IMG/VR virus record: IMGVR_UViG_3300010233_001188 | Location: 1 to 64,000 of that record | Origin: a virus | Strand: one strand, 5' to 3' | DNA: 64,000 nt | In this document: one piece after another, positions 1 through 64,000 of the stretch | Position numbering within the stretch: the stretch's first letter is position 1 | Layout: each line of letters begins with the position of its first letter | Translations under genes and position numbers: made by a program | The notes under the pieces: model-generated | Told to the model about the DNA's origin: nothing | Seen by the model: the letters and a program-made list of their open reading frames with translations, nothing else | The model's database searches: none

Positions 1-55
1 GATATACCCAGTTGCCCCCGTTACCAGTATTCTCATAATGTTTCCCCCAAAGCCT
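1..55. repeat. Exact 55-bp inverted repeat of 1862-1916 (left copy, runs to the window edge)
   Basis: Reverse complement of 1-55 is aggctttgggggaaacattatgagaatactggtaacgggggcaactgggtatatc, identical to 1862-1916. Confidence 0.97.
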
Positions 56-590
56 GAGCCATAATATGCATGAGTGATTGATGGCAATCTTCAATCACTC
101 CATAATTACAAGAATCTATATGTAGGTTTATATCAACCATCTTTCTACTGCGCCCGCCATCAAAGCCAGTCATAGCTATGACCGGGATGCCAATATTATA
201 CGCTGAATTGATAGCTTGAATAATATTCTCGGAATTGCCAGAGGATGAAATTGTGATTAGCAGATCACCTTTCCGGGCCATACTCTCAATCTGATAGGAG
301 AAGATGCGCTCAAAGGACAGATCATTGCCGATGGCCGTAATCAATTCTACGGAGTTTGATAGGCTTATCACACGAGGGCTATAGTTTGTCTTTGATCGAA
401 TGCCCTTAGAACAGTCACAAACAAGATGATTGGCTATTGCCGCTGAACCCCCATTCCCACAAGCATAGATCAGATTGTCCGATTTAATCGTATTCCTAAT
501 TAACTCAACAGCCCGTTCTAACTCCTGTTTATTGATGCCTCTTAAAGCTTTGCAAACTTGAGTCGTATACTCATCTATAAACGAGCGCAT
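33..590 (-). CDS. gmhA: Sedoheptulose-7-phosphate isomerase (SIS domain)
   Basis: Motifs CGNGGSAA, TAIGND, ISSSGNSENI, MTGFDGG and IEDCHQ typical of GmhA. Confidence 0.92.
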   Translation of the reverse strand: MRSFIDEYTTQVCKALRGINKQELERAVELIRNTIKSDNLIYACGNGGSAAIANHLVCDCSKGIRSKTNYSPRVISLSNSVELITAIGNDLSFERIFSYQIESMARKGDLLITISSSGNSENIIQAINSAYNIGIPVIAMTGFDGGRSRKMVDINLHIDSCNYGVIEDCHQSLMHIMAQALGETL

Positions 591-704
591 TCAATATCCG
601 CGTCTATTTTTTTCATAGAAACCTGTTAAAATGCATTTGAATAAATACGCATAAGCCATATCCTGCGAAAAATGGAACAATCATGTGTGTAAATATCCAC
701 CAAA

Positions 705-1520
705 TCATTTCAACTCACCCATAGCTTGTTCATAAGTTTCTTTACTTAGGGGACGATAGTGGTACGCAGCACTTCCTTCTGCCGCTGAATAGCCTTTTCC
801 CTTGACCGTGTGAGCTACAATGACGCTGGGTTTGGTTTGCCCTTGGGCTGAAGCAATGGCGGACATCAGTTCTTCCACATTATGCCCATCAACCGAGCTA
901 AGGATGCAGTCCATCCCCCGAACCATGTTGATCCAATTATCGGTTATGACATCATTGACAGGGCCAATACTGCTGATCTTATTGCTATCGATAATAACCA
1001 CAAGGTTCCCTAGATTGTGATGACGGGCTAGAGTAAGGGCCTCGTAGGATACCCCCTCTTGCATCTCGCCATCGCCGCATAGAACCATAACCAGCGGATC
1101 GCGCTCATATGGGTCAAAAAGCTTGTAGGCGGCTTTTTGTGCTTTCAGGCCAAAAGCTATACCTACAGCAATTGGCAAGCCGTGGCCTAACGCTGCGCCT
1201 GTAGAGGCTTCCACAAATGGTACTCGATGATTGGTATGCCCACCAAGATAAGTACCGTCCGTATGGTACGTGTCGATTTGCTTTTTAGAGAGTAGCCCGA
1301 AATGATACATTGTGGCGTAGGTTGCTGCCGCCGCATGACCTTTAGAAATGATAACCCTATCCCTCTGAGCGTCCCCGGCTATGATTTTATTAAGGTCGCT
1401 AGAGGAGTACATCGCAATCAAACACTCAACAGCACTGAGGCTCGGGCCTAAATGCGCGGCCCCGCCTCTATAAAGCATCTCAATAATTGAGCGTCTAATC
1501 GCTTTAGGATCAGGCAGCAT
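705..1520 (-). CDS. Transketolase-like protein, N-terminal ThDP-binding subunit
   Basis: HLGPSLS, SKGHAA, GHGLPIAVG, GDGEMQEG...N and HTVKGKG motifs; start placed at ATG 1520 (ORF track start 1547). Confidence 0.9.
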   Translation of the reverse strand: MLPDPKAIRRSIIEMLYRGGAAHLGPSLSAVECLIAMYSSSDLNKIIAGDAQRDRVIISKGHAAAATYATMYHFGLLSKKQIDTYHTDGTYLGGHTNHRVPFVEASTGAALGHGLPIAVGIAFGLKAQKAAYKLFDPYERDPLVMVLCGDGEMQEGVSYEALTLARHHNLGNLVVIIDSNKISSIGPVNDVITDNWINMVRGMDCILSSVDGHNVEELMSAIASAQGQTKPSVIVAHTVKGKGYSAAEGSAAYHYRPLSKETYEQAMGELK

Positions 1521-1860
1521 GTTCTTCTTTCTGGAAATACTCAACAAGCTCTGCGATACCTTCTTTGATGGATATACGGGGCGTCCAATAATCTAGCATC
1601 TCAAGAGCTTTTGAGATGGAGGGGTTCCTAATGCTTATAGGGGAATCACCTTTAACGATTGTGGGGGTTTTGCCAGAAGCAATCACACTCTGAGCAATGA
1701 TGCCCCCCATAGAAATTAACTCTTGCCCCGCTATGTTAAATATACCGCTATGTCCGATAGATGCCATAATCCCGGCGCATAAATCATTGATGTGGATGAA
1801 CCGCCTAGCGGATTGCAGATTGCCTACTTTGACTTCCGATTTAGTCAGGACATCATGCAC
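1510..1860 (-). pseudogene. C-terminal fragment of an NAD-dependent epimerase/dehydratase, cut at the inverted-repeat junction
   Basis: RRFIHINDL, GIFNIAG and WTPRISIKEGI match the extended-SDR C-terminus; no Rossmann motif; in-frame stop just beyond the 1861/1862 junction. Confidence 0.75.
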
Positions 1861-1861
1861 A

Positions 1862-1916
1862 AGGCTTTGGGGGAAACATTATGAGAATACTGGTAACGGG
1901 GGCAACTGGGTATATC
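1862..1916. repeat. Exact 55-bp inverted repeat of 1-55 (right copy: gmhA 3' end plus epimerase start)
   Basis: Direct sequence comparison. Confidence 0.97.
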
Positions 1917-2912
1917 GGCTCTGTCCTCATGCCCCGCTTACACTGTGTGGATGGACAAGTGTGGGATGTTGTAGGCCTCGATACGGGCTACTTCAGCAAA
2001 TGCAAATTGTGGGAGCCTATAGTTAACTATCCAATTATTCGCAAAGATATCCGCGATGTGATGGTTGAGGATTTACAAGATTTTGACGCTGTTGTACATC
2101 TCGCAGCATTATCCAATGACCCTTTAGGAAATCTTGATCATCGCTGGACGCATGATATCAATTTCGATGGAACCATTCATCTTGCTCAGTGTGCTCGCGC
2201 CGCTGGTATAAAACGGTTTCTCTTCTTTTCGTCTTGCATCATGTATGGGGTTTCAGATGGAGGCGATGTCAATGAAGATTCACCGCTCAACCCACAAACG
2301 GATTATGCCCGCTCAAAAGTTGATGCAGAAAATATGCTTCGCACTATGGCGGATGACGACTTCCACCCCACCTTTATCCGTAACGGTACAATCTATGGAA
2401 GTGCAGCAGCGCAACGTCTTGATACGGTTGTAAACCAATTCGTCGCTGAAGCTATGACACATGGAACTGTTACAGTTCTAAGTGATGGAACGCCTTGGCG
2501 GCCTATCGTGCATGTATGGGATGTGTCTCGCACTGTGCCGGTTTATCTTCAGGCCCCGATTGAAACTATCCATAATCAAGCATTTAACAATGGTGCTGAT
2601 TGGATGAATATGCGCGTGCGAGAAATAGCTGAAGCTGTGGTTAAGGCTATTCCGGGGGCAGTTCTAAAAATTGCATCCGAATCTGGGGCCGATCAGCGTA
2701 CATATAAAGCCAGCTTTGCTAAATTTGCGCGGACATTTCCACAATTCAAGTTTGACTATAGCCTAGATCGCGGAATTGCTGAATTAATGGATATGTTTCA
2801 GCGAACAAGCATTATAAATGAAGACCAATCGAAGTTTGTCCGTTTGTCGCAGCTTAAGCATCTTATTGCTGATAACGAGCTAGATAGTACATTGCGGTGG
2901 ACATATGTTTGA
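1881..2912 (+). CDS. NAD-dependent sugar epimerase/dehydratase (extended SDR)
   Basis: VTGATGYIG Rossmann motif, HLAALSND, YARSK catalytic motif. Confidence 0.92.
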   Translation: MRILVTGATGYIGSVLMPRLHCVDGQVWDVVGLDTGYFSKCKLWEPIVNYPIIRKDIRDVMVEDLQDFDAVVHLAALSNDPLGNLDHRWTHDINFDGTIHLAQCARAAGIKRFLFFSSCIMYGVSDGGDVNEDSPLNPQTDYARSKVDAENMLRTMADDDFHPTFIRNGTIYGSAAAQRLDTVVNQFVAEAMTHGTVTVLSDGTPWRPIVHVWDVSRTVPVYLQAPIETIHNQAFNNGADWMNMRVREIAEAVVKAIPGAVLKIASESGADQRTYKASFAKFARTFPQFKFDYSLDRGIAELMDMFQRTSIINEDQSKFVRLSQLKHLIADNELDSTLRWTYV

Positions 2913-3882
2913 TATTGTTACCGTGCGCACCCCATTACGTATTTCCTTCCTTGGCGGTGGCAGTGATATACCATCATTTTATCACAATAATGGTGGTGGA
3001 GCGGTCCTCTCCACAACTATAGATAAATATATCTACGTCACCGTCAAAAAGCACTCGCCCCTCTTCAAGGAAAGATATAGGCTTAACTACTATAATAGTG
3101 AGCATGTGGATTCTCTTAACGACATCCAAAACGACATCGTTCGCGCCTGCCTTCAACTTATTCCAATTCCCCCCCCAATTTACATTCATACAGTTGGTGA
3201 TCTTCCGACCCGTAGTGGCCTTGGCTCTTCCTCCTCTTTTGCTGTTGGCCTTCTACAAGCCCTCCATGTACTCAAAGGCCACACGCCAACGCCAGAGGAG
3301 TTAGCTCAGGAGGCTTGCAAAGTTGAGCTAGAAATCCTCAACAAACCTATAGGCAAACAGGACCAGTACGCCGCCGCCTTTGGCGGCTTTAATCTAATCC
3401 AATTCCACTCCGACAACCGAGTTAGCACAACTGTACTCGATATGCCCTCTGTTCTTTTCAAGTCAAGTCTATTGTTTTGGACTGGATTGGAGCGTGATGC
3501 GGCCATAATACTCACAGATCAAGTTAAAAATGCTGGAAATAATACCGCCTTTTTAAGCAAAATGCGTGGAGATGCCACCGAATTTGGCACCTCCTTTTGC
3601 AATACCAGCATTAAACCTTTCGCTTTATATCTACAAGAAAACTGGGCTATGAAACGGCAACTCTCTTCCCTTATCAGTACTCCAAAAATTGATGAATGGT
3701 ATAACGCCGCCATGACAGCCGGTGCTCTTGGTGGTAAACTTCTTGGGGCCGGTGGCGGCGGCTTCCTTTACTTTCTAGCGCTACCTGACCGTCACTGTGC
3801 TATTCGGGCTGCCCTCCGGCCTCTATCTGAAGTCAAAGTCGGTTATGAACCGCACGGATCTAAGGTGATTTATAGCGCATGA
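2905..3882 (+). CDS. hddA: GHMP-family sugar kinase, heptose-7-phosphate kinase-like
   Basis: RTPLRISFLGGGSD, PTRSGLGSSS, GKQDQYAAAFGG, GGKLLGAGGGGF. Confidence 0.88.
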   Translation: MFDIVTVRTPLRISFLGGGSDIPSFYHNNGGGAVLSTTIDKYIYVTVKKHSPLFKERYRLNYYNSEHVDSLNDIQNDIVRACLQLIPIPPPIYIHTVGDLPTRSGLGSSSSFAVGLLQALHVLKGHTPTPEELAQEACKVELEILNKPIGKQDQYAAAFGGFNLIQFHSDNRVSTTVLDMPSVLFKSSLLFWTGLERDAAIILTDQVKNAGNNTAFLSKMRGDATEFGTSFCNTSIKPFALYLQENWAMKRQLSSLISTPKIDEWYNAAMTAGALGGKLLGAGGGGFLYFLALPDRHCAIRAALRPLSEVKVGYEPHGSKVIYSA

Positions 3883-4430
3883 AATTCTGCCCCCTCAAGA
3901 TATCCGGTGCTTATACCATCTACATGGAACCAATTACGGATGAACGCGGTTTCTTCGCCAGAGCCTATTGCTCTCAAGAACAAATTGATCATGGGTTAAC
4001 ACCTTACTTCGTTCAAGCTAATAACTCCGTTAGTCGTCAAACAGGCACACTACGGGGCTTCCACTATCAATTAGGCGCTCATGCTGAAGATAAACTTATT
4101 CGCTGTATAGCCGGTAGCATTATTGATGTTATTATTGATTTGCGGCAGCATTCCCCAACTTATCTCAAACACGATTTTGCCTTTCTCAACGCCACGAGGC
4201 GGGATGCTGTCTATATCCCACGAGGTTGTGCTAATGCCATCCTTACCCGTGAACCTAACACAGAACTATTCTATCTTTCGTCTAATTATTACACCCAGTC
4301 GGCTGAACGAGGCATTCGTTGGAACGATCCGGCCTTTGCCATCGATTGGCCGCATGAACCTAAGATTGTATCAGAAAAAGATTCCACTTGGCCTAACTTT
4401 AACAAGGCTTATCACTTAGGTGAAATATGA
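3879..4430 (+). CDS. rmlC: NDP-4-keto-sugar 3,5-epimerase (RmlC cupin family)
   Basis: DERGFF, GTLRGFHYQ, DVIIDLR.SPTY, ERGIRWNDP, SEKD. Confidence 0.92.
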   Translation: MKFCPLKISGAYTIYMEPITDERGFFARAYCSQEQIDHGLTPYFVQANNSVSRQTGTLRGFHYQLGAHAEDKLIRCIAGSIIDVIIDLRQHSPTYLKHDFAFLNATRRDAVYIPRGCANAILTREPNTELFYLSSNYYTQSAERGIRWNDPAFAIDWPHEPKIVSEKDSTWPNFNKAYHLGEI

Positions 4431-5242
4431 GAGCGCTAGTCACTGGAGCTACCGGCTTCATAGGAACACATCTGTGTAAGCGCTTATTAGCAGATGGACA
4501 TGAAGTTACGGCACTATCCCACACCGAACAAGATATACTTGGTTTTGTGGGGAATACTAAACCGGATATAGTTTTTCACCTTGCTACGTACTTCGTCTAT
4601 AATCACCGACCAGATGATATAGAGTCGCTTGTTACAGGAAATATTCTGTTCCCACTCAAGCTTATAGACGCCATGGCTCGATGCGGGGTTAAGCATCTCA
4701 TAAATACAGGTTCAATATGGCAGACTTTGGGGGGAATTAGAAACAACCCGGTGTGTCTTCAATCGGCTACTAAAGATGCCGTTGAAACGCTTATTCGTTT
4801 CTATGCCAACTCTGGGAACCTTGGTGTAATAACGCTACACCTTACAGATACCTACGGACCTAACGACAAGCGCCGTAAGCTATTCACTGTCCTCCACGAA
4901 GCCGCCGATAGCGGGGAAACGCTTAGGATGTCAGAGGGCCAGCAGCAGCTTTCCTTAGTTCATATTGACGACGTTATAGCAGCCTATATTCGAGCCGCTG
5001 AGGAAATAAAAGACTACCGGGCCGCGCACTCTTGCTATGAAGTAAAGGCGAAACCCAGTGAATGGAAATCGTTGCGGGAAATTGTGGAATTATACTCTAC
5101 GATATCTGGGAAGAAGATAAATGTAGAATGGGGGGCAAAGCCGTATAGGGAGCGTGAGCCTATGTTTGTTGAAGGAGTATATTCTAATATAGACGGCTGG
5201 AATCCAAAGATAACGTTAGAAGAGGGATTGGCGACGCTGTGA
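4427..5242 (+). CDS. NAD(P)-dependent sugar epimerase/reductase (extended SDR), atypical active site
   Basis: VTGATGFIG, VFHLA, DTYGP, VHIDDV; the YxxxK position reads QSATK. Confidence 0.85.
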   Translation: MRALVTGATGFIGTHLCKRLLADGHEVTALSHTEQDILGFVGNTKPDIVFHLATYFVYNHRPDDIESLVTGNILFPLKLIDAMARCGVKHLINTGSIWQTLGGIRNNPVCLQSATKDAVETLIRFYANSGNLGVITLHLTDTYGPNDKRRKLFTVLHEAADSGETLRMSEGQQQLSLVHIDDVIAAYIRAAEEIKDYRAAHSCYEVKAKPSEWKSLREIVELYSTISGKKINVEWGAKPYREREPMFVEGVYSNIDGWNPKITLEEGLATL

Positions 5243-5937
5243 CCGTTACCCAAGCAGTTATTCTAGCGGGAGGACGCGGGACAAGGCTGGGGGCGCTAAC
5301 TGATAACTGCCCCAAGCCGATGATTCAATTTCATGGTAAGCCGTTTCTAGCCTATCTCATTGAATATCTGCGAAAACAAGGGTTCACAAAGATATTACTA
5401 CTTTTAGGATATCTGCCTGATATCATTCATGATTATTTTGGTGATGGAACTGGCTTTGGGGTACAGATCAAATATTCTATAAGCCATCTCCATGACGATA
5501 CAGGGCGTAGGCTTTACCTCGCCGGGAATAAGATTAATCCATCATTTCTGTTGACCTATAGCGATAATTACTGTGCGATGAATTTGGATTCCGTAAAAGC
5601 CCAATTCGAACAGGACTATATCCCGTGCATGACGGTTCATACCGGCGCTCATAGAAATAACATAGAAATTGATAGGGATGGCTATGTCATTGACTATGAT
5701 CCTAGCAGAGAAAAGGCCCTATCAAGTGGACTTGATATTGGATTCACATTTCTTAACCGCGATATCATCGATAAGGATTTACGGCACGGTAACGCTAATT
5801 TTGAGAGAATTGTCTACCCCAAGCTTATCAATAGTCGAATGCTTAAAGCTAATATTGTAACTGAACCGTACTATAGCATAGGTTCACCAGAGCGTCTTGT
5901 TAGAACATCACAATTTCTTGCACATATAGGTGGCTAG
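5239..5937 (+). CDS. hddC: Sugar-1-phosphate nucleotidyltransferase (HddC-like)
   Basis: AVILAGGRGTRL...PKPM signature; clustered with gmhA and hddA. Confidence 0.8.
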   Translation: MTVTQAVILAGGRGTRLGALTDNCPKPMIQFHGKPFLAYLIEYLRKQGFTKILLLLGYLPDIIHDYFGDGTGFGVQIKYSISHLHDDTGRRLYLAGNKINPSFLLTYSDNYCAMNLDSVKAQFEQDYIPCMTVHTGAHRNNIEIDRDGYVIDYDPSREKALSSGLDIGFTFLNRDIIDKDLRHGNANFERIVYPKLINSRMLKANIVTEPYYSIGSPERLVRTSQFLAHIGG

Positions 5938-6821
5938 TGCGATCAGCTATACTCAAACAATTACACAAACATTTTGCGGATGATCCATCACTGTTCTTTG
6001 TGACAGCCGATATGGGTTTAGGAAACGTCGAGGTATTCAAAGATTCTTACCCAGATCGCTTCCTTAATGCGGGCATAGCGGAACAGAATGCGGTGGGTAT
6101 ATGTGCTGGATTATGGAATGTGGGCTATCGCCCAATCCTTTATTCCGTGGGGAATTTCTTAGTCCATCGACCCTTTGAGCAGCTTAGAAACGATATAGCG
6201 GCCCAAGAAATCCCTATTATTCTCATTGGCACGACAGCGGGTTATGACAACGCCTCTCTTGGCCCAACGCATCACTTGATCGATGAGTGGGGTTGTATAA
6301 AGAGCCTACCCGGCTTTGAAGTGTATACACCATGGTCGGTTGAATATGCCGAGCAGCTTATAGACAAGGTGCTCAATCGGCATAGGCCCACCTATATCCG
6401 TATTCCTAAAGGCTCCCCATCAATGAGTCTAGTTAAGGACGCACCTATCAGCTATCTTCATAAAGCTGATGGACCATTATTGATTACCTATGGTCCGTTA
6501 GCGGAAGAATGCAGAAAAGTCCACGAGGCTCATCCTGAAGTTTCTGTGCTGGTGATGCACAAGCATTGGCCTATTACGAGTGATTATGTCTTAGGGATTC
6601 TGAACAACTATAAGCGCGGAATCGTTGTCGAGGATCATTTCAAGCATACCGGGCTATATGGCTCCCTCTGCCAATATGTGATGGATAACGGCTTGCGTAT
6701 AAAGCTAGAGAGTGCTGCTCCTCCGCATCACTACGAGCTGATGTCGGCTAAGAACCCAGAATGGTATTGGAAGAAATTTAAGCTAGACAAGGCTGGTCTT
6801 GAAAGACGCCTTGGTTTCTAA
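5937..6821 (+). CDS. Transketolase-like protein, C-terminal (pyrimidine-binding) subunit
   Basis: TADMG, YPDRFLNAGIAEQN, RPFEQLRND, LGPTHH, VVEDH. Confidence 0.9.
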   Translation: MRSAILKQLHKHFADDPSLFFVTADMGLGNVEVFKDSYPDRFLNAGIAEQNAVGICAGLWNVGYRPILYSVGNFLVHRPFEQLRNDIAAQEIPIILIGTTAGYDNASLGPTHHLIDEWGCIKSLPGFEVYTPWSVEYAEQLIDKVLNRHRPTYIRIPKGSPSMSLVKDAPISYLHKADGPLLITYGPLAEECRKVHEAHPEVSVLVMHKHWPITSDYVLGILNNYKRGIVVEDHFKHTGLYGSLCQYVMDNGLRIKLESAAPPHHYELMSAKNPEWYWKKFKLDKAGLERRLGF

Positions 6822-7248
6822 GATGAGGGATCTAGCAAAAAATCAACCACTCGCACTAGACGTTAAAGCTGCCGTAGAGGCATGGATAATGCATATTATA
6901 AATAGTAGGACTACAATTAGCTATAATGAAGAGGGACGTGAGTTTGTAGAAACCCAAGCCAATAATATAGTCTACTCCTTTATAGAGCGCTATAAATCTT
7001 TAAACGAAGAACCTCCGACGCTGTGGAGTACTTTTCGCCCATCTTCAAACTCTCAACTCGTTGTAATGCCGGAAACTGAGATTGAATTGGAAGAAACTAT
7101 CGCTTTCTTGTCCGAGGGTGTCAACAATATACCGCGTCATCTGAATTGCATAACTGATGAAATCCACATTCTGAAATCTCGTTTCTTTGCCATGCGTCCT
7201 AAGCAGTCCGTAGTCGAGTATATATTAGAGCAGAGGGATTGCGCTTAG
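6799..7248 (+). CDS. Hypothetical protein with C-terminal EYILEQRD tag
   Basis: ORF coupled to the previous gene; ends SVVEYILEQRDCA. Confidence 0.7.
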   Translation: MKDALVSKMRDLAKNQPLALDVKAAVEAWIMHIINSRTTISYNEEGREFVETQANNIVYSFIERYKSLNEEPPTLWSTFRPSSNSQLVVMPETEIELEETIAFLSEGVNNIPRHLNCITDEIHILKSRFFAMRPKQSVVEYILEQRDCA

Positions 7249-7330
7249 GGCCTACCGTAATGAACACCATCACTGCTGCTTTAGCCGCGATAGTCATGGT
7301 TATAATTATCATCTTTTCTATGAGGATTAA

Positions 7331-7531
7331 ATGAACGCTGTAGATAGACTATGGGAGATGGAACGCTTGCGGGATTTACGCCAAACAGAAGAGGTTACTA
7401 TCATCCCAACAGCATTACTCGTATGGGCCATAGATGAGATTAGCCATTTGAGGTCAATAAGAACTATAAACGAGGAACCCTATGAATGTGAATGCGGCTG
7501 TCGTATTTGCGAAAAGTGTGAATGCAAATGA
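7331..7531 (+). CDS. Small hypothetical protein with Cys-rich C-terminus
   Basis: GAGGA RBS upstream; ends CECGCRICEKCECK. Confidence 0.6.
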   Translation: MNAVDRLWEMERLRDLRQTEEVTIIPTALLVWAIDEISHLRSIRTINEEPYECECGCRICEKCECK

Positions 7532-8508
7532 CCGGACCTATTCTGTCCATCATCATGCCCTCAAGAAATACCAATAGCAGGGCTTATGCGAATGTCGCAT
7601 CCTTGGCGGACTACGAGAATACTTATATTGAAGCCGTAGTCAGAGATAATTCCGGCATACGCTCGGAATCCGATTGGCCGTCTCATTGCCGTCACTACAT
7701 CCATTCAGTAGCTCCGTGCACACACATGGAAAACCTTATGGAATGCCTCAAGCTCGCCAAGGGTGAATTTGTAACCATGGCTTCCGATGATGACATTATT
7801 TTCCCACGGGGCGTAGAAGCTACGTTTGAGGCGGTGCGCTCTATCACTGACAACAAGCTCTGGGTCGGTTCACACGGCACGTACAGCCTTGAGCAGTCTA
7901 ATGGCTCGCATGGGCTTCACTATCAACACTTAGGCAGCCCACGGGCTTTAGAACGCGTCCAGGGCTATTCTGAGTTCCCTGGACCTAATCTACTGTTCTA
8001 TTCGACCATTAGACGGTCGGTTATGCTGGAATCTATGGAATGGGCGTTTGTCAAGCACCCGCTTAAGACTTCCTTTAATGACCAGCTTTGTGTGCTTTGG
8101 TGGCTACTGAAGGGGCAGTTTAAAGATGTAGGCCGGTTTATCTTTTCCTATGACAATGGTAACTGGGAAAGCATCAACCAAGCGGCTAAGCGCGATGCTG
8201 ATATTGCCGCTATTAGCCATACTCCCAAAGCCGTTACACGGATGCATTGGCTGGCTTGTGGACTTGAGGGGGCTTTACTCGCCAAACGCTTCGGAGAAAT
8301 CGACGCTGGTAAGGTCTGGTTCGATTTGCAGTATAAACGATTCAAGGCCGACATGCGCGATAGCGAGGTTCCAGAGGCAGAAGCATTGGCTAAGAAATGG
8401 CGTGAAGCTAAACGAATTGTGCCTAAGGACATCTTAAGCGACCTGTGCACGCTCATTGCCATGACGGATAAACCCAAAGCAGATGCGTATAAGGAGTTCT
8501 GGGCATGA
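7522..8508 (+). CDS. Glycosyltransferase, GT-A fold (GT2-like)
   Basis: LSIIMPSRN, VVRDNS and AKGEFVTMASDDD (DxD) pattern of family-2 GTs. Confidence 0.8.
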   Translation: MQMTGPILSIIMPSRNTNSRAYANVASLADYENTYIEAVVRDNSGIRSESDWPSHCRHYIHSVAPCTHMENLMECLKLAKGEFVTMASDDDIIFPRGVEATFEAVRSITDNKLWVGSHGTYSLEQSNGSHGLHYQHLGSPRALERVQGYSEFPGPNLLFYSTIRRSVMLESMEWAFVKHPLKTSFNDQLCVLWWLLKGQFKDVGRFIFSYDNGNWESINQAAKRDADIAAISHTPKAVTRMHWLACGLEGALLAKRFGEIDAGKVWFDLQYKRFKADMRDSEVPEAEALAKKWREAKRIVPKDILSDLCTLIAMTDKPKADAYKEFWA

Positions 8509-8556
8509 CGCGGTGTATAGAAATTTAAAATTCCACAACACATCAAGGATCAAATA

Positions 8557-8958
8557 GTGAGCCAACAAAATAATCTCAGTTCCAGTGTCAGTCAGCAAAT
8601 CGACAAGCTTATCCCGGCTTCTCCGCCACAGATACAAATTCCCATTCCGTTCTTTATCGGGTTGGCGCACAATGCTGCTTTCGGGGTACTAGGACGGCAA
8701 TTCCCTACCGCTAAGCTGCTTGTATCCGTGCAATTGGACATCAACGGTAAACGGGAGATATTCAGCGAATCCAACGCCGATGTAGATGAGGCGTTGCTTA
8801 TGATAGACCGCACTAAATCCATGTTCAAGGATATCAAGGCCCGCCAGGTGCCTCAAGGCACAGCAGGACTTGAAGAAGCCCTTACCCAGGAAGAAATCAT
8901 CATTGATGGGGAGCCGGTAGCCGATAAGGATTCCGGTCCAGCAGAATTGGAGCTATAA
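8557..8958 (+). CDS. Hypothetical protein
   Basis: AAGGA RBS, GTG start, last gene before terminator. Confidence 0.6.
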   Translation: MSQQNNLSSSVSQQIDKLIPASPPQIQIPIPFFIGLAHNAAFGVLGRQFPTAKLLVSVQLDINGKREIFSESNADVDEALLMIDRTKSMFKDIKARQVPQGTAGLEEALTQEEIIIDGEPVADKDSGPAELEL

Positions 8959-9077
8959 GAAGCTCTAATATCCCGATGCTCTACCGGGCTTATGCGCTAG
9001 AGCTATTTACGCAAGAAAGGGTCGCTTCCGGCATAGAGAACCAAAAACAGACTCGCTCTCAAAAACACAGCGCGAAG

Positions 9078-9121
9078 GCCCGGCTAGTTCTTATTGATGG
9101 ATTAGCCGGGCTTTCTTATTT
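9078..9121 (+). terminator. Intrinsic terminator ending the plus-strand sugar operon
   Basis: GCCCGGCTA...TAGCCGGGC stem followed by TTTCTTATTT. Confidence 0.7.
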
Positions 9122-9194
9122 GCCATCCCTATGTGTAATGAAAACGCCAGTTTTAAGCCGGACTTAGTGGTAGAAATTTAGGTACGCCCTCGTA

Positions 9195-9236
9195 CAAACA
9201 AAAATACGGCCCCATCGCAATCAAGGATGGAGCCGT
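9195..9236 (-). terminator. Intrinsic terminator ending the minus-strand late operon
   Basis: On minus strand ACGGCTCCATC...GATGGGGCCGT then ATTTTTGTTT. Confidence 0.65.
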
Positions 9237-9267
9237 TGGGGCAAGCTTAGCATTGATGGACTAAGAG

Positions 9268-9465
9268 CTATTCCGTCTTAGTCAATTCGGTATTTATAAC
9301 ATCACTGATGTTTTCCAGCAGAATGGCTATAGCGCTGTCCGCTAGTCTATTGGTTGATATTTCAACTGAAGTAACCTTCCCCGCATCGTCAAACTCAATA
9401 TGGACGAATACGGAGCCTTTGAAATCGCCCTTAATCTTATGTGTAAGGATTTCTGAGCGGGCCAT
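9268..9465 (-). CDS. Small hypothetical protein
   Basis: Co-directional ORF at end of late operon. Confidence 0.55.
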   Translation of the reverse strand: MARSEILTHKIKGDFKGSVFVHIEFDDAGKVTSVEISTNRLADSAIAILLENISDVINTELTKTE

Positions 9466-9641
9466 GAATCCAGACTAGCTTTGGAGAAGAGGAACGGTAG
9501 CTCTACGGATGCACACTGCGAGTTCTTCTTGCAGCCGCAACATAGCCTCCAATGTCAGGTTGAAATTGAAAGCCTCGTTATCATGCAATACCCGTAGATA
9601 CCGGGTAAGGCCGTCATCTACAACATAGACTATAGCGTCTT

Positions 9642-9983
9642 TCACATAACCGCCTTTGCATCGAAGCCATGATGCTTACATACCAACGCTAACAATCTTT
9701 TGAACTCGGAATCATGCGGTGATTTAGGCTTGAACGTACCACGGCTCATTTGATGAAGATGCACCATCTCGTGAGCCATAGTAGGCAATAAAGCCGCTAA
9801 ACTGCTATGACGCCCCGTAGAGACCCGAATAACTTCACCATTACAATCGGCATCATAATTCTTAGTCTTAAGCACCTTGAACTTAATGTCCGAAGCTGGG
9901 GGCATTTTCCATCTATGAAATGGCGCTGTTGCTCGTAGCAGATCGTATGCACTAGCCAGAACAGCTTCGGTAAGCACGATCAT
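9642..9983 (-). CDS. SprT-like zinc metallopeptidase
   Basis: TMAHEMVH (HExxH) plus downstream H...F (PHDSEF). Confidence 0.75.
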   Translation of the reverse strand: MIVLTEAVLASAYDLLRATAPFHRWKMPPASDIKFKVLKTKNYDADCNGEVIRVSTGRHSSLAALLPTMAHEMVHLHQMSRGTFKPKSPHDSEFKRLLALVCKHHGFDAKAVM

Positions 9984-9986
9984 GTT

Positions 9987-11045
9987 TTACGCAAACTTAC
10001 GCCGTAAGAATGTCAAGAAGTCTGCTCCCTGCTCGACATCAGGGATTACAGTAATCAATCTAGGGTCATTATCTTCGTAAATAGGATTGATGATTGTAAC
10101 ACAAGCGGCGAACGCATTCTGATCAGGCAAGCCTAATTCTTCTGCGTAACGATCATAAGTTTTATACCCCGCACAACGTATGGCCCAAGACAGTAGCCCC
10201 GAGGACGGATCTTTTAAAGGCCCTCCAATAAAACTTACATGCTTGTGCCCGCAAGTAAGAATGTGGTCACGCCATCCGCCCTGGATCGCTTTCATCGGCC
10301 CATGCGAGGGGTTCCACATCGAATGTCCTGCAAAATCGTGCCGGGCATTAACACGTACTTCTTTTCTATTAGGGAATTTCAGATTGATGCGAACGCCATT
10401 AGCATCCCATGCAGTATTAGTATTCGCCATAATCCATTTCAGCGGATCATTATTCCCGCAGAAAAGATCATGATTTCCTTGAACGAGATACAACCAATGC
10501 ACAGATGTAATAAACCATTCCACCAATTGCCATGCTTGACTAGCGGATGTGCCCTGTTCCGCCCACAATCGCGTCAATCTGCCTACCCAAGCATTCTGAG
10601 CATCGCCTAAATTTGCCCCGAACAAACCTTCGGTCTTTTTGATGGTGTTTATATGCTGCTCAATAAGCCCTAAATCTGTACCGTCATCATCAACATGCGG
10701 ATCGCCAAAATGGACAATTCCGATAGGGCCTTTGATGTTGACTAATACATCACGAAGCCGAGATGCTTCCTTGTACTTACGCTTCTGCTCGAATTGCTTC
10801 TTACGCCACGCAAGCAATTCCTCGGTAGAAAGATTCTCTTTAGGAATAGGAGGAACAGAAAATGGCTTCTCGGTGTAAGCATTATCTTTGGACTGATGGA
10901 GATATGTCTGGTATCTGTCGCTAACGGTACGGCGATTCATACCTAAAATTCTAGCGGCTTCAGCTTTATTTCCGTTATGGGCTTCTACCGTTTCACCTAA
11001 TTTTCTAATATGTTCTGGCGTAGAAGGAGGACATTTGTCTCTCAT
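9987..11045 (-). CDS. HTH-fused calcineurin-like metallophosphoesterase
   Basis: N-terminal Fis-like HTH (GNKAEAARILGMNRRTV); GDPH, LGD, GNHD, H and GHKH motifs. Confidence 0.82.
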   Translation of the reverse strand: MRDKCPPSTPEHIRKLGETVEAHNGNKAEAARILGMNRRTVSDRYQTYLHQSKDNAYTEKPFSVPPIPKENLSTEELLAWRKKQFEQKRKYKEASRLRDVLVNIKGPIGIVHFGDPHVDDDGTDLGLIEQHINTIKKTEGLFGANLGDAQNAWVGRLTRLWAEQGTSASQAWQLVEWFITSVHWLYLVQGNHDLFCGNNDPLKWIMANTNTAWDANGVRINLKFPNRKEVRVNARHDFAGHSMWNPSHGPMKAIQGGWRDHILTCGHKHVSFIGGPLKDPSSGLLSWAIRCAGYKTYDRYAEELGLPDQNAFAACVTIINPIYEDNDPRLITVIPDVEQGADFLTFLRRKFA

Positions 11046-11329
11046 TTAGACCCACATACGGCAAAAATCGCCGCATTCGTTTTTCTAATTTGCATCACTG
11101 TATCCGGTTGATCGTATTGTGACGCTTGAGTTGGAGGCAGCATGCCCTTCAACCAAAGCCCTATACTCGTATCTATACCCGGAGCGTGATATTTAATTTG
11201 CGGAAGCGAGGAACAGGGCACAGTTTGTAGGGTTGGGCCAGAGGAAAGATTAGATGCGGTTAGGGTCGTGCAAGATAGAATTGGCGTCATCAGTAACAGC
11301 GTTACGAGCGCTATCTGCTTTTTGGACAT
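11042..11329 (-). CDS. Putative outer-membrane spanin (Rz1-like lipoprotein)
   Basis: Signal peptide with lipobox-like ILSC; overlaps the upstream Rz-like gene; lysis module. Confidence 0.65.
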   Translation of the reverse strand: MSKKQIALVTLLLMTPILSCTTLTASNLSSGPTLQTVPCSSLPQIKYHAPGIDTSIGLWLKGMLPPTQASQYDQPDTVMQIRKTNAAIFAVCGSK

Positions 11330-11459
11330 TAGATAACTCCTGTCCTTGATCGGCTACTTTCTGCTCGGCTTGGCCTTGGGCCTCACCTTGGGCTTGCTGT
11401 CTCTGCCCAAAATACCATTTGAACAAAGACAGCAGTAAATCAGAAATTGCAGCCCACAT
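11250..11459 (-). CDS. Putative inner-membrane spanin (Rz-like)
   Basis: N-terminal hydrophobic segment then Q/A-rich coil; overlaps lipoprotein gene. Confidence 0.55.
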   Translation of the reverse strand: MWAAISDLLLSLFKWYFGQRQQAQGEAQGQAEQKVADQGQELSNVQKADSARNAVTDDANSILHDPNRI

Positions 11460-11461
11460 TG

Positions 11462-11791
11462 TTATGAAGCAGAAACAGATGAAGCCTGGACCAGAGCGAT
11501 CAAACCTTGAATGAGTTGAGAACCAGCAGCCTTAAGCAGCGCTGCTTCATCAGCAGTAGCAGTATTCAACATATCGGTTTCAATCTCTTCAAGAGATTTA
11601 CCGGCAGTTGCATCTGTTTGCACTTTACCTAATACATCAAGGATGACCTGAGCTTGCTGAACTGTCAAAGCTTCAAATACAACTTTGAGAATTTCCCACA
11701 CGCCGGTAGCGGTAGTCACAAGCTCATCCTTAAGCCAATTTTCACCAGCGGTCAGGTCAGTTTCAATAGTGGTAATAAGAGAAGTAGCCAT
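11462..11791 (-). CDS. Hypothetical protein, lysis module
   Basis: AAGGA RBS; helical protein. Confidence 0.7.
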   Translation of the reverse strand: MATSLITTIETDLTAGENWLKDELVTTATGVWEILKVVFEALTVQQAQVILDVLGKVQTDATAGKSLEEIETDMLNTATADEAALLKAAGSQLIQGLIALVQASSVSAS

Positions 11792-11940
11792 AATGAATTA
11801 TCCTTTTTCACAGTAAAGGAGCGCATTGGGGTGCTGCGACGGTGTAATCTTTCGGGGAGAAAGAGCCGTGCTGCTGTGACAGCTTGTGCGCTCTCTTGTG
11901 ATTGCGCCGTCGCAGCATTTGGTCTAGGCTTTAGGTAAGC

Positions 11941-12405
11941 CTAATTCTGATGATCGATTCGAGCTTGAGCCAATCCGCCGAGGTTTAAACCAGCGGTTTC
12001 GGCTTTTTCTTTATCCACAGCGCTATGTGCCGGAGAATGACGCTTTGAAGCCTTCTCAGGCCGCTCAGGATGGCTCGTAGCGGCTAAATGTGGTTTTTGG
12101 TACTCAATATGGCCTAAAGTACCAGAAAGGCTTGTAAGAGCTTCCTGAGAAGGCTGGTCATAGTTTAGATTAGTTCTAAACTGATCCTGGGTATGAAGCG
12201 CCGCTTCGTCTTGGGCAAGCTGGGCATGAAGCCCGTGCAAATCGTTAACCCAACAAAAATACAACCCGCCTGCGATAAAGACTAAGAAATAGCTCAGAAA
12301 TGTATCTAGTCTTTTCTCTTTTTTCCCACGAGGACCGATGGCAGCCATTAGCTTTTCACTCCAAACAACCGGCTTATGGGACCTTTCAGCAATCCGATAA
12401 GCCAA
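11941..12405 (-). CDS. Hypothetical single-pass membrane protein (true start probably near 12348)
   Basis: Hydrophobic stretch FLSYFLVFIAGGLYFCW. Confidence 0.55.
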   Translation of the reverse strand: MAYRIAERSHKPVVWSEKLMAAIGPRGKKEKRLDTFLSYFLVFIAGGLYFCWVNDLHGLHAQLAQDEAALHTQDQFRTNLNYDQPSQEALTSLSGTLGHIEYQKPHLAATSHPERPEKASKRHSPAHSAVDKEKAETAGLNLGGLAQARIDHQN

Positions 12406-12770
12406 TCCATTCCGCTTGGACCGAGAAAACCTAAGGTGCCGATGCCGCCAAAGATAACCCAGATATTTGTAATGTTTTCGTAATTAGCAATGGCATAAGC
12501 TAAGCCGCCAACGAAAGGTGCGGCCATTGTGGCGCATCCTAAGCTCACCCAATCAACACCGATGTTCTGGCCCAGTTGGCGCTTTTTATAAGCCTCATAC
12601 CCGGCGCGACCAGCCATGCCCAGCAAGGCTACAAGCGTAACCGCAATAAAGATGACGACTGTGCGGAACATCTCTTCCCCGCCGAAAGCAACTCCAACAG
12701 CAGAACTAATGCCGATGGTATGAACAATGATGCCGGTAGCGGTAGTGCCTGATGCCGGTTCGGCTGTCAT
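12348..12770 (-). CDS. Putative holin
   Basis: Three to four hydrophobic segments, directly after the endolysin. Confidence 0.6.
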   Translation of the reverse strand: MTAEPASGTTATGIIVHTIGISSAVGVAFGGEEMFRTVVIFIAVTLVALLGMAGRAGYEAYKKRQLGQNIGVDWVSLGCATMAAPFVGGLAYAIANYENITNIWVIFGGIGTLGFLGPSGMDWLIGLLKGPISRLFGVKS

Positions 12771-12783
12771 ACTGAAATGTCCT

Positions 12784-13185
12784 TTATGCGGATTTGAGAA
12801 TATAGAACGAATGCGAACCTATCGTAACGAGTGGATCAACCGGCACACCCCAATCTTTAGGAAAAGGCAATGATGAAACTTTGTAGTAGAGAGCGCCTTT
12901 AGTCGGATCAACTTCGCCTGCTAATGCAGCGTGGTAATAGTTAGCAAGAAGCGTCAGCTTAGGATCATCCGTATCTATAGATGCAATTACTTTACGGTTC
13001 GGGTCTGACGGATTCCATGCAGAAAACTGAAAAGGCCACAGGCATACTGATAACGGACTTGCACCCCATTGTCCCCTGAGAACCCGATTATGAATAACAT
13101 GAGCGACGGCACGTTGACCTAACTCAGGCTCGCCGCGACACTCTCCAAAAATGGTACGAGCGACAATATCTGAATAAGCATCCAT
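12784..13185 (-). CDS. Endolysin, SleB/Hydrolase_2 cell-wall hydrolase
   Basis: ARTIFGECRGE, AVAHVIHNRV, QFSAWN, DPTKGALYY, IGSHSFY. Confidence 0.9.
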   Translation of the reverse strand: MDAYSDIVARTIFGECRGEPELGQRAVAHVIHNRVLRGQWGASPLSVCLWPFQFSAWNPSDPNRKVIASIDTDDPKLTLLANYYHAALAGEVDPTKGALYYKVSSLPFPKDWGVPVDPLVTIGSHSFYILKSA

Positions 13186-13557
13186 TTATGGCACTCCGAT
13201 GCAAGGTAAGCGCGCCACGCCCACCGCAACATTGTTATCGCTAGAGGAACAGATGCATTCCAGGAGGTACACTACGCCCGCTATGCCATCTACGAATTGC
13301 TGAATGACCGCTGTATTAGTTATGCCTGTTCCTTTAGGCAGAGGCACCGTGCCTATAACCGCTGGGCCGTATAGATGGGATTGTGGATTTGGATCAGTCC
13401 CGGATTGAATCAAGACATTGATGGTGGGAGTTCCTGTCAAGACAACCCCTGCCGCTAAAAAATTACCAAAATCAAAGCTGATGGATTGAGACTGGTACGT
13501 GGCCCATATCGGAGAAAGATTTACAATCGGGACTGGACAATTGGCAGCCATTAGCAA
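13186..13557 (-). CDS. Putative tail-fibre adaptor protein
   Basis: Small beta-rich protein (SFDF...L, G..GVVYLLEC) at end of fibre module. Confidence 0.5.
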   Translation of the reverse strand: MLMAANCPVPIVNLSPIWATYQSQSISFDFGNFLAAGVVLTGTPTINVLIQSGTDPNPQSHLYGPAVIGTVPLPKGTGITNTAVIQQFVDGIAGVVYLLECICSSSDNNVAVGVARLPCIGVP

Positions 13558-14306
13558 TCAGACTCCGGTTCGGGGATCACCGCGTTATAGGTAGAAGCAT
13601 CAATAACGGCCACAGCATCTCCTGGAGTAGGGGTTCTAAAAACAGAAAAGATGATGTTTTGTATTGAAACAAATACAATGGTTTTTAGTGTCTGCTTAAA
13701 AAGCGCGATAGCCTGAGATTGGAATAGCGGAATTACTACCGCTTTCTGTACGGCGTATATTAAGTTCTGGCCTTGCTGAATAGCCGGAGTGATGCCGTGC
13801 GTGACCAGCCTGACCATCGCGCTTATCTGGCTTTGCGTAAATGCGATTAGGCTATTGAAAGCTATTCCGGCATGAACCATTTGGGCTTGCTGTAGAGAAA
13901 ACCCATGTCCGATAGATCGAAATAATGCTAGAATATTGGCCTGCGTAACCTGTACAATCTTACCAAGACTCTTACCAAGCGACAACGTTTGCACTTGGCT
14001 AATTGCTATGGTTTTCTCAAAAGCTTTAGCAAGTGTAAGTAGCTGTATTTGACTTATAGCAATTACTTTAGATGGGGATTTGATTAATCCCATCAATTGA
14101 GTTTGGAATATCGCTAATGTCTTTAATGCGCCCTTACCGGCAGAAGCGATTACCGCCTGGGTTTGGCTCATTAAAAAGGCTTTAGAAACTGCCTTAGCAA
14201 GCCCGATGCTTTGAGCTTGCATCACTGTAACAGCCGTCGCAATTGTACGGACCCGGGATGTTGCCGCAATCGGATATCCACCAAGACCTAATCGGGTAAA
14301 TGCCAT
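13551..14306 (-). CDS. Putative fibre protein with ~18-aa QxQ repeats
   Basis: Periodic K...K.(I/V)..SQ.Q...L units; paralog of 17385-17927. Confidence 0.6.
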   Translation of the reverse strand: MAFTRLGLGGYPIAATSRVRTIATAVTVMQAQSIGLAKAVSKAFLMSQTQAVIASAGKGALKTLAIFQTQLMGLIKSPSKVIAISQIQLLTLAKAFEKTIAISQVQTLSLGKSLGKIVQVTQANILALFRSIGHGFSLQQAQMVHAGIAFNSLIAFTQSQISAMVRLVTHGITPAIQQGQNLIYAVQKAVVIPLFQSQAIALFKQTLKTIVFVSIQNIIFSVFRTPTPGDAVAVIDASTYNAVIPEPESDC

Positions 14307-14307
14307 A

Positions 14308-15165
14308 TCAGATTATGGAGAACGTATCGCCGGAAACCGGAGATGCGGGAAGCGTGCTCACAGTGAATGTAGGGGTAGCCGAATTAGTAGAAGCTGAAAT
14401 AGATGCAACAGCCCCTTGAAGCCCTGTGGTTGTGGTATTCGAATCAAACAGGATTGTACGATTGCCAAACTGATTAACGGAGCCAACGGTTGCCCCCGTC
14501 AACGCAGAGGTCGGAATAGATGTAGTATTGCCGCCTGTAGTAACAGTGCCTCGCAATACATCACGAGTCGTAATGGCAAGATTCGTGGCGGAGGTGGCAT
14601 TACCGTTTACCTGAGAAGCGTTAACCGCTGCCGTGCCAGTGACATTGCCAACATTACCGCTCAAATTGCCTGTAATGTTCCCGGTGATTGTGGTAGTTGT
14701 AGTTCCGGTTACAGTGATGTTGCCAAATGTAGTTGTACCAGCATTGCTGCCGCTAATAAGAATGCCACCCGCAGCACCAGGAGTTGCCGCCGCGACGTTA
14801 TTGATATTCTTGGCATTGACATCGGGGATACCTGATGTAGAGGCTGTCACATTACCCCCGCTCCATTGCGTAACATTTACCGAAGTCGTTACGCCAATCT
14901 GATCGTTAAAATCGGTATTATCCGCACCTGAACCTGTAATGTGATAGGCAAGATCGCCGGATGTATTTGTATCAACGGTTGTTAGAGCAACCCAATACCA
15001 ACCGCTACCAATTTCCGACACATTGCCCGCAGCGGATGCAAAAGATGCTGTATTCTTGGATATAGTAACAGACGGGCTAATTCCTGTAGCCGGACTTATA
15101 TGATCGGCAGAGCTGACCATAAAGAAGGTTCTATTATAGGCAGTAGATAGGTTTAAACTCGCCAT
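14308..15165 (-). CDS. Virion structural/fibre protein, S/T/G/N-rich
   Basis: Tail module; about 15 N-X-S/T sequons. Confidence 0.7.
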   Translation of the reverse strand: MASLNLSTAYNRTFFMVSSADHISPATGISPSVTISKNTASFASAAGNVSEIGSGWYWVALTTVDTNTSGDLAYHITGSGADNTDFNDQIGVTTSVNVTQWSGGNVTASTSGIPDVNAKNINNVAAATPGAAGGILISGSNAGTTTFGNITVTGTTTTTITGNITGNLSGNVGNVTGTAAVNASQVNGNATSATNLAITTRDVLRGTVTTGGNTTSIPTSALTGATVGSVNQFGNRTILFDSNTTTTGLQGAVASISASTNSATPTFTVSTLPASPVSGDTFSII

Positions 15166-15196
15166 TGCCTAATCTAACTTCCTCCTAGGACCATTC

Positions 15197-16600
15197 TCAT
15201 GATTTCATTCCCCCGGCCTTAGTGCCGACTTGCGTTCCAGCGGGGCCAAAGGGTTTTGCTCTATATATGCCCATATCAGCGGTGTTCTGAATCGCCCATC
15301 CAAGCCACCCGCTTATATTAGTCCCGAGATTGGCATCAGCGCCCGCCACTTTAGTGAGACTGGAATTAACAGTGAACGCAGAAGACCCCGTGCCCGCCGC
15401 CACAAAACTAAGAATCAATTCGTTATTAGCCGTAGGCGTGATGTTCCCGGCTGATAATGATGTGGCCCCTGTCGAGGTGTTTCCGCTGGATTGATCTAAC
15501 GGAGCACTTGTATCCGCCTTACTCCACGCCGAAACAACCGCCTCAACTAACCCACCTGTTCCTGACACAGTAAAATTATGAGAGGCGCTAACAACCGGAT
15601 TGGCGCAATAATACATACTGGCTTCAGCCACTACGCCAGAGTTCTGCGTAGAGACAAGCGTCCAGGTATTACTATTGGAATCCATAAGCGTGGTTAAACC
15701 AACTGCATCCGTTTGAGCAATACCAGCCACTAATAAATCAGCCCCAGCTGTACTGATATTAGCGCTGGTTCCACCATTAGCCCCAGTGACAGTCGTATTG
15801 CCAATAGCAGAAATAAGGCCAGGAAAGTTACCCTGCTTAAAAGAAGCAGTTATAACCGCTGCGCTTTCACTACCGGACCAACTCCAAGTAGGATTGATGG
15901 CGGCCCCTGTATATGCCTTTGATGCCAGCCTCAACCGGGGGTGATCATACGGAGGATTATAGGTTCCCGGAAAGGTGCTGTCCAAAAACACCCTTGGTCC
16001 CCCAGCCATGGTCCACACACGCCCCTGAGTATCATACCCTGGCGCTTTATCCATGAGTAGACAGGCTACCAATGAGGCAGGGCGTATAGTCCATGGTGGC
16101 TTACCAGCAGCCGCTTCTGCTATTTCACCAGCCGATAATGCAGCATTATGAAATGACACCCACGCAAGGTCACCCTTGAAGTATGGGTTAGATAAACCTT
16201 CAAAGTTACCTCCCCCTACGTAAGTGGCGTTTAACCCGGTAGGCGTCAGGTTAATAGCAGAAGAGGCCACCTGTGCGCCGTTTACGAAGAGTGCGTGTAC
16301 CCCCGCTGACGCGCTACGCCCGCAAGCATGCACCCACACGTCATCCACGCAGGCATTAGGAGCCCCACAAGCAGCATTTGACCCGCCCAGACTAGGTTGC
16401 CACTCTATAATATTAGTGTCCCCCCTAATACCAAGCCAAAATGCATTGGTATTGGTAGAAGTGTCTACTATGAGGGCAGCGTTTCTCCAGATGTTAACCC
16501 CCAATGGCCTCATCCAGGCCATGACAGTGAGGGGGTAAGCGGTTATGAGCGCCGAACTTAACGAGAGAAGATCGGCAGTGCCATTAAAGTTGGCGGGCAT
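15197..16600 (-). CDS. LamG/concanavalin-like tail protein (possible receptor binding)
   Basis: TVMAW, WVHACG, LFVNG, YFKGDL and ALSAGEI LamG pattern. Confidence 0.75.
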   Translation of the reverse strand: MPANFNGTADLLSLSSALITAYPLTVMAWMRPLGVNIWRNAALIVDTSTNTNAFWLGIRGDTNIIEWQPSLGGSNAACGAPNACVDDVWVHACGRSASAGVHALFVNGAQVASSAINLTPTGLNATYVGGGNFEGLSNPYFKGDLAWVSFHNAALSAGEIAEAAAGKPPWTIRPASLVACLLMDKAPGYDTQGRVWTMAGGPRVFLDSTFPGTYNPPYDHPRLRLASKAYTGAAINPTWSWSGSESAAVITASFKQGNFPGLISAIGNTTVTGANGGTSANISTAGADLLVAGIAQTDAVGLTTLMDSNSNTWTLVSTQNSGVVAEASMYYCANPVVSASHNFTVSGTGGLVEAVVSAWSKADTSAPLDQSSGNTSTGATSLSAGNITPTANNELILSFVAAGTGSSAFTVNSSLTKVAGADANLGTNISGWLGWAIQNTADMGIYRAKPFGPAGTQVGTKAGGMKS

Positions 16601-16602
16601 GG

Positions 16603-17355
16603 CTATATTACTGTGTCGTATATACCGATGTATTTTATGCTATTCACCGCCAGGGTCATGCCGCTGAAGTTCACCATGGCTACGCCCCAACGGGCGGGTA
16701 GGATGCCCCCAAAGCATCTGGCCGCAGAGAACGGGCCTGCCTTTAATTCAACATCTTGAGTAGTATAATACACCACGCCTAGCAGCGGCAGATTACTTGC
16801 AGAAGAAGTCACATTAGCGAATGTCAGTGTTGTTGCTGTAGTCGCATTGCCAACTATGTTGGCAGCACCTGTGCCAGTATAGACCGTACCACTCGTATCC
16901 ACCATGCCATAGGCATACATATAAATAGCGGAATTACTCGCGGGAGCAGTATTAACCGCCGCGAAGTCAACCATAACCAATGCATCCCGGTAAAGATTAG
17001 TTGTGTTATCGACGTAATTCGATACCCAACCAGCAGTCGCTGAGTTCGTAAGATTAGCGCTTGTGAGATCGAAAGTCCCCACACCGCTAAACGCTTCCTT
17101 AATGCTGGAATTTTCTTCTAGCTCATCTAGCTCGTCTAAAGCAGTGGCCGTATAAACATACGGAAGTAATTCAACCCCATCATGGCCTGCATGACGCAGC
17201 ATAAACTCGTTGGCCTCATTCGTGAGAATGGGGGAACGATGCTTCTTTCCGCATTTTAAGCACACAGCCATTTGATAGGGCCGGTCCATCATCGTAATAG
17301 GCCCATCTAAGCAAGAACGGCCAAAATCCCTTACGCCAAGAATCGTACTGTCCAT
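16603..17355 (-). CDS. Tail-associated protein with N-terminal C2H2-like zinc motif
   Basis: CLKC...H..H N-terminus then beta-rich domain. Confidence 0.6.
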   Translation of the reverse strand: MDSTILGVRDFGRSCLDGPITMMDRPYQMAVCLKCGKKHRSPILTNEANEFMLRHAGHDGVELLPYVYTATALDELDELEENSSIKEAFSGVGTFDLTSANLTNSATAGWVSNYVDNTTNLYRDALVMVDFAAVNTAPASNSAIYMYAYGMVDTSGTVYTGTGAANIVGNATTATTLTFANVTSSASNLPLLGVVYYTTQDVELKAGPFSAARCFGGILPARWGVAMVNFSGMTLAVNSIKYIGIYDTVI

Positions 17356-17384
17356 TAGCTTCCTATTGGGAAAATCGATGGGGG

Positions 17385-17927
17385 TTAAGAAGAACGCCGG
17401 GGCGGCATGATGGCGTTATAATTCGCCATAGATATCACGGCCACATATTTACTTGGCGTGGGCTTTCTAAAGGCTGAGAAAACAAACCGCTGAATCTGTG
17501 TAATGAAAACTACACAAGAATGAGCATAAGATTGTATAGTAGATACAATCTGAGACTGACTTACGCTTATACCCAATGAATAAGCAGCGCCAAAAATCAG
17601 AGAAGTGGTTTGAATCTGAATCAGCACTACTAGCTTGGTAGAGGTTTTAACTAACCCGAGTGTCTGATTCTGACTACTGGTTAGTAGTAGAGTAATGCCC
17701 GCTACCATCTCCAGGAGAGATGTTTGCAATATAAATATTGATTTGCTTATAGAGTTGTGCAAGAGATTGAATTGTGCTTGAACCGCCCCAATCAATTTCA
17801 CATCACTCTTGAGCAAAGCCGCCTGCTGACTTTGCGTGAGGGTAACGGTGCTATTATAGGCATTAGCTCCGCCCGTTAAATCGAGGCGTCCTATAGGGCC
17901 ATAGGCAACTGGACCGAAACCTAGCAT
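17385..17927 (-). CDS. Putative fibre protein with QxQ repeats
   Basis: Same periodicity and C-terminus as 13551-14306. Confidence 0.6.
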   Translation of the reverse strand: MLGFGPVAYGPIGRLDLTGGANAYNSTVTLTQSQQAALLKSDVKLIGAVQAQFNLLHNSISKSIFILQTSLLEMVAGITLLLTSSQNQTLGLVKTSTKLVVLIQIQTTSLIFGAAYSLGISVSQSQIVSTIQSYAHSCVVFITQIQRFVFSAFRKPTPSKYVAVISMANYNAIMPPRRSS

Positions 17928-20327
17928 TTAGAAACTAGCCCAAGTTCCTGGGTTGCCCCCATTGGTGCAAACATTGCCGTTAAAACCGCTTGTCGGAATA
18001 CGCGCCCAAGCCCGGTCACCGATGTTGTACCAGCCCGTAGTGGGGGAAGCGTTAGTCGCGCTCTTTATCGAACGCTGCCCATTAGCCCAAACAGTACCAT
18101 TGCCTGTCGCAAGATCATTTGTGAGATTGATGGTACCAACACACATAAGAGTTGCAGTACCATCGCTGAAATTGCCCCCCGGAGTTTCATGGGATGCCCA
18201 ATTTGGTTCGCTAGAGCCACTCGTGCCCCCAGATATATATTGATACATATATCCGTTTTCATTCGCGGATGTGGGGCGAACAAATGGCTCAAATGCGCCA
18301 ATAGTCATGTTAGCGTAAACTGTCGAATTACCGGCCCAAGCATTCGTACAAAGATTGGACTGATCTTGAACAGACGAGCCTGATTCAGTGCGCGAATCAA
18401 AATAGTTTAGCTGCATCGGGAAGGGGGCGGTATTCCCTATCAGAATACCAGCATTACGGGCCGTAAAATACGTATTGAAGAAATTGTATGTGCTAACCGA
18501 AGCATTGCCTATAGGATAAACCTGAGTGATGTATGTCCCACTATAAGCTGGAATGTTCAGCGGTGCGAAAGTTACATCCTCAAACACATTGCCCGGAACA
18601 AATGGCTGAATGCCGCCGCCAAACGATCCGCTAGACCCTCCTGTAGTAAACAAATTGGTCATGCCGGAAATGTTTTTAAGCGTAAGGTTCTGCCCGTCTG
18701 TGCCGGAAGCAAAGCTAGACGACGTGCCTATACTGATATTTCTTTGATCAGTTAAATCAAGATATCCATTTGCTGTGACATACGTAGTCCCCGCCGTGGT
18801 TAGCCCTGGGAATGTGCCATTACCGACAATAGGACCAAGAGCACTTGTTGCAACAGAGTAGAGAGTAGCATTTTCAATCGCATTCCCCTGAACTTGCACA
18901 AGATGAATATCGGCCCAGTACCCAGTAGTTGTTGAAACAGCCTCAAAACTTTCATCCTGAATTGTAAGTCCGGCGCATCTAACAAAACAATTCGCCGCAA
19001 TAAGACCGCCAACCCACCAATTAGGATTCTGCGGGTAAAAGCACCCAGCATTTGTCCCCTGATGATAATTATTAAACACACGCATATTGGTTTCGGTCGA
19101 ACCAAAAGCAAGGATGTCATAACGCCCAACAAACCCAAAATTATTATCGTGAATGCTGCTAGTAGTGGTATAGCTGCTGCTCAATAACGGAATCGAGATC
19201 GCATCACGTTGCACGCCATAAAAATTATTATGCGCGATTTCAAAGAACTCGTTGGCGGCTGAAAGGAGAACACCATCATTTAGTGTTCCGGTAAATGTGC
19301 AATCAATAATATTAGAAAGCTCGGCGGGGCCTACCCACAATCCATCAACATAATTAGAAGATGACTGATTACCAGTCATCGACCCGCCTATACCGTTATT
19401 GAATACAATCCCAGAAACTTCATACTTAGCATTGGGCGTTTCACCCAAAGACGCATCAGCCATTTTAAGGATGACTTTATGGGTAGCTAAGTTACCGGCA
19501 GCGCCAATATAGGTGAGGGTAGTATTACCGCCGCCTGCTGCTAAGCCTGGATTGACACCTTTAATAGAACAAGCCTGTGTGACACAGGTAAGACCTTGAT
19601 CTAGGAAATACTGTGATCCAAGTTGAATGGCTTGGGCATTATTAATCGACGCCTGTGTTCCCAGCCAATCAAGCGTATTTGTCGTGGCCGTAGCAAATGG
19701 ATAAACGGCCTGGATTTGTGTAAGATTGCCATACTGAGTTGAGGCGGCAATGTTGCCTGCTACTGCTCCAAACATTTCTGGCTGAATTGGGCCATTATCA
19801 AGAATACGGGACCAATAGAAACCAGATGTGGTAGAGACGATATTGGTCCCACCATTCTCCGTAACATTCCCGCTTTTAAGCTCGAAATGACCAGCCCCGG
19901 TCGAGGTATTAGAATAATATTGTGGGACATACACAATCGTCCCGACAGGCATGAATGTTAAAGGCTGAGAACGAAGCTGCGATATGTTCCCAATAGTTTG
20001 AACAGAGTCCCACATTGCGCTTGCATCCGATGCAGACACAATAAGAGCAACCGTTGCATTACCATCAAGATTAAGAAGACTGCCTGTAGAGGAGCTTCCT
20101 AGAGTGCGTGTAAGAGTGCCGTTCCCGGTTGAAACATAGGTTCCATTTCCTATCTCCCACGCTGTCCCATCCAATATCTCATAGCTATAGATAGTGTTAT
20201 TGCCGCATCCAGCTGCCGAGAATGTTTGATAAGCAGAACCGCCTATCGTGACCGCTGAGCCGAGCGTAATAGTTCCATTGCCGGTTGTGGCAGTGGACAT
20301 CCAAGCTCGATTTACGAATTTAGCCAT
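17928..20327 (-). CDS. Tailspike / receptor-binding protein, probable beta-helix
   Basis: N-terminal anchor (TATTG.GTITLG, WEIG.GTY), PEMFGA motif, beta-helix-like central repeats, C-terminal GNPGTW. Confidence 0.75.
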   Translation of the reverse strand: MAKFVNRAWMSTATTGNGTITLGSAVTIGGSAYQTFSAAGCGNNTIYSYEILDGTAWEIGNGTYVSTGNGTLTRTLGSSSTGSLLNLDGNATVALIVSASDASAMWDSVQTIGNISQLRSQPLTFMPVGTIVYVPQYYSNTSTGAGHFELKSGNVTENGGTNIVSTTSGFYWSRILDNGPIQPEMFGAVAGNIAASTQYGNLTQIQAVYPFATATTNTLDWLGTQASINNAQAIQLGSQYFLDQGLTCVTQACSIKGVNPGLAAGGGNTTLTYIGAAGNLATHKVILKMADASLGETPNAKYEVSGIVFNNGIGGSMTGNQSSSNYVDGLWVGPAELSNIIDCTFTGTLNDGVLLSAANEFFEIAHNNFYGVQRDAISIPLLSSSYTTTSSIHDNNFGFVGRYDILAFGSTETNMRVFNNYHQGTNAGCFYPQNPNWWVGGLIAANCFVRCAGLTIQDESFEAVSTTTGYWADIHLVQVQGNAIENATLYSVATSALGPIVGNGTFPGLTTAGTTYVTANGYLDLTDQRNISIGTSSSFASGTDGQNLTLKNISGMTNLFTTGGSSGSFGGGIQPFVPGNVFEDVTFAPLNIPAYSGTYITQVYPIGNASVSTYNFFNTYFTARNAGILIGNTAPFPMQLNYFDSRTESGSSVQDQSNLCTNAWAGNSTVYANMTIGAFEPFVRPTSANENGYMYQYISGGTSGSSEPNWASHETPGGNFSDGTATLMCVGTINLTNDLATGNGTVWANGQRSIKSATNASPTTGWYNIGDRAWARIPTSGFNGNVCTNGGNPGTWASF

Positions 20328-20351
20328 CTAGGGCGACTACGCCAATGACTC

Positions 20352-21044
20352 TTACGTAAACTGATCCGTCATCGTGAAAATGATGCTATCCCCAACATTT
20401 AGGCCAATTTGATTGAAGTTAGCGTGGACGAACATATTGCCGCCCTGAGCCGTACCTACCGTAGCCGTTTGGGCCGAGGTTGCGCCATTTGCCCCAGCAC
20501 CCCCATCACCCCCTAAGGTAACACTCGTACCATTGCTATGATTACCGGCAGCCGATCCTAAAGCGCCGCGAGAAATGATGTTCAGCGAAGTATTGCCGCT
20601 GAAATTCCCAACCAGCACTTCATTATCAATCTGAAAGTAGAAATTCCCGGTATTAGGGAAAGTGGCGATATTACCGACCGTAACATTGCCTGTGGTTGCA
20701 TTAGTGATGTTCCCGCTGAGCGTAGTCGTGGGACTTAAAGCAGCAGCAGTATCGAATGCTCCAAACTCTGTAATATTCCCGGGAGCGGTAAGACAAGTAA
20801 TTGTCCCGACAAGCTGATACGTGTCAGCGAGGAACGTAGTCGTAATCAACGTCGAGGTCGCCGCTACACGAGCTTCTTGCGTACGCGGAACCCAAAAATT
20901 CACATCCGAGTTAGATGCATTGCCGGTAAGATTGGCGCTTGCAACACCAGTCCCCCAGAAGATATTCTTAGGCTCTGCACCTAAACCTTTAACACGCGCC
21001 CATTCAATAGAACGGCCAGAATAAGTTGCTGTAGCTCCAGCCAT
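20352..21044 (-). CDS. Tail-fibre-associated structural protein
   Basis: WGTG, ITEFGAFD and GDSIIFT motifs; 10 sequons. Confidence 0.7.
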   Translation of the reverse strand: MAGATATYSGRSIEWARVKGLGAEPKNIFWGTGVASANLTGNASNSDVNFWVPRTQEARVAATSTLITTTFLADTYQLVGTITCLTAPGNITEFGAFDTAAALSPTTTLSGNITNATTGNVTVGNIATFPNTGNFYFQIDNEVLVGNFSGNTSLNIISRGALGSAAGNHSNGTSVTLGGDGGAGANGATSAQTATVGTAQGGNMFVHANFNQIGLNVGDSIIFTMTDQFT

Positions 21045-21050
21045 CTCTAA

Positions 21051-21356
21051 TTACTCCTTAACAGAAAAGGTGAGGGTCTTGATTTGCCCACGCTCAAACT
21101 CAGCTTTGGCTTGGGCAACATCTTCCCCAATGAATCGAAGCTGAATAGAACTGTGAGCACCAGATACAGGCGATAGCTCAACCTCAAGCGAATCGACCCA
21201 AACGGTCATAGGCTTTCCGGCAACATCACCCTGCACAGGGGTTCGATGCGGACTCACATTATGCACAACGTAATCAACTTGCATTTCACTCAAACTCCTT
21301 ACTGAGCATGACGCCAGATTTCGCCAAGCTGTTTTACAACGGGCAGCGTTCCGCAC
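21051..21356 (-). CDS. Hypothetical protein (true start probably near 21284-21293)
   Basis: AAGGAG RBS lies inside the ORF, before TTG/ATG. Confidence 0.55.
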   Translation of the reverse strand: MRNAARCKTAWRNLASCSVRSLSEMQVDYVVHNVSPHRTPVQGDVAGKPMTVWVDSLEVELSPVSGAHSSIQLRFIGEDVAQAKAEFERGQIKTLTFSVKE

Positions 21357-21547
21357 TTTGGGCAGACATCAACGGGCTGATTATCCTTGACCATCGGAGT
21401 GCCACAAATCGGGCGATACGGGCGCTGAAAAAGCCAATCCCAAAGAGTGCGCTGATACGGACCTTGGCAGCGTCTAATAACCGTAGCTTTGAGCGAACGA
21501 ATACGTTGCGGCGAAGAAGCCGCTTGTTGTACGGATGGATTTTCCAT
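21299..21547 (-). CDS. Small zinc-ribbon protein
   Basis: C...C...CPKC pattern; abuts upstream gene. Confidence 0.6.
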   Translation of the reverse strand: MENPSVQQAASSPQRIRSLKATVIRRCQGPYQRTLWDWLFQRPYRPICGTPMVKDNQPVDVCPKCGTLPVVKQLGEIWRHAQ

Positions 21548-21988
21548 TCAGTCCCCGATACAGAAATATGCGATTGTATGATTGCCGGAACCGCCTACTG
21601 TGGCGAGATTCCCAGCAGATGGCGTCATAAAGACAGAAGCGTTGCCGGTCTGATCCGTGGCTTGACAGGAATATGCAGTATTGCCCGTAAACAACGCCAA
21701 ACCTGAAAAGCTGACATTCGCTGTCCCATTCCCCAAAACCACTACGCCGGATACCGCGTGCGGTAATGAAACCTGAGTGCCATTAGCAGTGTAAACAGGT
21801 AGTGCGCTAGTAGATGGGGCGGGCGTAAAGCCTAATGCATCCTGCTTGCCGCTAAAACATAAATTCCACTGCCCAGCAGTCAAAATGGCATTATAGGCTA
21901 TATAAGAACAATTAGACTGTGCATGTACCGGCTCAATAGAAAGAGCCGCCAGTGCCAATCCTGACGCGCCTAGAAGCAATTTATTCAT
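21548..21988 (-). CDS. Signal-peptide-bearing beta-rich protein in tail module
   Basis: MNKLLLGASGLALAALSIEPVHA|Q Sec-type signal; KQDALGFTP fibre-like motif; 6 sequons. Confidence 0.7.
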   Translation of the reverse strand: MNKLLLGASGLALAALSIEPVHAQSNCSYIAYNAILTAGQWNLCFSGKQDALGFTPAPSTSALPVYTANGTQVSLPHAVSGVVVLGNGTANVSFSGLALFTGNTAYSCQATDQTGNASVFMTPSAGNLATVGGSGNHTIAYFCIGD

Positions 21989-22014
21989 TTAGATTCTTTC
22001 AACCAATTCTTATA

Positions 22015-23193
22015 TTAATCCCCAATTGCAACCCATAAAGCGGAAACTGGATTAGTTATGCGCTGTGCTGCGTTTGCAGTATCGGCAACTATAGTACAGC
22101 CAGTTGTACTAGCTGATTCGAAAATCAAAACAATCGGGTTCCAAGAACCATTGGCTGAGCCATTCGCGCTACCCGTCACCATTAAGACCGAATTGGGAAA
22201 AGCACGAGGAAAAGTCAGTGTTGTATTAGTTATATTTGATCCACTTGTAAGAGGAATGGAACCGAATTGAATATAGAAGGCGTTACCGTTTACATTCGGC
22301 ACCGCAAACCAGCCAACACCGGCCTCAAAAGTCAGGTTGCCTAGCGCAGCCGGAACATTGTCTAAATCAGACAGATTGTTTGCAGGCTGTAGAAATGCTG
22401 ATAATGCCTGAAGCGCCGCTGCTCCAAGCCCAAGATTTGTTCTAGCCGTTGGAGCACTAGAAAGGTCAGACAGATTATTGACAATCTGTAGGAAATTTCC
22501 AGTAACCGGGGATATGCCTAAGGACTGAAGCTGGAAAGCACTTCCATTGCACGACATCGAAAAGATGCCGTTAGCAGGCAATTCGGCTGTATTAAGCTGC
22601 GTACCATCCGCGTGAGTAAGAGCCGTAGCCCCTATCCCGTTCACATTAACAGTCATGTTTCCGCTATTGGCGGCGGAAATCTTCTGAACCCGAATATCCC
22701 ATCCCCTCATCTGGCTTAAATTGCCAAATGCTACGGGCAGGGTTACATTAGCCGCGTTCGCTGTGCCGTTATCCGTGCCAAATAGGGAGAAGGGTGTAAC
22801 CCCGGTCCAATTCCCGCCGCCTGTATCGGGATTGGCCGTGTTATTCCCGATAGAGGAATACCACTCTAGCCCGCTGATATTCGCGGCGGTTAAAATAGAG
22901 CCTTTAGGATAGCCATTGATTGATGTCGAGAAATTTCCATCATAGAAAACCGGAGCACCGGCTTCCTGCCATACAGTCCAGGCGCTAATCGCATTAAGCG
23001 CACCATTTTCATCTTGAATGAGTGGCGGCGTGCCTCCGGCCAGAATAGGCGTGCCCGTCTCGGGGGGCCAACCCAAGCTCCAAGAAGCCGCCGTAGGATC
23101 GGCAGTAGTAGATGGAATCGTGCGAATATAGGTCGCTGTAGCATTAGCGCCCCACGCAACCGGAATCTTAGCTGGAATACTTGTGATATTCAT
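22015..23193 (-). CDS. Tail fibre protein
   Basis: ASW..G.PP.T..P...GG.PP, GYPKG, NNLSDL...ARTNLGLG repeats, YIQFG/FP.AFPN C-terminus. Confidence 0.85.
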   Translation of the reverse strand: MNITSIPAKIPVAWGANATATYIRTIPSTTADPTAASWSLGWPPETGTPILAGGTPPLIQDENGALNAISAWTVWQEAGAPVFYDGNFSTSINGYPKGSILTAANISGLEWYSSIGNNTANPDTGGGNWTGVTPFSLFGTDNGTANAANVTLPVAFGNLSQMRGWDIRVQKISAANSGNMTVNVNGIGATALTHADGTQLNTAELPANGIFSMSCNGSAFQLQSLGISPVTGNFLQIVNNLSDLSSAPTARTNLGLGAAALQALSAFLQPANNLSDLDNVPAALGNLTFEAGVGWFAVPNVNGNAFYIQFGSIPLTSGSNITNTTLTFPRAFPNSVLMVTGSANGSANGSWNPIVLIFESASTTGCTIVADTANAAQRITNPVSALWVAIGD

Positions 23194-23209
23194 CTAGTAT
23201 GATGATGCC

Positions 23210-23854
23210 TTAGTTAAAGACATAATTAATGGCAACGCCGCATGGCGTAGGTAGAACACCTGATTGTTGGACAATCGCCTGCTGCACAACCGATGCGGTA
23301 AAATTGAATGTGTAAGTCAGGGTCATATTCTGACCGTCCACTACGTAAGCCTCGCCCGCTCCTGGAAAGAGATTAAGCAGCACATTATTGATGCCTGGAA
23401 TCGAACCATCACAGATATTAGCGAGCGCCTTAGCCAAAATTACTTGGCGATACACCATATCCGTCATGGAGTAGTTAGACGTAGCCCCCGAACCAGCATA
23501 AAATGGCGACACACTATAAGGATCACCGCTTGCCCCGGCCGGGCCTGTCATGCCAAAGAAAGAGCCGGTAGAAATTTGCAGAACGCGGCCAACGCCAACA
23601 ATCCTACCCCATACATCCAACCCGTACCCTTGGGCGGAATTGACGTTGAACATTAGATCAAAGAAATCGTCTATGTTCTGCGTCTGGTCAATATATGCAA
23701 ACCAATTACCAATCAGTGTCGTGATGATTGGGGAGTTAGCGTACTGGCTGATTACACTATTCTCATAATTCCAATCAGGCTGAGTCCCTATTGGGCTTAC
23801 GCCAATCTGGAATGCCCCAATAGCATTTGGGATAGGCGAATTAAGCTCTGCCAT
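23210..23854 (-). CDS. Baseplate wedge protein (DUF2612-like)
   Basis: SQYANSP, AQGYGLDVWGRIVGVGR, P.PCGV; follows baseplate J. Confidence 0.85.
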   Translation of the reverse strand: MAELNSPIPNAIGAFQIGVSPIGTQPDWNYENSVISQYANSPIITTLIGNWFAYIDQTQNIDDFFDLMFNVNSAQGYGLDVWGRIVGVGRVLQISTGSFFGMTGPAGASGDPYSVSPFYAGSGATSNYSMTDMVYRQVILAKALANICDGSIPGINNVLLNLFPGAGEAYVVDGQNMTLTYTFNFTASVVQQAIVQQSGVLPTPCGVAINYVFN

Positions 23855-23856
23855 CT

Positions 23857-25323
23857 TTAAGTGATCGTCACAAAGATATTATTGGCTTGAACTTGCGGAA
23901 TCTGATCGGCATGAACCCAAACAAATGTCTGATTAGCAATCACGCCAAACATTGTCTCGTTGCCGATTGATTGATTGCCGCCACTAAGGCTGTAATTACC
24001 AATGCTACCATTACCAGAAAGATTGGCGTTGATGATTGTTCCAGGAACAACCAGCCCGTTAGCATCAATAAGCACTTGACTTACCGGAACAGCAATGTTG
24101 CCGGACACGTTGCCGATGGCATTAAGAACCATACCAGAAACATTTCCGGTAAAGGTTGACGCCGCTGTATTCTGCGTCCCAATATAGATGCTACGGATTT
24201 GCGCCCATGACCCGAGCGCGCTAATCGGACCATAGAACGGCCCGGCTAGAACCTGAGAACCAATACGAGGCATTGGCGCTGTATAATTTCCACTCACATT
24301 ACCGGAGGTGGAATTGCCATTAAAAATACCAATGATGGTTTGCTGAATAAGCGTAGCCGCATTCGACGGAACAGCCGTGCTATTAGCCACATTGATTGCA
24401 AATACAAACTGAAGCGGGGCCGGTATTGTATACGTGATGTTATATGGGATTGGAGCAGCATAAAGCGGATTACTGTCATACACGGTAACGGTTGTATTAC
24501 CCTGCATGGGCGCGCCTGGAGATTTCTTATCCAGGATTGCAGTAGCTACTGCCGAGCTATTCCCGCCATACACAGACACAAAAATGGAATTGGCGGCAAT
24601 CGTGACATTACCAGCTGTCACATTTCCTGAAGTGTTATTGCTATAGCCCCAATAGTCTAAAACCCCTGGGACAGCGGCAACGCATCCAATTATTGCACCA
24701 ATAGGCCCAAAGGAATTTCCGGCAACCGAAGCCGCTCTCCGCGCTTCAAACGCCGAACGATTCTCAACATTTGCTCCCTCAACCCCTGAAACAAACGAGC
24801 AGCTATCCCATCCAGGAATAGATGTGTAGATGGATAAATTGCCCTCAGGAACAGCAATTGGGCCGTAATTAGTGCAGGCAAAAGTAGCAGTGACGTTCCC
24901 GCCAACTGGGATGGTCACATTACCGGCATTAGCGTATGCGTTGCCCGAGGCATCCTGGACTAATGCGCCCGCTGGAATAACAACACCGGGCAGTCCAAAA
25001 TTGTACGTTGTCAGCGTAGTCGCGGTCGCCGGAATACGTGTCATGAAATAGATACGACCTATCGCATCCTGGAACCGCCCAACATTATACGCCGGGTCCA
25101 TTTGCTGTGATAGGTTTACAAATTCATCGTTAGTATTCCCAATGATGGCTGCCTCACTAGAGGCAAGCTGCCCTTGAGGGGTGCTAAGATTAGCACTTAA
25201 ATTCCCACCAAAAGCTGTATTTATATCCTGTTGAACGCCCGCAAGAATAGCGCTTTCAAGAGGACTTTGGAATCCTGTGGGCGTGAAAACCAACGGCGGC
25301 ACGGATGTTGATATATTAGCCAT
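23857..25323 (-). CDS. Baseplate J-like protein
   Basis: LSTPQGQLASS, DP....GRFQDAIGRIYF; about 27 sequons. Confidence 0.88.
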   Translation of the reverse strand: MANISTSVPPLVFTPTGFQSPLESAILAGVQQDINTAFGGNLSANLSTPQGQLASSEAAIIGNTNDEFVNLSQQMDPAYNVGRFQDAIGRIYFMTRIPATATTLTTYNFGLPGVVIPAGALVQDASGNAYANAGNVTIPVGGNVTATFACTNYGPIAVPEGNLSIYTSIPGWDSCSFVSGVEGANVENRSAFEARRAASVAGNSFGPIGAIIGCVAAVPGVLDYWGYSNNTSGNVTAGNVTIAANSIFVSVYGGNSSAVATAILDKKSPGAPMQGNTTVTVYDSNPLYAAPIPYNITYTIPAPLQFVFAINVANSTAVPSNAATLIQQTIIGIFNGNSTSGNVSGNYTAPMPRIGSQVLAGPFYGPISALGSWAQIRSIYIGTQNTAASTFTGNVSGMVLNAIGNVSGNIAVPVSQVLIDANGLVVPGTIINANLSGNGSIGNYSLSGGNQSIGNETMFGVIANQTFVWVHADQIPQVQANNIFVTIT

Positions 25324-25324
25324 C

Positions 25325-25675
25325 CTATAATGTGACCGCCGTTACATTCCCTGAAGTGGTTGTGATGGTAACTGTACCTGTAACGAGTCTATTCTGTACG
25401 CTCGATATGACACAAACTGCATTAGCAACATAAGGCTGTGTCTCTGCTGCTGATGCGAACTTAGCCTGCATCAATGCCACGGATGCGTCTTGTCCAAGAA
25501 TCTGCGTCCAATACGGAACGCCTTCATTTACGTCGTAATAAAGCTCGCCTTGAAAAAGCTTAATGGCCGAAGCACAGTCCTGCGCTATAGCATCATCATC
25601 TTGAAGAGTGGCTATATTGCCAAACTCATCAACGTACAAATCCCAATTATCCAAATCGAGGGCGAGCGTGCTCAG
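25325..25675 (-). CDS. Baseplate gp25/W-like protein (probable CTG start)
   Basis: WDL..D..GNIA, AQDCASAIKLFQGELYYD...GVPY. Confidence 0.75.
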   Translation of the reverse strand: MSTLALDLDNWDLYVDEFGNIATLQDDDAIAQDCASAIKLFQGELYYDVNEGVPYWTQILGQDASVALMQAKFASAAETQPYVANAVCVISSVQNRLVTGTVTITTTSGNVTAVTL

Positions 25676-26373
25676 TGCGGCGTACTCGTATTACTACCAC
25701 CAGTTTGAACACCGCCATGAACATGGGTATTGCTGACATTCGTACCGTTACTGGTCAGATCGCCCACAATGTTCACGCCGCTAGAAGACATAATGATCTG
25801 ATTCCCATTGCAATCCGTAAGCGTAATTCCGGCAGACGACATGGCAATGGTGTTGCCATACTTATCAGCAATATTCATCCCGCCTGCGTTCAAAAACTGA
25901 ACATATTGATTGGGACTTGTTGCAGATAAAATCGTGAACTGATACATCGCATCAGCCCAGCCAAAACGACGACGTGATCCGGGATTAGCTTGAGCCTTAT
26001 TTGCTTTGACAGACGAAATGTCTCTGTCTGCAAACACAACTACGCCTATATCCCCAACTTGAGGATCACAAATAATGGCGTTTGCCCCGGCCTGAACTCT
26101 GGAATACGGTACATTGTAAATCGTACCATGCTGATACGCATTACCGAGCCCATCCACAAGATTCACAAGCGGCGAAACACCTACTGTGCCGGGGGCGGCA
26201 ACATTCCCACTATTCGATACGGACTGTACTTTGACGATAGTTGATGTTCGAACTAAGCCAAGGAGTTGCTGAACAATGAACTCAATCTTATTATATTCAG
26301 AGGTTGATGCGGACAAGCCTGCAAAGCCCGCGTACCCGCCACCTAAATTCGGATTATTAGGACTATTGGTCAT
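25672..26373 (-). CDS. Central baseplate spike (Gp138/gpV-like)
   Basis: DPQVGDIG..VFADRDIS; C-terminal HVHGGVQ iron-binding tip; start at ATGA overlap 26373. Confidence 0.88.
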   Translation of the reverse strand: MTNSPNNPNLGGGYAGFAGLSASTSEYNKIEFIVQQLLGLVRTSTIVKVQSVSNSGNVAAPGTVGVSPLVNLVDGLGNAYQHGTIYNVPYSRVQAGANAIICDPQVGDIGVVVFADRDISSVKANKAQANPGSRRRFGWADAMYQFTILSATSPNQYVQFLNAGGMNIADKYGNTIAMSSAGITLTDCNGNQIIMSSSGVNIVGDLTSNGTNVSNTHVHGGVQTGGSNTSTPH

Positions 26374-27263
26374 GTAGATGGAACCGCTACATAGCCTGGA
26401 GGTGCGGCCTGAATCGTGCTGAACCACGCACCATGAGGCATGTTAGCTTCCAAATCGTGATCAACCCCATAAACCCCCCATGTCCCGGAAGCGCCTTGTA
26501 AAGAACTCTGTACTTGAATCTGACTGCCCATGAACACATTGGGATTGAATAAAGTTCTGACTTGAATACCATTAGAATTAAACGTGGGGTATCCAATCAT
26601 CCCGGTTGATGGGGAAATTATCGGGATTGTCCCGGTTCTGAAAAAACCCGGATACCATACAGCCAAGACACCATTATCGCCGCTGTTCCAATCAAGGCCC
26701 GCATCATGCACAATCTGCCTAGCCTGGATTAAAGGCGATCCGGCATAATATACGCTGGGTAGTAAAACGCTAACCCCATTAAACTCAGTAGTCAGATTCA
26801 TCTGAGATGCTAGACTAGAAAGCAGTGTAGTCACATTGACCTGTGAACCAACACTTGTGGGCTGAGCAGGAGTGACGGCTTGAATCATCAACCCAAAAGC
26901 TTCAACCTGAAAACAAACATCCGGCTGCGATCCAGCATCAACCCAAGCGTTCTGAATCGTGCCCTGAAAAACTGTCGCTGGGGTAGTATTTGAATCACCG
27001 GCCTGAATAGTTATAGAATTTCGGCGCTGGATAGTAGCAAGTAATCCTAATGTCGAAAGCGCATTCATTTGACTCAGGCTCATGCCATAAATAGTAGCCT
27101 GAGCCGTGGGCATCGCGTTGCCGCCTGCTTTTGATATTCTACAACTCATTCTAGGCGTGTTATTACCAGCACCGGAAATAGTGACCGTGTTATTGCCGCT
27201 ATTGCCGAACGCACCTTCGCCTAAAACAAAAGTAGCGGTCAGAAGCCGCTGGACAAAAGCCAC
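26370..27263 (-). CDS. Baseplate hub protein
   Basis: IQAGD...VFQGTI, ISPSTGMIGYPT; synteny. Confidence 0.8.
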   Translation of the reverse strand: MAFVQRLLTATFVLGEGAFGNSGNNTVTISGAGNNTPRMSCRISKAGGNAMPTAQATIYGMSLSQMNALSTLGLLATIQRRNSITIQAGDSNTTPATVFQGTIQNAWVDAGSQPDVCFQVEAFGLMIQAVTPAQPTSVGSQVNVTTLLSSLASQMNLTTEFNGVSVLLPSVYYAGSPLIQARQIVHDAGLDWNSGDNGVLAVWYPGFFRTGTIPIISPSTGMIGYPTFNSNGIQVRTLFNPNVFMGSQIQVQSSLQGASGTWGVYGVDHDLEANMPHGAWFSTIQAAPPGYVAVPST

Positions 27264-27577
27264 TAGCCAATTCCAGGGGGAAGATCAGATGCGGCCAAAT
27301 ACAAAAGCTGATACCGCGATCCTAGGCCTGTGTAATAAGGATCATTCGAGCCTTGCGTATCAACGTACATAAAATCGCCGCTAAACCCTAACCACAAATC
27401 TCTGACAATACGATTCAGGTTCTCGCAAATTACGCCTGAGAGTATGGGGCCATTATTGACCTCAATATCCATATATAAACCGCTGTTCTTCTGGTAAATC
27501 GAAAGCTGGCAGACTTGATTACCTAAAGAGATGGTCAAATTCTGAGAAGCTGTCGCTTGTAATGGGACTAATTGCAC
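27263..27577 (-). CDS. Small baseplate protein
   Basis: VPLQ...Q, F.DTQG..DP.YTGLGSRYQL.Y; synteny. Confidence 0.75.
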   Translation of the reverse strand: MQLVPLQATASQNLTISLGNQVCQLSIYQKNSGLYMDIEVNNGPILSGVICENLNRIVRDLWLGFSGDFMYVDTQGSNDPYYTGLGSRYQLLYLAASDLPPGIG

Positions 27578-27579
27578 GA

Positions 27580-28110
27580 CTAATGCCCTAATAAATTTGT
27601 AGCATTACCGACAATTACGAACGCATCATTATTCACTACAGTAGAGACGTTCCCAGCCTGCACAGTTCCGGCCTGCACCGGGTCTTGAGATTGGGGCTGC
27701 TGGGTACTGGTGAAAGCCGTTGTAATCGTTTCCCGAACTTCCTCTACCCGTACATCCGCTTGAATCAAAACTAGACCCTGATTAGCAGTACGCTCAAACG
27801 AGTAATTAGTGATGTTCACATTTTGGTAGATGCTATCAGGCATCACCAAATCGTAAAGCGTCAATGCATTTGCATTCGTATCAAGGATGTTCAGAAAAGC
27901 TTGGCGATCAATGACTGTACCGCCTTGTGCGAAACGAATTGTCGCCTTAAATGGCTCTTGAACCTTATTATAGCTCTCGAATGCGCCCTGTTCTAAAGGG
28001 TAATCCGAAATACTCCAATCCTGAGAGTAGCCGAGCTTGATAACAGACTCGGCTGTAATTGCCGCCTGTCCTGAATTAGAGAAATACAAGCCCCATTGAT
28101 TAGTAGTCAT
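27580..28110 (-). CDS. Tail tube initiator / Dit-like baseplate protein
   Basis: ISDYPLEQGAFESYNKV; directly after tape measure. Confidence 0.75.
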   Translation of the reverse strand: MTTNQWGLYFSNSGQAAITAESVIKLGYSQDWSISDYPLEQGAFESYNKVQEPFKATIRFAQGGTVIDRQAFLNILDTNANALTLYDLVMPDSIYQNVNITNYSFERTANQGLVLIQADVRVEEVRETITTAFTSTQQPQSQDPVQAGTVQAGNVSTVVNNDAFVIVGNATNLLGH

Positions 28111-29850
28111 TTATCCGGGACTGTACTGAGCCTGCATGGTCGTAAGACTACGACTAATAGCTGGTCTGATTGATTGAGCAATCCCATTCGCATCTGTTGC
28201 CTGTGTGGCAATCGAGATATTATCAATCTGAATAGAATTGCTATTAGATGCATATTGACTATTGGCGATAGAACTTAAAGCGTTTTGAAACTTCTGCACA
28301 TAGCCTAAACCAGAAGTTCCGGTTACGTCCCTAGCATTAGCCCCTTGTGCGAGAGGACGCCCTGTAAACCATGCAGACGCGGCATCATTAGCATTCCCAA
28401 ACTTACTAATGAGGCTACCAAACTGATGCTGGAATACCGCATCCTGAGCTTGGGGGGATGCTAAGAACTCTTCAGGCGTTAGAGATTTACCCAGGGCGGC
28501 TTTTGTCCAAGCAGGGATGTTTGCCCCCATAACTTGATATCGCCCGTATGCATGGTCCCCTGTGCCTGTGGTCGGGCCTATGGCACTATAATTACCGCTG
28601 CCGCGACTTTCGACCGCCGCTATAGCATCAGCATATTGAGAAATACCAGCACCGGGAGCACCGCTTTGTGTTTGAAATGTCTCTGCTTGAGGAGCAAGTG
28701 CTCTCTTAGCATTTGCAAATTTCGGATCTTTCCCAACAAGCTTATAAACAGCAGCTTGCCCAGCATTCCCCGTCCATAAGTCGGTCCAAGCTTGTTTCAA
28801 TTCTTTCAAATGACTGATGAGGTAATACACAACAAAAGCAACTGCCGCTAAGCCTGTAACAAGCCACCCAATAGGAGTAGCCTCCATAGCCGCACCCACC
28901 GCCCAAAGTGCGGAACCTAAAGCAGGAAGTGTATCTGCAGTCAGAAGCCCTAGCCAGAGGAGCAACCGAGGAATCCACCCTATCAAAAGGGTAAAGCCTC
29001 TAATGACACCAACTACGGCGGCACCTAAAACAAAATCACCCATAGCGATGCTTAATGCTATAGCTGCGGCAGTTATAGCATAGAAAGCGGCTTCAAGTAT
29101 CGCCGGATTTTGTTGAAACCATTCCGAAAGCTTCGTCAACTGAACTGTTACGAAATTCAATGCAGGGGTAAGCTGTGTCGCTATAATGCGACCTAATTGT
29201 GTAGCAGCCTGATTAAACTCACGCCAAGCTTTCAGTCGAACTTGTGCAGCTTTAGCGTCTTGCTCGTTTGCAATACCAAGTTTTTTCTGCTCGTCAATAA
29301 GGTCTTTAACCGCATCCCTACCTTGCAGCAAAACATTGATAGTATCGTCATCAATGCCTGCACCTTTTAACAAGGCAACAGCGACTGGCTTATCCAAACC
29401 CTCAACCGCTTTACTTAGGTCAAGTAAGATATCCCCAAACGGGCGCATCTTTCCGCGTGTATCAGATATCTGGACACCTAGCGCACGAAAATAAGGAATC
29501 GTAGAAGATTGGCCTGTTATCGCAAATTGACCAAAGGATTCTGATAGGCCCTTGATCGTAGCCGCCATACCTTGAGCAGAACCACCCGCATCGGCGGCAG
29601 CGTTCTCCCACGCGCTCAATTCGCCCGCTGTGGACCCAATACGAAACGCTAAACGCCCAAGAGCAGCGTCCGTATCAGTCAAATCTTCAATAAACTCTTT
29701 AAGCCCCTTACCCGCTGTAAAGAGAGTAAGAAGCCCAATAACCTGATTCTTTAGCTCATCTAAAGATGCCTTGACCTTTTTGTTCCCAGAATCAATGCCT
29801 TTAGTATCAAAGCCTAAAGCAATAACAAATGAATCAATGATTCCGGCCAT
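28111..29850 (-). CDS. Tape measure protein with C-terminal lysozyme-like domain
   Basis: IIDSFVIALG start, helical and hydrophobic core, AIAAVES.G..Y...AYGRYQ lytic-domain motif. Confidence 0.85.
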   Translation of the reverse strand: MAGIIDSFVIALGFDTKGIDSGNKKVKASLDELKNQVIGLLTLFTAGKGLKEFIEDLTDTDAALGRLAFRIGSTAGELSAWENAAADAGGSAQGMAATIKGLSESFGQFAITGQSSTIPYFRALGVQISDTRGKMRPFGDILLDLSKAVEGLDKPVAVALLKGAGIDDDTINVLLQGRDAVKDLIDEQKKLGIANEQDAKAAQVRLKAWREFNQAATQLGRIIATQLTPALNFVTVQLTKLSEWFQQNPAILEAAFYAITAAAIALSIAMGDFVLGAAVVGVIRGFTLLIGWIPRLLLWLGLLTADTLPALGSALWAVGAAMEATPIGWLVTGLAAVAFVVYYLISHLKELKQAWTDLWTGNAGQAAVYKLVGKDPKFANAKRALAPQAETFQTQSGAPGAGISQYADAIAAVESRGSGNYSAIGPTTGTGDHAYGRYQVMGANIPAWTKAALGKSLTPEEFLASPQAQDAVFQHQFGSLISKFGNANDAASAWFTGRPLAQGANARDVTGTSGLGYVQKFQNALSSIANSQYASNSNSIQIDNISIATQATDANGIAQSIRPAISRSLTTMQAQYSPG

Positions 29851-29853
29851 GAT

Positions 29854-30470
29854 TTATTTTGCGTTTCGCTTCTGAACTTCTTTTTTGTTAGAAAAATCCA
29901 CTATGATAATTTCTAGGATGTCATAGGCATCCTCAAGCCCAAGCACAGTGTCTAGCTCCGTGAAGGATGCCTTCCCGGACGAGACGATTGTGAAGATGAG
30001 GGCTGAGACGTTTTTGGTTTTTGCGGGGCTGTTCCCGGAGTCCTGGCCGACGATGAAGTCGAGATCGCGTCGGCTATGGAAAAACCCGTGTGTAGATTGA
30101 AGACCTCCGAGCGAAGCTTCAGGAGTGTTGTAACCTCTTCAATATCGCCATCGAATAATGGGCGCTTCACGGAAGGATTGGAGGGATTTGGGATATATTC
30201 AATACAGGACATCATTTCATTCAGCAAAGGCTCGGCATCAGCAAAATTCATGCTAAGCAGCGCCTTCAATCCGATAATCGCAATTCCGGCCATCCCTGCT
30301 TGAGCGGCTTCTTCTGGAATGTCTATGCCGGATTTACCTAAAGCAAAGAGAGCACGAGCAGCCCACTTCTCAGCCTCTAATGCTGATTTCTCGGTAATGA
30401 GGTACTGTTTCCCGCGATCACGATTAGCGGAATCGGTTTCTGGGATGACTACTATAGATGTTTTACGCAA
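29854..30470 (-). CDS. Tail assembly chaperone, long form via -1 frameshift (gpGT-like)
   Basis: G GGT TTT slippery heptamer at 30087-30081; -1 frame open to TAA at 29854. Confidence 0.8.
29952..30470 (-). CDS. Tail assembly chaperone (gpG-like)
   Basis: Between tube and tape measure; RD.GK.Y.ITE..A..AE.WA, DIEEV.TL..LR. Confidence 0.85.
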   Translation of the reverse strand: MRKTSIVVIPETDSANRDRGKQYLITEKSALEAEKWAARALFALGKSGIDIPEEAAQAGMAGIAIIGLKALLSMNFADAEPLLNEMMSCIEYIPNPSNPSVKRPLFDGDIEEVTTLLKLRSEVFNLHTGFSIADAISTSSSARTPGTAPQKPKTSQPSSSQSSRPGRHPSRS

Positions 30471-30517
30471 AGGATAAAGCCTTTCACAGAGGCTATGGTT
30501 GCATTAAGTCAAAAATC

Positions 30518-30958
30518 TTATGTGCTGGCAGGCTGAATCGTATTCCAAGTAATTTCAAACTTACGGGGCTGGAGCAGCTTCTTAGCATCAGGGATGGGCA
30601 TATACCCGGTCAAGAAACCGCGCGTCATGTTCCACTTAGTGCCGAGAGAAGGCAGCGATACGTAGCCAGTAGCAATAAACGGATTCAGACTAGACTGCGA
30701 TTGCGTCCACCACTGATCGAATACAGCATTGGATGCAGAATCCGCTTGAAGCGTGACCGATTGAACAATTGGTACATATACAAAACCGCCCGATAACGTA
30801 CCGTCTAAGCCCATCACAACTTCGGCTGATTTCAGTGTCTCCGTATTGAAGATATCATCTGCCGAAAAGCCTTGAAGCTGTTGTGGGGAATTAAACAGAT
30901 CCGTAATCGTCAATGTGTAGACGGCATTTGCGCTTGTTATCGCACCAATCGATGCCAT
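30518..30958 (-). CDS. Tail tube protein
   Basis: ITSANAV, LQGFSADD, MGLDG.LS.G, LQADS.S; follows sheath. Confidence 0.85.
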   Translation of the reverse strand: MASIGAITSANAVYTLTITDLFNSPQQLQGFSADDIFNTETLKSAEVVMGLDGTLSGGFVYVPIVQSVTLQADSASNAVFDQWWTQSQSSLNPFIATGYVSLPSLGTKWNMTRGFLTGYMPIPDAKKLLQPRKFEITWNTIQPAST

Positions 30959-30985
30959 TATAAACTACTCCTCAGAACCTAAGAT

Positions 30986-32755
30986 TTATTGGACAACGAT
31001 GCTGGCAAGCGACAATTTTTGGACAGATTCCCCATCCACATACCAGAGCGTCATAGGCGGGCTTTGGCGTGCGACTCGCGTTGCCGAAGATGCGGGCTGA
31101 ATTTGCAGATACCAGCCTTGAGTCTGAACCGTGTTGGCAATATTAGCCCCGGCTGCATTATTGATTTCCGCAATCTGTAAAGCAGAAAGTGCAACACCGG
31201 CTCTAATCACACCGGCATTCAAAGCCGCCGCTAATGGGCCAAGGCACGCCGATTCAATCAAGCTGTAACCAGCCGCATTATACGGGATGGAATTTACATT
31301 GGTCAGAAGATTGACCAGCGCCACCTGAAGCTGATTATTGAGCCATATCTGGTTGAGGTACGTATCAACCCAATCGAACGGGCCTGAGATGGAGCCGGGG
31401 TACATAAACGTCCAGCTATTATTGCCGGTCGCGTATGCGCCCATATAGTTATAACCATTAGCCTGAAGATTAGATGCAACCGTGGCGCTCGTCACACCCG
31501 GCGCTAATCCGCTCTGAGTCTTGAACGCTAAAGTAGCGCGGCCATTAGTTTGTGTGAAATCAATCGAAGCGGCATACCCGCAGACAAACGCACCCCCATA
31601 GTACGGGCCACCAGTGCTGGGTTCATAGATAGGGCAAGTACCGGAATAATCATCCGTCTGGGTAACGATATAACCAAAACTGCCAGTAGCAGCCGTGCTT
31701 TCGGTTGGGAGGATGTCTGTATCAACCGCCACATACATATAACGATTGCTCTGAGTACTCGTCCAAGCCGCAAATGCAAGCTTGCCGGTAGGCGGCTCAG
31801 CACCGCTATCGGGATCGAACAACAGTTTGAACGTCGCCCAATTCTGGGTAAGCGTAGTAATCCCAGTCATAAAGGATGCGGTAGTATTCGCAGTCTGGGC
31901 AGAAGCACCTTGGCTCAAGACAGCGCCCGTAGCAGCCGTCAAATCAAGACTTGTTGCCAAATTGCCGGATGCATAAGCAACAGTAGATACATTTCCATAA
32001 ATGCCGGAAGTGATGACAAATGCACTTGACGTGGAATCATACGTAACTGTGACATTGGCTGGCTGAACTTGCATCGATTCAGCGCCGGTAGCCGAGATAT
32101 TAGCACTTAAGTTATAAGTGCCATTTCCACCAGTGCCATTACCGAGACCGGTAATCCAAGTCCCGGTAGTAACGTTGCCGCCAATGACCTGTTGCCCAAC
32201 CGCAATATTACCAGAGGACCAGCCTGTGACCGTAAGAACCGTGCCAGTGATGTTGCCGGTAAAGGAAGAGATGTTGCCACCGTTACCCGCATTCAATGCA
32301 TTCTGAATCGTAGTCGCGGCAGCCGAAAAGCTAGACGCAGCGGAAAGGCTGATGCTGCCATTACCACGGCTATACCCATCTACTATAATAGTAATATTGC
32401 CAGCACCAAGCGCATTAAGCTGTGCAAGCGTTAGGGCGCTAAGATTGCCGCCACGCTCATAAGCAGAAACATTCCCGGTATTGTATTGTGCAAACAGCAT
32501 AGCGCCCGGCAAAGCTGTAGCACCAGTAAAACCGCCAAAGTAAATCTGAGCTTGGGCATATTCCGCAGACGCACCACCAAAATACTGCGCTACCGAAGTA
32601 GCCGTGGGAAACGACAAGACTTGATTATACGGGACGCGGGTATTGGTAGTGATAAACAAACCATTGAGTTCAAGATTGCTCCCGCCTGCGCTTAAAACGC
32701 CAGGAACAACCTGAACTATGGTCGATGCCGGGATCGTATTGACAATCGATGCCAT
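30986..32755 (-). CDS. Tail sheath protein (DUF3383-like)
   Basis: IPAS.IV.V.PGV, QNWATF, NQIWLN, SIPYN..G, WY.DG.SVQ. Confidence 0.9.
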   Translation of the reverse strand: MASIVNTIPASTIVQVVPGVLSAGGSNLELNGLFITTNTRVPYNQVLSFPTATSVAQYFGGASAEYAQAQIYFGGFTGATALPGAMLFAQYNTGNVSAYERGGNLSALTLAQLNALGAGNITIIVDGYSRGNGSISLSAASSFSAAATTIQNALNAGNGGNISSFTGNITGTVLTVTGWSSGNIAVGQQVIGGNVTTGTWITGLGNGTGGNGTYNLSANISATGAESMQVQPANVTVTYDSTSSAFVITSGIYGNVSTVAYASGNLATSLDLTAATGAVLSQGASAQTANTTASFMTGITTLTQNWATFKLLFDPDSGAEPPTGKLAFAAWTSTQSNRYMYVAVDTDILPTESTAATGSFGYIVTQTDDYSGTCPIYEPSTGGPYYGGAFVCGYAASIDFTQTNGRATLAFKTQSGLAPGVTSATVASNLQANGYNYMGAYATGNNSWTFMYPGSISGPFDWVDTYLNQIWLNNQLQVALVNLLTNVNSIPYNAAGYSLIESACLGPLAAALNAGVIRAGVALSALQIAEINNAAGANIANTVQTQGWYLQIQPASSATRVARQSPPMTLWYVDGESVQKLSLASIVVQ

Positions 32756-32788
32756 TCACAATAACTCCTGGAATTTAAACGGGGGAAT

Positions 32789-33532
32789 TTATTCTGGAAA
32801 AACCACTTCCACAGGCTTCAACGTGATGTTGAGGCTCTGGGCATAGGGCTGACTTGCCGCAATCGTGGGATTTATTTGGAGAGCGGCTTCGATGATGTAT
32901 CGCCACTCAATCTGCTGCTGGTCATTATCAAATGGAATCTGACGGGCCTCATCCGCGTAAAGCGGAACCACACTCGCGTTACCGTATGATGCAAACGCTT
33001 GCACGGCATAATCATCACGAAACATCGTAGTGATAGTCTGTGCGTAATCACCCGCAATCATTGATGCGGAATGGCATTCCAATTGGAAGAAAATCTTAGT
33101 GGGCTGAAGATAGTATGTATTACCGCAGCCCATCGTCTGGTTAGCAACAATCTGTCCGGGGCTTACAGTATACGTACCAACGCTGCCGTTGCCTGTGCCT
33201 AATGCCGTAATGATTGTACTAGAAATAACATCAGGCCCGTAAACAGTATTTCCGACAGCTATATTGCCATCTCCAATACTGACCGAGTTCACATTAAGCG
33301 TTGCGCCGCTGATGTTGCCGGTAAAAGCAATATCGCCGGAGTAGTCTACGTTTGTCTCTATACGCTCGCGGCGAATAGGCCAACAGACCACAAACTCAGT
33401 ATTACTGGGCTCACTGACACGGTTATCCTGTCCCTGAAATACCTCCACATTAGATGGAAGGATTTGGACAAGGAAGTTTCGCAAATATGTTTGTGCGATA
33501 GCTTCGGTAACTGAAGGGAGCGTAACGCCCAA
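32789..33532 (-). CDS. Tail terminator / neck protein with inserted beta module
   Basis: GQDNRV.EP, PLYADE, EWRY; precedes sheath. Confidence 0.75.
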   Translation of the reverse strand: MGVTLPSVTEAIAQTYLRNFLVQILPSNVEVFQGQDNRVSEPSNTEFVVCWPIRRERIETNVDYSGDIAFTGNISGATLNVNSVSIGDGNIAVGNTVYGPDVISSTIITALGTGNGSVGTYTVSPGQIVANQTMGCGNTYYLQPTKIFFQLECHSASMIAGDYAQTITTMFRDDYAVQAFASYGNASVVPLYADEARQIPFDNDQQQIEWRYIIEAALQINPTIAASQPYAQSLNITLKPVEVVFPE

Positions 33533-33541
33533 TGATCAATT

Positions 33542-33847
33542 CTACCCACGCTGAGAATAAAAGGAGGCGTTGAGCGTGGTATTTCCAGACTCAGGGTAGA
33601 AAGTTAACCCCGCAAGATTTCCCGTATACCAAAACATCGTAGCTGAAGTTAACGGCATACCTAATGTCAAATTAGCCGCAATACCATCATCCCGCCAACG
33701 AATCGTAGCGTTACCCTCTGTCTCAAGTAAAACCGCCGTCGCATTACCTGGGATGGTCACATTGCCCGTAGTCAGGGTAAAGGCTCCGCCCTGCAATGCA
33801 TACTGAGCGTAACCAAGCGGCGCAATTCGTACAGGAATTTCGATCAT
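33542..33847 (-). CDS. Small structural protein
   Basis: IRWRDDG motif; 6 sequons in 101 aa. Confidence 0.65.
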   Translation of the reverse strand: MIEIPVRIAPLGYAQYALQGGAFTLTTGNVTIPGNATAVLLETEGNATIRWRDDGIAANLTLGMPLTSATMFWYTGNLAGLTFYPESGNTTLNASFYSQRG

Positions 33848-33860
33848 TGATTAGATGCCT

Positions 33861-34253
33861 TTACGAATTGTTCTGGAGTACGCATATGATGCTACACCAA
33901 TCAGGCCAGATTTCGCTGACCTGAGTCGTTAGCCACGTAGTTCCGAATGGAAAACATTTCCCGTTAGTAAATTGAATGATATCTCCGCCCTTATTGCTCG
34001 GACGCAAGATGCCTTCGAATCTACCATTCGCCCAGATCCGCCTAAGGACGCCTTGTAAATTAAGTCCATCAATCATCCGCAGATCCTTGCCGCTTAATGG
34101 CTGTATCTGCATAGTGACATTAATATCAGGGGCGTAAACGGGAGAACGTTGTCCGGTAGCAGAAGTGGTGTAGCCCGTACTAACCTTGATCACCCCCTGA
34201 AAGAAGGGGTTGACCGCTGAAATAGCGCCGGACGCGATTCCGTGAAGATTAAT
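33861..34253 (-). CDS. Head-closure / neck protein (probable ATT start)
   Basis: STGYT....G.R.P.Y, QIQPLSGKDL..IDGLNLQG, GGD, WPDWC; frame extends to ATT-AAT-CTT-CAC. Confidence 0.75.
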   Translation of the reverse strand: MNLHGIASGAISAVNPFFQGVIKVSTGYTTSATGQRSPVYAPDINVTMQIQPLSGKDLRMIDGLNLQGVLRRIWANGRFEGILRPSNKGGDIIQFTNGKCFPFGTTWLTTQVSEIWPDWCSIICVLQNNS

Positions 34254-34270
34254 TTTAGTCTACTCAGCTA

Positions 34271-34738
34271 TTAGGATGCGGTCTTAGGATTGCTGAAATA
34301 GGCTGTTGCAGACTGCGCAACAAACTCTGTTGCGGTATTATTGCCCATCACAATACTTGCGTTACCACCGCCGCCATCAATTGTTCCACCAATGGGCGGG
34401 TAAACGGAAAGATTGCCCGTGCCGCCAATAACAAAAACAGGGATAGGCAGGCCAACGACGGCGGCGGGCAGAATAACACCTGTTGAACCATTACCCCCCG
34501 ATACAAAATTAATCCCATAGCTCAAAGCAGCGGCAGTTGATTGATTGCCGCCAGTAGCAGTCACATTAGCAGTAGGAATAATCTGATTGCCGGTAAGATT
34601 AGCAACAATGCTCTGGCCGTTAATCCAAGCAACAGTTTGAGCGGGGCCAAGGACCAAATCCCCGAAGGAAGCAAGTACAGTAGTATTTCCAGAAATAGAC
34701 ACGGGGATAAACTCCTCTACAAAGGTAGGAACGAACAC
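34271..34738 (-). CDS. Small structural protein
   Basis: A.GG.Q..A, GVILP and VYP..G.TI motifs; 8 sequons. Confidence 0.65.
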   Translation of the reverse strand: MFVPTFVEEFIPVSISGNTTVLASFGDLVLGPAQTVAWINGQSIVANLTGNQIIPTANVTATGGNQSTAAALSYGINFVSGGNGSTGVILPAAVVGLPIPVFVIGGTGNLSVYPPIGGTIDGGGGNASIVMGNNTATEFVAQSATAYFSNPKTAS

Positions 34739-34792
34739 AAAGGCCGTACAGGCCGGTTAATGGGGTTTTGTGGGCAAACTAGCCTAAAGCGT

Positions 34793-34818
34793 ATAAAAGC
34801 CGTGTACGGGCTTCCTGG
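34793..34818 (-). repeat. 26-bp dispersed hairpin repeat (24/26 identical to 57305-57330, opposite orientation)
   Basis: Minus strand ccaggaagcccgtacacggcttttat versus plus strand ccagggagcctgtacacggcttttat. Confidence 0.8.
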
Positions 34819-34824
34819 GCGCTC

Positions 34825-35382
34825 TTAGGTGCCTGAGGGCTTCTTATCGGTAACTTGAAAGTGGACGTTATTCAGTAAGTCGCCAGAATCAATCAACGGC
34901 TTGGTAGATGCGCCGTAATTGGTCTTACCATCTTTCACACGCTGAGCAGCTATTCCTACCGTCTTACCAGTAACCTTGATGCCTTTAGACTTCATGCCAC
35001 GAAGCATCACAGTAATGGGACTTAATGGCGGGTCAAACGTCTCTCGAATTTCTTCTTGAATCTGATCTTTAATGATCGCGCCCATCTGACCAAGCGCCTG
35101 TTCCTGATCGCCACCATTCGACTTCAGGATCGTTAATAGCTGCTTAGGCCATTCCTTCTCGTGCTTCAGCCGGGCATTGGTCATGAAAGGACGTGGGGGG
35201 ATTTTCTTCTTAGGCGCGCCAAAATTCTGAATGGCCGCAACCATGGCAATAGATGTGCCGTCAGGATACTTATCGTTTGCTAAGAAACCAACTTCAACAA
35301 AGCCGGACTTCTTCAATCGAGATGTCATAGCCTTTATGACAGCCTCGTACTTAGTCCCGCCTGTAATCTTGGCAGAAGCCAA
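34825..35382 (-). CDS. Neck / tail-completion protein
   Basis: VGFL....YPDGT..A.VAA..NFG, IPPRPF, KPLIDSG. Confidence 0.8.
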   Translation of the reverse strand: MASAKITGGTKYEAVIKAMTSRLKKSGFVEVGFLANDKYPDGTSIAMVAAIQNFGAPKKKIPPRPFMTNARLKHEKEWPKQLLTILKSNGGDQEQALGQMGAIIKDQIQEEIRETFDPPLSPITVMLRGMKSKGIKVTGKTVGIAAQRVKDGKTNYGASTKPLIDSGDLLNNVHFQVTDKKPSGT

Positions 35383-35565
35383 TTAGTCTTCAACCTGATT
35401 GATGTAGCCGAGGCTAAGATTATTTATGCCCGATTGAGCCGTAGGCTTCCGCATGGAGCACCATATCTTAGATTCTTCTCTCTCGCGGTGCAGAACTTCA
35501 AATGGAATAAACTCAATCCCAACTGCCTTCTTTACATGATCACGCCTGATTTCGTCCATAGTCAT
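35383..35565 (-). CDS. Small hypothetical protein
   Basis: Coupled to neighbours on both sides. Confidence 0.5.
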   Translation of the reverse strand: MTMDEIRRDHVKKAVGIEFIPFEVLHREREESKIWCSMRKPTAQSGINNLSLGYINQVED

Positions 35566-35789
35566 TACCCGCTCCCCAATCGAGGGTAATCAATCTCATC
35601 CACACTCTTAGCTAATGCAATCCTCCAAGCATCAACCCAGAACGATTTAACTTCGGCATTCGTACAAAAACTGATGTGAAGTATTTCCGTAGGTGCTAAC
35701 TGAATAGCAATCACAGTCCAAGGCAAATCCGTATCGCCGTCAAGCCAAACCTTGTCCCCTAATTGGTAGTCTGACTCGTAAGTAGGCAT
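35565..35789 (-). CDS. Small hypothetical protein (SH3/KOW-like)
   Basis: AAGGA RBS; YQLGDKVW pattern. Confidence 0.55.
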   Translation of the reverse strand: MPTYESDYQLGDKVWLDGDTDLPWTVIAIQLAPTEILHISFCTNAEVKSFWVDAWRIALAKSVDEIDYPRLGSG

Positions 35790-35814
35790 CGGTCCTTTGT
35801 CTCAGAAATAAAAG

Positions 35815-35929
35815 TGGACGCGGTTCTCGACAGGGGATGAAGTATGCTCTAGGCGCTTTTTAGCTTGTGCGGGATGAAACACAAGCCGGAATGAAGAGGC
35901 CGAACATTACATCACAAGAACCGCGTCCA
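35815..35929 (-). ncRNA. Candidate structured small RNA
   Basis: 13-bp perfect closing stem, internal hairpins, three UUCAU(C/U)CC repeats, TATAGT/TATAAT just upstream on the minus strand. Confidence 0.5.
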
Positions 35930-35960
35930 ATTATAACTATACACGCTTTAAAAAATGCAT

Positions 35961-36644
35961 TTATTTCTCCCACCACTTGCCCCCAATTTTAGGAGGCTTA
36001 TCGGGAGAACTTACAGTACATTCAACCACCCGAGTCTTTGGATCGAATTTAGTAACGGTAAAAACAGATTGGCGAGGAAGCAAAAATTCCGATTCCCCAC
36101 TGCCCGTCGCACACCCGTGCTGACCAGCTCTTGCATTTATCTTAAAAAACAAACCACCTTCTTTTTTTGAACCTCTAAATTTAGAAGATCCGGCTACTGA
36201 AGGATCGGTGGATGTTGCCGTAAAAGCAAGGTCAGTGAATGTTTTTTCACCTTTTGAAATCCTAGCTGCCAATTCTTTAGCATACTTATCGCTAATACCA
36301 CGATACAACGTAGTATCTGATGTCAATCGTGTCCGATATATTATAGTATCTATTTGTTTTGCAAACTCCGTCATCTCTTTGCCATAAGCAGTCACAGAAT
36401 CCTTATTACGCAAAGCGGCATTCATTGCCCCAGACGCATAAGCTTTTATGGCGTCATTCTCGGCAGGGGTTCTTTTTTTCCTGTCAACTTCGGATAGTGT
36501 TGACTTGCCATTTGCCCCAACACTGAATTTTCCACCCTCATCTCTTGGATGATCCGTCTCTGTGAATTTACCCGCATCCAAAGCAAACGCTTTCAAAGAA
36601 AAGCGATGAAAAGGCTTTAGATTCATTACACTAATACCCACCAC
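35961..36644 (-). CDS. VIP2/Alt-like ADP-ribosyltransferase
   Basis: AIKAY....MN.ALR, TLYRGI, FTATSTD and ESEFLLPR (R-S-E triad); N-terminal HPRD..GKF. Confidence 0.88.
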   Translation of the reverse strand: MVGISVMNLKPFHRFSLKAFALDAGKFTETDHPRDEGGKFSVGANGKSTLSEVDRKKRTPAENDAIKAYASGAMNAALRNKDSVTAYGKEMTEFAKQIDTIIYRTRLTSDTTLYRGISDKYAKELAARISKGEKTFTDLAFTATSTDPSVAGSSKFRGSKKEGGLFFKINARAGQHGCATGSGESEFLLPRQSVFTVTKFDPKTRVVECTVSSPDKPPKIGGKWWEK

Positions 36645-36655
36645 GTCCCCAAGGA

Positions 36656-37384
36656 TTATTTCTGAGAAGGACTAATCCCATTCCCTATATTTATGTAATA
36701 ATCTGGGCCGTATTTTTCTAAAATAGTAGCTCGATATTTCGCTATTTGCGCCGGTGTCCTTTTGTACGATCCATTTGCCATTCTAGTAGCAGTACGACGT
36801 GTCATTTCTTCTAGTGACTTTTTAGTACCCGTACAGGCCGCAATAGAAGCTTCTAAACATTGTGGTGTTGGCGGCTTTCCCTTCATTCGTTCACTGGCTC
36901 TACGAGCGGCTTCTTTATGCCCAGGTGTCGATACACCTTTTTTACGCAGAGAAATTAACGCGCGGGTTTTTTCAGACCTCGTGCACCCCGTAAGTCTTTC
37001 AGAAATCTTCTGACAATGTTCTTTAGAACTTTTCGTACCAAGCCTTGACCCGACACAGATAAGACATTCGTTTAAGATACGGCTTTTTCCATATGTAGAT
37101 ACATATAAATCCAAAATTGATTGCTCATATAGATCAAGTAATTTTTTATCTATCGCACATACCAACAATGGCTCAAACTTCAAAGCCGTAATGCCATATT
37201 TTTTATATGCCCGCGACATTCTATTATTCGAATGTATTTCTCTAGCCAGGCTATACTTATGATAGCCCCATCTTTTTCTGAAATGCTTTGCCTGCCCAAT
37301 ATAAAAACAATCAGGCTTGCCGCCACGAGTAAGGGTGATTCTATAAACTCCCGCCTCACCTTTAGGCCAAACTGTATATCTCAT
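36656..37384 (-). CDS. GIY-YIG homing endonuclease with NUMOD3-like repeats
   Basis: GVYRI...FYIGQA...RW..H; basic C-terminal repeats (SKEHCQKISE, SEKTRALIS). Confidence 0.88.
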   Translation of the reverse strand: MRYTVWPKGEAGVYRITLTRGGKPDCFYIGQAKHFRKRWGYHKYSLAREIHSNNRMSRAYKKYGITALKFEPLLVCAIDKKLLDLYEQSILDLYVSTYGKSRILNECLICVGSRLGTKSSKEHCQKISERLTGCTRSEKTRALISLRKKGVSTPGHKEAARRASERMKGKPPTPQCLEASIAACTGTKKSLEEMTRRTATRMANGSYKRTPAQIAKYRATILEKYGPDYYINIGNGISPSQK

Positions 37385-37387
37385 ACT

Positions 37388-46563: not shown

Positions 46564-46971
46564 TTAAGCAGCCGACCTCATGATTTCGGCAAGCGGCACA
46601 TCCTTGGGCCGATAGACGCAACAATGGTAGTAGTCATTCAAAGCAGGCTTCTCAGGCACAGCTAAGGAATTAATTTCAATAAGCTCGTAACCAGGGAGCA
46701 AGCCTTCGTAGAACTCTTGCGGCTGCATCTTGCCTACGACATAAACGCCCGGCCATGCAATATCATTGTCCACCAGGACATCGAAATAATGACCATCCTT
46801 GGTGGTATACTGGATCATGCGCTCGCCAAACTCATTGTTTGGCATAGGCTGTAAGCCACTCACTGACACATGCTGTAAAAGGCGTTGTGCGGAGAGAAGC
46901 GCGTTAACGAGTTCTTGATTATAATTCATAGCGTCAAAAAGGTCTGTGGCGTCTCGGATGATCATCATCAA
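46564..46971 (-). CDS. Hypothetical protein
   Basis: Co-directional ORF in head module. Confidence 0.55.
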   Translation of the reverse strand: MMMIIRDATDLFDAMNYNQELVNALLSAQRLLQHVSVSGLQPMPNNEFGERMIQYTTKDGHYFDVLVDNDIAWPGVYVVGKMQPQEFYEGLLPGYELIEINSLAVPEKPALNDYYHCCVYRPKDVPLAEIMRSAA

Positions 46972-47049
46972 CAGGAGGCTTCATTAAGCCGAGCGTCAAT
47001 CCGGTAATGGAAACAGAAAGCAGCACAAGGCATAAAGCATCGAACCACA

Positions 47050-47481
47050 TCAGCTGATCTTCTTTATGTCTGAGATGTATACTTGAGCATAGCCCATATC
47101 TTTGTAATGAGCCGAAGCCTTGTTAGTGGCCTCAATAGAGGATGCAGCTTCTACTTCAAACTCAAACTGGCGATCATCAACGTGACAGGTAAGCTTGAAC
47201 TTAGTCTTGGTATCGCCGTCATTGTATTGAGCATCTTGCGCTGCCGTCTTTGCGCCTTTCTTGGCATCTTCGATTTCTTGATCTAACGCCAAAACATTAG
47301 CCTCAAGACGGCGGACTGTGCTCATGTAACCGGACGAGCGCGCTTCCTGAATCTTTTCCCGAAGCTCGCCCGCTTCTTGCTCAAGCCTGGATACAGTAGA
47401 GTCCTGAGCGATACGCCATTCATTATCCTTGGCGCGATGAATGAGGATGGATGCTAAATCGCCATTAGGATTGAACGGCAT
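47050..47481 (-). CDS. Hypothetical head protein with AKD/AQD motifs
   Basis: RAKD, IAQD, LALD, AAQD; coiled coil. Confidence 0.65.
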   Translation of the reverse strand: MPFNPNGDLASILIHRAKDNEWRIAQDSTVSRLEQEAGELREKIQEARSSGYMSTVRRLEANVLALDQEIEDAKKGAKTAAQDAQYNDGDTKTKFKLTCHVDDRQFEFEVEAASSIEATNKASAHYKDMGYAQVYISDIKKIS

Positions 47482-47486
47482 TGACT

Positions 47487-47711
47487 TTAATTTCCTTTAG
47501 CCGGACTAGAGGTATATGTCACGAATACCTTATTCGTGTCTTCTACCATTTTACCGCGTAAGAACTCAACCCGCTTTATTTCACCATCCGGGTAGAAATC
47601 CATAGCGGCAATCTCTGGACACGAGCCACCGTGCATCAAACCGCACCAGATGCACGAATCATCATGCTCATGCTCTAAATCCGGCTCGATTACCCGATCA
47701 ATCAACTTCAT
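47487..47711 (-). CDS. Small Cys/His protein
   Basis: C.WCG..H...CP; ATGA-coupled to portal. Confidence 0.6.
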   Translation of the reverse strand: MKLIDRVIEPDLEHEHDDSCIWCGLMHGGSCPEIAAMDFYPDGEIKRVEFLRGKMVEDTNKVFVTYTSSPAKGN

Positions 47712-49297
47712 GCCGCTTCTTCTACCTCTGTATCAGGTTCGCCATCTTCCGGCTCGCCAATCTCACTACCTCTAGATACTATACCGGGAGTGTTCGGCTC
47801 GTCATTCTCAACTTGACCTTGTAGATCAGCATCATCTAAAGGTTCGGCCACATCCAAGCCCTGATACTTAGTGCTAGGATCGGACGCCAAGGTTTGCCGC
47901 TCTTCATCAGGGCTAATAACACCAGCCTGAATAAGTGTGGACGCGGAATTGGCATCCATTTGCCTAATCTCGGCTGCTTCCTTATCGCTCATGGACCAAA
48001 GCGGCTCATACGTAAACACAATATCAGGATCAACTTCATCCCATATCGAAAGCATAATGAAGTGGATTACCGTAGTAAGCTGCTTAGTCCACAACACTTG
48101 CTGGTAAGCATGTATCCAATCGTAGAAGACTCGTATTTCTTCTTCTGATGTGGAGTTTAGACCGGATGGGCTGATGCCCGTGTACTTCACTAGCGGTATC
48201 CCGGACACAACGCAACACTGCTCTAATGCTTGGGCCTGTAAGTGATCTAAGCCACCAATGGATGCCGATACATTGGCAAAATCTTCTGAATCCTTATTCA
48301 GAACCATCATTCCGCGATTGTCACGGAAATTATTAAACAACTCGATGCGGTTTATCAGTTCTACATTGCCAGTCTGAAGCAATGCCTGAAGATCAGTCTT
48401 TAGAACAAATACGCTGAAGCTATGGATAAGATCGGAAACCGATTGCCGGGTTCTAATCCAATTATCTACATACGGTTCAGCCATCTGAGTAAGCGACAAA
48501 CCGCCAAACGAATAAGCGGGCTTGAGTAAGTCTGGAACTTCCCGGCCAATAAACGTAAGCAACCGTGATGCGTGTAGCCGCTTACCCTGTACAAACCATT
48601 CTTGCGGTTTGTACCAGTCAGGTAAGAGCGGATCGTTAGCGTTGTAAAAGCTAGGGTAACACCACATAGCTTCTACAGTTTGTAACCGCTTTAAAGGATG
48701 CTCTTTACTGCACTTGGCTTTTGATAAGTCATTACGGCCATCACCAATCGGTTTCTGTAATTCATCCCGATCATGCGACGTGCCTAAATCCAGATAGAGA
48801 TGTGAGCGGCCAAACTCGCCATCCTGTAAAGCCAGCTCTTGAAACTTACCGCGAACATCATACGACTCTATCGCATCTTCTAATTCTGTGATTCTATCGG
48901 ACTTATCCCCATCCGTAGACTTGGATTCAAACTTGATCCACTTACGCGCCATCTCTGTCGAAATGATTTCAGAGATGCGACGAAATTCTGGCCGTTGCGC
49001 TTGGGCCGCGAGCGCCTGAAATCCCGGCCAATATGTGCCATACATCAAGCCGAAGGGTGCATATGCTTCAGCCCCGCCTTCAAACCCAGCCTCATCCATT
49101 GCTAAGGTTGGTCGTTTCCAATCCTTAGGGACAACTCCTGGGAATGGTTCAGCGGGCTTAAACATCCGCGCAAAATCAATGGCAGATGCATTAGGCTTGT
49201 GACGAGATAACTCTAATAGCTCTAACGGGATCTTCATCGGCTTTTTTTCAGCCGACTTTACATCCTTAGCTATATCAGCCCGCTTAACTCGTGGCAT
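47708..49297 (-). CDS. Portal protein (DUF1073-like)
   Basis: Follows terminase; YNA.DPL.PD.YKP..W, HASRLL, LKPAYSFGGLS, IPLVK..GISPSGLN. Confidence 0.9.
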   Translation of the reverse strand: MPRVKRADIAKDVKSAEKKPMKIPLELLELSRHKPNASAIDFARMFKPAEPFPGVVPKDWKRPTLAMDEAGFEGGAEAYAPFGLMYGTYWPGFQALAAQAQRPEFRRISEIISTEMARKWIKFESKSTDGDKSDRITELEDAIESYDVRGKFQELALQDGEFGRSHLYLDLGTSHDRDELQKPIGDGRNDLSKAKCSKEHPLKRLQTVEAMWCYPSFYNANDPLLPDWYKPQEWFVQGKRLHASRLLTFIGREVPDLLKPAYSFGGLSLTQMAEPYVDNWIRTRQSVSDLIHSFSVFVLKTDLQALLQTGNVELINRIELFNNFRDNRGMMVLNKDSEDFANVSASIGGLDHLQAQALEQCCVVSGIPLVKYTGISPSGLNSTSEEEIRVFYDWIHAYQQVLWTKQLTTVIHFIMLSIWDEVDPDIVFTYEPLWSMSDKEAAEIRQMDANSASTLIQAGVISPDEERQTLASDPSTKYQGLDVAEPLDDADLQGQVENDEPNTPGIVSRGSEIGEPEDGEPDTEVEEAA

Positions 49298-50574
49298 CAG
49301 CGGAAACGAGGACTCCGGTACAATTCAACATGACTGCGCTTATACACATCAGCATGACTACTTGAACCTAGATTCCTTGATGCCTCAATAATGGCAGGGC
49401 TAATTCGTGTGATGGTTGATTTTCTCAGCTCAAAAATACTATAGCGTATCGCATCCACCACATGGTTATTCTTATCTTCTAGGATGGCCAGCACTTCGCC
49501 GGTCATCTTATCAGTCTTGAAGCTATAGGTCGCCAATTCGTCAATCGTATGTGTGCATCTAGGATGCACCACAATATCATAAGACTTCAGGAACTCGATA
49601 CCGTCTTCAACCGAACCAGCACCTTTCTTGGAAGGCTTTATCATTGGGAAGCCATTACGCTTCATATAATCGATTGTCTCAGGCCGAGCGCAATCCGCCG
49701 TGATGGTCCACTTATTCGACTGAGGTACTTCCCGGAACAGATTAGGCGTAGATTCAATCGTACACCCCACCTTGTAAGCCTCGTAGTCAATGTAAAGCTT
49801 ACGATCCAGGATAAAGCATCTAACTAAGACCGTAGGATCAACTGAATAGCCCCAATCCGCGCCGTAATAGAAATGAGCATTGGCTGGGGTAACAAACTCT
49901 TCGATTTTCCAATTATGGAATACACGGGCTTCTGATCTACGCTGGTATCCGCCTAGCCATACATGCGCGTACTTATCAGGATCACGCCGTTTGTCCCATT
50001 CTAAGTCTTTCTTTAAGACTTCGGGGAAGAACGGGTTATCATACCAATGGATTTCTCTGACAATAGAGCTAGGCGGCGGCTCACCGCCTCGGAACATATT
50101 GTCTACGGGATCTTTAGGTGATCTTGGATTCCAAGAAAACCATAGTTCTGAATCAGGCTTACGAATAGTGGGTATTAAAGTTTGTAGGCTTATCTGACTA
50201 ACTGCGTTTGCCTCATCTACCCAGGCAATATCGACGCCTTCCATGGATCGGACTGCATCAGATGACATTTGCCTCAAGCCTGCAAACAGAAAAAGCGACC
50301 CGTTAGGGCCTCTTATCTCTTGATCGGTGGACTCAAAGAAATTATCCCATTCCAATTCCTTGATCTTATCGTCAAGCAATCGCTTGGATGAATCACGGAT
50401 GGAATGCTGTACTTCACGAGCGCAAAGAATACGCTTTGGGCCGCGTCTTGCCAGGATCAGTAATGCTTTAGCGAATGAATGAGACTTAGCCGAACCACGG
50501 CCACCATGGGCGGCTTTATATCGGCTAGGTGTAAATAGGAACTTGAACGCGGATGGTAATTGAGTAGTGGTCAA
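49297..50574 (-). CDS. terL: Terminase large subunit (PBSX-like)
   Basis: HGGRGSAKS Walker A, WVDEA Walker B, PTIRK, GADWGYSVDPT, NHVVDAIRY. Confidence 0.95.
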   Translation of the reverse strand: MTTTQLPSAFKFLFTPSRYKAAHGGRGSAKSHSFAKALLILARRGPKRILCAREVQHSIRDSSKRLLDDKIKELEWDNFFESTDQEIRGPNGSLFLFAGLRQMSSDAVRSMEGVDIAWVDEANAVSQISLQTLIPTIRKPDSELWFSWNPRSPKDPVDNMFRGGEPPPSSIVREIHWYDNPFFPEVLKKDLEWDKRRDPDKYAHVWLGGYQRRSEARVFHNWKIEEFVTPANAHFYYGADWGYSVDPTVLVRCFILDRKLYIDYEAYKVGCTIESTPNLFREVPQSNKWTITADCARPETIDYMKRNGFPMIKPSKKGAGSVEDGIEFLKSYDIVVHPRCTHTIDELATYSFKTDKMTGEVLAILEDKNNHVVDAIRYSIFELRKSTITRISPAIIEASRNLGSSSHADVYKRSHVELYRSPRFR

Positions 50575-50580
50575 AAGCTA

Positions 50581-50976
50581 CTACTCTTCCGTTTCTTCCC
50601 TATCACCATCAACAAAGATAATCTTCAGCGTTCCGTCTAGCGGGATAGGCCCACCATTGGGGCCGGTATGCTGGATAGACGCAAAGCGTGCGTGCATGAA
50701 AGGCATCAACTTGTCGCCCTCATCGGCAGCAGCTAGGGCATACTTCTCATTGGTAATGTTACCGGTCTTATCCGTAGCCTTGGTCCAGAAATGCCGCATA
50801 AGCCTTAATTTTAGCTCTAGGGGCGTAATTCCCTCTTTGGCGGCGTCCTCTGCTATCTTACGGCTTAAAACGTTTAAGGAGCCTTTAGGGCGGCCTACCT
50901 TACGGGTGTAAGTCTTCTTCTTACTAGTAGGAAGAACGGTTTTAGTCGAAAGGTTATCAGTTCTTGAAACACGCAT
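50581..50976 (-). CDS. terS: Terminase small subunit
   Basis: GRPKGSLN, ITPLE, PFMHAR, HTGPNGGPI; directly upstream of terL. Confidence 0.8.
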   Translation of the reverse strand: MRVSRTDNLSTKTVLPTSKKKTYTRKVGRPKGSLNVLSRKIAEDAAKEGITPLELKLRLMRHFWTKATDKTGNITNEKYALAAADEGDKLMPFMHARFASIQHTGPNGGPIPLDGTLKIIFVDGDREETEE

Positions 50977-51088
50977 TCAAAGATTAGGTTTTCTAATGCA
51001 TCCTGTAACGAGTTATGATTTGGCGTGAAGCTACCGCAGCCAAGGGATGACCCTTGATCGCCAATCTTAAAGCCCACATACACAGGCT

Positions 51089-51613
51089 TTAGACGGCTAC
51101 GGCTAGGCACTCTCTGCTAAGCTTGACGGGTCTTTCAACACCCAAGCATTGCAGCAACACTTCAACCCGCGATCCCTTATCCGCCTTTACGCGAACCGAT
51201 TGATCACGAAACGGCCCAAACAATATCTGGACCAAAGTTCCTGGCTCCAAATACTTTGGCCGTGTTAAACCCATTGGCACTACGCCGCCATGCTCGGCAA
51301 CGTGATGCCGTAAATCCATCATATCTTGAGGACGAACGATTGGCGGCTTTGCCGAGCCATACTGCCATCCAATGATTTGATTGATACCGCGAGTGGATGC
51401 TACCGGCTGCCAACGCTGCGTCTCGAAATCGCATCCAATGAAAATATAGGTTGTGAACAAAGGGCGTAGCTTGGATGTAATTACCCCATCCTTGCGTTTG
51501 CGTTCGACACGCGCTTGCGGCATGTAGGTTTGAAACCCCTGCCGCTGTAATTCGAGCGAAGCTTGTTGCTCCTGCTGAAAATGTGTGCGAGCTACGAACC
51601 ATTCAGTCTGCAA
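51089..51613 (-). CDS. NusG/RfaH-family transcription antiterminator
   Basis: NGN domain (WFVART...E......L..QGF..YMP...PLF..YIFI) and KOW motif (GTLVQILFGPF). Confidence 0.88.
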   Translation of the reverse strand: MQTEWFVARTHFQQEQQASLELQRQGFQTYMPQARVERKRKDGVITSKLRPLFTTYIFIGCDFETQRWQPVASTRGINQIIGWQYGSAKPPIVRPQDMMDLRHHVAEHGGVVPMGLTRPKYLEPGTLVQILFGPFRDQSVRVKADKGSRVEVLLQCLGVERPVKLSRECLAVAV

Positions 51614-52042
51614 ACTTGCCCCAATAAGATCATCAACGAATGATGAAGCTTATAAAGCAAATTGAAGTAACATGCAAGACATTTTTAGAGTAGTTCTAAA
51701 GTACACGAGTTTGATGGCGGTCCTGGGCTGAATCGAACAGCCATTCTGAAATTCGGAGTTTCTCGCTCTATCCATTAAGCTACAGGACCAAAGAGCCAAG
51801 TTCGAAAAAGCCGCCACACGGCTCGCAGAAAATGTCTGGCTGGTGGACTTTCAAGCGTCTCCGGCGGCTCTGGCTGTTTTAGTGATGATGGCTGAGAGAC
51901 ATGCCATTGTTTATAAAATTCTGCCATTTGCCGATGCGCCTCAATGGCTTCCGGGCGGGTTTGATCCCAAAACCATCTGGGTCCGTAGTGCATAGACTCA
52001 ATATCTTCTTCGGTAAGTTCTTTTTTCTCAGGGTTATCACTC

Positions 52043-52378
52043 ATGCCTATTCCAGTCCGTTTCACTAATGAAGACGCCGCCCGTAAACACCTTGAAGGCA
52101 AGCTTTGGCCTGACGGCCCGGTTTGCCCGTCCTGTGGCGTCATAAACGATGCTTGCCGCATTACGACCAGGAAAGGTCTTTGGTTCTGTAATTCCTGCCG
52201 CAAGCAATTCACCGTCACAGTTGGGACCGTCATGGAGCGTAGCCATATTCCTATATATACTTGGCTCTACGCGACCCATCTTCTCTGCTCGTCCAAAAAA
52301 GGCATCTCTAGCCACCAGCTAAGCCGCATGTTGAGGTTTTTGCCGTATCAAACGTGCTTTCAAAGCCAGCACAACTAA
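52043..52378 (+). mobile_element. Truncated IS1595-family transposase (zinc-ribbon N-terminus only)
   Basis: F..EDAAR..LE...WPDGPVCP.CG...C..CRKQFTVTVGTVME.SHIP...W......SKKGISSHQL; breaks off before the DDE domain. Confidence 0.88.
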
Positions 52379-52437
52379 CCGGTATGTTGGCGCAAACGCC
52401 ACAAGAAGTGAATCCCATTCGCCCCTAAATTCGGCGC

Positions 52438-53307
52438 ATGGGCGAACCGATTGCAGTTTTGGCGCTTCGCCGGAAGCGCGACGAAATCTCCGGCGTGATC
52501 GCACATTATGAACGGCTGATCCGCGAGGCGGAACACGATCTGGCGCACGTCAACGCCTCGCTACGGCTCTTTGAGGCCACGGGCGAGGCTGGCGACCTAC
52601 CTCCCTATGTTGACCTGAATCGCGTCCTACGGCGCGGGGAGACGACCAAGATTTGCATGGAGGCGCTTGCGACCGAAGGGCCCCTCGACACCCGCCAGCT
52701 TGCCATGCGGGTGATTCGGGCCAAAGGGCTGAGCGAGTCCGACAAGGTGCTGGCTCAGACCGTGGCGCTCCGGGTGGTACAAACGCTCAGGATGCGGGCG
52801 CGGCGGTTACTCCAAATCCACTTCACTTCGTCGGAGATCGTTATGGCCATTGCTGAAGGAATTGCGGCCCTCAAATCTCTCAAATCGCTTTACGAGATTG
52901 CGAAAGAGGTCCGAAGCTCCAACGATCCTGAAGAGGTGCGTTTGGCGGCGGCACAAATGTTTGATCTTGCTTTGGTGGCGCGGGAGCAAACAGCTGCGCT
53001 CCAAGAGGAGCGTAATGCGGCGGTGATAGAACTCGCCGCGCTCAAAGCAGAAATCGAACAGGCGAATCGCTTTGATGAGGAGGCTAAAGGTTACGCCCGC
53101 GAGCGCAACGGAACCGGGGCGTTTGTATATCGCGAGAAGGCACCGTCCGGCGGTCAGGGACGCTCGCCCTATTTTTGCCCACACTGTTTTAGCAATCGCA
53201 AGCTTGCAATGCTCCAACCAGCACCGGGGGCACATACCCATTTGGGAACACACAATTTCATGTGCCCGTTGTGCAAAACCACAATGCCGTTGACGAGCTT
53301 GTCGTGA
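52438..53307 (+). CDS. Apparent fusion of two passenger hypothetical proteins (GC-rich)
   Basis: Internal GGAG+ATG (MAIAEG...); C-terminal half has CPHC...CPLC. Confidence 0.55.
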   Translation: MGEPIAVLALRRKRDEISGVIAHYERLIREAEHDLAHVNASLRLFEATGEAGDLPPYVDLNRVLRRGETTKICMEALATEGPLDTRQLAMRVIRAKGLSESDKVLAQTVALRVVQTLRMRARRLLQIHFTSSEIVMAIAEGIAALKSLKSLYEIAKEVRSSNDPEEVRLAAAQMFDLALVAREQTAALQEERNAAVIELAALKAEIEQANRFDEEAKGYARERNGTGAFVYREKAPSGGQGRSPYFCPHCFSNRKLAMLQPAPGAHTHLGTHNFMCPLCKTTMPLTSLS

Positions 53308-53791
53308 TTTACTCATTTGAACCCTCACATGGGGGTTCGACGGGCTTGGTGCTTGCAGTGGTTGCGCGACAATCTCGGTGTTTGGGGCCGGTTTGTGGCT
53401 CATGCGCCAACAGACCGCAACTAACGCCGCCGCTCCCTTACAATCCCTAGGATAAACGTGAGCATCTACTTCTCGGGTAAGTAGCTCTGCCATGGCGTCA
53501 AGAAGTTCCTCTGATAAATCATCTTCGCCTGGAATCGAGGCCCTGCATGTCAACGCATCAAAAAATTCGCCTGTTTTCTTATGACCACTCATTTGCGTGC
53601 CTCAAGTATACTATCGCCAATCCACATCACGGGCAAGAAATTCTACATACGAACGCCAAGCCCAATACCGCTACCACAAACCCAATCATAGACATGTCCA
53701 TTTGACTTAACTCCCGTTGAATGATGTGACTAGATACAACGAAAGCAGACTATGATGCAAGTCATTAAGAAATGGTTGTGATTACGCAGCA

Positions 53792-54133
53792 TCAAGCCTT
53801 TTCCTTCAACGCCTTAATGTTCTCAGGCAGACACATCTTTTGAAAAATAGATATGTCGTATTTCTTTTCCTGTAGCGGGCGGAATCTGTCGGCTCTGAAA
53901 CCCATATCTTCCGGGCCCCGCACAATCTCTACCACCCTAATGTTTACATCAGGATAGGGATGAACCGACGCTGGATGTCTATATAGGTAAACCTCCCGGA
54001 TCGTATAAATCTTACCCTCTTCCAACCCATCCAATGTATTGCAGACAAGACGTTGTGTAATAGCTTCGATCATATCCGGAAAATCCCCCGTGTAGACGCA
54101 AACTACCTTCTGCCCCACATAAAACGTATTCAT
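53792..54133 (-). CDS. Hypothetical protein (F.VGQKVVC family)
   Basis: FYVGQKVVCV, GKIYTIR, F.ADRFRPL. Confidence 0.7.
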   Translation of the reverse strand: MNTFYVGQKVVCVYTGDFPDMIEAITQRLVCNTLDGLEEGKIYTIREVYLYRHPASVHPYPDVNIRVVEIVRGPEDMGFRADRFRPLQEKKYDISIFQKMCLPENIKALKEKA

Positions 54134-54519
54134 ATCCCATCCCTCTGCTCTAAGATGTACTCAGCCATGGAATCCTTTACCAGAATAGGTGATGAGGGCC
54201 ACTCGCCTACGATTCGAGGAACACACTGCCTAACAAGCCTATGGCATTCATTCAGATCCTTGGTGTAGATATTTAATTTTATGAGGTCCGGATCATATAC
54301 AGATGACAGCAGTGACACACACCTCTCCTCATAGTTAAACAGCATCACTTCAAACTTATCTAAGGCGCGGATCGAAACTGATACATGCCGTACACTGATT
54401 ACTTTCCACCTTAAATGCTGTATATCCGCTAGGCTTATTACTCCCTTTTCCACCGTGACCCATACGAGCGGTGCCAATTGGAATATATCATCCTGGTTAA
54501 ATCTCGAATTAGGATTCAT
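54130..54519 (-). CDS. Hypothetical protein with EYILEQRD tag
   Basis: Ends SMAEYILEQRDGI; ATGA coupling. Confidence 0.75.
   Translation of the reverse strand: MNPNSRFNQDDIFQLAPLVWVTVEKGVISLADIQHLRWKVISVRHVSVSIRALDKFEVMLFNYEERCVSLLSSVYDPDLIKLNIYTKDLNECHRLVRQCVPRIVGEWPSSPILVKDSMAEYILEQRDGI
54136..54168. repeat. 33-bp exact direct repeat (other copy at 55422-55454) encoding MAEYILEQRDG
   Basis: cccatccctctgctctaagatgtactcagccat at both sites. Confidence 0.95.
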
Positions 54520-54740
54520 GAACGGTTCTCTATGATGTATTCCGTCATGCTTATCTCAGGCAAGGATGCTATCGGACCGGCTTGCTTGCATGGAACTATT
54601 ATTTTCCAAGACTGTCCATTGAAATGTATTTCAACCGTATCACCACTATCTAGCATCATGTTGCTGCAATCAAGCGGAACAATCTGTCCGTCAGGGGTTA
54701 TAATCTCTACAACTCGATCAGGTGATACTGTCACGTTCAT
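54516..54740 (-). CDS. Hypothetical protein with tag variant
   Basis: Ends SMTEYIIENRS. Confidence 0.7.
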   Translation of the reverse strand: MNVTVSPDRVVEIITPDGQIVPLDCSNMMLDSGDTVEIHFNGQSWKIIVPCKQAGPIASLPEISMTEYIIENRS

Positions 54741-54994
54741 ACCACATCTCTTTCAGCTAATATGTATTCCGTTACATCTATTACGGAAAATGACTTCGTG
54801 AGCTTGAAACGAGTCATCAGGTACCAATCCCGTCTGCCTCTTAAAGCTACATGACCTAAGCTAACAGCGCCAACCTGATATACGTGGCCTTTCTTTATGT
54901 AAAGATTCGTTTCATCATTAATACATTCAACCCAATCTCCGACCTTGAAGGGATAATGCTCTGGTTCTACGGGATTGAAAGGATTAGTCTTCAT
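54737..54994 (-). CDS. Hypothetical SH3-like protein with tag variant
   Basis: FKVGDWVECI; ends DVTEYILAERDVV. Confidence 0.7.
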   Translation of the reverse strand: MKTNPFNPVEPEHYPFKVGDWVECINDETNLYIKKGHVYQVGAVSLGHVALRGRRDWYLMTRFKLTKSFSVIDVTEYILAERDVV

Positions 54995-55413
54995 ATCCCA
55001 TCTCGTGCGGCCAAAATGTAATCAGTCATGGACAGTGGTTCTGGTATAGGTGCTGAGCAAGGAAACTCTTTCCCAAATTCCCCATAAATCATCCTCTTAA
55101 CAACAGAATCAATCTTGGCCCTAACCTCATCTAAAGACGCAACAGTCATGTGAAGCTTCATTCGTGCAGAATTATGATCGTCTTTTGACGTAACCCGAAT
55201 GGCGGATACTTTCACACGATAATAGTCAAGACATGGTTTATGTATAATACCAGGATAACCCCTATATGAGATACTTTCCCAAGACACTTCATGCAGCAGC
55301 CAGTCAGTCGTAGCCAGATCGTCCATTGAGATAACACCATACTTGACTTCAACAGAAACATTATTCCACCCATCATCTACAAGAGTAACACCTGGCCCAC
55401 AAATCACATTCAT
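54991..55413 (-). CDS. Hypothetical protein with tag variant
   Basis: Ends SMTDYILAARDGI. Confidence 0.7.
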   Translation of the reverse strand: MNVICGPGVTLVDDGWNNVSVEVKYGVISMDDLATTDWLLHEVSWESISYRGYPGIIHKPCLDYYRVKVSAIRVTSKDDHNSARMKLHMTVASLDEVRAKIDSVVKRMIYGEFGKEFPCSAPIPEPLSMTDYILAARDGI

Positions 55414-56054
55414 CCTATGCCCCCATCCCTCTGCTCTAAGATGTACTCAGCCATATTGATGCCTTGACACGATACGGATTCACTATAAACCGTAGCCATT
55501 TGCGTTGGATTCGCAATCAATATATGGTGCCAAGTATAGACGTTATTATGCCGAGAGTTAAATCGTTCAAAACGCTTCTTGGATTTCTCGAACGCTGGAG
55601 CAAAGGCAACGTCTCCCATGCGAGTTACCGTATAATTCCTTATATCCTGCTCCGCCGCGTAAGTCTTGTTCACAGTCATTCGCTCTGCATCAAACCAGCA
55701 TTGAGTGATGCCTAAATCGAATCCTTTGACAAGCTCTACCCCAGAACTAGAAGCCTTATTGACTTTGAGTAAGATTATCTGAACCGTATGCCCATAAAGC
55801 TTCCCCTCCAAAACCTCCTTGACTTGGCTCATAGCACGATATTCTTCCGACACCTCCTTAGCCAAATTGTCAAAGCCTGCTGGGTGGGGCAAGCCAAAAT
55901 CCCAATCATCACCTGAAACAAATACATCAATGTCTTTCGGCTCAACCTTTAGGAAATAATCCCTAACGCATCCTCCAGCGATTGTAGTGTGCTTTGTCCA
56001 TGGCTCTAGCTCAGCCAATATCTTTAACCAAAGCTCTGGGCCGTTCTTCATCAA
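55410..56054 (-). CDS. Nucleotidyltransferase (CCA-adding / poly(A) polymerase head-like) with tag
   Basis: IAGGCVRD......KDIDVF, FDLGITQ; ends NMAEYILEQRDGGIG. Confidence 0.8.
   Translation of the reverse strand: MMKNGPELWLKILAELEPWTKHTTIAGGCVRDYFLKVEPKDIDVFVSGDDWDFGLPHPAGFDNLAKEVSEEYRAMSQVKEVLEGKLYGHTVQIILLKVNKASSSGVELVKGFDLGITQCWFDAERMTVNKTYAAEQDIRNYTVTRMGDVAFAPAFEKSKKRFERFNSRHNNVYTWHHILIANPTQMATVYSESVSCQGINMAEYILEQRDGGIG
55422..55454. repeat. 33-bp exact direct repeat (other copy at 54136-54168)
   Basis: Direct comparison. Confidence 0.95.
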
Positions 56055-56287
56055 TCAAATCTCATTTGAGGGGGCTTCGCAGTCCGCTTGGCCTCTTCCC
56101 GGCACTTCTTAGCAAACTCGGCAAATGGTGGTGGATCGGGGCAATCCTTATATAGCCGCATATACTCTAGCTGGATGCTTTTCAACTCTTCTACTCGCGT
56201 TGACCCAACTTGCGGGCTGAACGAACCATTTTCCATTTTCATATCAAACCGTCCCTCCTGGGCGGCTACAAGTCCAATCATCAGCAA
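56051..56287 (-). CDS. Small hypothetical protein
   Basis: Coupled to next gene; GGAGG RBS before internal ATG. Confidence 0.5.
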   Translation of the reverse strand: MLMIGLVAAQEGRFDMKMENGSFSPQVGSTRVEELKSIQLEYMRLYKDCPDPPPFAEFAKKCREEAKRTAKPPQMRFD

Positions 56288-56304
56288 ATTCGCGCCACGA
56301 CATC

Positions 56305-56724
56305 CTAAGCTGGCTTCTTGAAATAAACGGACGGGTCTTCGCGAATGACAGCGGCTATTTCCTTGAAGGTAAGCCTTTCCTCATCATTCAGTTCTATTAA
56401 ATCCGGTTTAAATGTCAAACGAGACTTGCCATCACTATTATACACTGCAAGCAAATCTTTGACCTCTTCCGGTAACGAAAACTCTTGGGCATCACCGCGC
56501 TTGCCATAAAACATGGCACCCTCATCCCATCCAGATCCAATATAGGCTTTAAACCCGAGAGCAACGCAAGCACGGCCTAGACAACAATAGCCGCCATTAC
56601 CATTATTTAGCACGCCGCTGGCCTGCTTAGCCTTTGTCGTCTCAAGATCGATCAACCATTTACGCTGATTCGGCCCAAGCTTCTGTTTGGGCTTCTTTAC
56701 TGTCTTCTTTGAAAGCTTACTCAT
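56305..56724 (-). CDS. Conserved phage hypothetical protein
   Basis: W...L......Q..G.L, YCCLG.AC, LND....TFKEIA..I. Confidence 0.75.
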   Translation of the reverse strand: MSKLSKKTVKKPKQKLGPNQRKWLIDLETTKAKQASGVLNNGNGGYCCLGRACVALGFKAYIGSGWDEGAMFYGKRGDAQEFSLPEEVKDLLAVYNSDGKSRLTFKPDLIELNDEERLTFKEIAAVIREDPSVYFKKPA

Positions 56725-56820
56725 TTGAACACCCCTATGATGGTAAGAGCAACAACCATCAGGAATATCACAAGCCCAATTTCTGCCGGATGAGGCTTGA
56801 CTGATTCTTTGTCCGATCTT

Positions 56821-57006
56821 TCATACATTTTTGAACCATCCCTTCACTTTTTCCATTAAACTCGATGCTAGGAAATACAAGCATAGCATGATCCCGAGAC
56901 TGATGACAAATAGAATGAGTACCATATCCAGCGCAAAGGTAAGGAAGCCGGTCATGTAGCCTAGAATCAGAATCAACAAAGCGGGTAGTATCAGCAAGTA
57001 ATTCAT
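56821..57006 (-). CDS. Small two-pass membrane protein
   Basis: Two hydrophobic segments; ATGA coupling. Confidence 0.6.
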   Translation of the reverse strand: MNYLLILPALLILILGYMTGFLTFALDMVLILFVISLGIMLCLYFLASSLMEKVKGWFKNV

Positions 57007-57230
57007 AAACCTCTTTCCTTCAATAAAATTCCTGCATAGATCATGGCAAAATCCATGTCTTCATCATCGTCAAGAGCATCGCGCACTACGGAAATCCGGC
57101 CAGCACTGATGCCCACAAGATCACTGACGGGTAGCCCCGAGAACGGGACAAATTCCCCAGAATCGGTTTTCCAGTATGGTTCGCGCATGATGATTGTCCC
57201 CTCAAGCAAGCCGGATATGGCTTTATACAA
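57003..57230 (-). CDS. Small hypothetical protein
   Basis: Coupled to next gene. Confidence 0.55.
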   Translation of the reverse strand: MYKAISGLLEGTIIMREPYWKTDSGEFVPFSGLPVSDLVGISAGRISVVRDALDDDEDMDFAMIYAGILLKERGL

Positions 57231-57304
57231 AGCTATACCGAGAATTGTAATTACAGAAGGTGCATCAAAAGGGAAATAGGTGCTGTGCCTAAGCCATAGC
57301 CTAA

Positions 57305-57330
57305 CCAGGGAGCCTGTACACGGCTTTTAT
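57305..57330 (+). repeat. 26-bp dispersed hairpin repeat (partner at 34793-34818)
   Basis: AGCC-TGTACAC-GGCT-TTTAT. Confidence 0.8.
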
Positions 57331-57509
57331 GCGGCAATTGGCGGTAGGATTAGAGGAAAGCGGGAAATTTGATTGTACGTGGCTCAGGATTAGGCTAATG
57401 CGGCTTAGAAAGCACGGCCAGAAGGAAACTAAGGCGTCTATAGCGGCGAAACTTGGCCGGGGGACATTCTCGGCGGTTTTCTTCATTACCTCCCTAGCGG
57501 CCCTGGGGC

Positions 57510-58415
57510 TTGAGAATATACCGTTGGGGGATGTTTAGGGGGTGGGCCTTGCTCGCAGCCATCGTTGTTTTGGCCGCATGGGCGGCAGTTATGCCGCCGT
57601 CCCCGATTCAAATATCTGCATCACAGCCACCAGCTCCAAGTGCTTTTGAAGACACTAGAAAAAATCAAGAAAAAGCCGCTGCATCCCCAAATACTCCCGC
57701 CAATAATGAGAGAGGTACAAAGGACGCGCCGCTTGCGGTTGAAATTACAAATCCCCCAAGCGGTGATAGCATAGCCGCTGAGATTAAGAAAAACCGCGAG
57801 GATCAAGCGGCGGAAGAAGGGCGCGGCATAGTTTTTGACTCGCTCCTTGTTGCTGTCGGCATTCTTCAATTTGTTGCGCTGGTTTTCACCGTCCTCGTAA
57901 CCAACAAGGCGGCGAATGCTGCCAAAGCTGCCGCTGAGGCGCTCCCCGTTTTGGAGCGCGCTTATTTGGCGGTTGAGCCCGCCGGGATCGGCAATTTCGG
58001 CGGCGATCCCCTCATCGCCAGAGTTAAAATTAAGAACGCTGGCAATCTTCCAGCTAGAGAGGTGCGTTGGTTTTTCTACGCTGAATCCGATAGCGATAAA
58101 CGGCGCAAAGAGTTTATCGTTGAGAGCGAGGAGGCGGTTAAAGAAGAAAGCAATTTCCTCGCGCCAAAAGCTGAAATGGTGAGATTTCACAAATTTACTA
58201 GCAAAGTTGAGGCCGTCTATTTCAATGGGGGGACGGAGGCCATCTATGTTTGGGGGATCGTTTATTACCATGATGGCTTTAAGCCTCATCGGTACATTCA
58301 ATTCTGTCATCGGTACGAATCCGATGGAGGAACTTCGGGACATAGTGTCATTAGCCCAGACCGAGCGCGCCAGCACCAATTCGGAAATGGCACAGACGAA
58401 GACAAAAAGACTTAA
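57510..58415 (+). CDS. Membrane-anchored hypothetical protein, moron-like, counter-oriented
   Basis: Two hydrophobic segments, AA..AAEAL...ERAYL, KNAGNLPA, YVWG.V.Y.DGF. Confidence 0.7.
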   Translation: MRIYRWGMFRGWALLAAIVVLAAWAAVMPPSPIQISASQPPAPSAFEDTRKNQEKAAASPNTPANNERGTKDAPLAVEITNPPSGDSIAAEIKKNREDQAAEEGRGIVFDSLLVAVGILQFVALVFTVLVTNKAANAAKAAAEALPVLERAYLAVEPAGIGNFGGDPLIARVKIKNAGNLPAREVRWFFYAESDSDKRRKEFIVESEEAVKEESNFLAPKAEMVRFHKFTSKVEAVYFNGGTEAIYVWGIVYYHDGFKPHRYIQFCHRYESDGGTSGHSVISPDRARQHQFGNGTDEDKKT

Positions 58416-58447
58416 CGCGGCCACCGCCGCCAACACGCGCATGGCGC

Positions 58448-58702
58448 TTACTCCAAACTCACCTCACTCATTTGGGATCGTCCAGGCAGCCGCCAAGCCT
58501 TGAGCTTGGGGCGTTTGCGCCAAGATACCGTGATGATAAGCCATGGATTTGTGTCCCTCGGGTAATTCCATCTCATTTCTTTTTGAAGATAGGCAGATAC
58601 CTTCTTCTTATTCGGATGGGGAGCTGTGATTATCTTTCTCTGACTTCTAAGATGGTCTATGAGAGTCAGGTAAAAGTTATGTACTTTAGTGTAATCTGTC
58701 AC
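58448..58702 (-). CDS. Small basic hypothetical protein
   Basis: AGGA RBS; first gene left of the large intergenic region. Confidence 0.5.
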   Translation of the reverse strand: MTDYTKVHNFYLTLIDHLRSQRKIITAPHPNKKKVSAYLQKEMRWNYPRDTNPWLIITVSWRKRPKLKAWRLPGRSQMSEVSLE

Positions 58703-59227
58703 TGATGTAGTTTCCTATAGCTTAGACATATAGCTAATATAAGCTTACTACTAAGGCAGTAAGCTTACTACTTATGAAGGTGGAGGTGGAAAAGAGCATA
58801 AGGGAACTTAACCCCCGCCTTTTGTCACTAGTAGATGTGACTAAGACAGATGGAGGCTAAGAACCACTATGCTCTCCTAAGCCATGAAGTACGGAGTATG
58901 GACTTAAGAGCATCCCTCTCTTGCGAACTAGAGGGGAATTTCCGATCATGCTTTTATAGGCTATAGTCCGCAAGCCTACACCAATCTTCCCCACAAATCG
59001 TTTACAGGTCTTAGGTAGCCGCTTTGATTGGAACCCCCAGTAACGGCTCGTTTAACGCAACGGTTTCCCTGATGGCCCGGTCCCCGCACGGTTACGATAG
59101 CTATGGCGAATGTGTCAGAAATGGCTTAAAGCCAGACGAACGAATGTGTGCGTGCCAATCGTAACAAGATATCTATACAGCAAAACGTATTGGAGTTCAA
59201 TTCCTAAATCGGGTATAATTATCCTAT
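58703..59227. other. Non-coding divergence region with repeats and hairpins (candidate origin or structured RNA)
   Basis: Strand switch; TAAGCTTACTACT twice; several stems. Confidence 0.45.
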
Positions 59228-59458
59228 ATGCCGTTCTTCGGGAGGAACCACATCATGCCTTATGCCGATTTGTTGCGCCTGGGCATAGCTACGGATGTCC
59301 CGTTTGTCCCGTTGCGCTCTCCGGTTACCCGTTTCTTTGTCATCACAAACTACGGCTGCCCGGATTGCGGGGCCGAATTGGATGCCGCCTTGGTGTGCTG
59401 GGATTGCGAGAAAGACCATAAGCTTGAATATGATTCGTCCAGAGGACTTGTCGTCTGA
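59228..59458 (+). CDS. Small zinc-ribbon protein
   Basis: GGAGG RBS; CPDC...CWDC. Confidence 0.55.
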   Translation: MPFFGRNHIMPYADLLRLGIATDVPFVPLRSPVTRFFVITNYGCPDCGAELDAALVCWDCEKDHKLEYDSSRGLVV

Positions 59459-59534
59459 TAGACGCAATGCGCTTGCGATGCGGGCTTTGTTCGGGTATAT
59501 CGTATTTTATAAATCTTTAAGGGGGATTTACATC

Positions 59535-59744
59535 ATGGGCGGAAAATCACTTAGGCAGCTTGCTTCAACCGAGTTTGAATGTGCTTGCTGCAAGACCATC
59601 TTTGTGTCAGATATGACCGAGGATGAGGTTTCTGTGAAGTTCATGGAAGAAAACCCCGATTGTGATGCAGACGAATACGCGGATTTTTGTGATGAGTGCG
59701 CCGAAGCATTCATGCAGTTTTGCAAGCAAAAGGTCTTGAACTAG
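59535..59744 (+). CDS. Small zinc-finger protein (3' part of ORF 59295-59744)
   Basis: AAGGGGGA RBS before ATG 59535; CACC...CDEC. Confidence 0.6.
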   Translation: MGGKSLRQLASTEFECACCKTIFVSDMTEDEVSVKFMEENPDCDADEYADFCDECAEAFMQFCKQKVLN

Positions 59745-59869
59745 GCCATGCGGAATAAGGATTTGAAGATGGTCGGCTTTGCTCTTGCAAAAGAACTATC
59801 CGCATGGCAATTTGGATGGCGTAAGCCGATGCTCACGGATGCCATTGAAGCAGGACCGGCTGATGGTGA

Positions 59870-60598
59870 TTGGTGGTTCTGCATAGGCCCGTTAGCGTTT
59901 ATGTTCGCAGAGGACTAATCATCATGGATATCTGGGACACGATTGAATCCGGTATAGAGCCACATAGCACTAATACACATGACATTAATCTTAAGAAAGC
60001 TAGGCTGAATACACGGCGAAAGGAAACTAGAAATAAAGCTATCATTGCTTTCTATGGAGCCGGTAATTCTTTGGAATGTGTGGGGCAAAAGTTTGAGATA
60101 ACCAGAGAACGGGTACGGCAAATCTTAGCCAACTCTGGGCACTTCCAACGCTATTATGGCATCAATAGCCCACGTCGCATCAAAGCTTTGGAGAAAGAAG
60201 ACGCTAGGATTGAGAAGCAATGCCTCAAAGAGCAAGCGCGCCAAGAGCGGGATAAAAAGCTCATAGCTCTCTATGTTGATGAGAAGTTGACCTATCTTGA
60301 AATACAAAAGATTACCGGCGTCCCTGTTAGCCAGATCACAAAAAGCTTACGTAAACACGGTGTCCAGAATCGCAGACTGGGTAGAATTGGCGAGTCTCTG
60401 GTTAAACTTACCGATCAGCAGCGGCTAGAAATTTGCACTGCTGAGAAAAAGCCTGGAATGTGCAGACGGATGGCTAAAAAGTACAACGTGTGTGAGAATT
60501 ATATAAGCGTGCTCAGATCCTTATGGAAGAAACGACATGCCAAGAGTACAGCGCCCGCATCCGATAATGGAAGCCCCACAAGTAGCCCAAGCTCATAA
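59870..60598 (+). CDS. Multi-HTH regulator with sigma-70 region-4-like motif
   Basis: SLECVGQKFEITRERVRQI plus further HTH repeats. Confidence 0.75.
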   Translation: MVVLHRPVSVYVRRGLIIMDIWDTIESGIEPHSTNTHDINLKKARLNTRRKETRNKAIIAFYGAGNSLECVGQKFEITRERVRQILANSGHFQRYYGINSPRRIKALEKEDARIEKQCLKEQARQERDKKLIALYVDEKLTYLEIQKITGVPVSQITKSLRKHGVQNRRLGRIGESLVKLTDQQRLEICTAEKKPGMCRRMAKKYNVCENYISVLRSLWKKRHAKSTAPASDNGSPTSSPSS

Positions 60599-60884
60599 AG
60601 GCTGGCCTCATGGCAAGCTTGAACAGAAGTCTTGTGCTTCGTTCGATGTGGATTTGCGATACCGTAGCCGGACTAGTGATGCCGATATGCATGAAGTGCG
60701 CTGGTATATGATTGGCGCTCTGCATATCGCATACATGCAAATCTTTACTAAAGAGACTCATGCTAACGGTAATTACTGTGTTTTCATCAATTCTATCCAA
60801 GGTAATGGCGGGAGTTGGTTCAAGAGCGAGAAAGAGGCTCATACATTCATTCAGTCTGAGTTACAAAGGATTCCGACGCCGTGA
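60537..60884 (+). CDS. Hypothetical protein
   Basis: GTGA coupling to next gene. Confidence 0.45.
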   Translation: MPRVQRPHPIMEAPQVAQAHKGWPHGKLEQKSCASFDVDLRYRSRTSDADMHEVRWYMIGALHIAYMQIFTKETHANGNYCVFINSIQGNGGSWFKSEKEAHTFIQSELQRIPTP

Positions 60885-61387
60885 GGTTATTTTGGAAAAT
60901 TCATGAGGCTAAATGGTGGCTTATGCATCGGTTTATCCCTCGGTATCGGTATCATGTTGTCAAAACTGGATTAAAGCCTGGGTATTGGGATGTCGATACT
61001 AGGATGCTTCATGCCCTCATGAGCTTGCTTTGCCAGTATGTTGAAAAAGAATGTGATGGTCTGGAATCTTTTCAAGAATGGACCGACGAACTACTTACCC
61101 TTGTTTCGCCTGAAAATTCGGAAGGCGAGCACGCTCTCTTGCGGCGGCAGGGTTTGAAGCAAGCTGAAGTGCTGGCTATTTACCGATGGTGGAAAGAACA
61201 GCGCCCGAAAGAATTAGCCAAAATAGACGAATTAATGGATGTGCTGTATAGCCCTGACGTAAAACACGGCCAAATGCAGCGTGAGGCAATGTTTGAGGAA
61301 TTGACGGCGTTGGAAGGCAAAAGGGATCAAGACGAAGAGGGTATGCTTATCCGGCTTATGAAGATTCGCACGAGTCTATGGACATGA
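60881..61387 (+). CDS. Conserved phage hypothetical protein
   Basis: LKPGYWD.DTRML, YRWWK..RP, D..MLIRL.KIR.SLWT. Confidence 0.75.
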   Translation: MRLFWKIHEAKWWLMHRFIPRYRYHVVKTGLKPGYWDVDTRMLHALMSLLCQYVEKECDGLESFQEWTDELLTLVSPENSEGEHALLRRQGLKQAEVLAIYRWWKEQRPKELAKIDELMDVLYSPDVKHGQMQREAMFEELTALEGKRDQDEEGMLIRLMKIRTSLWT

Positions 61388-61947
61388 ACGACGCGGAGTT
61401 CCAATCCTGGGTAGCACAAGTCCCAACCTTGTCCCAGAATCAATTGAGAGCGCTTGAGAAGCACGTACACGGCTTTAAGGCTTCAGTTGGCAGCAAACCC
61501 TTACTAGAGGAAGATTGGTTCCTACGGGGCTTCTATGAAGCTCTACGCAAGCATGGGCTTCTAACCAACCTTAACTTCAAGTCTGTGGCTAATTCCAAGG
61601 AGGCCAAAACCTATAAGACCTTAAAGGATGACTTGTTTGTGGAACTCGAAAAGCTCTTGCCGCCCAAAAACAAATATCAAAGCCGAAATAGCTTGGCTTT
61701 GCTTACTGGCGATTGCCTTGTTAAGTGGTGTAAGAAAAAATACGGATGGACTAACGAGGAACTTTCGGCAAAAGTAGTATTCCGCCACGTAAAGGATTCC
61801 TTAGAGGCGCTTGACAACGAGTTCCCTGGGTATAGGGAATCTAATCTATTTCAAATGGTGTTAGGGGATTACGGAAATGCCAACGCTTGTGAAGTCAAAG
61901 ACGCCGCATCAGGAAGTGCTCCTGGCCGTAGTTCCGACTTTGAATGA
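61378..61947 (+). CDS. Hypothetical protein
   Basis: Coupled ORF; A.D.EFPGY motif. Confidence 0.7.
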   Translation: MDMNDAEFQSWVAQVPTLSQNQLRALEKHVHGFKASVGSKPLLEEDWFLRGFYEALRKHGLLTNLNFKSVANSKEAKTYKTLKDDLFVELEKLLPPKNKYQSRNSLALLTGDCLVKWCKKKYGWTNEELSAKVVFRHVKDSLEALDNEFPGYRESNLFQMVLGDYGNANACEVKDAASGSAPGRSSDFE

Positions 61948-62161
61948 ATCTGATGACGAATTTATCAAACTCCCTTATCAGTATATTTCAAACATAACCG
62001 CGCATTACGCTTCTATCCACTTTGATCCTTATGCATTTAAAGACCCGTGCGCGACGTGGGCCTCGGAACTTGTGGTATTTTCTTTAGAGGATATGTGTGC
62101 CTTAGATGGCAATCTTTTGTTTCGGAAGTCGATAGCAATGCGTAAGGGCCTAAGCCTGTGA
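61877..62161 (+). CDS. Hypothetical protein
   Basis: GTGA coupling to next gene. Confidence 0.5.
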   Translation: MPTLVKSKTPHQEVLLAVVPTLNESDDEFIKLPYQYISNITAHYASIHFDPYAFKDPCATWASELVVFSLEDMCALDGNLLFRKSIAMRKGLSL

Positions 62162-62430
62162 GCGAAAAGGAAATAGAATGTGGACCATGGATTCCTACTC
62201 CGGGATATTGCCCTATTCCAGATAAAGTAAAGCATCAGGTTAAATTAAATATGGATGTTAAAGAAAGGGGGGTGATATATGATGATGCATCAACATGGAG
62301 GTGGAACTTAGATATGGGGTCTGGAACTATTTCTGCATATCGAGTTCCTTTGGGGAATATGCTTAATTTGCCTAAGTCTGATATGGCTGAATACATCTTA
62401 GAAATGCGGGACGGCGCACCGATTGGCTAA
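62158..62430 (+). CDS. Hypothetical protein with EYILE.RD tag
   Basis: Ends DMAEYILEMRDGAPIG. Confidence 0.72.
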   Translation: MSEKEIECGPWIPTPGYCPIPDKVKHQVKLNMDVKERGVIYDDASTWRWNLDMGSGTISAYRVPLGNMLNLPKSDMAEYILEMRDGAPIG

Positions 62431-63838
62431 TACGCTTACTAAGCCTTTACAAGAATCCATTCTTAGTCTCATGGCGGTTGACGACAAGCACGGCAGAATT
62501 GCTGCCGGGCTGCTCACTGCTCAAGACTTTGATGAGAGCTACACAGATATAGCTCGTAGGATCATCAACTATCATAAAGAGCAAGGCCGTGCTCCGGGTA
62601 AAGCTCATTTAGATGATGTGTTTGATGACATTATCGGCAATCCTAAGCACAAGAAGCACAAGCAATATGTTTTCATTATTGAAGGCATTCTCCACAATTC
62701 CGAGAGCCTAAATCCGCCCTACCTCATTAGCCGTATTGGTGAATTTACCAGACGGCAGACGTTGAAAGGTGCTTTGCTTGAAGCGAGCGAGCGCTATCAA
62801 CAAGGCGGGCCTGAGCTTATCCCCGATGTAGAAAACATTCTCTTCAAAGCGTTAAAGTTCAAAGAGGATGATTTTGATGCGGGTGTGTTTCTCAATGACA
62901 AAGAGCGCGGGCTTGGGTTCTTGGATAGCGCCCCTCAAGCTTACCTGACCGGCATCCCTGAATTAGACCATGTGTCTTTAGGCCCGACGCCAGGGCAATT
63001 GCTTTTGTTTATTGCCGGTAAGGGGATGGGAAAAAGCCATGCCTGTGTTCATTTTGGGAAGCAATGTCTTTTGCAGAAAGCTAAGGTTGTTCATATCAGC
63101 CTTGAGATGCCGTGGCAGCAAGTCATTCAACGCTACTATCAAAGCTTTTTCGCTATACCAAAACGAGCCGATGATTACGAAATCACCAAGTTTGAACTGG
63201 ACACATTAGGCCGCTTATCTCACTTCAAGACGGATAACATTCGCCCAGCGGTGTCTTTAGCTGATGATTCAATCAAGACGTACCTTGGGCAGCGGATTGA
63301 TGATTGGGGTGCTAAGCTAGGGCGACTCTGTATAAAAGATTTTCCAACGTCGTATTTAACTATTCCAAAGCTAGAAGCCTATCTTGATACATTAGAACTT
63401 ACCCACAATTTCATTCCGAACGTATTGATCCTCGACTACCCGGATTTGATGAACCTCAAGGGCGATCTACGGCAATCGCTGGGGGCTTTATTCAAAGACC
63501 TACGCGGAATGCTTAAGCGCCGGAATTTGGCCTGTGTAGCGCCCACACAGTCTAACCGTGATGGGTGGGATGCTAAAACAGTCAGAGCCAGCATGGTATC
63601 GGAGGACGGCTCCAAGGTCATGACAGCGGATATGACATTAACCTACAGTCAGACCGATTCTGAAAAAGCTAAGGGGCTTGCCCGGCTTGGAGTAGCGCAC
63701 AATCGCGGAGATGAGGACAAGTTCGGTATAATTATATCACAAAGTTACAGAACGGGGCAGTTTGCTTTGTATTCGGCGCGCATGACAAGTAACTATTTCG
63801 ATTTGGTAGGCGGCGCACCAAATGGCGATGAGGCATGA
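62423..63838 (+). CDS. DnaB-like (SF4) replicative helicase
   Basis: AGKGMGKS Walker A, HISLEM, LILDYPDLM, TQSNR, SED..K...AD. Confidence 0.9.
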   Translation: MANTLTKPLQESILSLMAVDDKHGRIAAGLLTAQDFDESYTDIARRIINYHKEQGRAPGKAHLDDVFDDIIGNPKHKKHKQYVFIIEGILHNSESLNPPYLISRIGEFTRRQTLKGALLEASERYQQGGPELIPDVENILFKALKFKEDDFDAGVFLNDKERGLGFLDSAPQAYLTGIPELDHVSLGPTPGQLLLFIAGKGMGKSHACVHFGKQCLLQKAKVVHISLEMPWQQVIQRYYQSFFAIPKRADDYEITKFELDTLGRLSHFKTDNIRPAVSLADDSIKTYLGQRIDDWGAKLGRLCIKDFPTSYLTIPKLEAYLDTLELTHNFIPNVLILDYPDLMNLKGDLRQSLGALFKDLRGMLKRRNLACVAPTQSNRDGWDAKTVRASMVSEDGSKVMTADMTLTYSQTDSEKAKGLARLGVAHNRGDEDKFGIIISQSYRTGQFALYSARMTSNYFDLVGGAPNGDEA

Positions 63839-64000
63839 ACGCCCTCATTCCGCGCGCAACAGCCGAACAGGTCGTCGCAGCACGAGATGCGGCCCTAAAG
63901 GCTTATGGTGAGGCCCACATCTTTTATGATGAAGTTGACTTAGACTGATTCATCCCAACGCTATTGCAGAGTTTCTAGCCAAGCCTAGAGATTCCCATGA

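Follow-up and report, generated by a model that had tools for sequence, protein, structure and literature searches.

A putative heptose-type nucleotide-sugar cassette with an atypical split transketolase in an uncultured lake phage

Introduction

What would a phage make with a set of genes for activating and remodelling a heptose, and where would it put the product? The question is raised by the first 8,508 nucleotides of a 64,000-nt stretch of viral DNA (the window; positions 1 to 64,000 of IMG/VR record IMGVR_UViG_3300010233_001188). The full record of 90,599 nt (90.6 kb) comes from an uncultured, myovirus-like lake phage. Inspection of the DNA letters had suggested that the phage carries a heptose-type pathway to a nucleotide sugar, and both the gene families and the 4-keto tailoring set agree with this. 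A heptose-type pathway with 4-keto tailoring carried by the phage itself is probably real, and the cluster is predicted from its gene content to make a nucleotide-activated modified heptose.

Heptose genes in phages are already known. The cultured Caulobacter phage Cr30 and Synechococcus phage SynMITS9220M01 carry an annotated phosphoheptose isomerase and D,D-heptose 7-phosphate kinase (GenBank), which adjoin a glycosyltransferase and SDRs much as in the present phage. GmhA is 46% and the kinase 37% identical between Cr30 and this phage. The heptose regions of Cr30 and SynMITS9220M01 yielded no homologues of either transketolase subunit, of the RmlC-like protein or of the GT-A transferase.

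The Cluster and Its Phage Setting

All of the genes named in the original prediction are present in the ORF list where it had placed them, and Pfam and NCBIfam profiles confirm the names. The features are as follows.

1–55, no strand: inverted-overlap copy, exact reverse complement of 1862–1916
33–590, minus: GmhA-like sedoheptulose-7-P isomerase, 185 aa (SIS_2, 89 bits)
705–1520 (705–1547 in the ORF list), minus: transketolase N-subunit, 271 aa (Transketolase_N, 127 bits)
1510–1860, minus: SDR0, C-terminal SDR piece, 116 aa (GDP_Man_Dehyd positions 209–271 only, 21 bits, below cut-off)
1862–1916, no strand: inverted-overlap partner, containing the ribosome-binding site and first 12 codons of SDR1
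1881–2912, plus: SDR1, candidate C4-dehydrogenase, 343 aa (best chains 6vo6/6vo8, 83 bits)
2905–3882, plus: HddA-like GHMP kinase, 325 aa (HddA model, 142 bits vs cut-off 600)
3879–4430, plus: RmlC-like cupin 3,5-epimerase, 183 aa (TIGR01221, 148.7 bits vs cut-off 155.75)
4427–5242, plus: SDR2, short SDR, 271 aa (QSATK at the catalytic site)
5239–5937, plus: HddC-like sugar-1-phosphate nucleotidyltransferase, 232 aa (HddC model, 92.5 bits vs 300)
5937–6821, plus: transketolase C-subunit, 294 aa (pyrimidine-binding and C-terminal domains)
6799–7248, plus: ORF of unknown family, 149 aa, overlapping the 3' end of the transketolase C-subunit gene
7331–7531, plus: Cys-rich ORF of unknown family, 66 aa, overlapping the transferase start
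7522–8508, plus: soluble GT-A (GT2-like) glycosyltransferase, 328 aa (GT2-like profile, 19 bits vs 23.3)

None of the heptose enzymes of the cluster reached its NCBIfam equivalog cut-off.

The rest of the record is that of a phage. PHROGs families are matched by eight of the ten large ORFs scanned (tail fibre, baseplate wedge, tape measure, sheath, major head, Nudix, portal and terminase), and the replication module includes DnaB, a clamp, PolA and RecA, among others. No integrase was found in the record, which appears lytic; both of its ends are possibly incomplete. An origin of the cluster in flanking host chromosome, which would have undone the prediction, was rejected because the 149-aa ORF overlapping the transketolase C-subunit gene carries at its C-terminus a tag common to this phage's proteins, and because GC3 is similar in the cluster and in the rest of the record (0.44 vs 0.47).

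The cassette also occurs outside phages. All nine of its families are found together in one bacterial metagenome-assembled genome (MAG), L112, and by this recurrence the cassette is judged not to be a phage invention and to have been taken from bacteria. The closest bacterial cassette, L088, has seven families, six of them at 45–58% identity and the SDR upstream of the N-subunit gene at 28%. L090 and L092 have most of the families, and most recur in other bacterial MAGs and in one archaeal MAG.

Gene Order at the Contig End

The genes had been described as mostly translationally coupled, and the ORF coordinates bear this out. Seven successive plus-strand gene pairs overlap by 1 to 23 nt, and the SDR0 piece and the transketolase N-subunit gene overlap by 11 nt. 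The truncation of one SDR, also part of that description, fared less well. It and the divergent layout of 1–1861 sit on an inverted overlap of exactly 55 nt that begins at the contig's first base, with base 56 unpaired with base 1861. Assemblers commonly use a k-mer of 55 nt, and the overlap shows that the assembly graph connected the end of the contig with 1862–1916. SDR0, whose relatives are about 300 aa long, is broken off precisely at the 1861/1862 junction; in L090 and L094 a full-length homologue stands ahead of the N-subunit gene. Given the inverted overlap at the contig end, the orientation of 1–1861 and the SDR truncation are probably assembly effects. Flipping the segment makes the GmhA stop and the SDR1 start overlap (ATGA) and brings all twelve genes into a single operon of overlapping genes that run the same way, with SDR0 truncated by nothing but the end of the contig.

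That segment 56–1861 is truly inverted in the phage, leaving SDR0 as a real pseudogene from a rearrangement, seems rather unlikely. The deposited contig does have this order, L088 too has GmhA and SDR1 diverging, and 1658–1859 is matched exactly by a 202-nt contig of a different lake run, which ends 2 nt before the junction. The repeat length and its start at base 1 speak against a true inversion, as does the gap between the SDR piece and the start of SDR1, which at 20 nt is too short for a promoter. No invertase was found in the record, the remaining cassette genes are intact, and the flipped order agrees with L112, where GmhA is the gene immediately upstream of the SDR1 homologue. Junction-bridging reads or contigs were found for neither junction.

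Heptose Activation and Tailoring

Among solved structures, the front-end enzymes are closest to phosphoheptose isomerases, heptose phosphate kinases and Yersinia HddC. GmhA scores 121 bits against a cut-off of 209 (TIGR00441), with 5i01 as its best solved chain (104 bits), and keeps the Ser/Thr-rich phosphate loop and both His. It has Asp and Glu at what we take to be Glu65 and Gln172 in E. coli numbering, presumably metal or catalytic positions, and both changes are conservative. The best chains for the kinase (3k85, 4usk/4ut4 and 4n3o) are all heptose phosphate kinases. GmhB, already noted as missing from the window, does not occur elsewhere in the 90,599-nt record either. The L112 nucleotidyltransferase carries a fused HAD (GmhB) domain, whereas the phage HddC-like enzyme has none.

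Among the tailoring enzymes, SDR1 has YxxxK, and its best chains, 6vo6/6vo8, are presumably Cj1427. Its alignment shows no Asp-Glu pair at the dehydratase position, a pair typical of dehydratases. The RmlC-like protein scores 126 bits to true dTDP RmlC vs 49–62 bits to the Campylobacter GDP-heptose epimerases, which counts against the pathway proposed below. In SDR2, Gln replaces the catalytic Tyr (QSATK), and the counterpart in L112 likewise lacks YxxxK. As assembled, the cluster has no intact C4 or side-chain reductase, since SDR2 lacks this Tyr and SDR0 is incomplete.

The natural comparison is with the Campylobacter jejuni capsule, as described in PMC10680097, where GmhA, HddA, GmhB and HddC make GDP-heptose and tailoring proceeds by C4 oxidation (Cj1427), C3/C5 epimerisation (Cj1430) and C4 reduction (Cj1428). 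The phage shares with it an isomerase, a GHMP kinase, a nucleotidyltransferase, an SDR nearest to 6vo6, an RmlC-like cupin and further SDRs, and would share activation via a 4-keto intermediate. Unlike Campylobacter, the phage lacks GmhB, its epimerase is nearer to dTDP RmlC, and one of its SDRs is without the catalytic Tyr. Its cassette also includes a split transketolase; PMC10680097 does not use the word transketolase at all.

The Atypical Split Transketolase

For both subunits the best solved match (134 and 70 bits) is the split transketolase of Carboxydothermus hydrogenoformans (6yak/6yaj), which has the same two-gene architecture. The phage N-subunit keeps the GDG...N ThDP motif and the active-site histidines, invariant in 22 N-subunits, and has GHG where the solved enzyme has GQG. 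The C-subunit keeps the cofactor Glu, both Arg and the last His. However, where the C. hydrogenoformans enzyme has the canonical His...Glu-Asp-Gly...His-Gln, the phage has Thr and Leu at the His and Asp, which are acceptor residues. His and Asp are present in 14 canonical pairs (aligned pairs from loci of at least 6 kb in the same scan).

Gene neighbourhoods follow this division. In loci of at least 6 kb, homologues of the phage sugar-nucleotide genes accompany 14 of 27 atypical pairs vs 1 of 14 canonical pairs (Fisher p = 0.006). In the C-subunit tree the phage falls in a 10-leaf clade (support 1.0), and five of the nine other leaves have GmhA or the kinase in the locus. Two further loci, L007 and L029, carry the pair between RfbF, RfbG, an SDR and RfbH; RfbG and RfbH are above NCBIfam cut-offs in both and RfbF in L007 only. 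The subunit genes are adjacent wherever both were detected among 160 retrieved loci, and in the phage they lie 4.4 kb apart, a point against the proposed pathway. From its active-site residues and neighbours, the split transketolase is predicted not to be a housekeeping enzyme. Whether the pair is a two-carbon brancher of a keto sugar we judge to be an even call.

Precedents exist as proposals. Split-gene transketolases have been proposed to move a hydroxyacetyl unit onto a keto sugar in miharamycin and amipurimycin, and 13 further putative split transketolases were listed from Streptomyces; in section 2.3 of the source, sugar branching by any split transketolase is a proposal only (PMC12247030). 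The likeness to the phage lies in a two-gene transketolase within a sugar-tailoring cluster, beside a keto-forming oxidoreductase. Compared by description, the streptomycete enzymes belong to antibiotic clusters, whereas the phage-type pair occurs in glycan loci from many phyla as well as in a phage. In the CDP-yersiniose pathway, the position that the pair takes in L007 and L029 is held by YerE (PMC12247030). Relatives of the pair plus an SDR thus occupy the place of YerE and YerF among RfbF, RfbG and RfbH, and the proposed chemistry is alike, with a ThDP-bound two-carbon unit joined to an NDP-4-keto sugar and then reduced. As described there, YerE is a pyruvate-using ThDP enzyme of the decarboxylase type; with a transketolase-type enzyme, as in the phage, the unit would be glycolaldehyde rather than acetaldehyde, and the acceptor would be a heptose, unlike in the YerE system.

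The same pair might instead supply sedoheptulose-7-P to GmhA, in which case the product would be a GDP-heptose like those of Campylobacter capsules, epimerised but unbranched. This is a lesser prospect, and we consider it fairly improbable. It would fit the position of the N-subunit gene 114 nt from gmhA, the canonical-type pairs that adjoin gmhA in L068 and L070, and a best solved relative that is a working split transketolase. A clade that travels with GmhA and the kinase can equally be read as a dedicated ketose-phosphate supplier, and together with the retained cofactor residues and both phosphate-binding Arg this is evidence against branching. Supply sits poorly with the loss of the His and Asp of all 14 canonical pairs, and with related atypical pairs in CDP-hexose clusters that have no need for a ketose phosphate. 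L070, moreover, has a canonical-like pair adjoining GmhA plus an atypical pair adjoining the kinase, epimerase and nucleotidyltransferase. In many loci, too, the N-subunit gene is coupled to an SDR, for which a supply enzyme would have no use. The two roles originally offered for the ThDP enzyme were branching and sugar-phosphate supply; branching explains the pair better, in view of the Thr/Leu changes, the clade and the CDP-hexose context.

A further option, which we regard as very unlikely, is that the pair builds a longer ketose phosphate, e.g., octulose-8-P from hexose-6-P and two carbons, for activation by the GmhA-, HddA- and HddC-like enzymes. The lincosamide octose pathway uses comparable activation and is transaldolase-based. 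Changed acceptor residues would suit a different aldose phosphate, and the divergence of GmhA, its two conservative changes and the sub-cut-off scores of all front-end enzymes would be in keeping with it. Nothing points to it directly, however; CDP-hexose clusters without isomerase or kinase contain the same atypical family, and the kinase and nucleotidyltransferase have heptose enzymes as best solved relatives.

The Glycosyltransferase and Its Acceptor

The GT-A enzyme is the sole glycosyltransferase found in the record. It has a DDD motif invariant in 45 sequences and a helical C-terminal domain, and its AlphaFold model (pLDDT 96) has TarP, RmlT and TarS as top folds (Foldseek E about 1e-8), at 13–16% identity and TM-scores of 0.4–0.5. 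These three are soluble GT-A enzymes that glycosylate wall teichoic acid; a DxD motif is common to them and the phage transferase, and the C-terminal domain differs.

The sugar had been proposed to serve as donor for virion glycans. A single soluble GT-A enzyme, an excess of a sequence motif in tail proteins and the lack of hydroxymethylation and export genes in the record lend weight to this, the role itself being deduced. The motif [GA]-N-x-[ST] occurs 117 times vs 23 expected in the ORFs at 13–41 kb and 13 times vs 11.4 expected elsewhere, i.e., at five times expectation in the tail proteins and in excess only there. Glycosylation need not be the cause of such an excess, which repeated fibre or beta-helix modules could also produce. 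Tail proteins as the acceptor is a tentative assignment, a little short of an even chance. Evidence against it comes from the transferase's fold relatives, which decorate host wall polymers.

The sugar could accordingly be placed on a host surface polymer during infection, changing a receptor or blocking superinfection, like TarP on wall teichoic acid. The structural matches and the derivation of the cassette from bacterial glycan loci would suit this, yet it appears unlikely for a seemingly lytic phage without an identified integrase. GtrA, Wzx and Wzy (O-antigen export or conversion) were not found in the record, the fold likeness is that of a generic GT-A core, and the motif excess is restricted to tail proteins.

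Attachment to phage DNA is the least probable option, and we would be surprised by it. There is a precedent in mono- and di-heptosyl 5-hydroxymethylcytosine obtained from one metagenomic phage gene cluster, in which the heptosyltransferase is described as having a GT-B fold (bioRxiv 10.1101/2023.12.21.572611). The present record yielded no GT-B transferase, no thymidylate-synthase-like or hydroxymethylase gene and no TET/JBP. A search of the record for gmhB, more glycosyltransferases, Wzx/Wzy/GtrA and base hydroxymethylases, which the original prediction had left to the rest of the genome, thus returned the one GT-A enzyme and nothing else.

Proposed Pathway

Going by family membership, GmhA would isomerise sedoheptulose-7-P and the HddA-like kinase would phosphorylate C1. 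As the phage lacks GmhB, a host phosphatase would have to remove the 7-phosphate, after which the HddC-like enzyme would form an NDP-heptose, probably GDP-heptose. Following the Campylobacter scheme, SDR1 would oxidise C4 to give a 4-keto sugar and the RmlC-like cupin would epimerise C3 and/or C5. The active-site changes and gene context suggest that the split transketolase may then take a two-carbon glycolaldehyde unit from a ketose or hydroxypyruvate and join it to the keto sugar, giving a hydroxyacetyl-branched nine-carbon sugar. SDR0, coupled to the N-subunit gene, would reduce the branched sugar, and the soluble GT-A enzyme would transfer it to its acceptor, most likely the phage's own tail proteins.

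The whole chain, from a bacterially derived cassette through a modified, branched NDP-heptose to tail proteins, is put forward provisionally, at slightly less than even confidence. If it is true, this phage would sugar-coat its own tail with a branched heptose-derived sugar.

The cluster within a freshwater phage genome

The original prediction of a sugar nucleotide cluster at 33-8508 holds for its whole gene list: GmhA, a kinase, an RmlC-like epimerase, an HddC-like nucleotidyltransferase, three SDR genes, both subunits of a split transketolase, and a transferase are all present, each at the position and in the family that it gave (ORFs, Pfam, and NCBIfam). The genes and modules discussed here are as follows.

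705-1520 (-): transketolase N-subunit
1510-1860 (-): SDR0, an SDR piece
1881-2912 (+): SDR1
4427-5242 (+): SDR2
5937-6821 (+): transketolase C-subunit
ORFs within 13.5-50.6 kb (-): tail fibre, baseplate wedge, tape measure, sheath, major head protein, portal, and large terminase (PHROGs)
23857-25323: baseplate protein
30986-32755: sheath
42189-43661: Nudix hydrolase domain in a 490-aa head-module protein

Taken together, the evidence indicates a freshwater myovirus of lytic type. PHROGs families are matched by 8 of the 10 large ORFs scanned, and outside the window the genome encodes a DnaB-like helicase, an SNF2 helicase, a sliding clamp, a clamp loader, a gp32-like protein, RecA, and an RNA ligase. 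No integrase or resolvase family finds a match in the record. Matching contigs of 151-202 nt, with zero differences, come from lake and freshwater metagenomes (4 sequencing runs), and 6-7% of sampled words are present in 5 runs from 3 studies, a comparison in which uncovered parts are uninformative. The record (90,599 nt) is classed as linear and, despite a CheckV completeness of 100%, is scaffolded and open at both ends.

The part of the record beyond the window (L084; add 64,000 for genome positions) also holds a 1282-aa family-A DNA polymerase whose N terminus is a uracil-DNA-glycosylase-like domain and whose polymerase domain is interrupted by an intein (L084:13675-17523, genome 77675-81523). 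An AAA/MoxR-like ATPase is followed there by a DUF2201 metallopeptidase/VWA protein (L084:3813-6163, genome 67813-70163), a pair known from some ternary systems. A few consecutive N lie at genome ~90190-90205, close to the record's right end, and an ORF runs off that end.

The plus-strand genes of the cluster are tightly packed, with seven successive gene pairs overlapping by 1-23 nt. A 149-aa ORF at 6799-7248 overlaps the end of the C-subunit gene, and its own C terminus is a twelve-residue phage tag (...EYILEQRD...) that a strict pattern finds in four copies in the genome, the others lying near 54162 and 55448 on the minus strand and at genome 73866 on the plus strand. The tag links the cluster to the protein tagging seen elsewhere in this phage. 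Because it is shared with other phage proteins and sits on an ORF that overlaps the C-subunit gene, the cluster is phage DNA, at least from 5.9 kb onward. On the same two features, contamination with host DNA and a chimeric join, at or past 6.8 kb, are rejected; there, the original prediction's concern that the cluster might belong to a host chromosome or a chimera is not borne out. With a GC3 of 0.44, the cluster lies inside the scatter of the rest (0.47 +/- 0.06).

The cassette itself is a recent addition to the phage, judging from viral loci that carry the neighboring 352-aa gene at up to 64% identity: homologues of the sugar genes are found in the fetched flanks of 0 of the 21. One of these loci reaches 5.4 kb past the shared SprT-like gene and is still without sugar genes. 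On the same count, the cassette was rejected as a fixed feature of the phage group.

Megablast against 50,697 phage records finds no DNA relative, and IMG/VR scans for close relatives with the N-subunit, the transferase alignment, and the query P0122 find nothing; the IMG/VR kinase scan returns one 5.8-kb fragment with a kinase and GmhA. Cluster look-ups yield no names either. By tblastn the N-subunit matches 36 phage records, all at <60% identity. The 15 listed among the 36, at 31-35% identity, are unannotated fragments and one Salmonella contig filed among the phages, and the set is not taken as phage transketolases.

Orientation of the left end

The sequence of 1862-1916 recurs, without a mismatch and in inverted orientation, as positions 1-55, and the match extends no further. 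A 55-nt repeat that opens a contig at its very first base has the appearance of an overlap in a de Bruijn graph, for which k = 55 is a standard setting. Such an overlap implies that the 1,806-nt piece at 56-1861 joins one and the same side of 1862 with both of its ends. When the piece is flipped, gmhA runs into 1862-1884, its stop codon overlaps the SDR1 start codon as ATGA, and all twelve genes become codirectional with the SDR0 piece as the first, incomplete gene of the contig. In the deposited form, the cut SDR0 and the SDR1 start codon are only 20 nt apart.

The flipped order is supported by gene order in relatives. In an actinobacterial metagenome-assembled genome (MAG; locus L112), the gene immediately upstream of the SDR1 homologue, on the same strand, is gmhA, and in an alphaproteobacterial single-cell genome (L090) and an Acidimicrobiaceae locus (L094), a full-length SDR0 homologue directly precedes the N-subunit gene. 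The SDR0 homologue of L112 has 302 aa and an intact Y-x-x-x-K. The layout of the left end and the truncation of SDR0 are therefore probably assembly effects. An SDR piece is present as originally predicted, comprising the last 116 aa; the 55-nt overlap makes it likely that its truncation came about in assembly.

A true rearrangement of 56-1861 in the phage is a good deal less likely. It draws on the closest bacterial cassette, in a Rhodospirillaceae MAG (L088), where gmhA and SDR1 are divergent, and on one 202-nt contig that ends at 1859; the junctions at 55/56 and 1861/1862 are bridged by no read or contig from the examined runs. Programmed inversion by a phage invertase was rejected, as no resolvase or integrase family has a match. 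Where gene truncations or inversions at the end of a contig fall on an inverted overlap of k-mer size, they should not be given a biological interpretation.

Heptose core and tailoring enzymes

For GmhA, the best 13 of 15 matched solved chains are all phosphoheptose isomerases. The phosphate loop and both His residues are kept, with two conservative changes (Glu to Asp and Gln to Glu) at residues that we take to have catalytic or metal-binding roles, and the NCBIfam score of 121 bits is under the equivalog cutoff of 209. GmhA thus shows the SIS fold with the expected catalytic and metal-binding residues, two of them conservatively changed. The kinase, a candidate GHMP kinase of the heptose-7-phosphate type, has HddA as its top NCBIfam model, yet at 142 bits against a cutoff of 600; all four of its top solved chains belong to heptose phosphate kinases (3k85, the sugar kinase 4usk/4ut4, and 4n3o). 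The nucleotidyltransferase likewise has HddC as its top model, yet at 92.5 bits against a cutoff of 300, and its best solved chains are those of Yersinia HddC (6jq8/5xhw). It is a candidate heptose-1-phosphate guanylyltransferase, although sequence does not give nucleotide specificity. GmhB, a HAD phosphatase predicted to be missing from the window, is missing from the whole record as well, with TIGR00213 and PF13242 giving no match at E <=1. In L112, a HAD domain is fused to the nucleotidyltransferase.

SDR1, a candidate C4-dehydrogenase as opposed to a 4,6-dehydratase, finds its best chains in 6vo6/6vo8, presumably Cj1427, the GDP-heptose C4-dehydrogenase. It has YxxxK, and its alignment shows no Asp-Glu pair after Ser, a pair that we take to be the dehydratase motif. 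The phage set fits the Campylobacter GDP-heptose scheme, with differences in the epimerase and SDR2. In the part of the published work consulted, Cj1430 epimerizes C3 and C5, and Cj1428 reduces C4 (PMC10680097). The phage epimerase scores 126 bits to true dTDP RmlC versus 49-62 bits to the Campylobacter epimerases. SDR2 has Gln where the catalytic Tyr is expected, and because the matching gene of L112 (4891-5775) also lacks Y-x-x-x-K, this state is not decay. With SDR2 lacking Tyr and SDR0 reduced to its C-terminal piece, an intact C4-reductase was not found in the phage record.

An atypical split transketolase

Both transketolase subunits have as their closest solved match the split transketolase of Carboxydothermus hydrogenoformans. 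For the N-subunit, the collection's own gene call, with the ATG at 1520 as the start and a length of 271 aa, is probably the right one. Its ThDP GDG...N motif and histidines are invariant in a 22-sequence alignment, and the cofactor Glu is conserved in a 3-sequence C-subunit alignment. The canonical stretch T-H-x-G...G-E-D-G-x-S-H-Q, found also in 14 pairs from the same metagenome scan, is T-T-A-G...A-S-L-G-P-T-H-H in the phage C-subunit, with Thr100 for His and Leu108 for Asp; His and Asp occupy both positions in 14 of the 14 canonical pairs compared. We take these positions to be E. coli His461, which contacts the substrate phosphate, and Asp469, which contacts the acceptor hydroxyl. The phage C-subunit thus lacks the His and Asp of the canonical transketolase acceptor site. 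The loss of His and Asp is common to most pairs retrieved with the N-subunit profile, and such pairs are called atypical here.

Gene context separates the two classes. With C-subunit ORFs outside 250-400 aa and loci of <6 kb dropped, a homologue of a phage sugar-nucleotide gene occurs with 14 of 27 atypical pairs versus 1 of 14 canonical pairs (Fisher p = 0.006); because the test detects only homologues of the phage's own genes, both classes are undercounted. The sole canonical pair with such a homologue is in L070 (1-14034, a metagenome contig), which holds an atypical pair too and represents a richer version of the cassette. There, a canonical-like pair lies beside gmhA, and the atypical pair lies beside a heptose kinase, an RmlC-like gene, a split aminotransferase, and a nucleotidyltransferase; between the two groups are a HAD phosphatase, a methyltransferase, and a B12-radical-SAM gene. 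The subunit genes are 4.4 kb apart in the phage and adjacent wherever both were detected in 160 fetched loci. As to a suggested link with bradyrhizose, a Bradyrhizobium locus (L102) showed only the two transketolase subunits, and the part of a Bradyrhizobium paper that was consulted never mentions transketolase (PMC4743980).

A C-subunit scan of species-representative genomes showed that the full gene set exists elsewhere. L112 holds 9 of 9 families together with a sugar C-methyltransferase, the HddC-HAD fusion, and an O-methyltransferase. L088 has seven families, six at 45-58% identity and the SDR upstream of the N-subunit gene at 28%, and most families are found in L090 and in a Nitrosopumilaceae MAG (L092). 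The sugar C-methyltransferase of L112 (Methyltransf_13/14; L112:6283-7551) lies between the SDR1 and RmlC homologues, and the phage is without it. In L094 (800-4400), matches of up to 60% identity to the phage C-subunit are split over several frames, which suggests frameshift errors in that assembly.

A C-subunit tree (n=122) places the phage protein with nine others in a clade (10 leaves; support of 1.0) that has the motif G-T-[ST]-[TA]-G-[FYW]-D-N. Of these nine, five come from loci that contain gmhA or the kinase, and a sixth comes from a locus with an SDR1 homologue; for the other three, flanking sequence is short on at least one side.

Transfer of a hydroxyacetyl unit to a keto sugar has been attributed, as a proposal, to split-gene transketolases of the miharamycin and amipurimycin pathways, and a further thirteen candidates are all from Streptomycetes; such transfer has been demonstrated for no split-gene member, and none has been characterized (PMC12247030). 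The phage shares with this type a split pair in a sugar-tailoring cluster with a putative keto-sugar-forming enzyme. A literature search for split transketolases in glycan or heptose clusters or in phages found nothing beyond that review. A different sugar setting is seen in L007 and L029, where the atypical pair and an upstream SDR lie among glucose-1-P cytidylyltransferase, CDP-glucose 4,6-dehydratase, and RfbH, the latter two exceeding their NCBIfam cutoffs in both loci. This is the setting of YerE, which, in the part of the review consulted, adds activated acetaldehyde to CDP-3,6-dideoxy-4-keto-glucose (PMC12247030).

Residues and gene context favor, at about even odds, the reading that the pair adds a glycolaldehyde unit to an NDP-4-keto-heptose made by SDR1, the product of which SDR0 would then reduce. 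The main competing explanation, a dedicated supply of sedoheptulose-7-P, is distinctly less probable; the N-subunit gene near gmhA, the Arg residues retained in the pair, and the heptose-specific C-subunit clade all speak for it. Synthesis of a longer ketose phosphate is highly improbable and is suggested by analogy with the lincosamide octose pathway.

Transferase and acceptor

The record has one glycosyltransferase, with a single GT2-like match and no GT-B match; the search for additional transferases that the original prediction proposed yields just this GT-A enzyme and no second. It is taken here in a long 328-aa form over the 260-aa call of the collection: alignments with >100 relatives begin near residue 8, and the shorter call leaves out the N-terminal strand and D-N-S motif. 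The family has ~159 representatives at 50% clustering. A DDD (89-91) is invariant in 45 sequences, and PF00535 matches 33 of 45 relatives, with the phage protein itself at 19 bits versus a cutoff of 23.3. The structural model (pLDDT 96) resembles the soluble GT-A enzymes TarP, RmlT, TarS, SpsA, and WrtF, as well as numerous GT-A proteins from viruses, among them one from mycobacteriophage Che8. The protein is thus modeled as a GT-A fold with a DxD motif.

Candidate acceptor sites are concentrated in the tail module. In a crude set of 130 ORFs, those at 13-41 kb contain 117 copies of the motif [GA]-N-x(not P)-[ST] versus 23 expected from shuffles, and the others contain 13 versus 11.4. The excess is about fivefold in the baseplate, sheath, and fiber proteins (13551-34738, minus-strand tail genes), as in the baseplate protein at 23857-25323 with 22 motifs versus 1.8 expected. 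The major head protein (38452-39540) has zero [GA]-N-x-[ST] motifs.

Families that would serve other acceptors were sought across the record. Thymidylate-synthase-like PF00303, TET/JBP PF12851, and GT-B PF00534 have no match, leaving the suggested alternative of DNA hypermodification without a base hydroxymethylase; GtrA PF04138, Wzx PF01943, and Wzy PF04932 are also without a match, so the export and polymerization genes that the original prediction proposed to look for do not appear. In the part of the preprint consulted, heptose on 5-hydroxymethylcytosine is made from a metagenomic phage cluster by a GT-B enzyme (bioRxiv 10.1101/2023.12.21.572611), whereas this record has no GT-B match, and DNA as the acceptor is so improbable that we give it little weight. 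The single GT-A enzyme, the motif excess in the tail, and the absence of DNA-modification and GtrA/Wzx/Wzy families make virion tail proteins the most likely acceptor, a preference held tentatively and somewhat short of even. A host polymer comes next and is unlikely.

Novelty and implications

Phosphoheptose isomerase and heptose kinase are already found together in GenBank phages (Caulobacter phage Cr30 and Synechococcus phage SynMITS9220M01), so a phage heptose core is known in kind. As far as the searches reach, what is new is the atypical transketolase within a phage cassette, its conservation across domains, and its pairing with a lone transferase in a genome whose tail proteins are rich in the motif. 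The cassette recurs in uncultured Alphaproteobacteria, Actinobacteria, and Acidobacteria and in an ammonia-oxidizing archaeon. The phage version is compact and intron-free and comprises nine families, making it a convenient gene set to express. Should the atypical pair branch a keto sugar, a reaction proposed to date only for two antibiotics would gain its first worked example.

Because the cassette adjoins the single transferase in a genome with motif-loaded tail proteins, the donor, the enzyme, and candidate acceptors are all defined, and virion glycosylation could be tested without culturing the phage. The most far-reaching possibility is quite unlikely: that a transketolase-type carboligase branches GDP-heptose to a nine-carbon sugar and the GT-A enzyme places it on asparagines of the tail [GA]-N-x-[ST] motifs. 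If true, it would amount to a self-contained viral system of protein N-glycosylation, with a sugar unknown in any glycan and a carboligase reaction shown for no enzyme.

What the first reader, a model, noticed from the sequence alone, without database searches (positions are those of the whole stretch)
54130..62430. Seven unrelated proteins share a C-terminal tag M(A/T)EYILEQRDG
Seen: SMAEYILEQRDGI (54130), SMTEYIIENRS (54516), DVTEYILAERDVV (54737), SMTDYILAARDGI (54991), NMAEYILEQRDGGIG (55410, a nucleotidyltransferase), DMAEYILEMRDGAPIG (62158) and, far away, SVVEYILEQRDCA (6799-7248). Five are consecutive ATGA-coupled genes; the protein bodies show no visible similarity. Copies differ at synonymous positions (TAC/TAT, ATC/ATA/ATT, GAG/GAA, AGG/CGG/CGA, GAT/GAC), pointing to selection on the peptide. 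Inference: a portable amphipathic address tag for docking to a shared partner, packaging/injection, localisation or timed degradation. I do not recognise it as a known motif.
Basis: partly seen in the sequence, partly recalled or inferred. Interest (0 to 1): 0.85.

Follow-up and report, generated by a model that had tools for sequence, protein, structure and literature searches.

The report
Shared C-terminal tag on phage proteins
Ten mostly unrelated small proteins of one uncultured freshwater phage end in the same twelve-residue peptide, which is kept at the protein level and looks like an address label read by a partner that is still unknown.

Summary
The contig is a 90.6-kb phage. Ten genes, seven of them in the window, end in [S/D/N]-M-x-E-Y-I-L-x-x-R-D-G, with 0-6 residues between that core and the stop.

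Conservation is at the peptide level. Third codon positions vary freely: pN/pS is 0.13 in the seven most conserved codons and 0.95 just upstream. There is no shared RNA fold.

The tag is portable. Five of five outside homologues of the tagged nucleotidyltransferase end about 30 residues earlier and lack it. Its AlphaFold model puts the tag as a short helix at the end of a low-confidence tail. The bodies fall into about eight unrelated groups, with two weak paralogue pairs.

I found the tag nowhere else: not in 1.84 billion protein representatives, IMG/VR, JGI metagenomes or GTDB genomes.

Best reading: a docking or address peptide for one common partner (0.5). The partner is not identified. 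Candidates are the phage's own MoxR AAA+ / metallopeptidase-vWA pair and its sliding clamp. Neither the vWA module nor the nucleotidyltransferase travels with such tags in other phages.

This scan has noted other, different C-terminal tags in other phage genomes (e1-173140, e1-4772764, e1-831089). The kind is known; this tag is new.

The parts
7207..7248 (+). Tag (S-V-V-E-Y-I-L-E-Q-R-D-C-A, stop) ending gene 6799-7248 (149 aa, no family), in the sugar operon after a transketolase-like gene
   Evidence: 38.5 bits; leave-one-out 32.5; no Pfam or PHROG family; next gene starts 82 nt after the stop
54130..54171 (-). Tag (S-M-A-E-Y-I-L-E-Q-R-D-G-I, stop) ending gene 54130-54519 (129 aa); ATGA overlap with the untagged gene 53792-54133
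   Evidence: (42.5 bits); weak paralogue of 54991-55413; its 33 tag bases are identical to those of 55410-56054
54516..54551 (-). Shortened tag (S-M-T-E-Y-I-I-E-N-R-S, stop) ending gene 54516-54740 (74 aa); ATGA overlap with the next gene
   Evidence: (21.9 bits; leave-one-out 11.8 because the stop lies inside the scored window)
54737..54778 (-). Tag (D-V-T-E-Y-I-L-A-E-R-D-V-V, stop) ending gene 54737-54994 (85 aa; weak match to PHROG 14634 'DNA binding protein'); ATGA overlap
   Evidence: (36.0 bits)
54991..55032 (-). Tag (S-M-T-D-Y-I-L-A-A-R-D-G-I, stop) ending gene 54991-55413 (140 aa); ATGA overlap
   Evidence: (34.8 bits); the Atlas look-up gave no usable relative
55410..55457 (-). Tag (N-M-A-E-Y-I-L-E-Q-R-D-G-G-I-G, stop) ending the nucleotidyltransferase gene 55410-56054 (214 aa); the tag sits on a C-terminal extension of about 30 residues that homologues lack
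   Evidence: phrog_1614, 2.6e-18; 5 of 5 homologues end before the extension; residues 180-213 pLDDT below 50, helix 200-206 is the tag
62380..62430 (+). Tag (D-M-A-E-Y-I-L-E-M-R-D-G-A-P-I-G, stop) ending gene 62158-62430 (90 aa), directly upstream of and overlapping the DnaB-like helicase gene 62423-63838
   Evidence: (42.6 bits); paralogue of genome 73569-73907

Best explanation
The tag is a portable peptide module of about 12 residues. It consists of a helix N-cap residue (S, D or N), a short amphipathic helix M-x-E-Y-I-L-x-x-R-D, usually a Gly, and then 0-6 variable residues. It hangs on a flexible, Pro-enriched linker at the C-terminus of at least ten phage proteins that fall into about eight unrelated body groups.

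Shown: the copies are real, in frame and C-terminal; purifying selection acts on the amino-acid sequence; the tag has been added to at least one protein family that lacks it elsewhere.

Inferred: it is a docking (address) peptide through which one common partner recognises this whole set of proteins, which are encoded among the replication-type and small-gene clusters. This is the way the clients of a sliding clamp, or the cargo of an encapsulin, share one short terminal peptide.

The partner and the outcome (recruitment, remodelling, cleavage or timed removal) are not known. My first candidates are the phage's own MoxR AAA+ ATPase (genome 67813-68832) with its HExxH metallopeptidase-vWA partner (69039-70163, intact DxSxS MIDAS), which lie between tagged genes, and the phage's beta-type sliding clamp (76622-77668). 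I put each at about 0.15.
For: - Ten in-frame C-terminal copies, far beyond chance.
- Information content is high at codon positions 1-2 and low at position 3 across the tag.
- Over all 45 pairs, pS is 0.94-1.03 (saturated) while pN is 0.14 in the seven most conserved codons. pN/pS is 0.13 there, 0.28 over 11 codons, and 0.95 in the 11 codons just upstream.
- No consensus RNA structure: 0 pairs.
- Portability: 5 of 5 database homologues of the nucleotidyltransferase end right after the conserved core and lack the extension and tag. The 5 IMG/VR nucleotidyltransferase homologues whose C-termini one search printed cleanly (L193, L195-L198, of the 7 loci asked for) do not end in the tag; three end right after the conserved core.
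- Linker plus helix: the AlphaFold2 model has a confident core (1-179), pLDDT below 50 for 180-213, and a helix at 200-206 that is the tag.
- Pro makes up 14 of 120 residues (11.7%) in the 12 residues before the N-cap, against 4.6% in 137 ORFs. The N-cap is S in 5 copies, D in 4 and N in 1.
- Bodies: only two weak paralogue pairs among 45 pairs.
- Precedent for the principle: the highly similar, interchangeable hydrophobic-acidic C-termini of T4 gp43, gp55 and gp33 bind one clamp through divergent unstructured linkers (PMC2988020, passages read).
- Basis for the MoxR/vWA candidate: both genes are present with intact motifs. MIDAS sites bind a peptide that supplies an acidic ligand, and the NorD C-terminus docks on the NorQ ring (PMC7159879 and PMC13036017, passages read).
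Against: - No partner has been identified and nothing here measures binding.
- No related phage was available, so the strongest comparative test (co-variation of the tag on all carriers) could not be made.
- The tag was found in no other sequence, so its generality is unknown.
- Part of the conservation may have other causes. In 7 of 10 copies the last tag codons lie 5-20 nt before the next gene's start, and in some they supply a purine-rich Shine-Dalgarno-like stretch. Two copies share 33 identical bases, which points to gene conversion.
- Against the MoxR/vWA candidate: no tag family turned up in the 80 IMG/VR loci that carry the metallopeptidase-vWA gene. Only 1 of the 80 gave a component of three or more shared C-termini, and it looks spurious. 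The same pipeline recovers the tag in this phage.
- Against the clamp candidate: the tag does not resemble the Q-L-x-L-F type of beta-clamp motif (motif recalled). A second, more clamp-like C-terminal motif (C-L-F-D-D-V-F-G) exists in the same genome.
Confidence: 0.5

Rival explanations
1. The tag is a substrate motif rather than a mere handle. An enzyme encoded by the phage acts on it covalently. One option is the nucleotidyltransferase that heads the five-gene tagged operon, acting on the near-invariant Tyr. The other is the HExxH metallopeptidase-vWA protein, which would cut in the linker and release either the body or the C-terminal peptide.
For: - Tyr is present in 9 of 10 copies.
- The nucleotidyltransferase is the first gene of the tagged operon and carries the tag itself.
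- The phage encodes a zincin-type metallopeptidase fused to vWA, next to a MoxR ATPase.
- In actinobacterial vWA-MoxR systems a zincin peptidase is described as cutting small, fast-diverging proteins to release a conserved C-terminal peptide (PMC7159879, section 24 read).
Against: - One copy has Phe in place of the Tyr.
- Only 1 of 48 IMG/VR loci with a homologue of the nucleotidyltransferase shows three or more shared C-termini, and weakly.
- Only 1 of 80 loci with the metallopeptidase-vWA gene does, and that one looks spurious.
- The tag matches none of the peptide types listed in that paper (FxSxx, RxD, acidic run).
Confidence: 0.15
2. The tag is a self-association element. The C-terminal helices of the tagged proteins bind each other, or the bodies of other tagged proteins, and so assemble the products of the coupled genes into one hetero-oligomer. 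No separate receptor exists.
For: - Five tagged genes are translationally coupled in one operon, which favours stoichiometric co-production.
- The tag is predicted helical and amphipathic (the helical-wheel reading is my inference).
Against: - A helix of about 10 residues is short for a stable bundle.
- Tagged genes are scattered over 67 kb in at least four separate clusters and on both strands: genome 6799, 54-56 kb, 62 kb and 72-74 kb.
- The nucleotidyltransferase family works elsewhere without the tag.
Confidence: 0.12
3. The conserved unit is the DNA. It is a 3'-end cassette (tag codons, ribosome-binding site and ATGA junction) that serves as a homology patch for recombination. It lets genes be swapped or deleted without breaking translational coupling, and the peptide is a passenger.
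For:
- 6 of 10 copies end in an ATGA junction and one more overlaps the next start.
- Two antisense look-alikes lie at the 3' ends of plus-strand genes at genome 87493 and 87924.
Against: - Synonymous sites are saturated (pS about 1) while residues are kept (pN/pS 0.13). This is the opposite of what DNA-level conservation or neutral decay of a passenger would give.
- Apart from the one identical pair the copies share too few consecutive identical bases for efficient homologous recombination.
- 3 of 10 copies are followed by 70-84-nt gaps, not junctions.
- The antisense look-alikes score 12.5 bits, and 0.175 hits of that strength are expected per shuffled genome.
Confidence: 0.07
4. The tag acts in translation. 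Either the RNA or the nascent peptide in the ribosome tunnel slows termination and promotes re-initiation at the overlapping start of the next gene.
For: - The tag always lies within 8-14 codons of the stop.
- 7 of 10 copies are followed by an overlapping start.
- Some copies place an AGAGG-type purine stretch 8-10 nt before the next ATG.
Against: - The distance from the motif to the stop varies (8, 10, 10, 10, 10, 10, 12, 13, 13, 14 codons), whereas arrest peptides need a fixed register (established knowledge).
- 3 of 10 copies have no coupled downstream gene.
- Many untagged genes of this phage are also tightly abutted or coupled.
- The Arg codons vary (AGG, AGA, CGA, CGG, CGT; AAA Lys in one), so the purine stretch is not kept.
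- There is no conserved RNA structure.
Confidence: 0.05

Closest known systems
Clamp-binding C-terminal tails of phage T4 (gp43, gp55, gp33 on gp45), and clamp-binding motifs in general
   Same: Several unrelated proteins of one phage end in a highly similar short hydrophobic-acidic peptide. It is joined by a divergent unstructured linker and read by one hub, and the T4 tails are interchangeable (PMC2988020, passages read). This phage encodes a beta-type clamp and a clamp loader.
   Different: - Ten carriers, most of them tiny proteins of no known family, one of them in a sugar operon.
- No resemblance to the Q-L-x-L-F or T4-type motifs (motifs recalled).
- The polymerase carries at best a degenerate copy (9.7 bits).
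- A separate, more clamp-like tail (C-L-F-D-D-V-F-G) exists in the same genome.
- Binding was not tested.
Peptide-processing modules of vWA-MoxR ternary conflict systems (FxSxx-COOH type; Kaur, Burroughs, Iyer, Aravind 2020)
   Same: The gene set is similar: a MoxR AAA+ ATPase, a vWA protein, a zincin metallopeptidase, and small fast-diverging proteins whose only conserved part is a short C-terminal peptide (PMC7159879, section 24 read).
   Different: - Here the peptidase is fused to the vWA protein, as described for some jumbo phages (PMC7824862, passage read).
- There is no VMAP, AP-ATPase or radical-SAM partner.
- The motif fits none of the four published types.
- The carriers include an enzyme.
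- The link is not seen in the 80 other phage loci with the same vWA gene.
Docking of the NorD C-terminus on the NorQ (MoxR AAA+) ring
   Same: A C-terminal peptide contacts the post-sensor-1 loops of a MoxR-type hexamer (PMC13036017, abstract and passages read). A MoxR ATPase is encoded between tagged genes here.
   Different: In NorQD the docking tail belongs to the vWA partner itself, not to a set of clients. Nothing here shows that the tag contacts the phage MoxR.
Encapsulin cargo-loading peptides
   Same: A short C-terminal peptide on otherwise unrelated proteins directs them to one HK97-fold shell, and it works when fused to foreign proteins (PMC11866011 and PMC8346489, abstracts seen in the search listing). 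This phage has a lambda-E-like capsid protein.
   Different: Tagged genes are not next to the capsid gene and lie in replication-type or small-gene clusters rather than the head module. The motif is unlike the known ones (recalled). Virion content is unknown.
C-terminal degrons (ssrA type)
   Same: A portable C-terminal peptide read by one machine.
   Different: Degrons of that type depend on the very last residues (recalled). Here the last 0-6 residues vary in length and sequence, and the conserved core is internal to them.

Membership tests
Sliding-clamp-binding terminal motifs | Short hydrophobic/acidic peptide at the extreme terminus, joined by a divergent flexible linker, on several unrelated proteins | tested here: met
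   Ten C-terminal copies; linker enriched in Pro; low-confidence tail with a terminal helix
Sliding-clamp-binding terminal motifs | The replicative polymerase of the same genome carries the motif | tested here: inconclusive
   The PolA C-terminus is the best non-tag C-terminus on the PSSM (9.7 bits, the next is 3.4). The match straddles the end of the PolA fold and a 13-residue extension.
Sliding-clamp-binding terminal motifs | Fit to a known consensus (bacterial Q-L-[SD]-L-F; T4/RB69 hydrophobic-acidic L-F-D-type tail); the consensus is recalled, not taken from a call | tested here: not met
   The tag core M-x-E-Y-I-L-x-x-R-D has no Q-L-x-L-F. A different tail in this genome, C-L-F-D-D-V-F-G, fits better.
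Sliding-clamp-binding terminal motifs | Physical binding to the clamp | not tested
vWA-MoxR-linked peptide-processing systems (FxSxx-COOH type) | MoxR AAA+, vWA and zincin metallopeptidase encoded together | tested here: met
   Genome 67813-68832 (AAA/AAA_5/bpMoxR) and 69039-70163 (DUF2201_N 4.4e-46 plus the VWA-like DUF2201 1.7e-19), with HExxH and DxSxS present
vWA-MoxR-linked peptide-processing systems (FxSxx-COOH type) | Small, rapidly diverging proteins whose conserved part is a C-terminal peptide | tested here: met
   However, one carrier is a 214-aa enzyme.
vWA-MoxR-linked peptide-processing systems (FxSxx-COOH type) | Peptide of the FxSxx, RxD, acidic-run or FtsH-associated type, with the matching AP-ATPase or radical-SAM partner | tested here: not met
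   The tag fits none of the types named in PMC7159879 section 24. No such partner appeared among the proteins scanned, but not every ORF of the genome was scanned.
vWA-MoxR-linked peptide-processing systems (FxSxx-COOH type) | Tagged genes travel with the module across genomes | tested here: not met
   Of 80 IMG/VR loci (2,038 ORFs, up to 10 kb each side), 1 has a component of three or more shared C-termini, and it looks spurious. The only strong pairs are Nmad5-like paralogues. Positive control on this genome.
Encapsulin-type cargo-loading / capsid-targeting peptides | Short C-terminal peptide after a linker on unrelated cargo | tested here: met
Encapsulin-type cargo-loading / capsid-targeting peptides | Cargo genes sit beside the shell gene or in the late head operon | tested here: not met
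   The capsid gene is at 38452-39540. The nearest tagged gene is 14.6 kb away. The others lie among replication genes or in the sugar operon.
Encapsulin-type cargo-loading / capsid-targeting peptides | Tagged proteins present inside particles | not testable with these tools
   Needs virion proteomics
ssrA-type C-terminal degrons | Recognition of the conserved last residues and the free carboxylate | tested here: not met
   The residues after the core vary: none, CA, GI, VV, GI, GGIG, GAPIG, GV, DGKDGV, NMKSE
Nucleotidyltransferase with tagged protein substrates (MntA/HepT-like logic) | Conserved acceptor residue in the tag and linkage of tagged genes to the enzyme across genomes | tested here: inconclusive
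   Tyr is present in 9 of 10 copies. Only 1 of 48 loci with a homologue of the enzyme shows three or more shared C-termini, weakly.

The most novel reading that the evidence does not exclude
The tag is the client code of a phage MoxR AAA+ / metallopeptidase-vWA machine. The machine would capture, by this one C-terminal peptide, a defined set of at least ten phage proteins and remodel or cut them. That would give the first substrate set and recognition signal for the MoxR-vWA modules that many phages carry and whose role is unknown. It would also be one example of a wider, undescribed habit of phages to mark groups of their proteins with genome-private C-terminal address tags.
Probability: 0.12. 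Interest if true: 0.85.

Novelty: new variant of a known kind. Interest (0 to 1): 0.6.

Why it matters
Shared terminal peptides read by one hub are known: clamp clients, degrons and encapsulin cargo. A private tag on about 7% of a phage's genes (10 of some 137), most of them orphans, is not something I found described.

If a receptor is found, ten proteins of unknown function are assigned to one pathway at once. The tag also becomes a handle for pulling that pathway out of infected cells. Together with the different tags this scan has noted in other phages, it would point to a general organising principle of phage proteomes.

Tried and rejected
- **Close relatives.** Megablast of 53700-63900 against GenBank phages found nothing. 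The DnaB-like helicase is at most 35% identical to any GenBank phage, the best being Edwardsiella phage ZHS, and has no IMG/VR relative. I read 46 kb of ZHS; a scan of its C-termini showed only low-complexity pairs and no tag family.
- **The tag elsewhere.**
  - A word-based search with the last 42 residues of the 129-aa protein returned only the protein itself.
  - A profile of the 10 tails against 1.84 billion representatives returned 10 hits at E <= 0.001: 9 are this phage's own proteins and 1 is a BON-repeat false positive. A foreign protein with only the 12-residue tag would score too low to be listed, so this is weak evidence of absence.
  - IMG/VR pattern scans found 0 and 0.
  - The JGI metagenome pattern gave 52 matches. 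All were single hits, most in a GAF-type family, and none was C-terminal with the M-[ATV] prefix.
  - The GTDB genome pattern gave 56 matches, about the number I estimated beforehand from the pattern's information content (roughly 50, my own estimate, not a call). Most were in ribosomal protein S2-like, recombinase-like or Lon-like contexts as I read them. Six had a stop within 18 codons. The one on a long ORF (L086) is a 281-aa nucleotidyltransferase-like protein, with a single copy in its locus.
  - The profile against PDB sequences found 0 at E <= 10.
- **Complex prediction**: metallopeptidase-vWA (alignment of 71), MoxR, Mg and the tag (alignment of 10). Verdict of the tool: no answer. Scores were 0.58, 0.54 and 0.58. 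Controls with the partner replaced scored 0.00 and 0.00. The control with the vWA chain replaced scored 0.48, so the score is not specific to that chain. This is neither support nor evidence against. Only one job is allowed, so the tag with MoxR alone, with vWA alone and with the clamp could not be run.
- **Tag-like C-termini near vWA genes elsewhere.** The best PSSM hit among 2,038 C-termini, 14.0 bits in a 57-aa protein of L127, is not kept in its orthologues in L148, L138 and L145, so I treat it as chance.
- **Body comparison.** The untagged 53792-54133 and the tagged 54737-54994 are not significantly alike (E 3.7).
- **Atlas look-up** of the 140-aa protein gave no usable relative.
- **Sequencing runs.** No RNA holder is listed. 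Three freshwater or lake DNA runs hold about 5% of the sampled words. Laid down, two runs of two studies hold a 220-nt contig identical to 55678-55897, and one holds pieces 90-98% alike at 53727-53941 and 62015-62223. No piece covers a tag.

Full report
**What is there.** The window is the first 64 kb of a single 90,599-bp contig. The contig is a tailed phage. It has a lambda-E-like capsid gene at 38452-39540, 47-50% identical to capsid genes of Klebsiella and Pseudomonas phages. A long minus-strand block of ORFs includes that capsid gene and, by its layout, looks like the structural module (only the capsid gene was checked here). The replication module holds:
- a DnaB-like helicase;
- an SNF2 helicase, a MoxR-type AAA+ ATPase, an HExxH metallopeptidase-vWA protein and a DNA methylase;
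- a beta-type clamp, a family-A polymerase with a UDG domain and an intein, a clamp loader, a gp32-like protein, RecA, a PD-(D/E)XK nuclease and an RNA ligase.

Its nearest GenBank relative by helicase is only 35% identical. Traces of it occur in freshwater and lake metagenomes.

**The observation.** A six-frame scan of the whole contig adds three more, at genome 71946-72221, 72218-72463 (an E-F-I-L variant) and 73569-73907. The core is [S/D/N]-M-x-E-Y-I-L-x-x-R-D-G, followed by 0-6 variable residues.

It is far beyond chance:
- The pattern GARTAYATHNTNGAR occurs 8 times against 0.08 expected.
- The ten copies score 21.9-42.6 bits on a PSSM whose best hit in 40 shuffled genomes is 14.8.
- Leave-one-out scores are 26-41 bits for 8 of 10. 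They are 11.8 and 13.4 for the two divergent copies.

In an all-against-all comparison of the last 22-24 residues of every ORF, this is the only family of shared C-termini with three or more members in the genome.

**Peptide or DNA?** Across the ten copies, information content is high at first and second codon positions and low at third positions. Summed over all 45 pairs, synonymous sites are saturated (pS 0.94-1.03). Nonsynonymous differences are few: pN is 0.14 in the seven most conserved codons, giving pN/pS 0.13, and pN/pS is 0.28 over 11 codons. The 11 codons immediately upstream behave as unrelated sequence, with pN/pS 0.95. RNAalifold finds no shared structure, 0 pairs. So the amino-acid sequence is what is kept. 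One pair of copies (54130 and 55410) shares 33 identical bases, so occasional gene conversion also occurs.

**Portable or inherited?**
- BLASTP of the bodies without the tag finds only two weak paralogue pairs: 54130~54991 and 62158~73569.
- The nucleotidyltransferase (phrog_1614, 2.6e-18) has five database homologues. All five end just after the conserved R-F-E-R-F-N core and lack the roughly 30-residue extension that carries the tag. The five IMG/VR homologues whose ends were printed cleanly do not carry the tag either, and three of them end just after the core.
- In the AlphaFold2 model the core (1-179) is confident. Residues 180-213 have pLDDT below 50, and the only element in them is a helix at 200-206, which is the tag.
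- The 12 residues before the N-cap are 11.7% Pro against 4.6% genome-wide. The N-cap position is always S, D or N.

This is the anatomy of a short linear docking motif on a flexible tether.

**Relation to translation.** Six copies end in an ATGA junction, one overlaps the TTG start of the helicase, and three are followed by gaps of 70-84 nt. The distance from the motif to the stop ranges from 8 to 14 codons, and the Arg codons vary. A Shine-Dalgarno or nascent-peptide role can at most explain part of the last three codons.

**Search for the tag elsewhere.** I did not find it. Searches covered a profile against 1.84 billion representatives (9 own proteins plus 1 false positive), IMG/VR, JGI metagenomes (52 pattern matches, none tag-like), GTDB genomes (56 matches, none convincing) and PDB sequences. 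The tag is private only as far as these tools can tell.

Two leads came from this scan's earlier notes.

This phage has such a pair (genome 67813-68832 and 69039-70163) with intact HExxH and DxSxS motifs. It lies between the tagged gene at 62 kb and those at 72-74 kb. The literature gives a rationale:
- MIDAS sites bind a peptide that supplies an acidic ligand (PMC7159879).
- The NorD C-terminus docks on the NorQ ring (PMC13036017).
- Metallopeptidase-vWA plus MoxR pairs have been noted in jumbo phages (PMC7824862).
- Actinobacterial vWA-MoxR systems include a peptidase that releases a conserved C-terminal peptide from variable small proteins (PMC7159879 section 24).

The comparative test fails, however. 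Among 80 IMG/VR loci with the same vWA gene (2,038 ORFs), none has a tag family. Only 1 gave a component of three or more, and it looks spurious. The strong pairs are Nmad5-like paralogues. The same pipeline recovers the tag here.

The second note (e1-153673) suggested a link between tail-tagged small proteins and a nucleotidyltransferase. Among 48 IMG/VR loci with a homologue of this enzyme, one has a weak three-member component.

The clamp remains a candidate by analogy with T4 (PMC2988020). The polymerase's C-terminal extension is the best-scoring untagged C-terminus (9.7 bits, the next is 3.4), but the match straddles the end of the polymerase fold. A second tail in this genome looks more like a clamp ligand.

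**Verdict.** Peptide-level selection and portability are shown. The function is inferred. I put 0.5 on a common-partner docking tag, 0.15 on a covalent substrate motif, 0.12 on self-association, 0.07 on a DNA-level cassette and 0.05 on a translational element. The kind of thing is known; this tag and its carrier set are new. Similar but different tags have been noted by this scan in other phages (e1-173140, e1-4772764, e1-831089). Those are unchecked notes, and I use them as leads only.

Noticed in passing
L002 3471-3496 and 3902-3927 (genome 87471-87496 and 87902-87927), outside the window: A second shared C-terminal tail, C-L-F-D-D-V-F-G. It ends the PD-(D/E)XK nuclease (genome 86987-87502) and a 64-aa protein (87739-87933) and is encoded by a perfect 26-nt direct repeat. 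The SNF2 helicase (64041-65513) has S-L-F-D-A-I-I 15 residues before its end. It looks like a clamp-binding tail (resemblance recalled). Read on the opposite strand it gives P-E-Y-I-I-E-Q-A, which scores 12.5 bits on the tag PSSM. This is probably coincidence but remains unexplained.
   Followed up: partly
L001 1930-1962 (genome 65930-65962): The cell-wall hydrolase gene probably starts at an ATG preceded by AAGGA. Its first residues, M-T-Q-Y-P-I-L-Q-R-G-G, read like the tag with two one-residue indels (14.1 bits ungapped) and are followed by a membrane anchor. It may be an N-terminal, divergent copy.
   Followed up: partly
L001 13675-17523 (genome 77675-81523): Family-A DNA polymerase of 1,282 aa with an N-terminal UDG-superfamily domain and an intein. 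It sits next to a beta-type clamp and a clamp loader. Its 13-residue C-terminal extension is weakly tag-like.
   Followed up: partly
L001 7057-8025, minus strand (genome 71057-72025): An IS1595-family transposase (DDE_Tnp_IS1595, 1.7e-38) sits inside the phage replication region. Its 5' end overlaps the start of the tagged gene 71946-72221.
   Followed up: partly
L001 2691-6163 (genome 66691-70163); L112-L191: A DUF3150 protein, a MoxR ATPase and a metallopeptidase-vWA protein form a module that recurs in many IMG/VR phages. In marine relatives the third protein is Nmad5-like. A paralogue of it downstream of the vWA gene shares its C-terminus, E-V-[LI]-L-x-x-x-L-L-G-D.
   Followed up: partly
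L196 10214-10774 and 11265-11435: Two neighbouring genes of another phage (an IMG/VR contig with a homologue of the nucleotidyltransferase) end in the identical ten residues A-I-A-K-A-T-G-E-A-G.
   Followed up: no
L145 13898-15733(-) and 17959-18276(+); L148 11437-13212(-) and 15424-15738(+): In marine phages with the vWA module, two different proteins per locus end in an acidic run followed by [IL]-P-F or W-P-L, like the tip of bacterial SSB (resemblance recalled).
   Followed up: no
window 59870-60598: A 242-aa protein with a sigma-70 region-4 helix-turn-helix (4.4e-08) and a second HTH lies between the tagged clusters. It may be a phage transcription factor.
   Followed up: no
window 55678-55897: A 220-nt contig identical to this stretch occurs in two freshwater or lake metagenome runs of two studies. 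This hints at the habitat. The share of sampled words held is only about 5%.
   Followed up: partly
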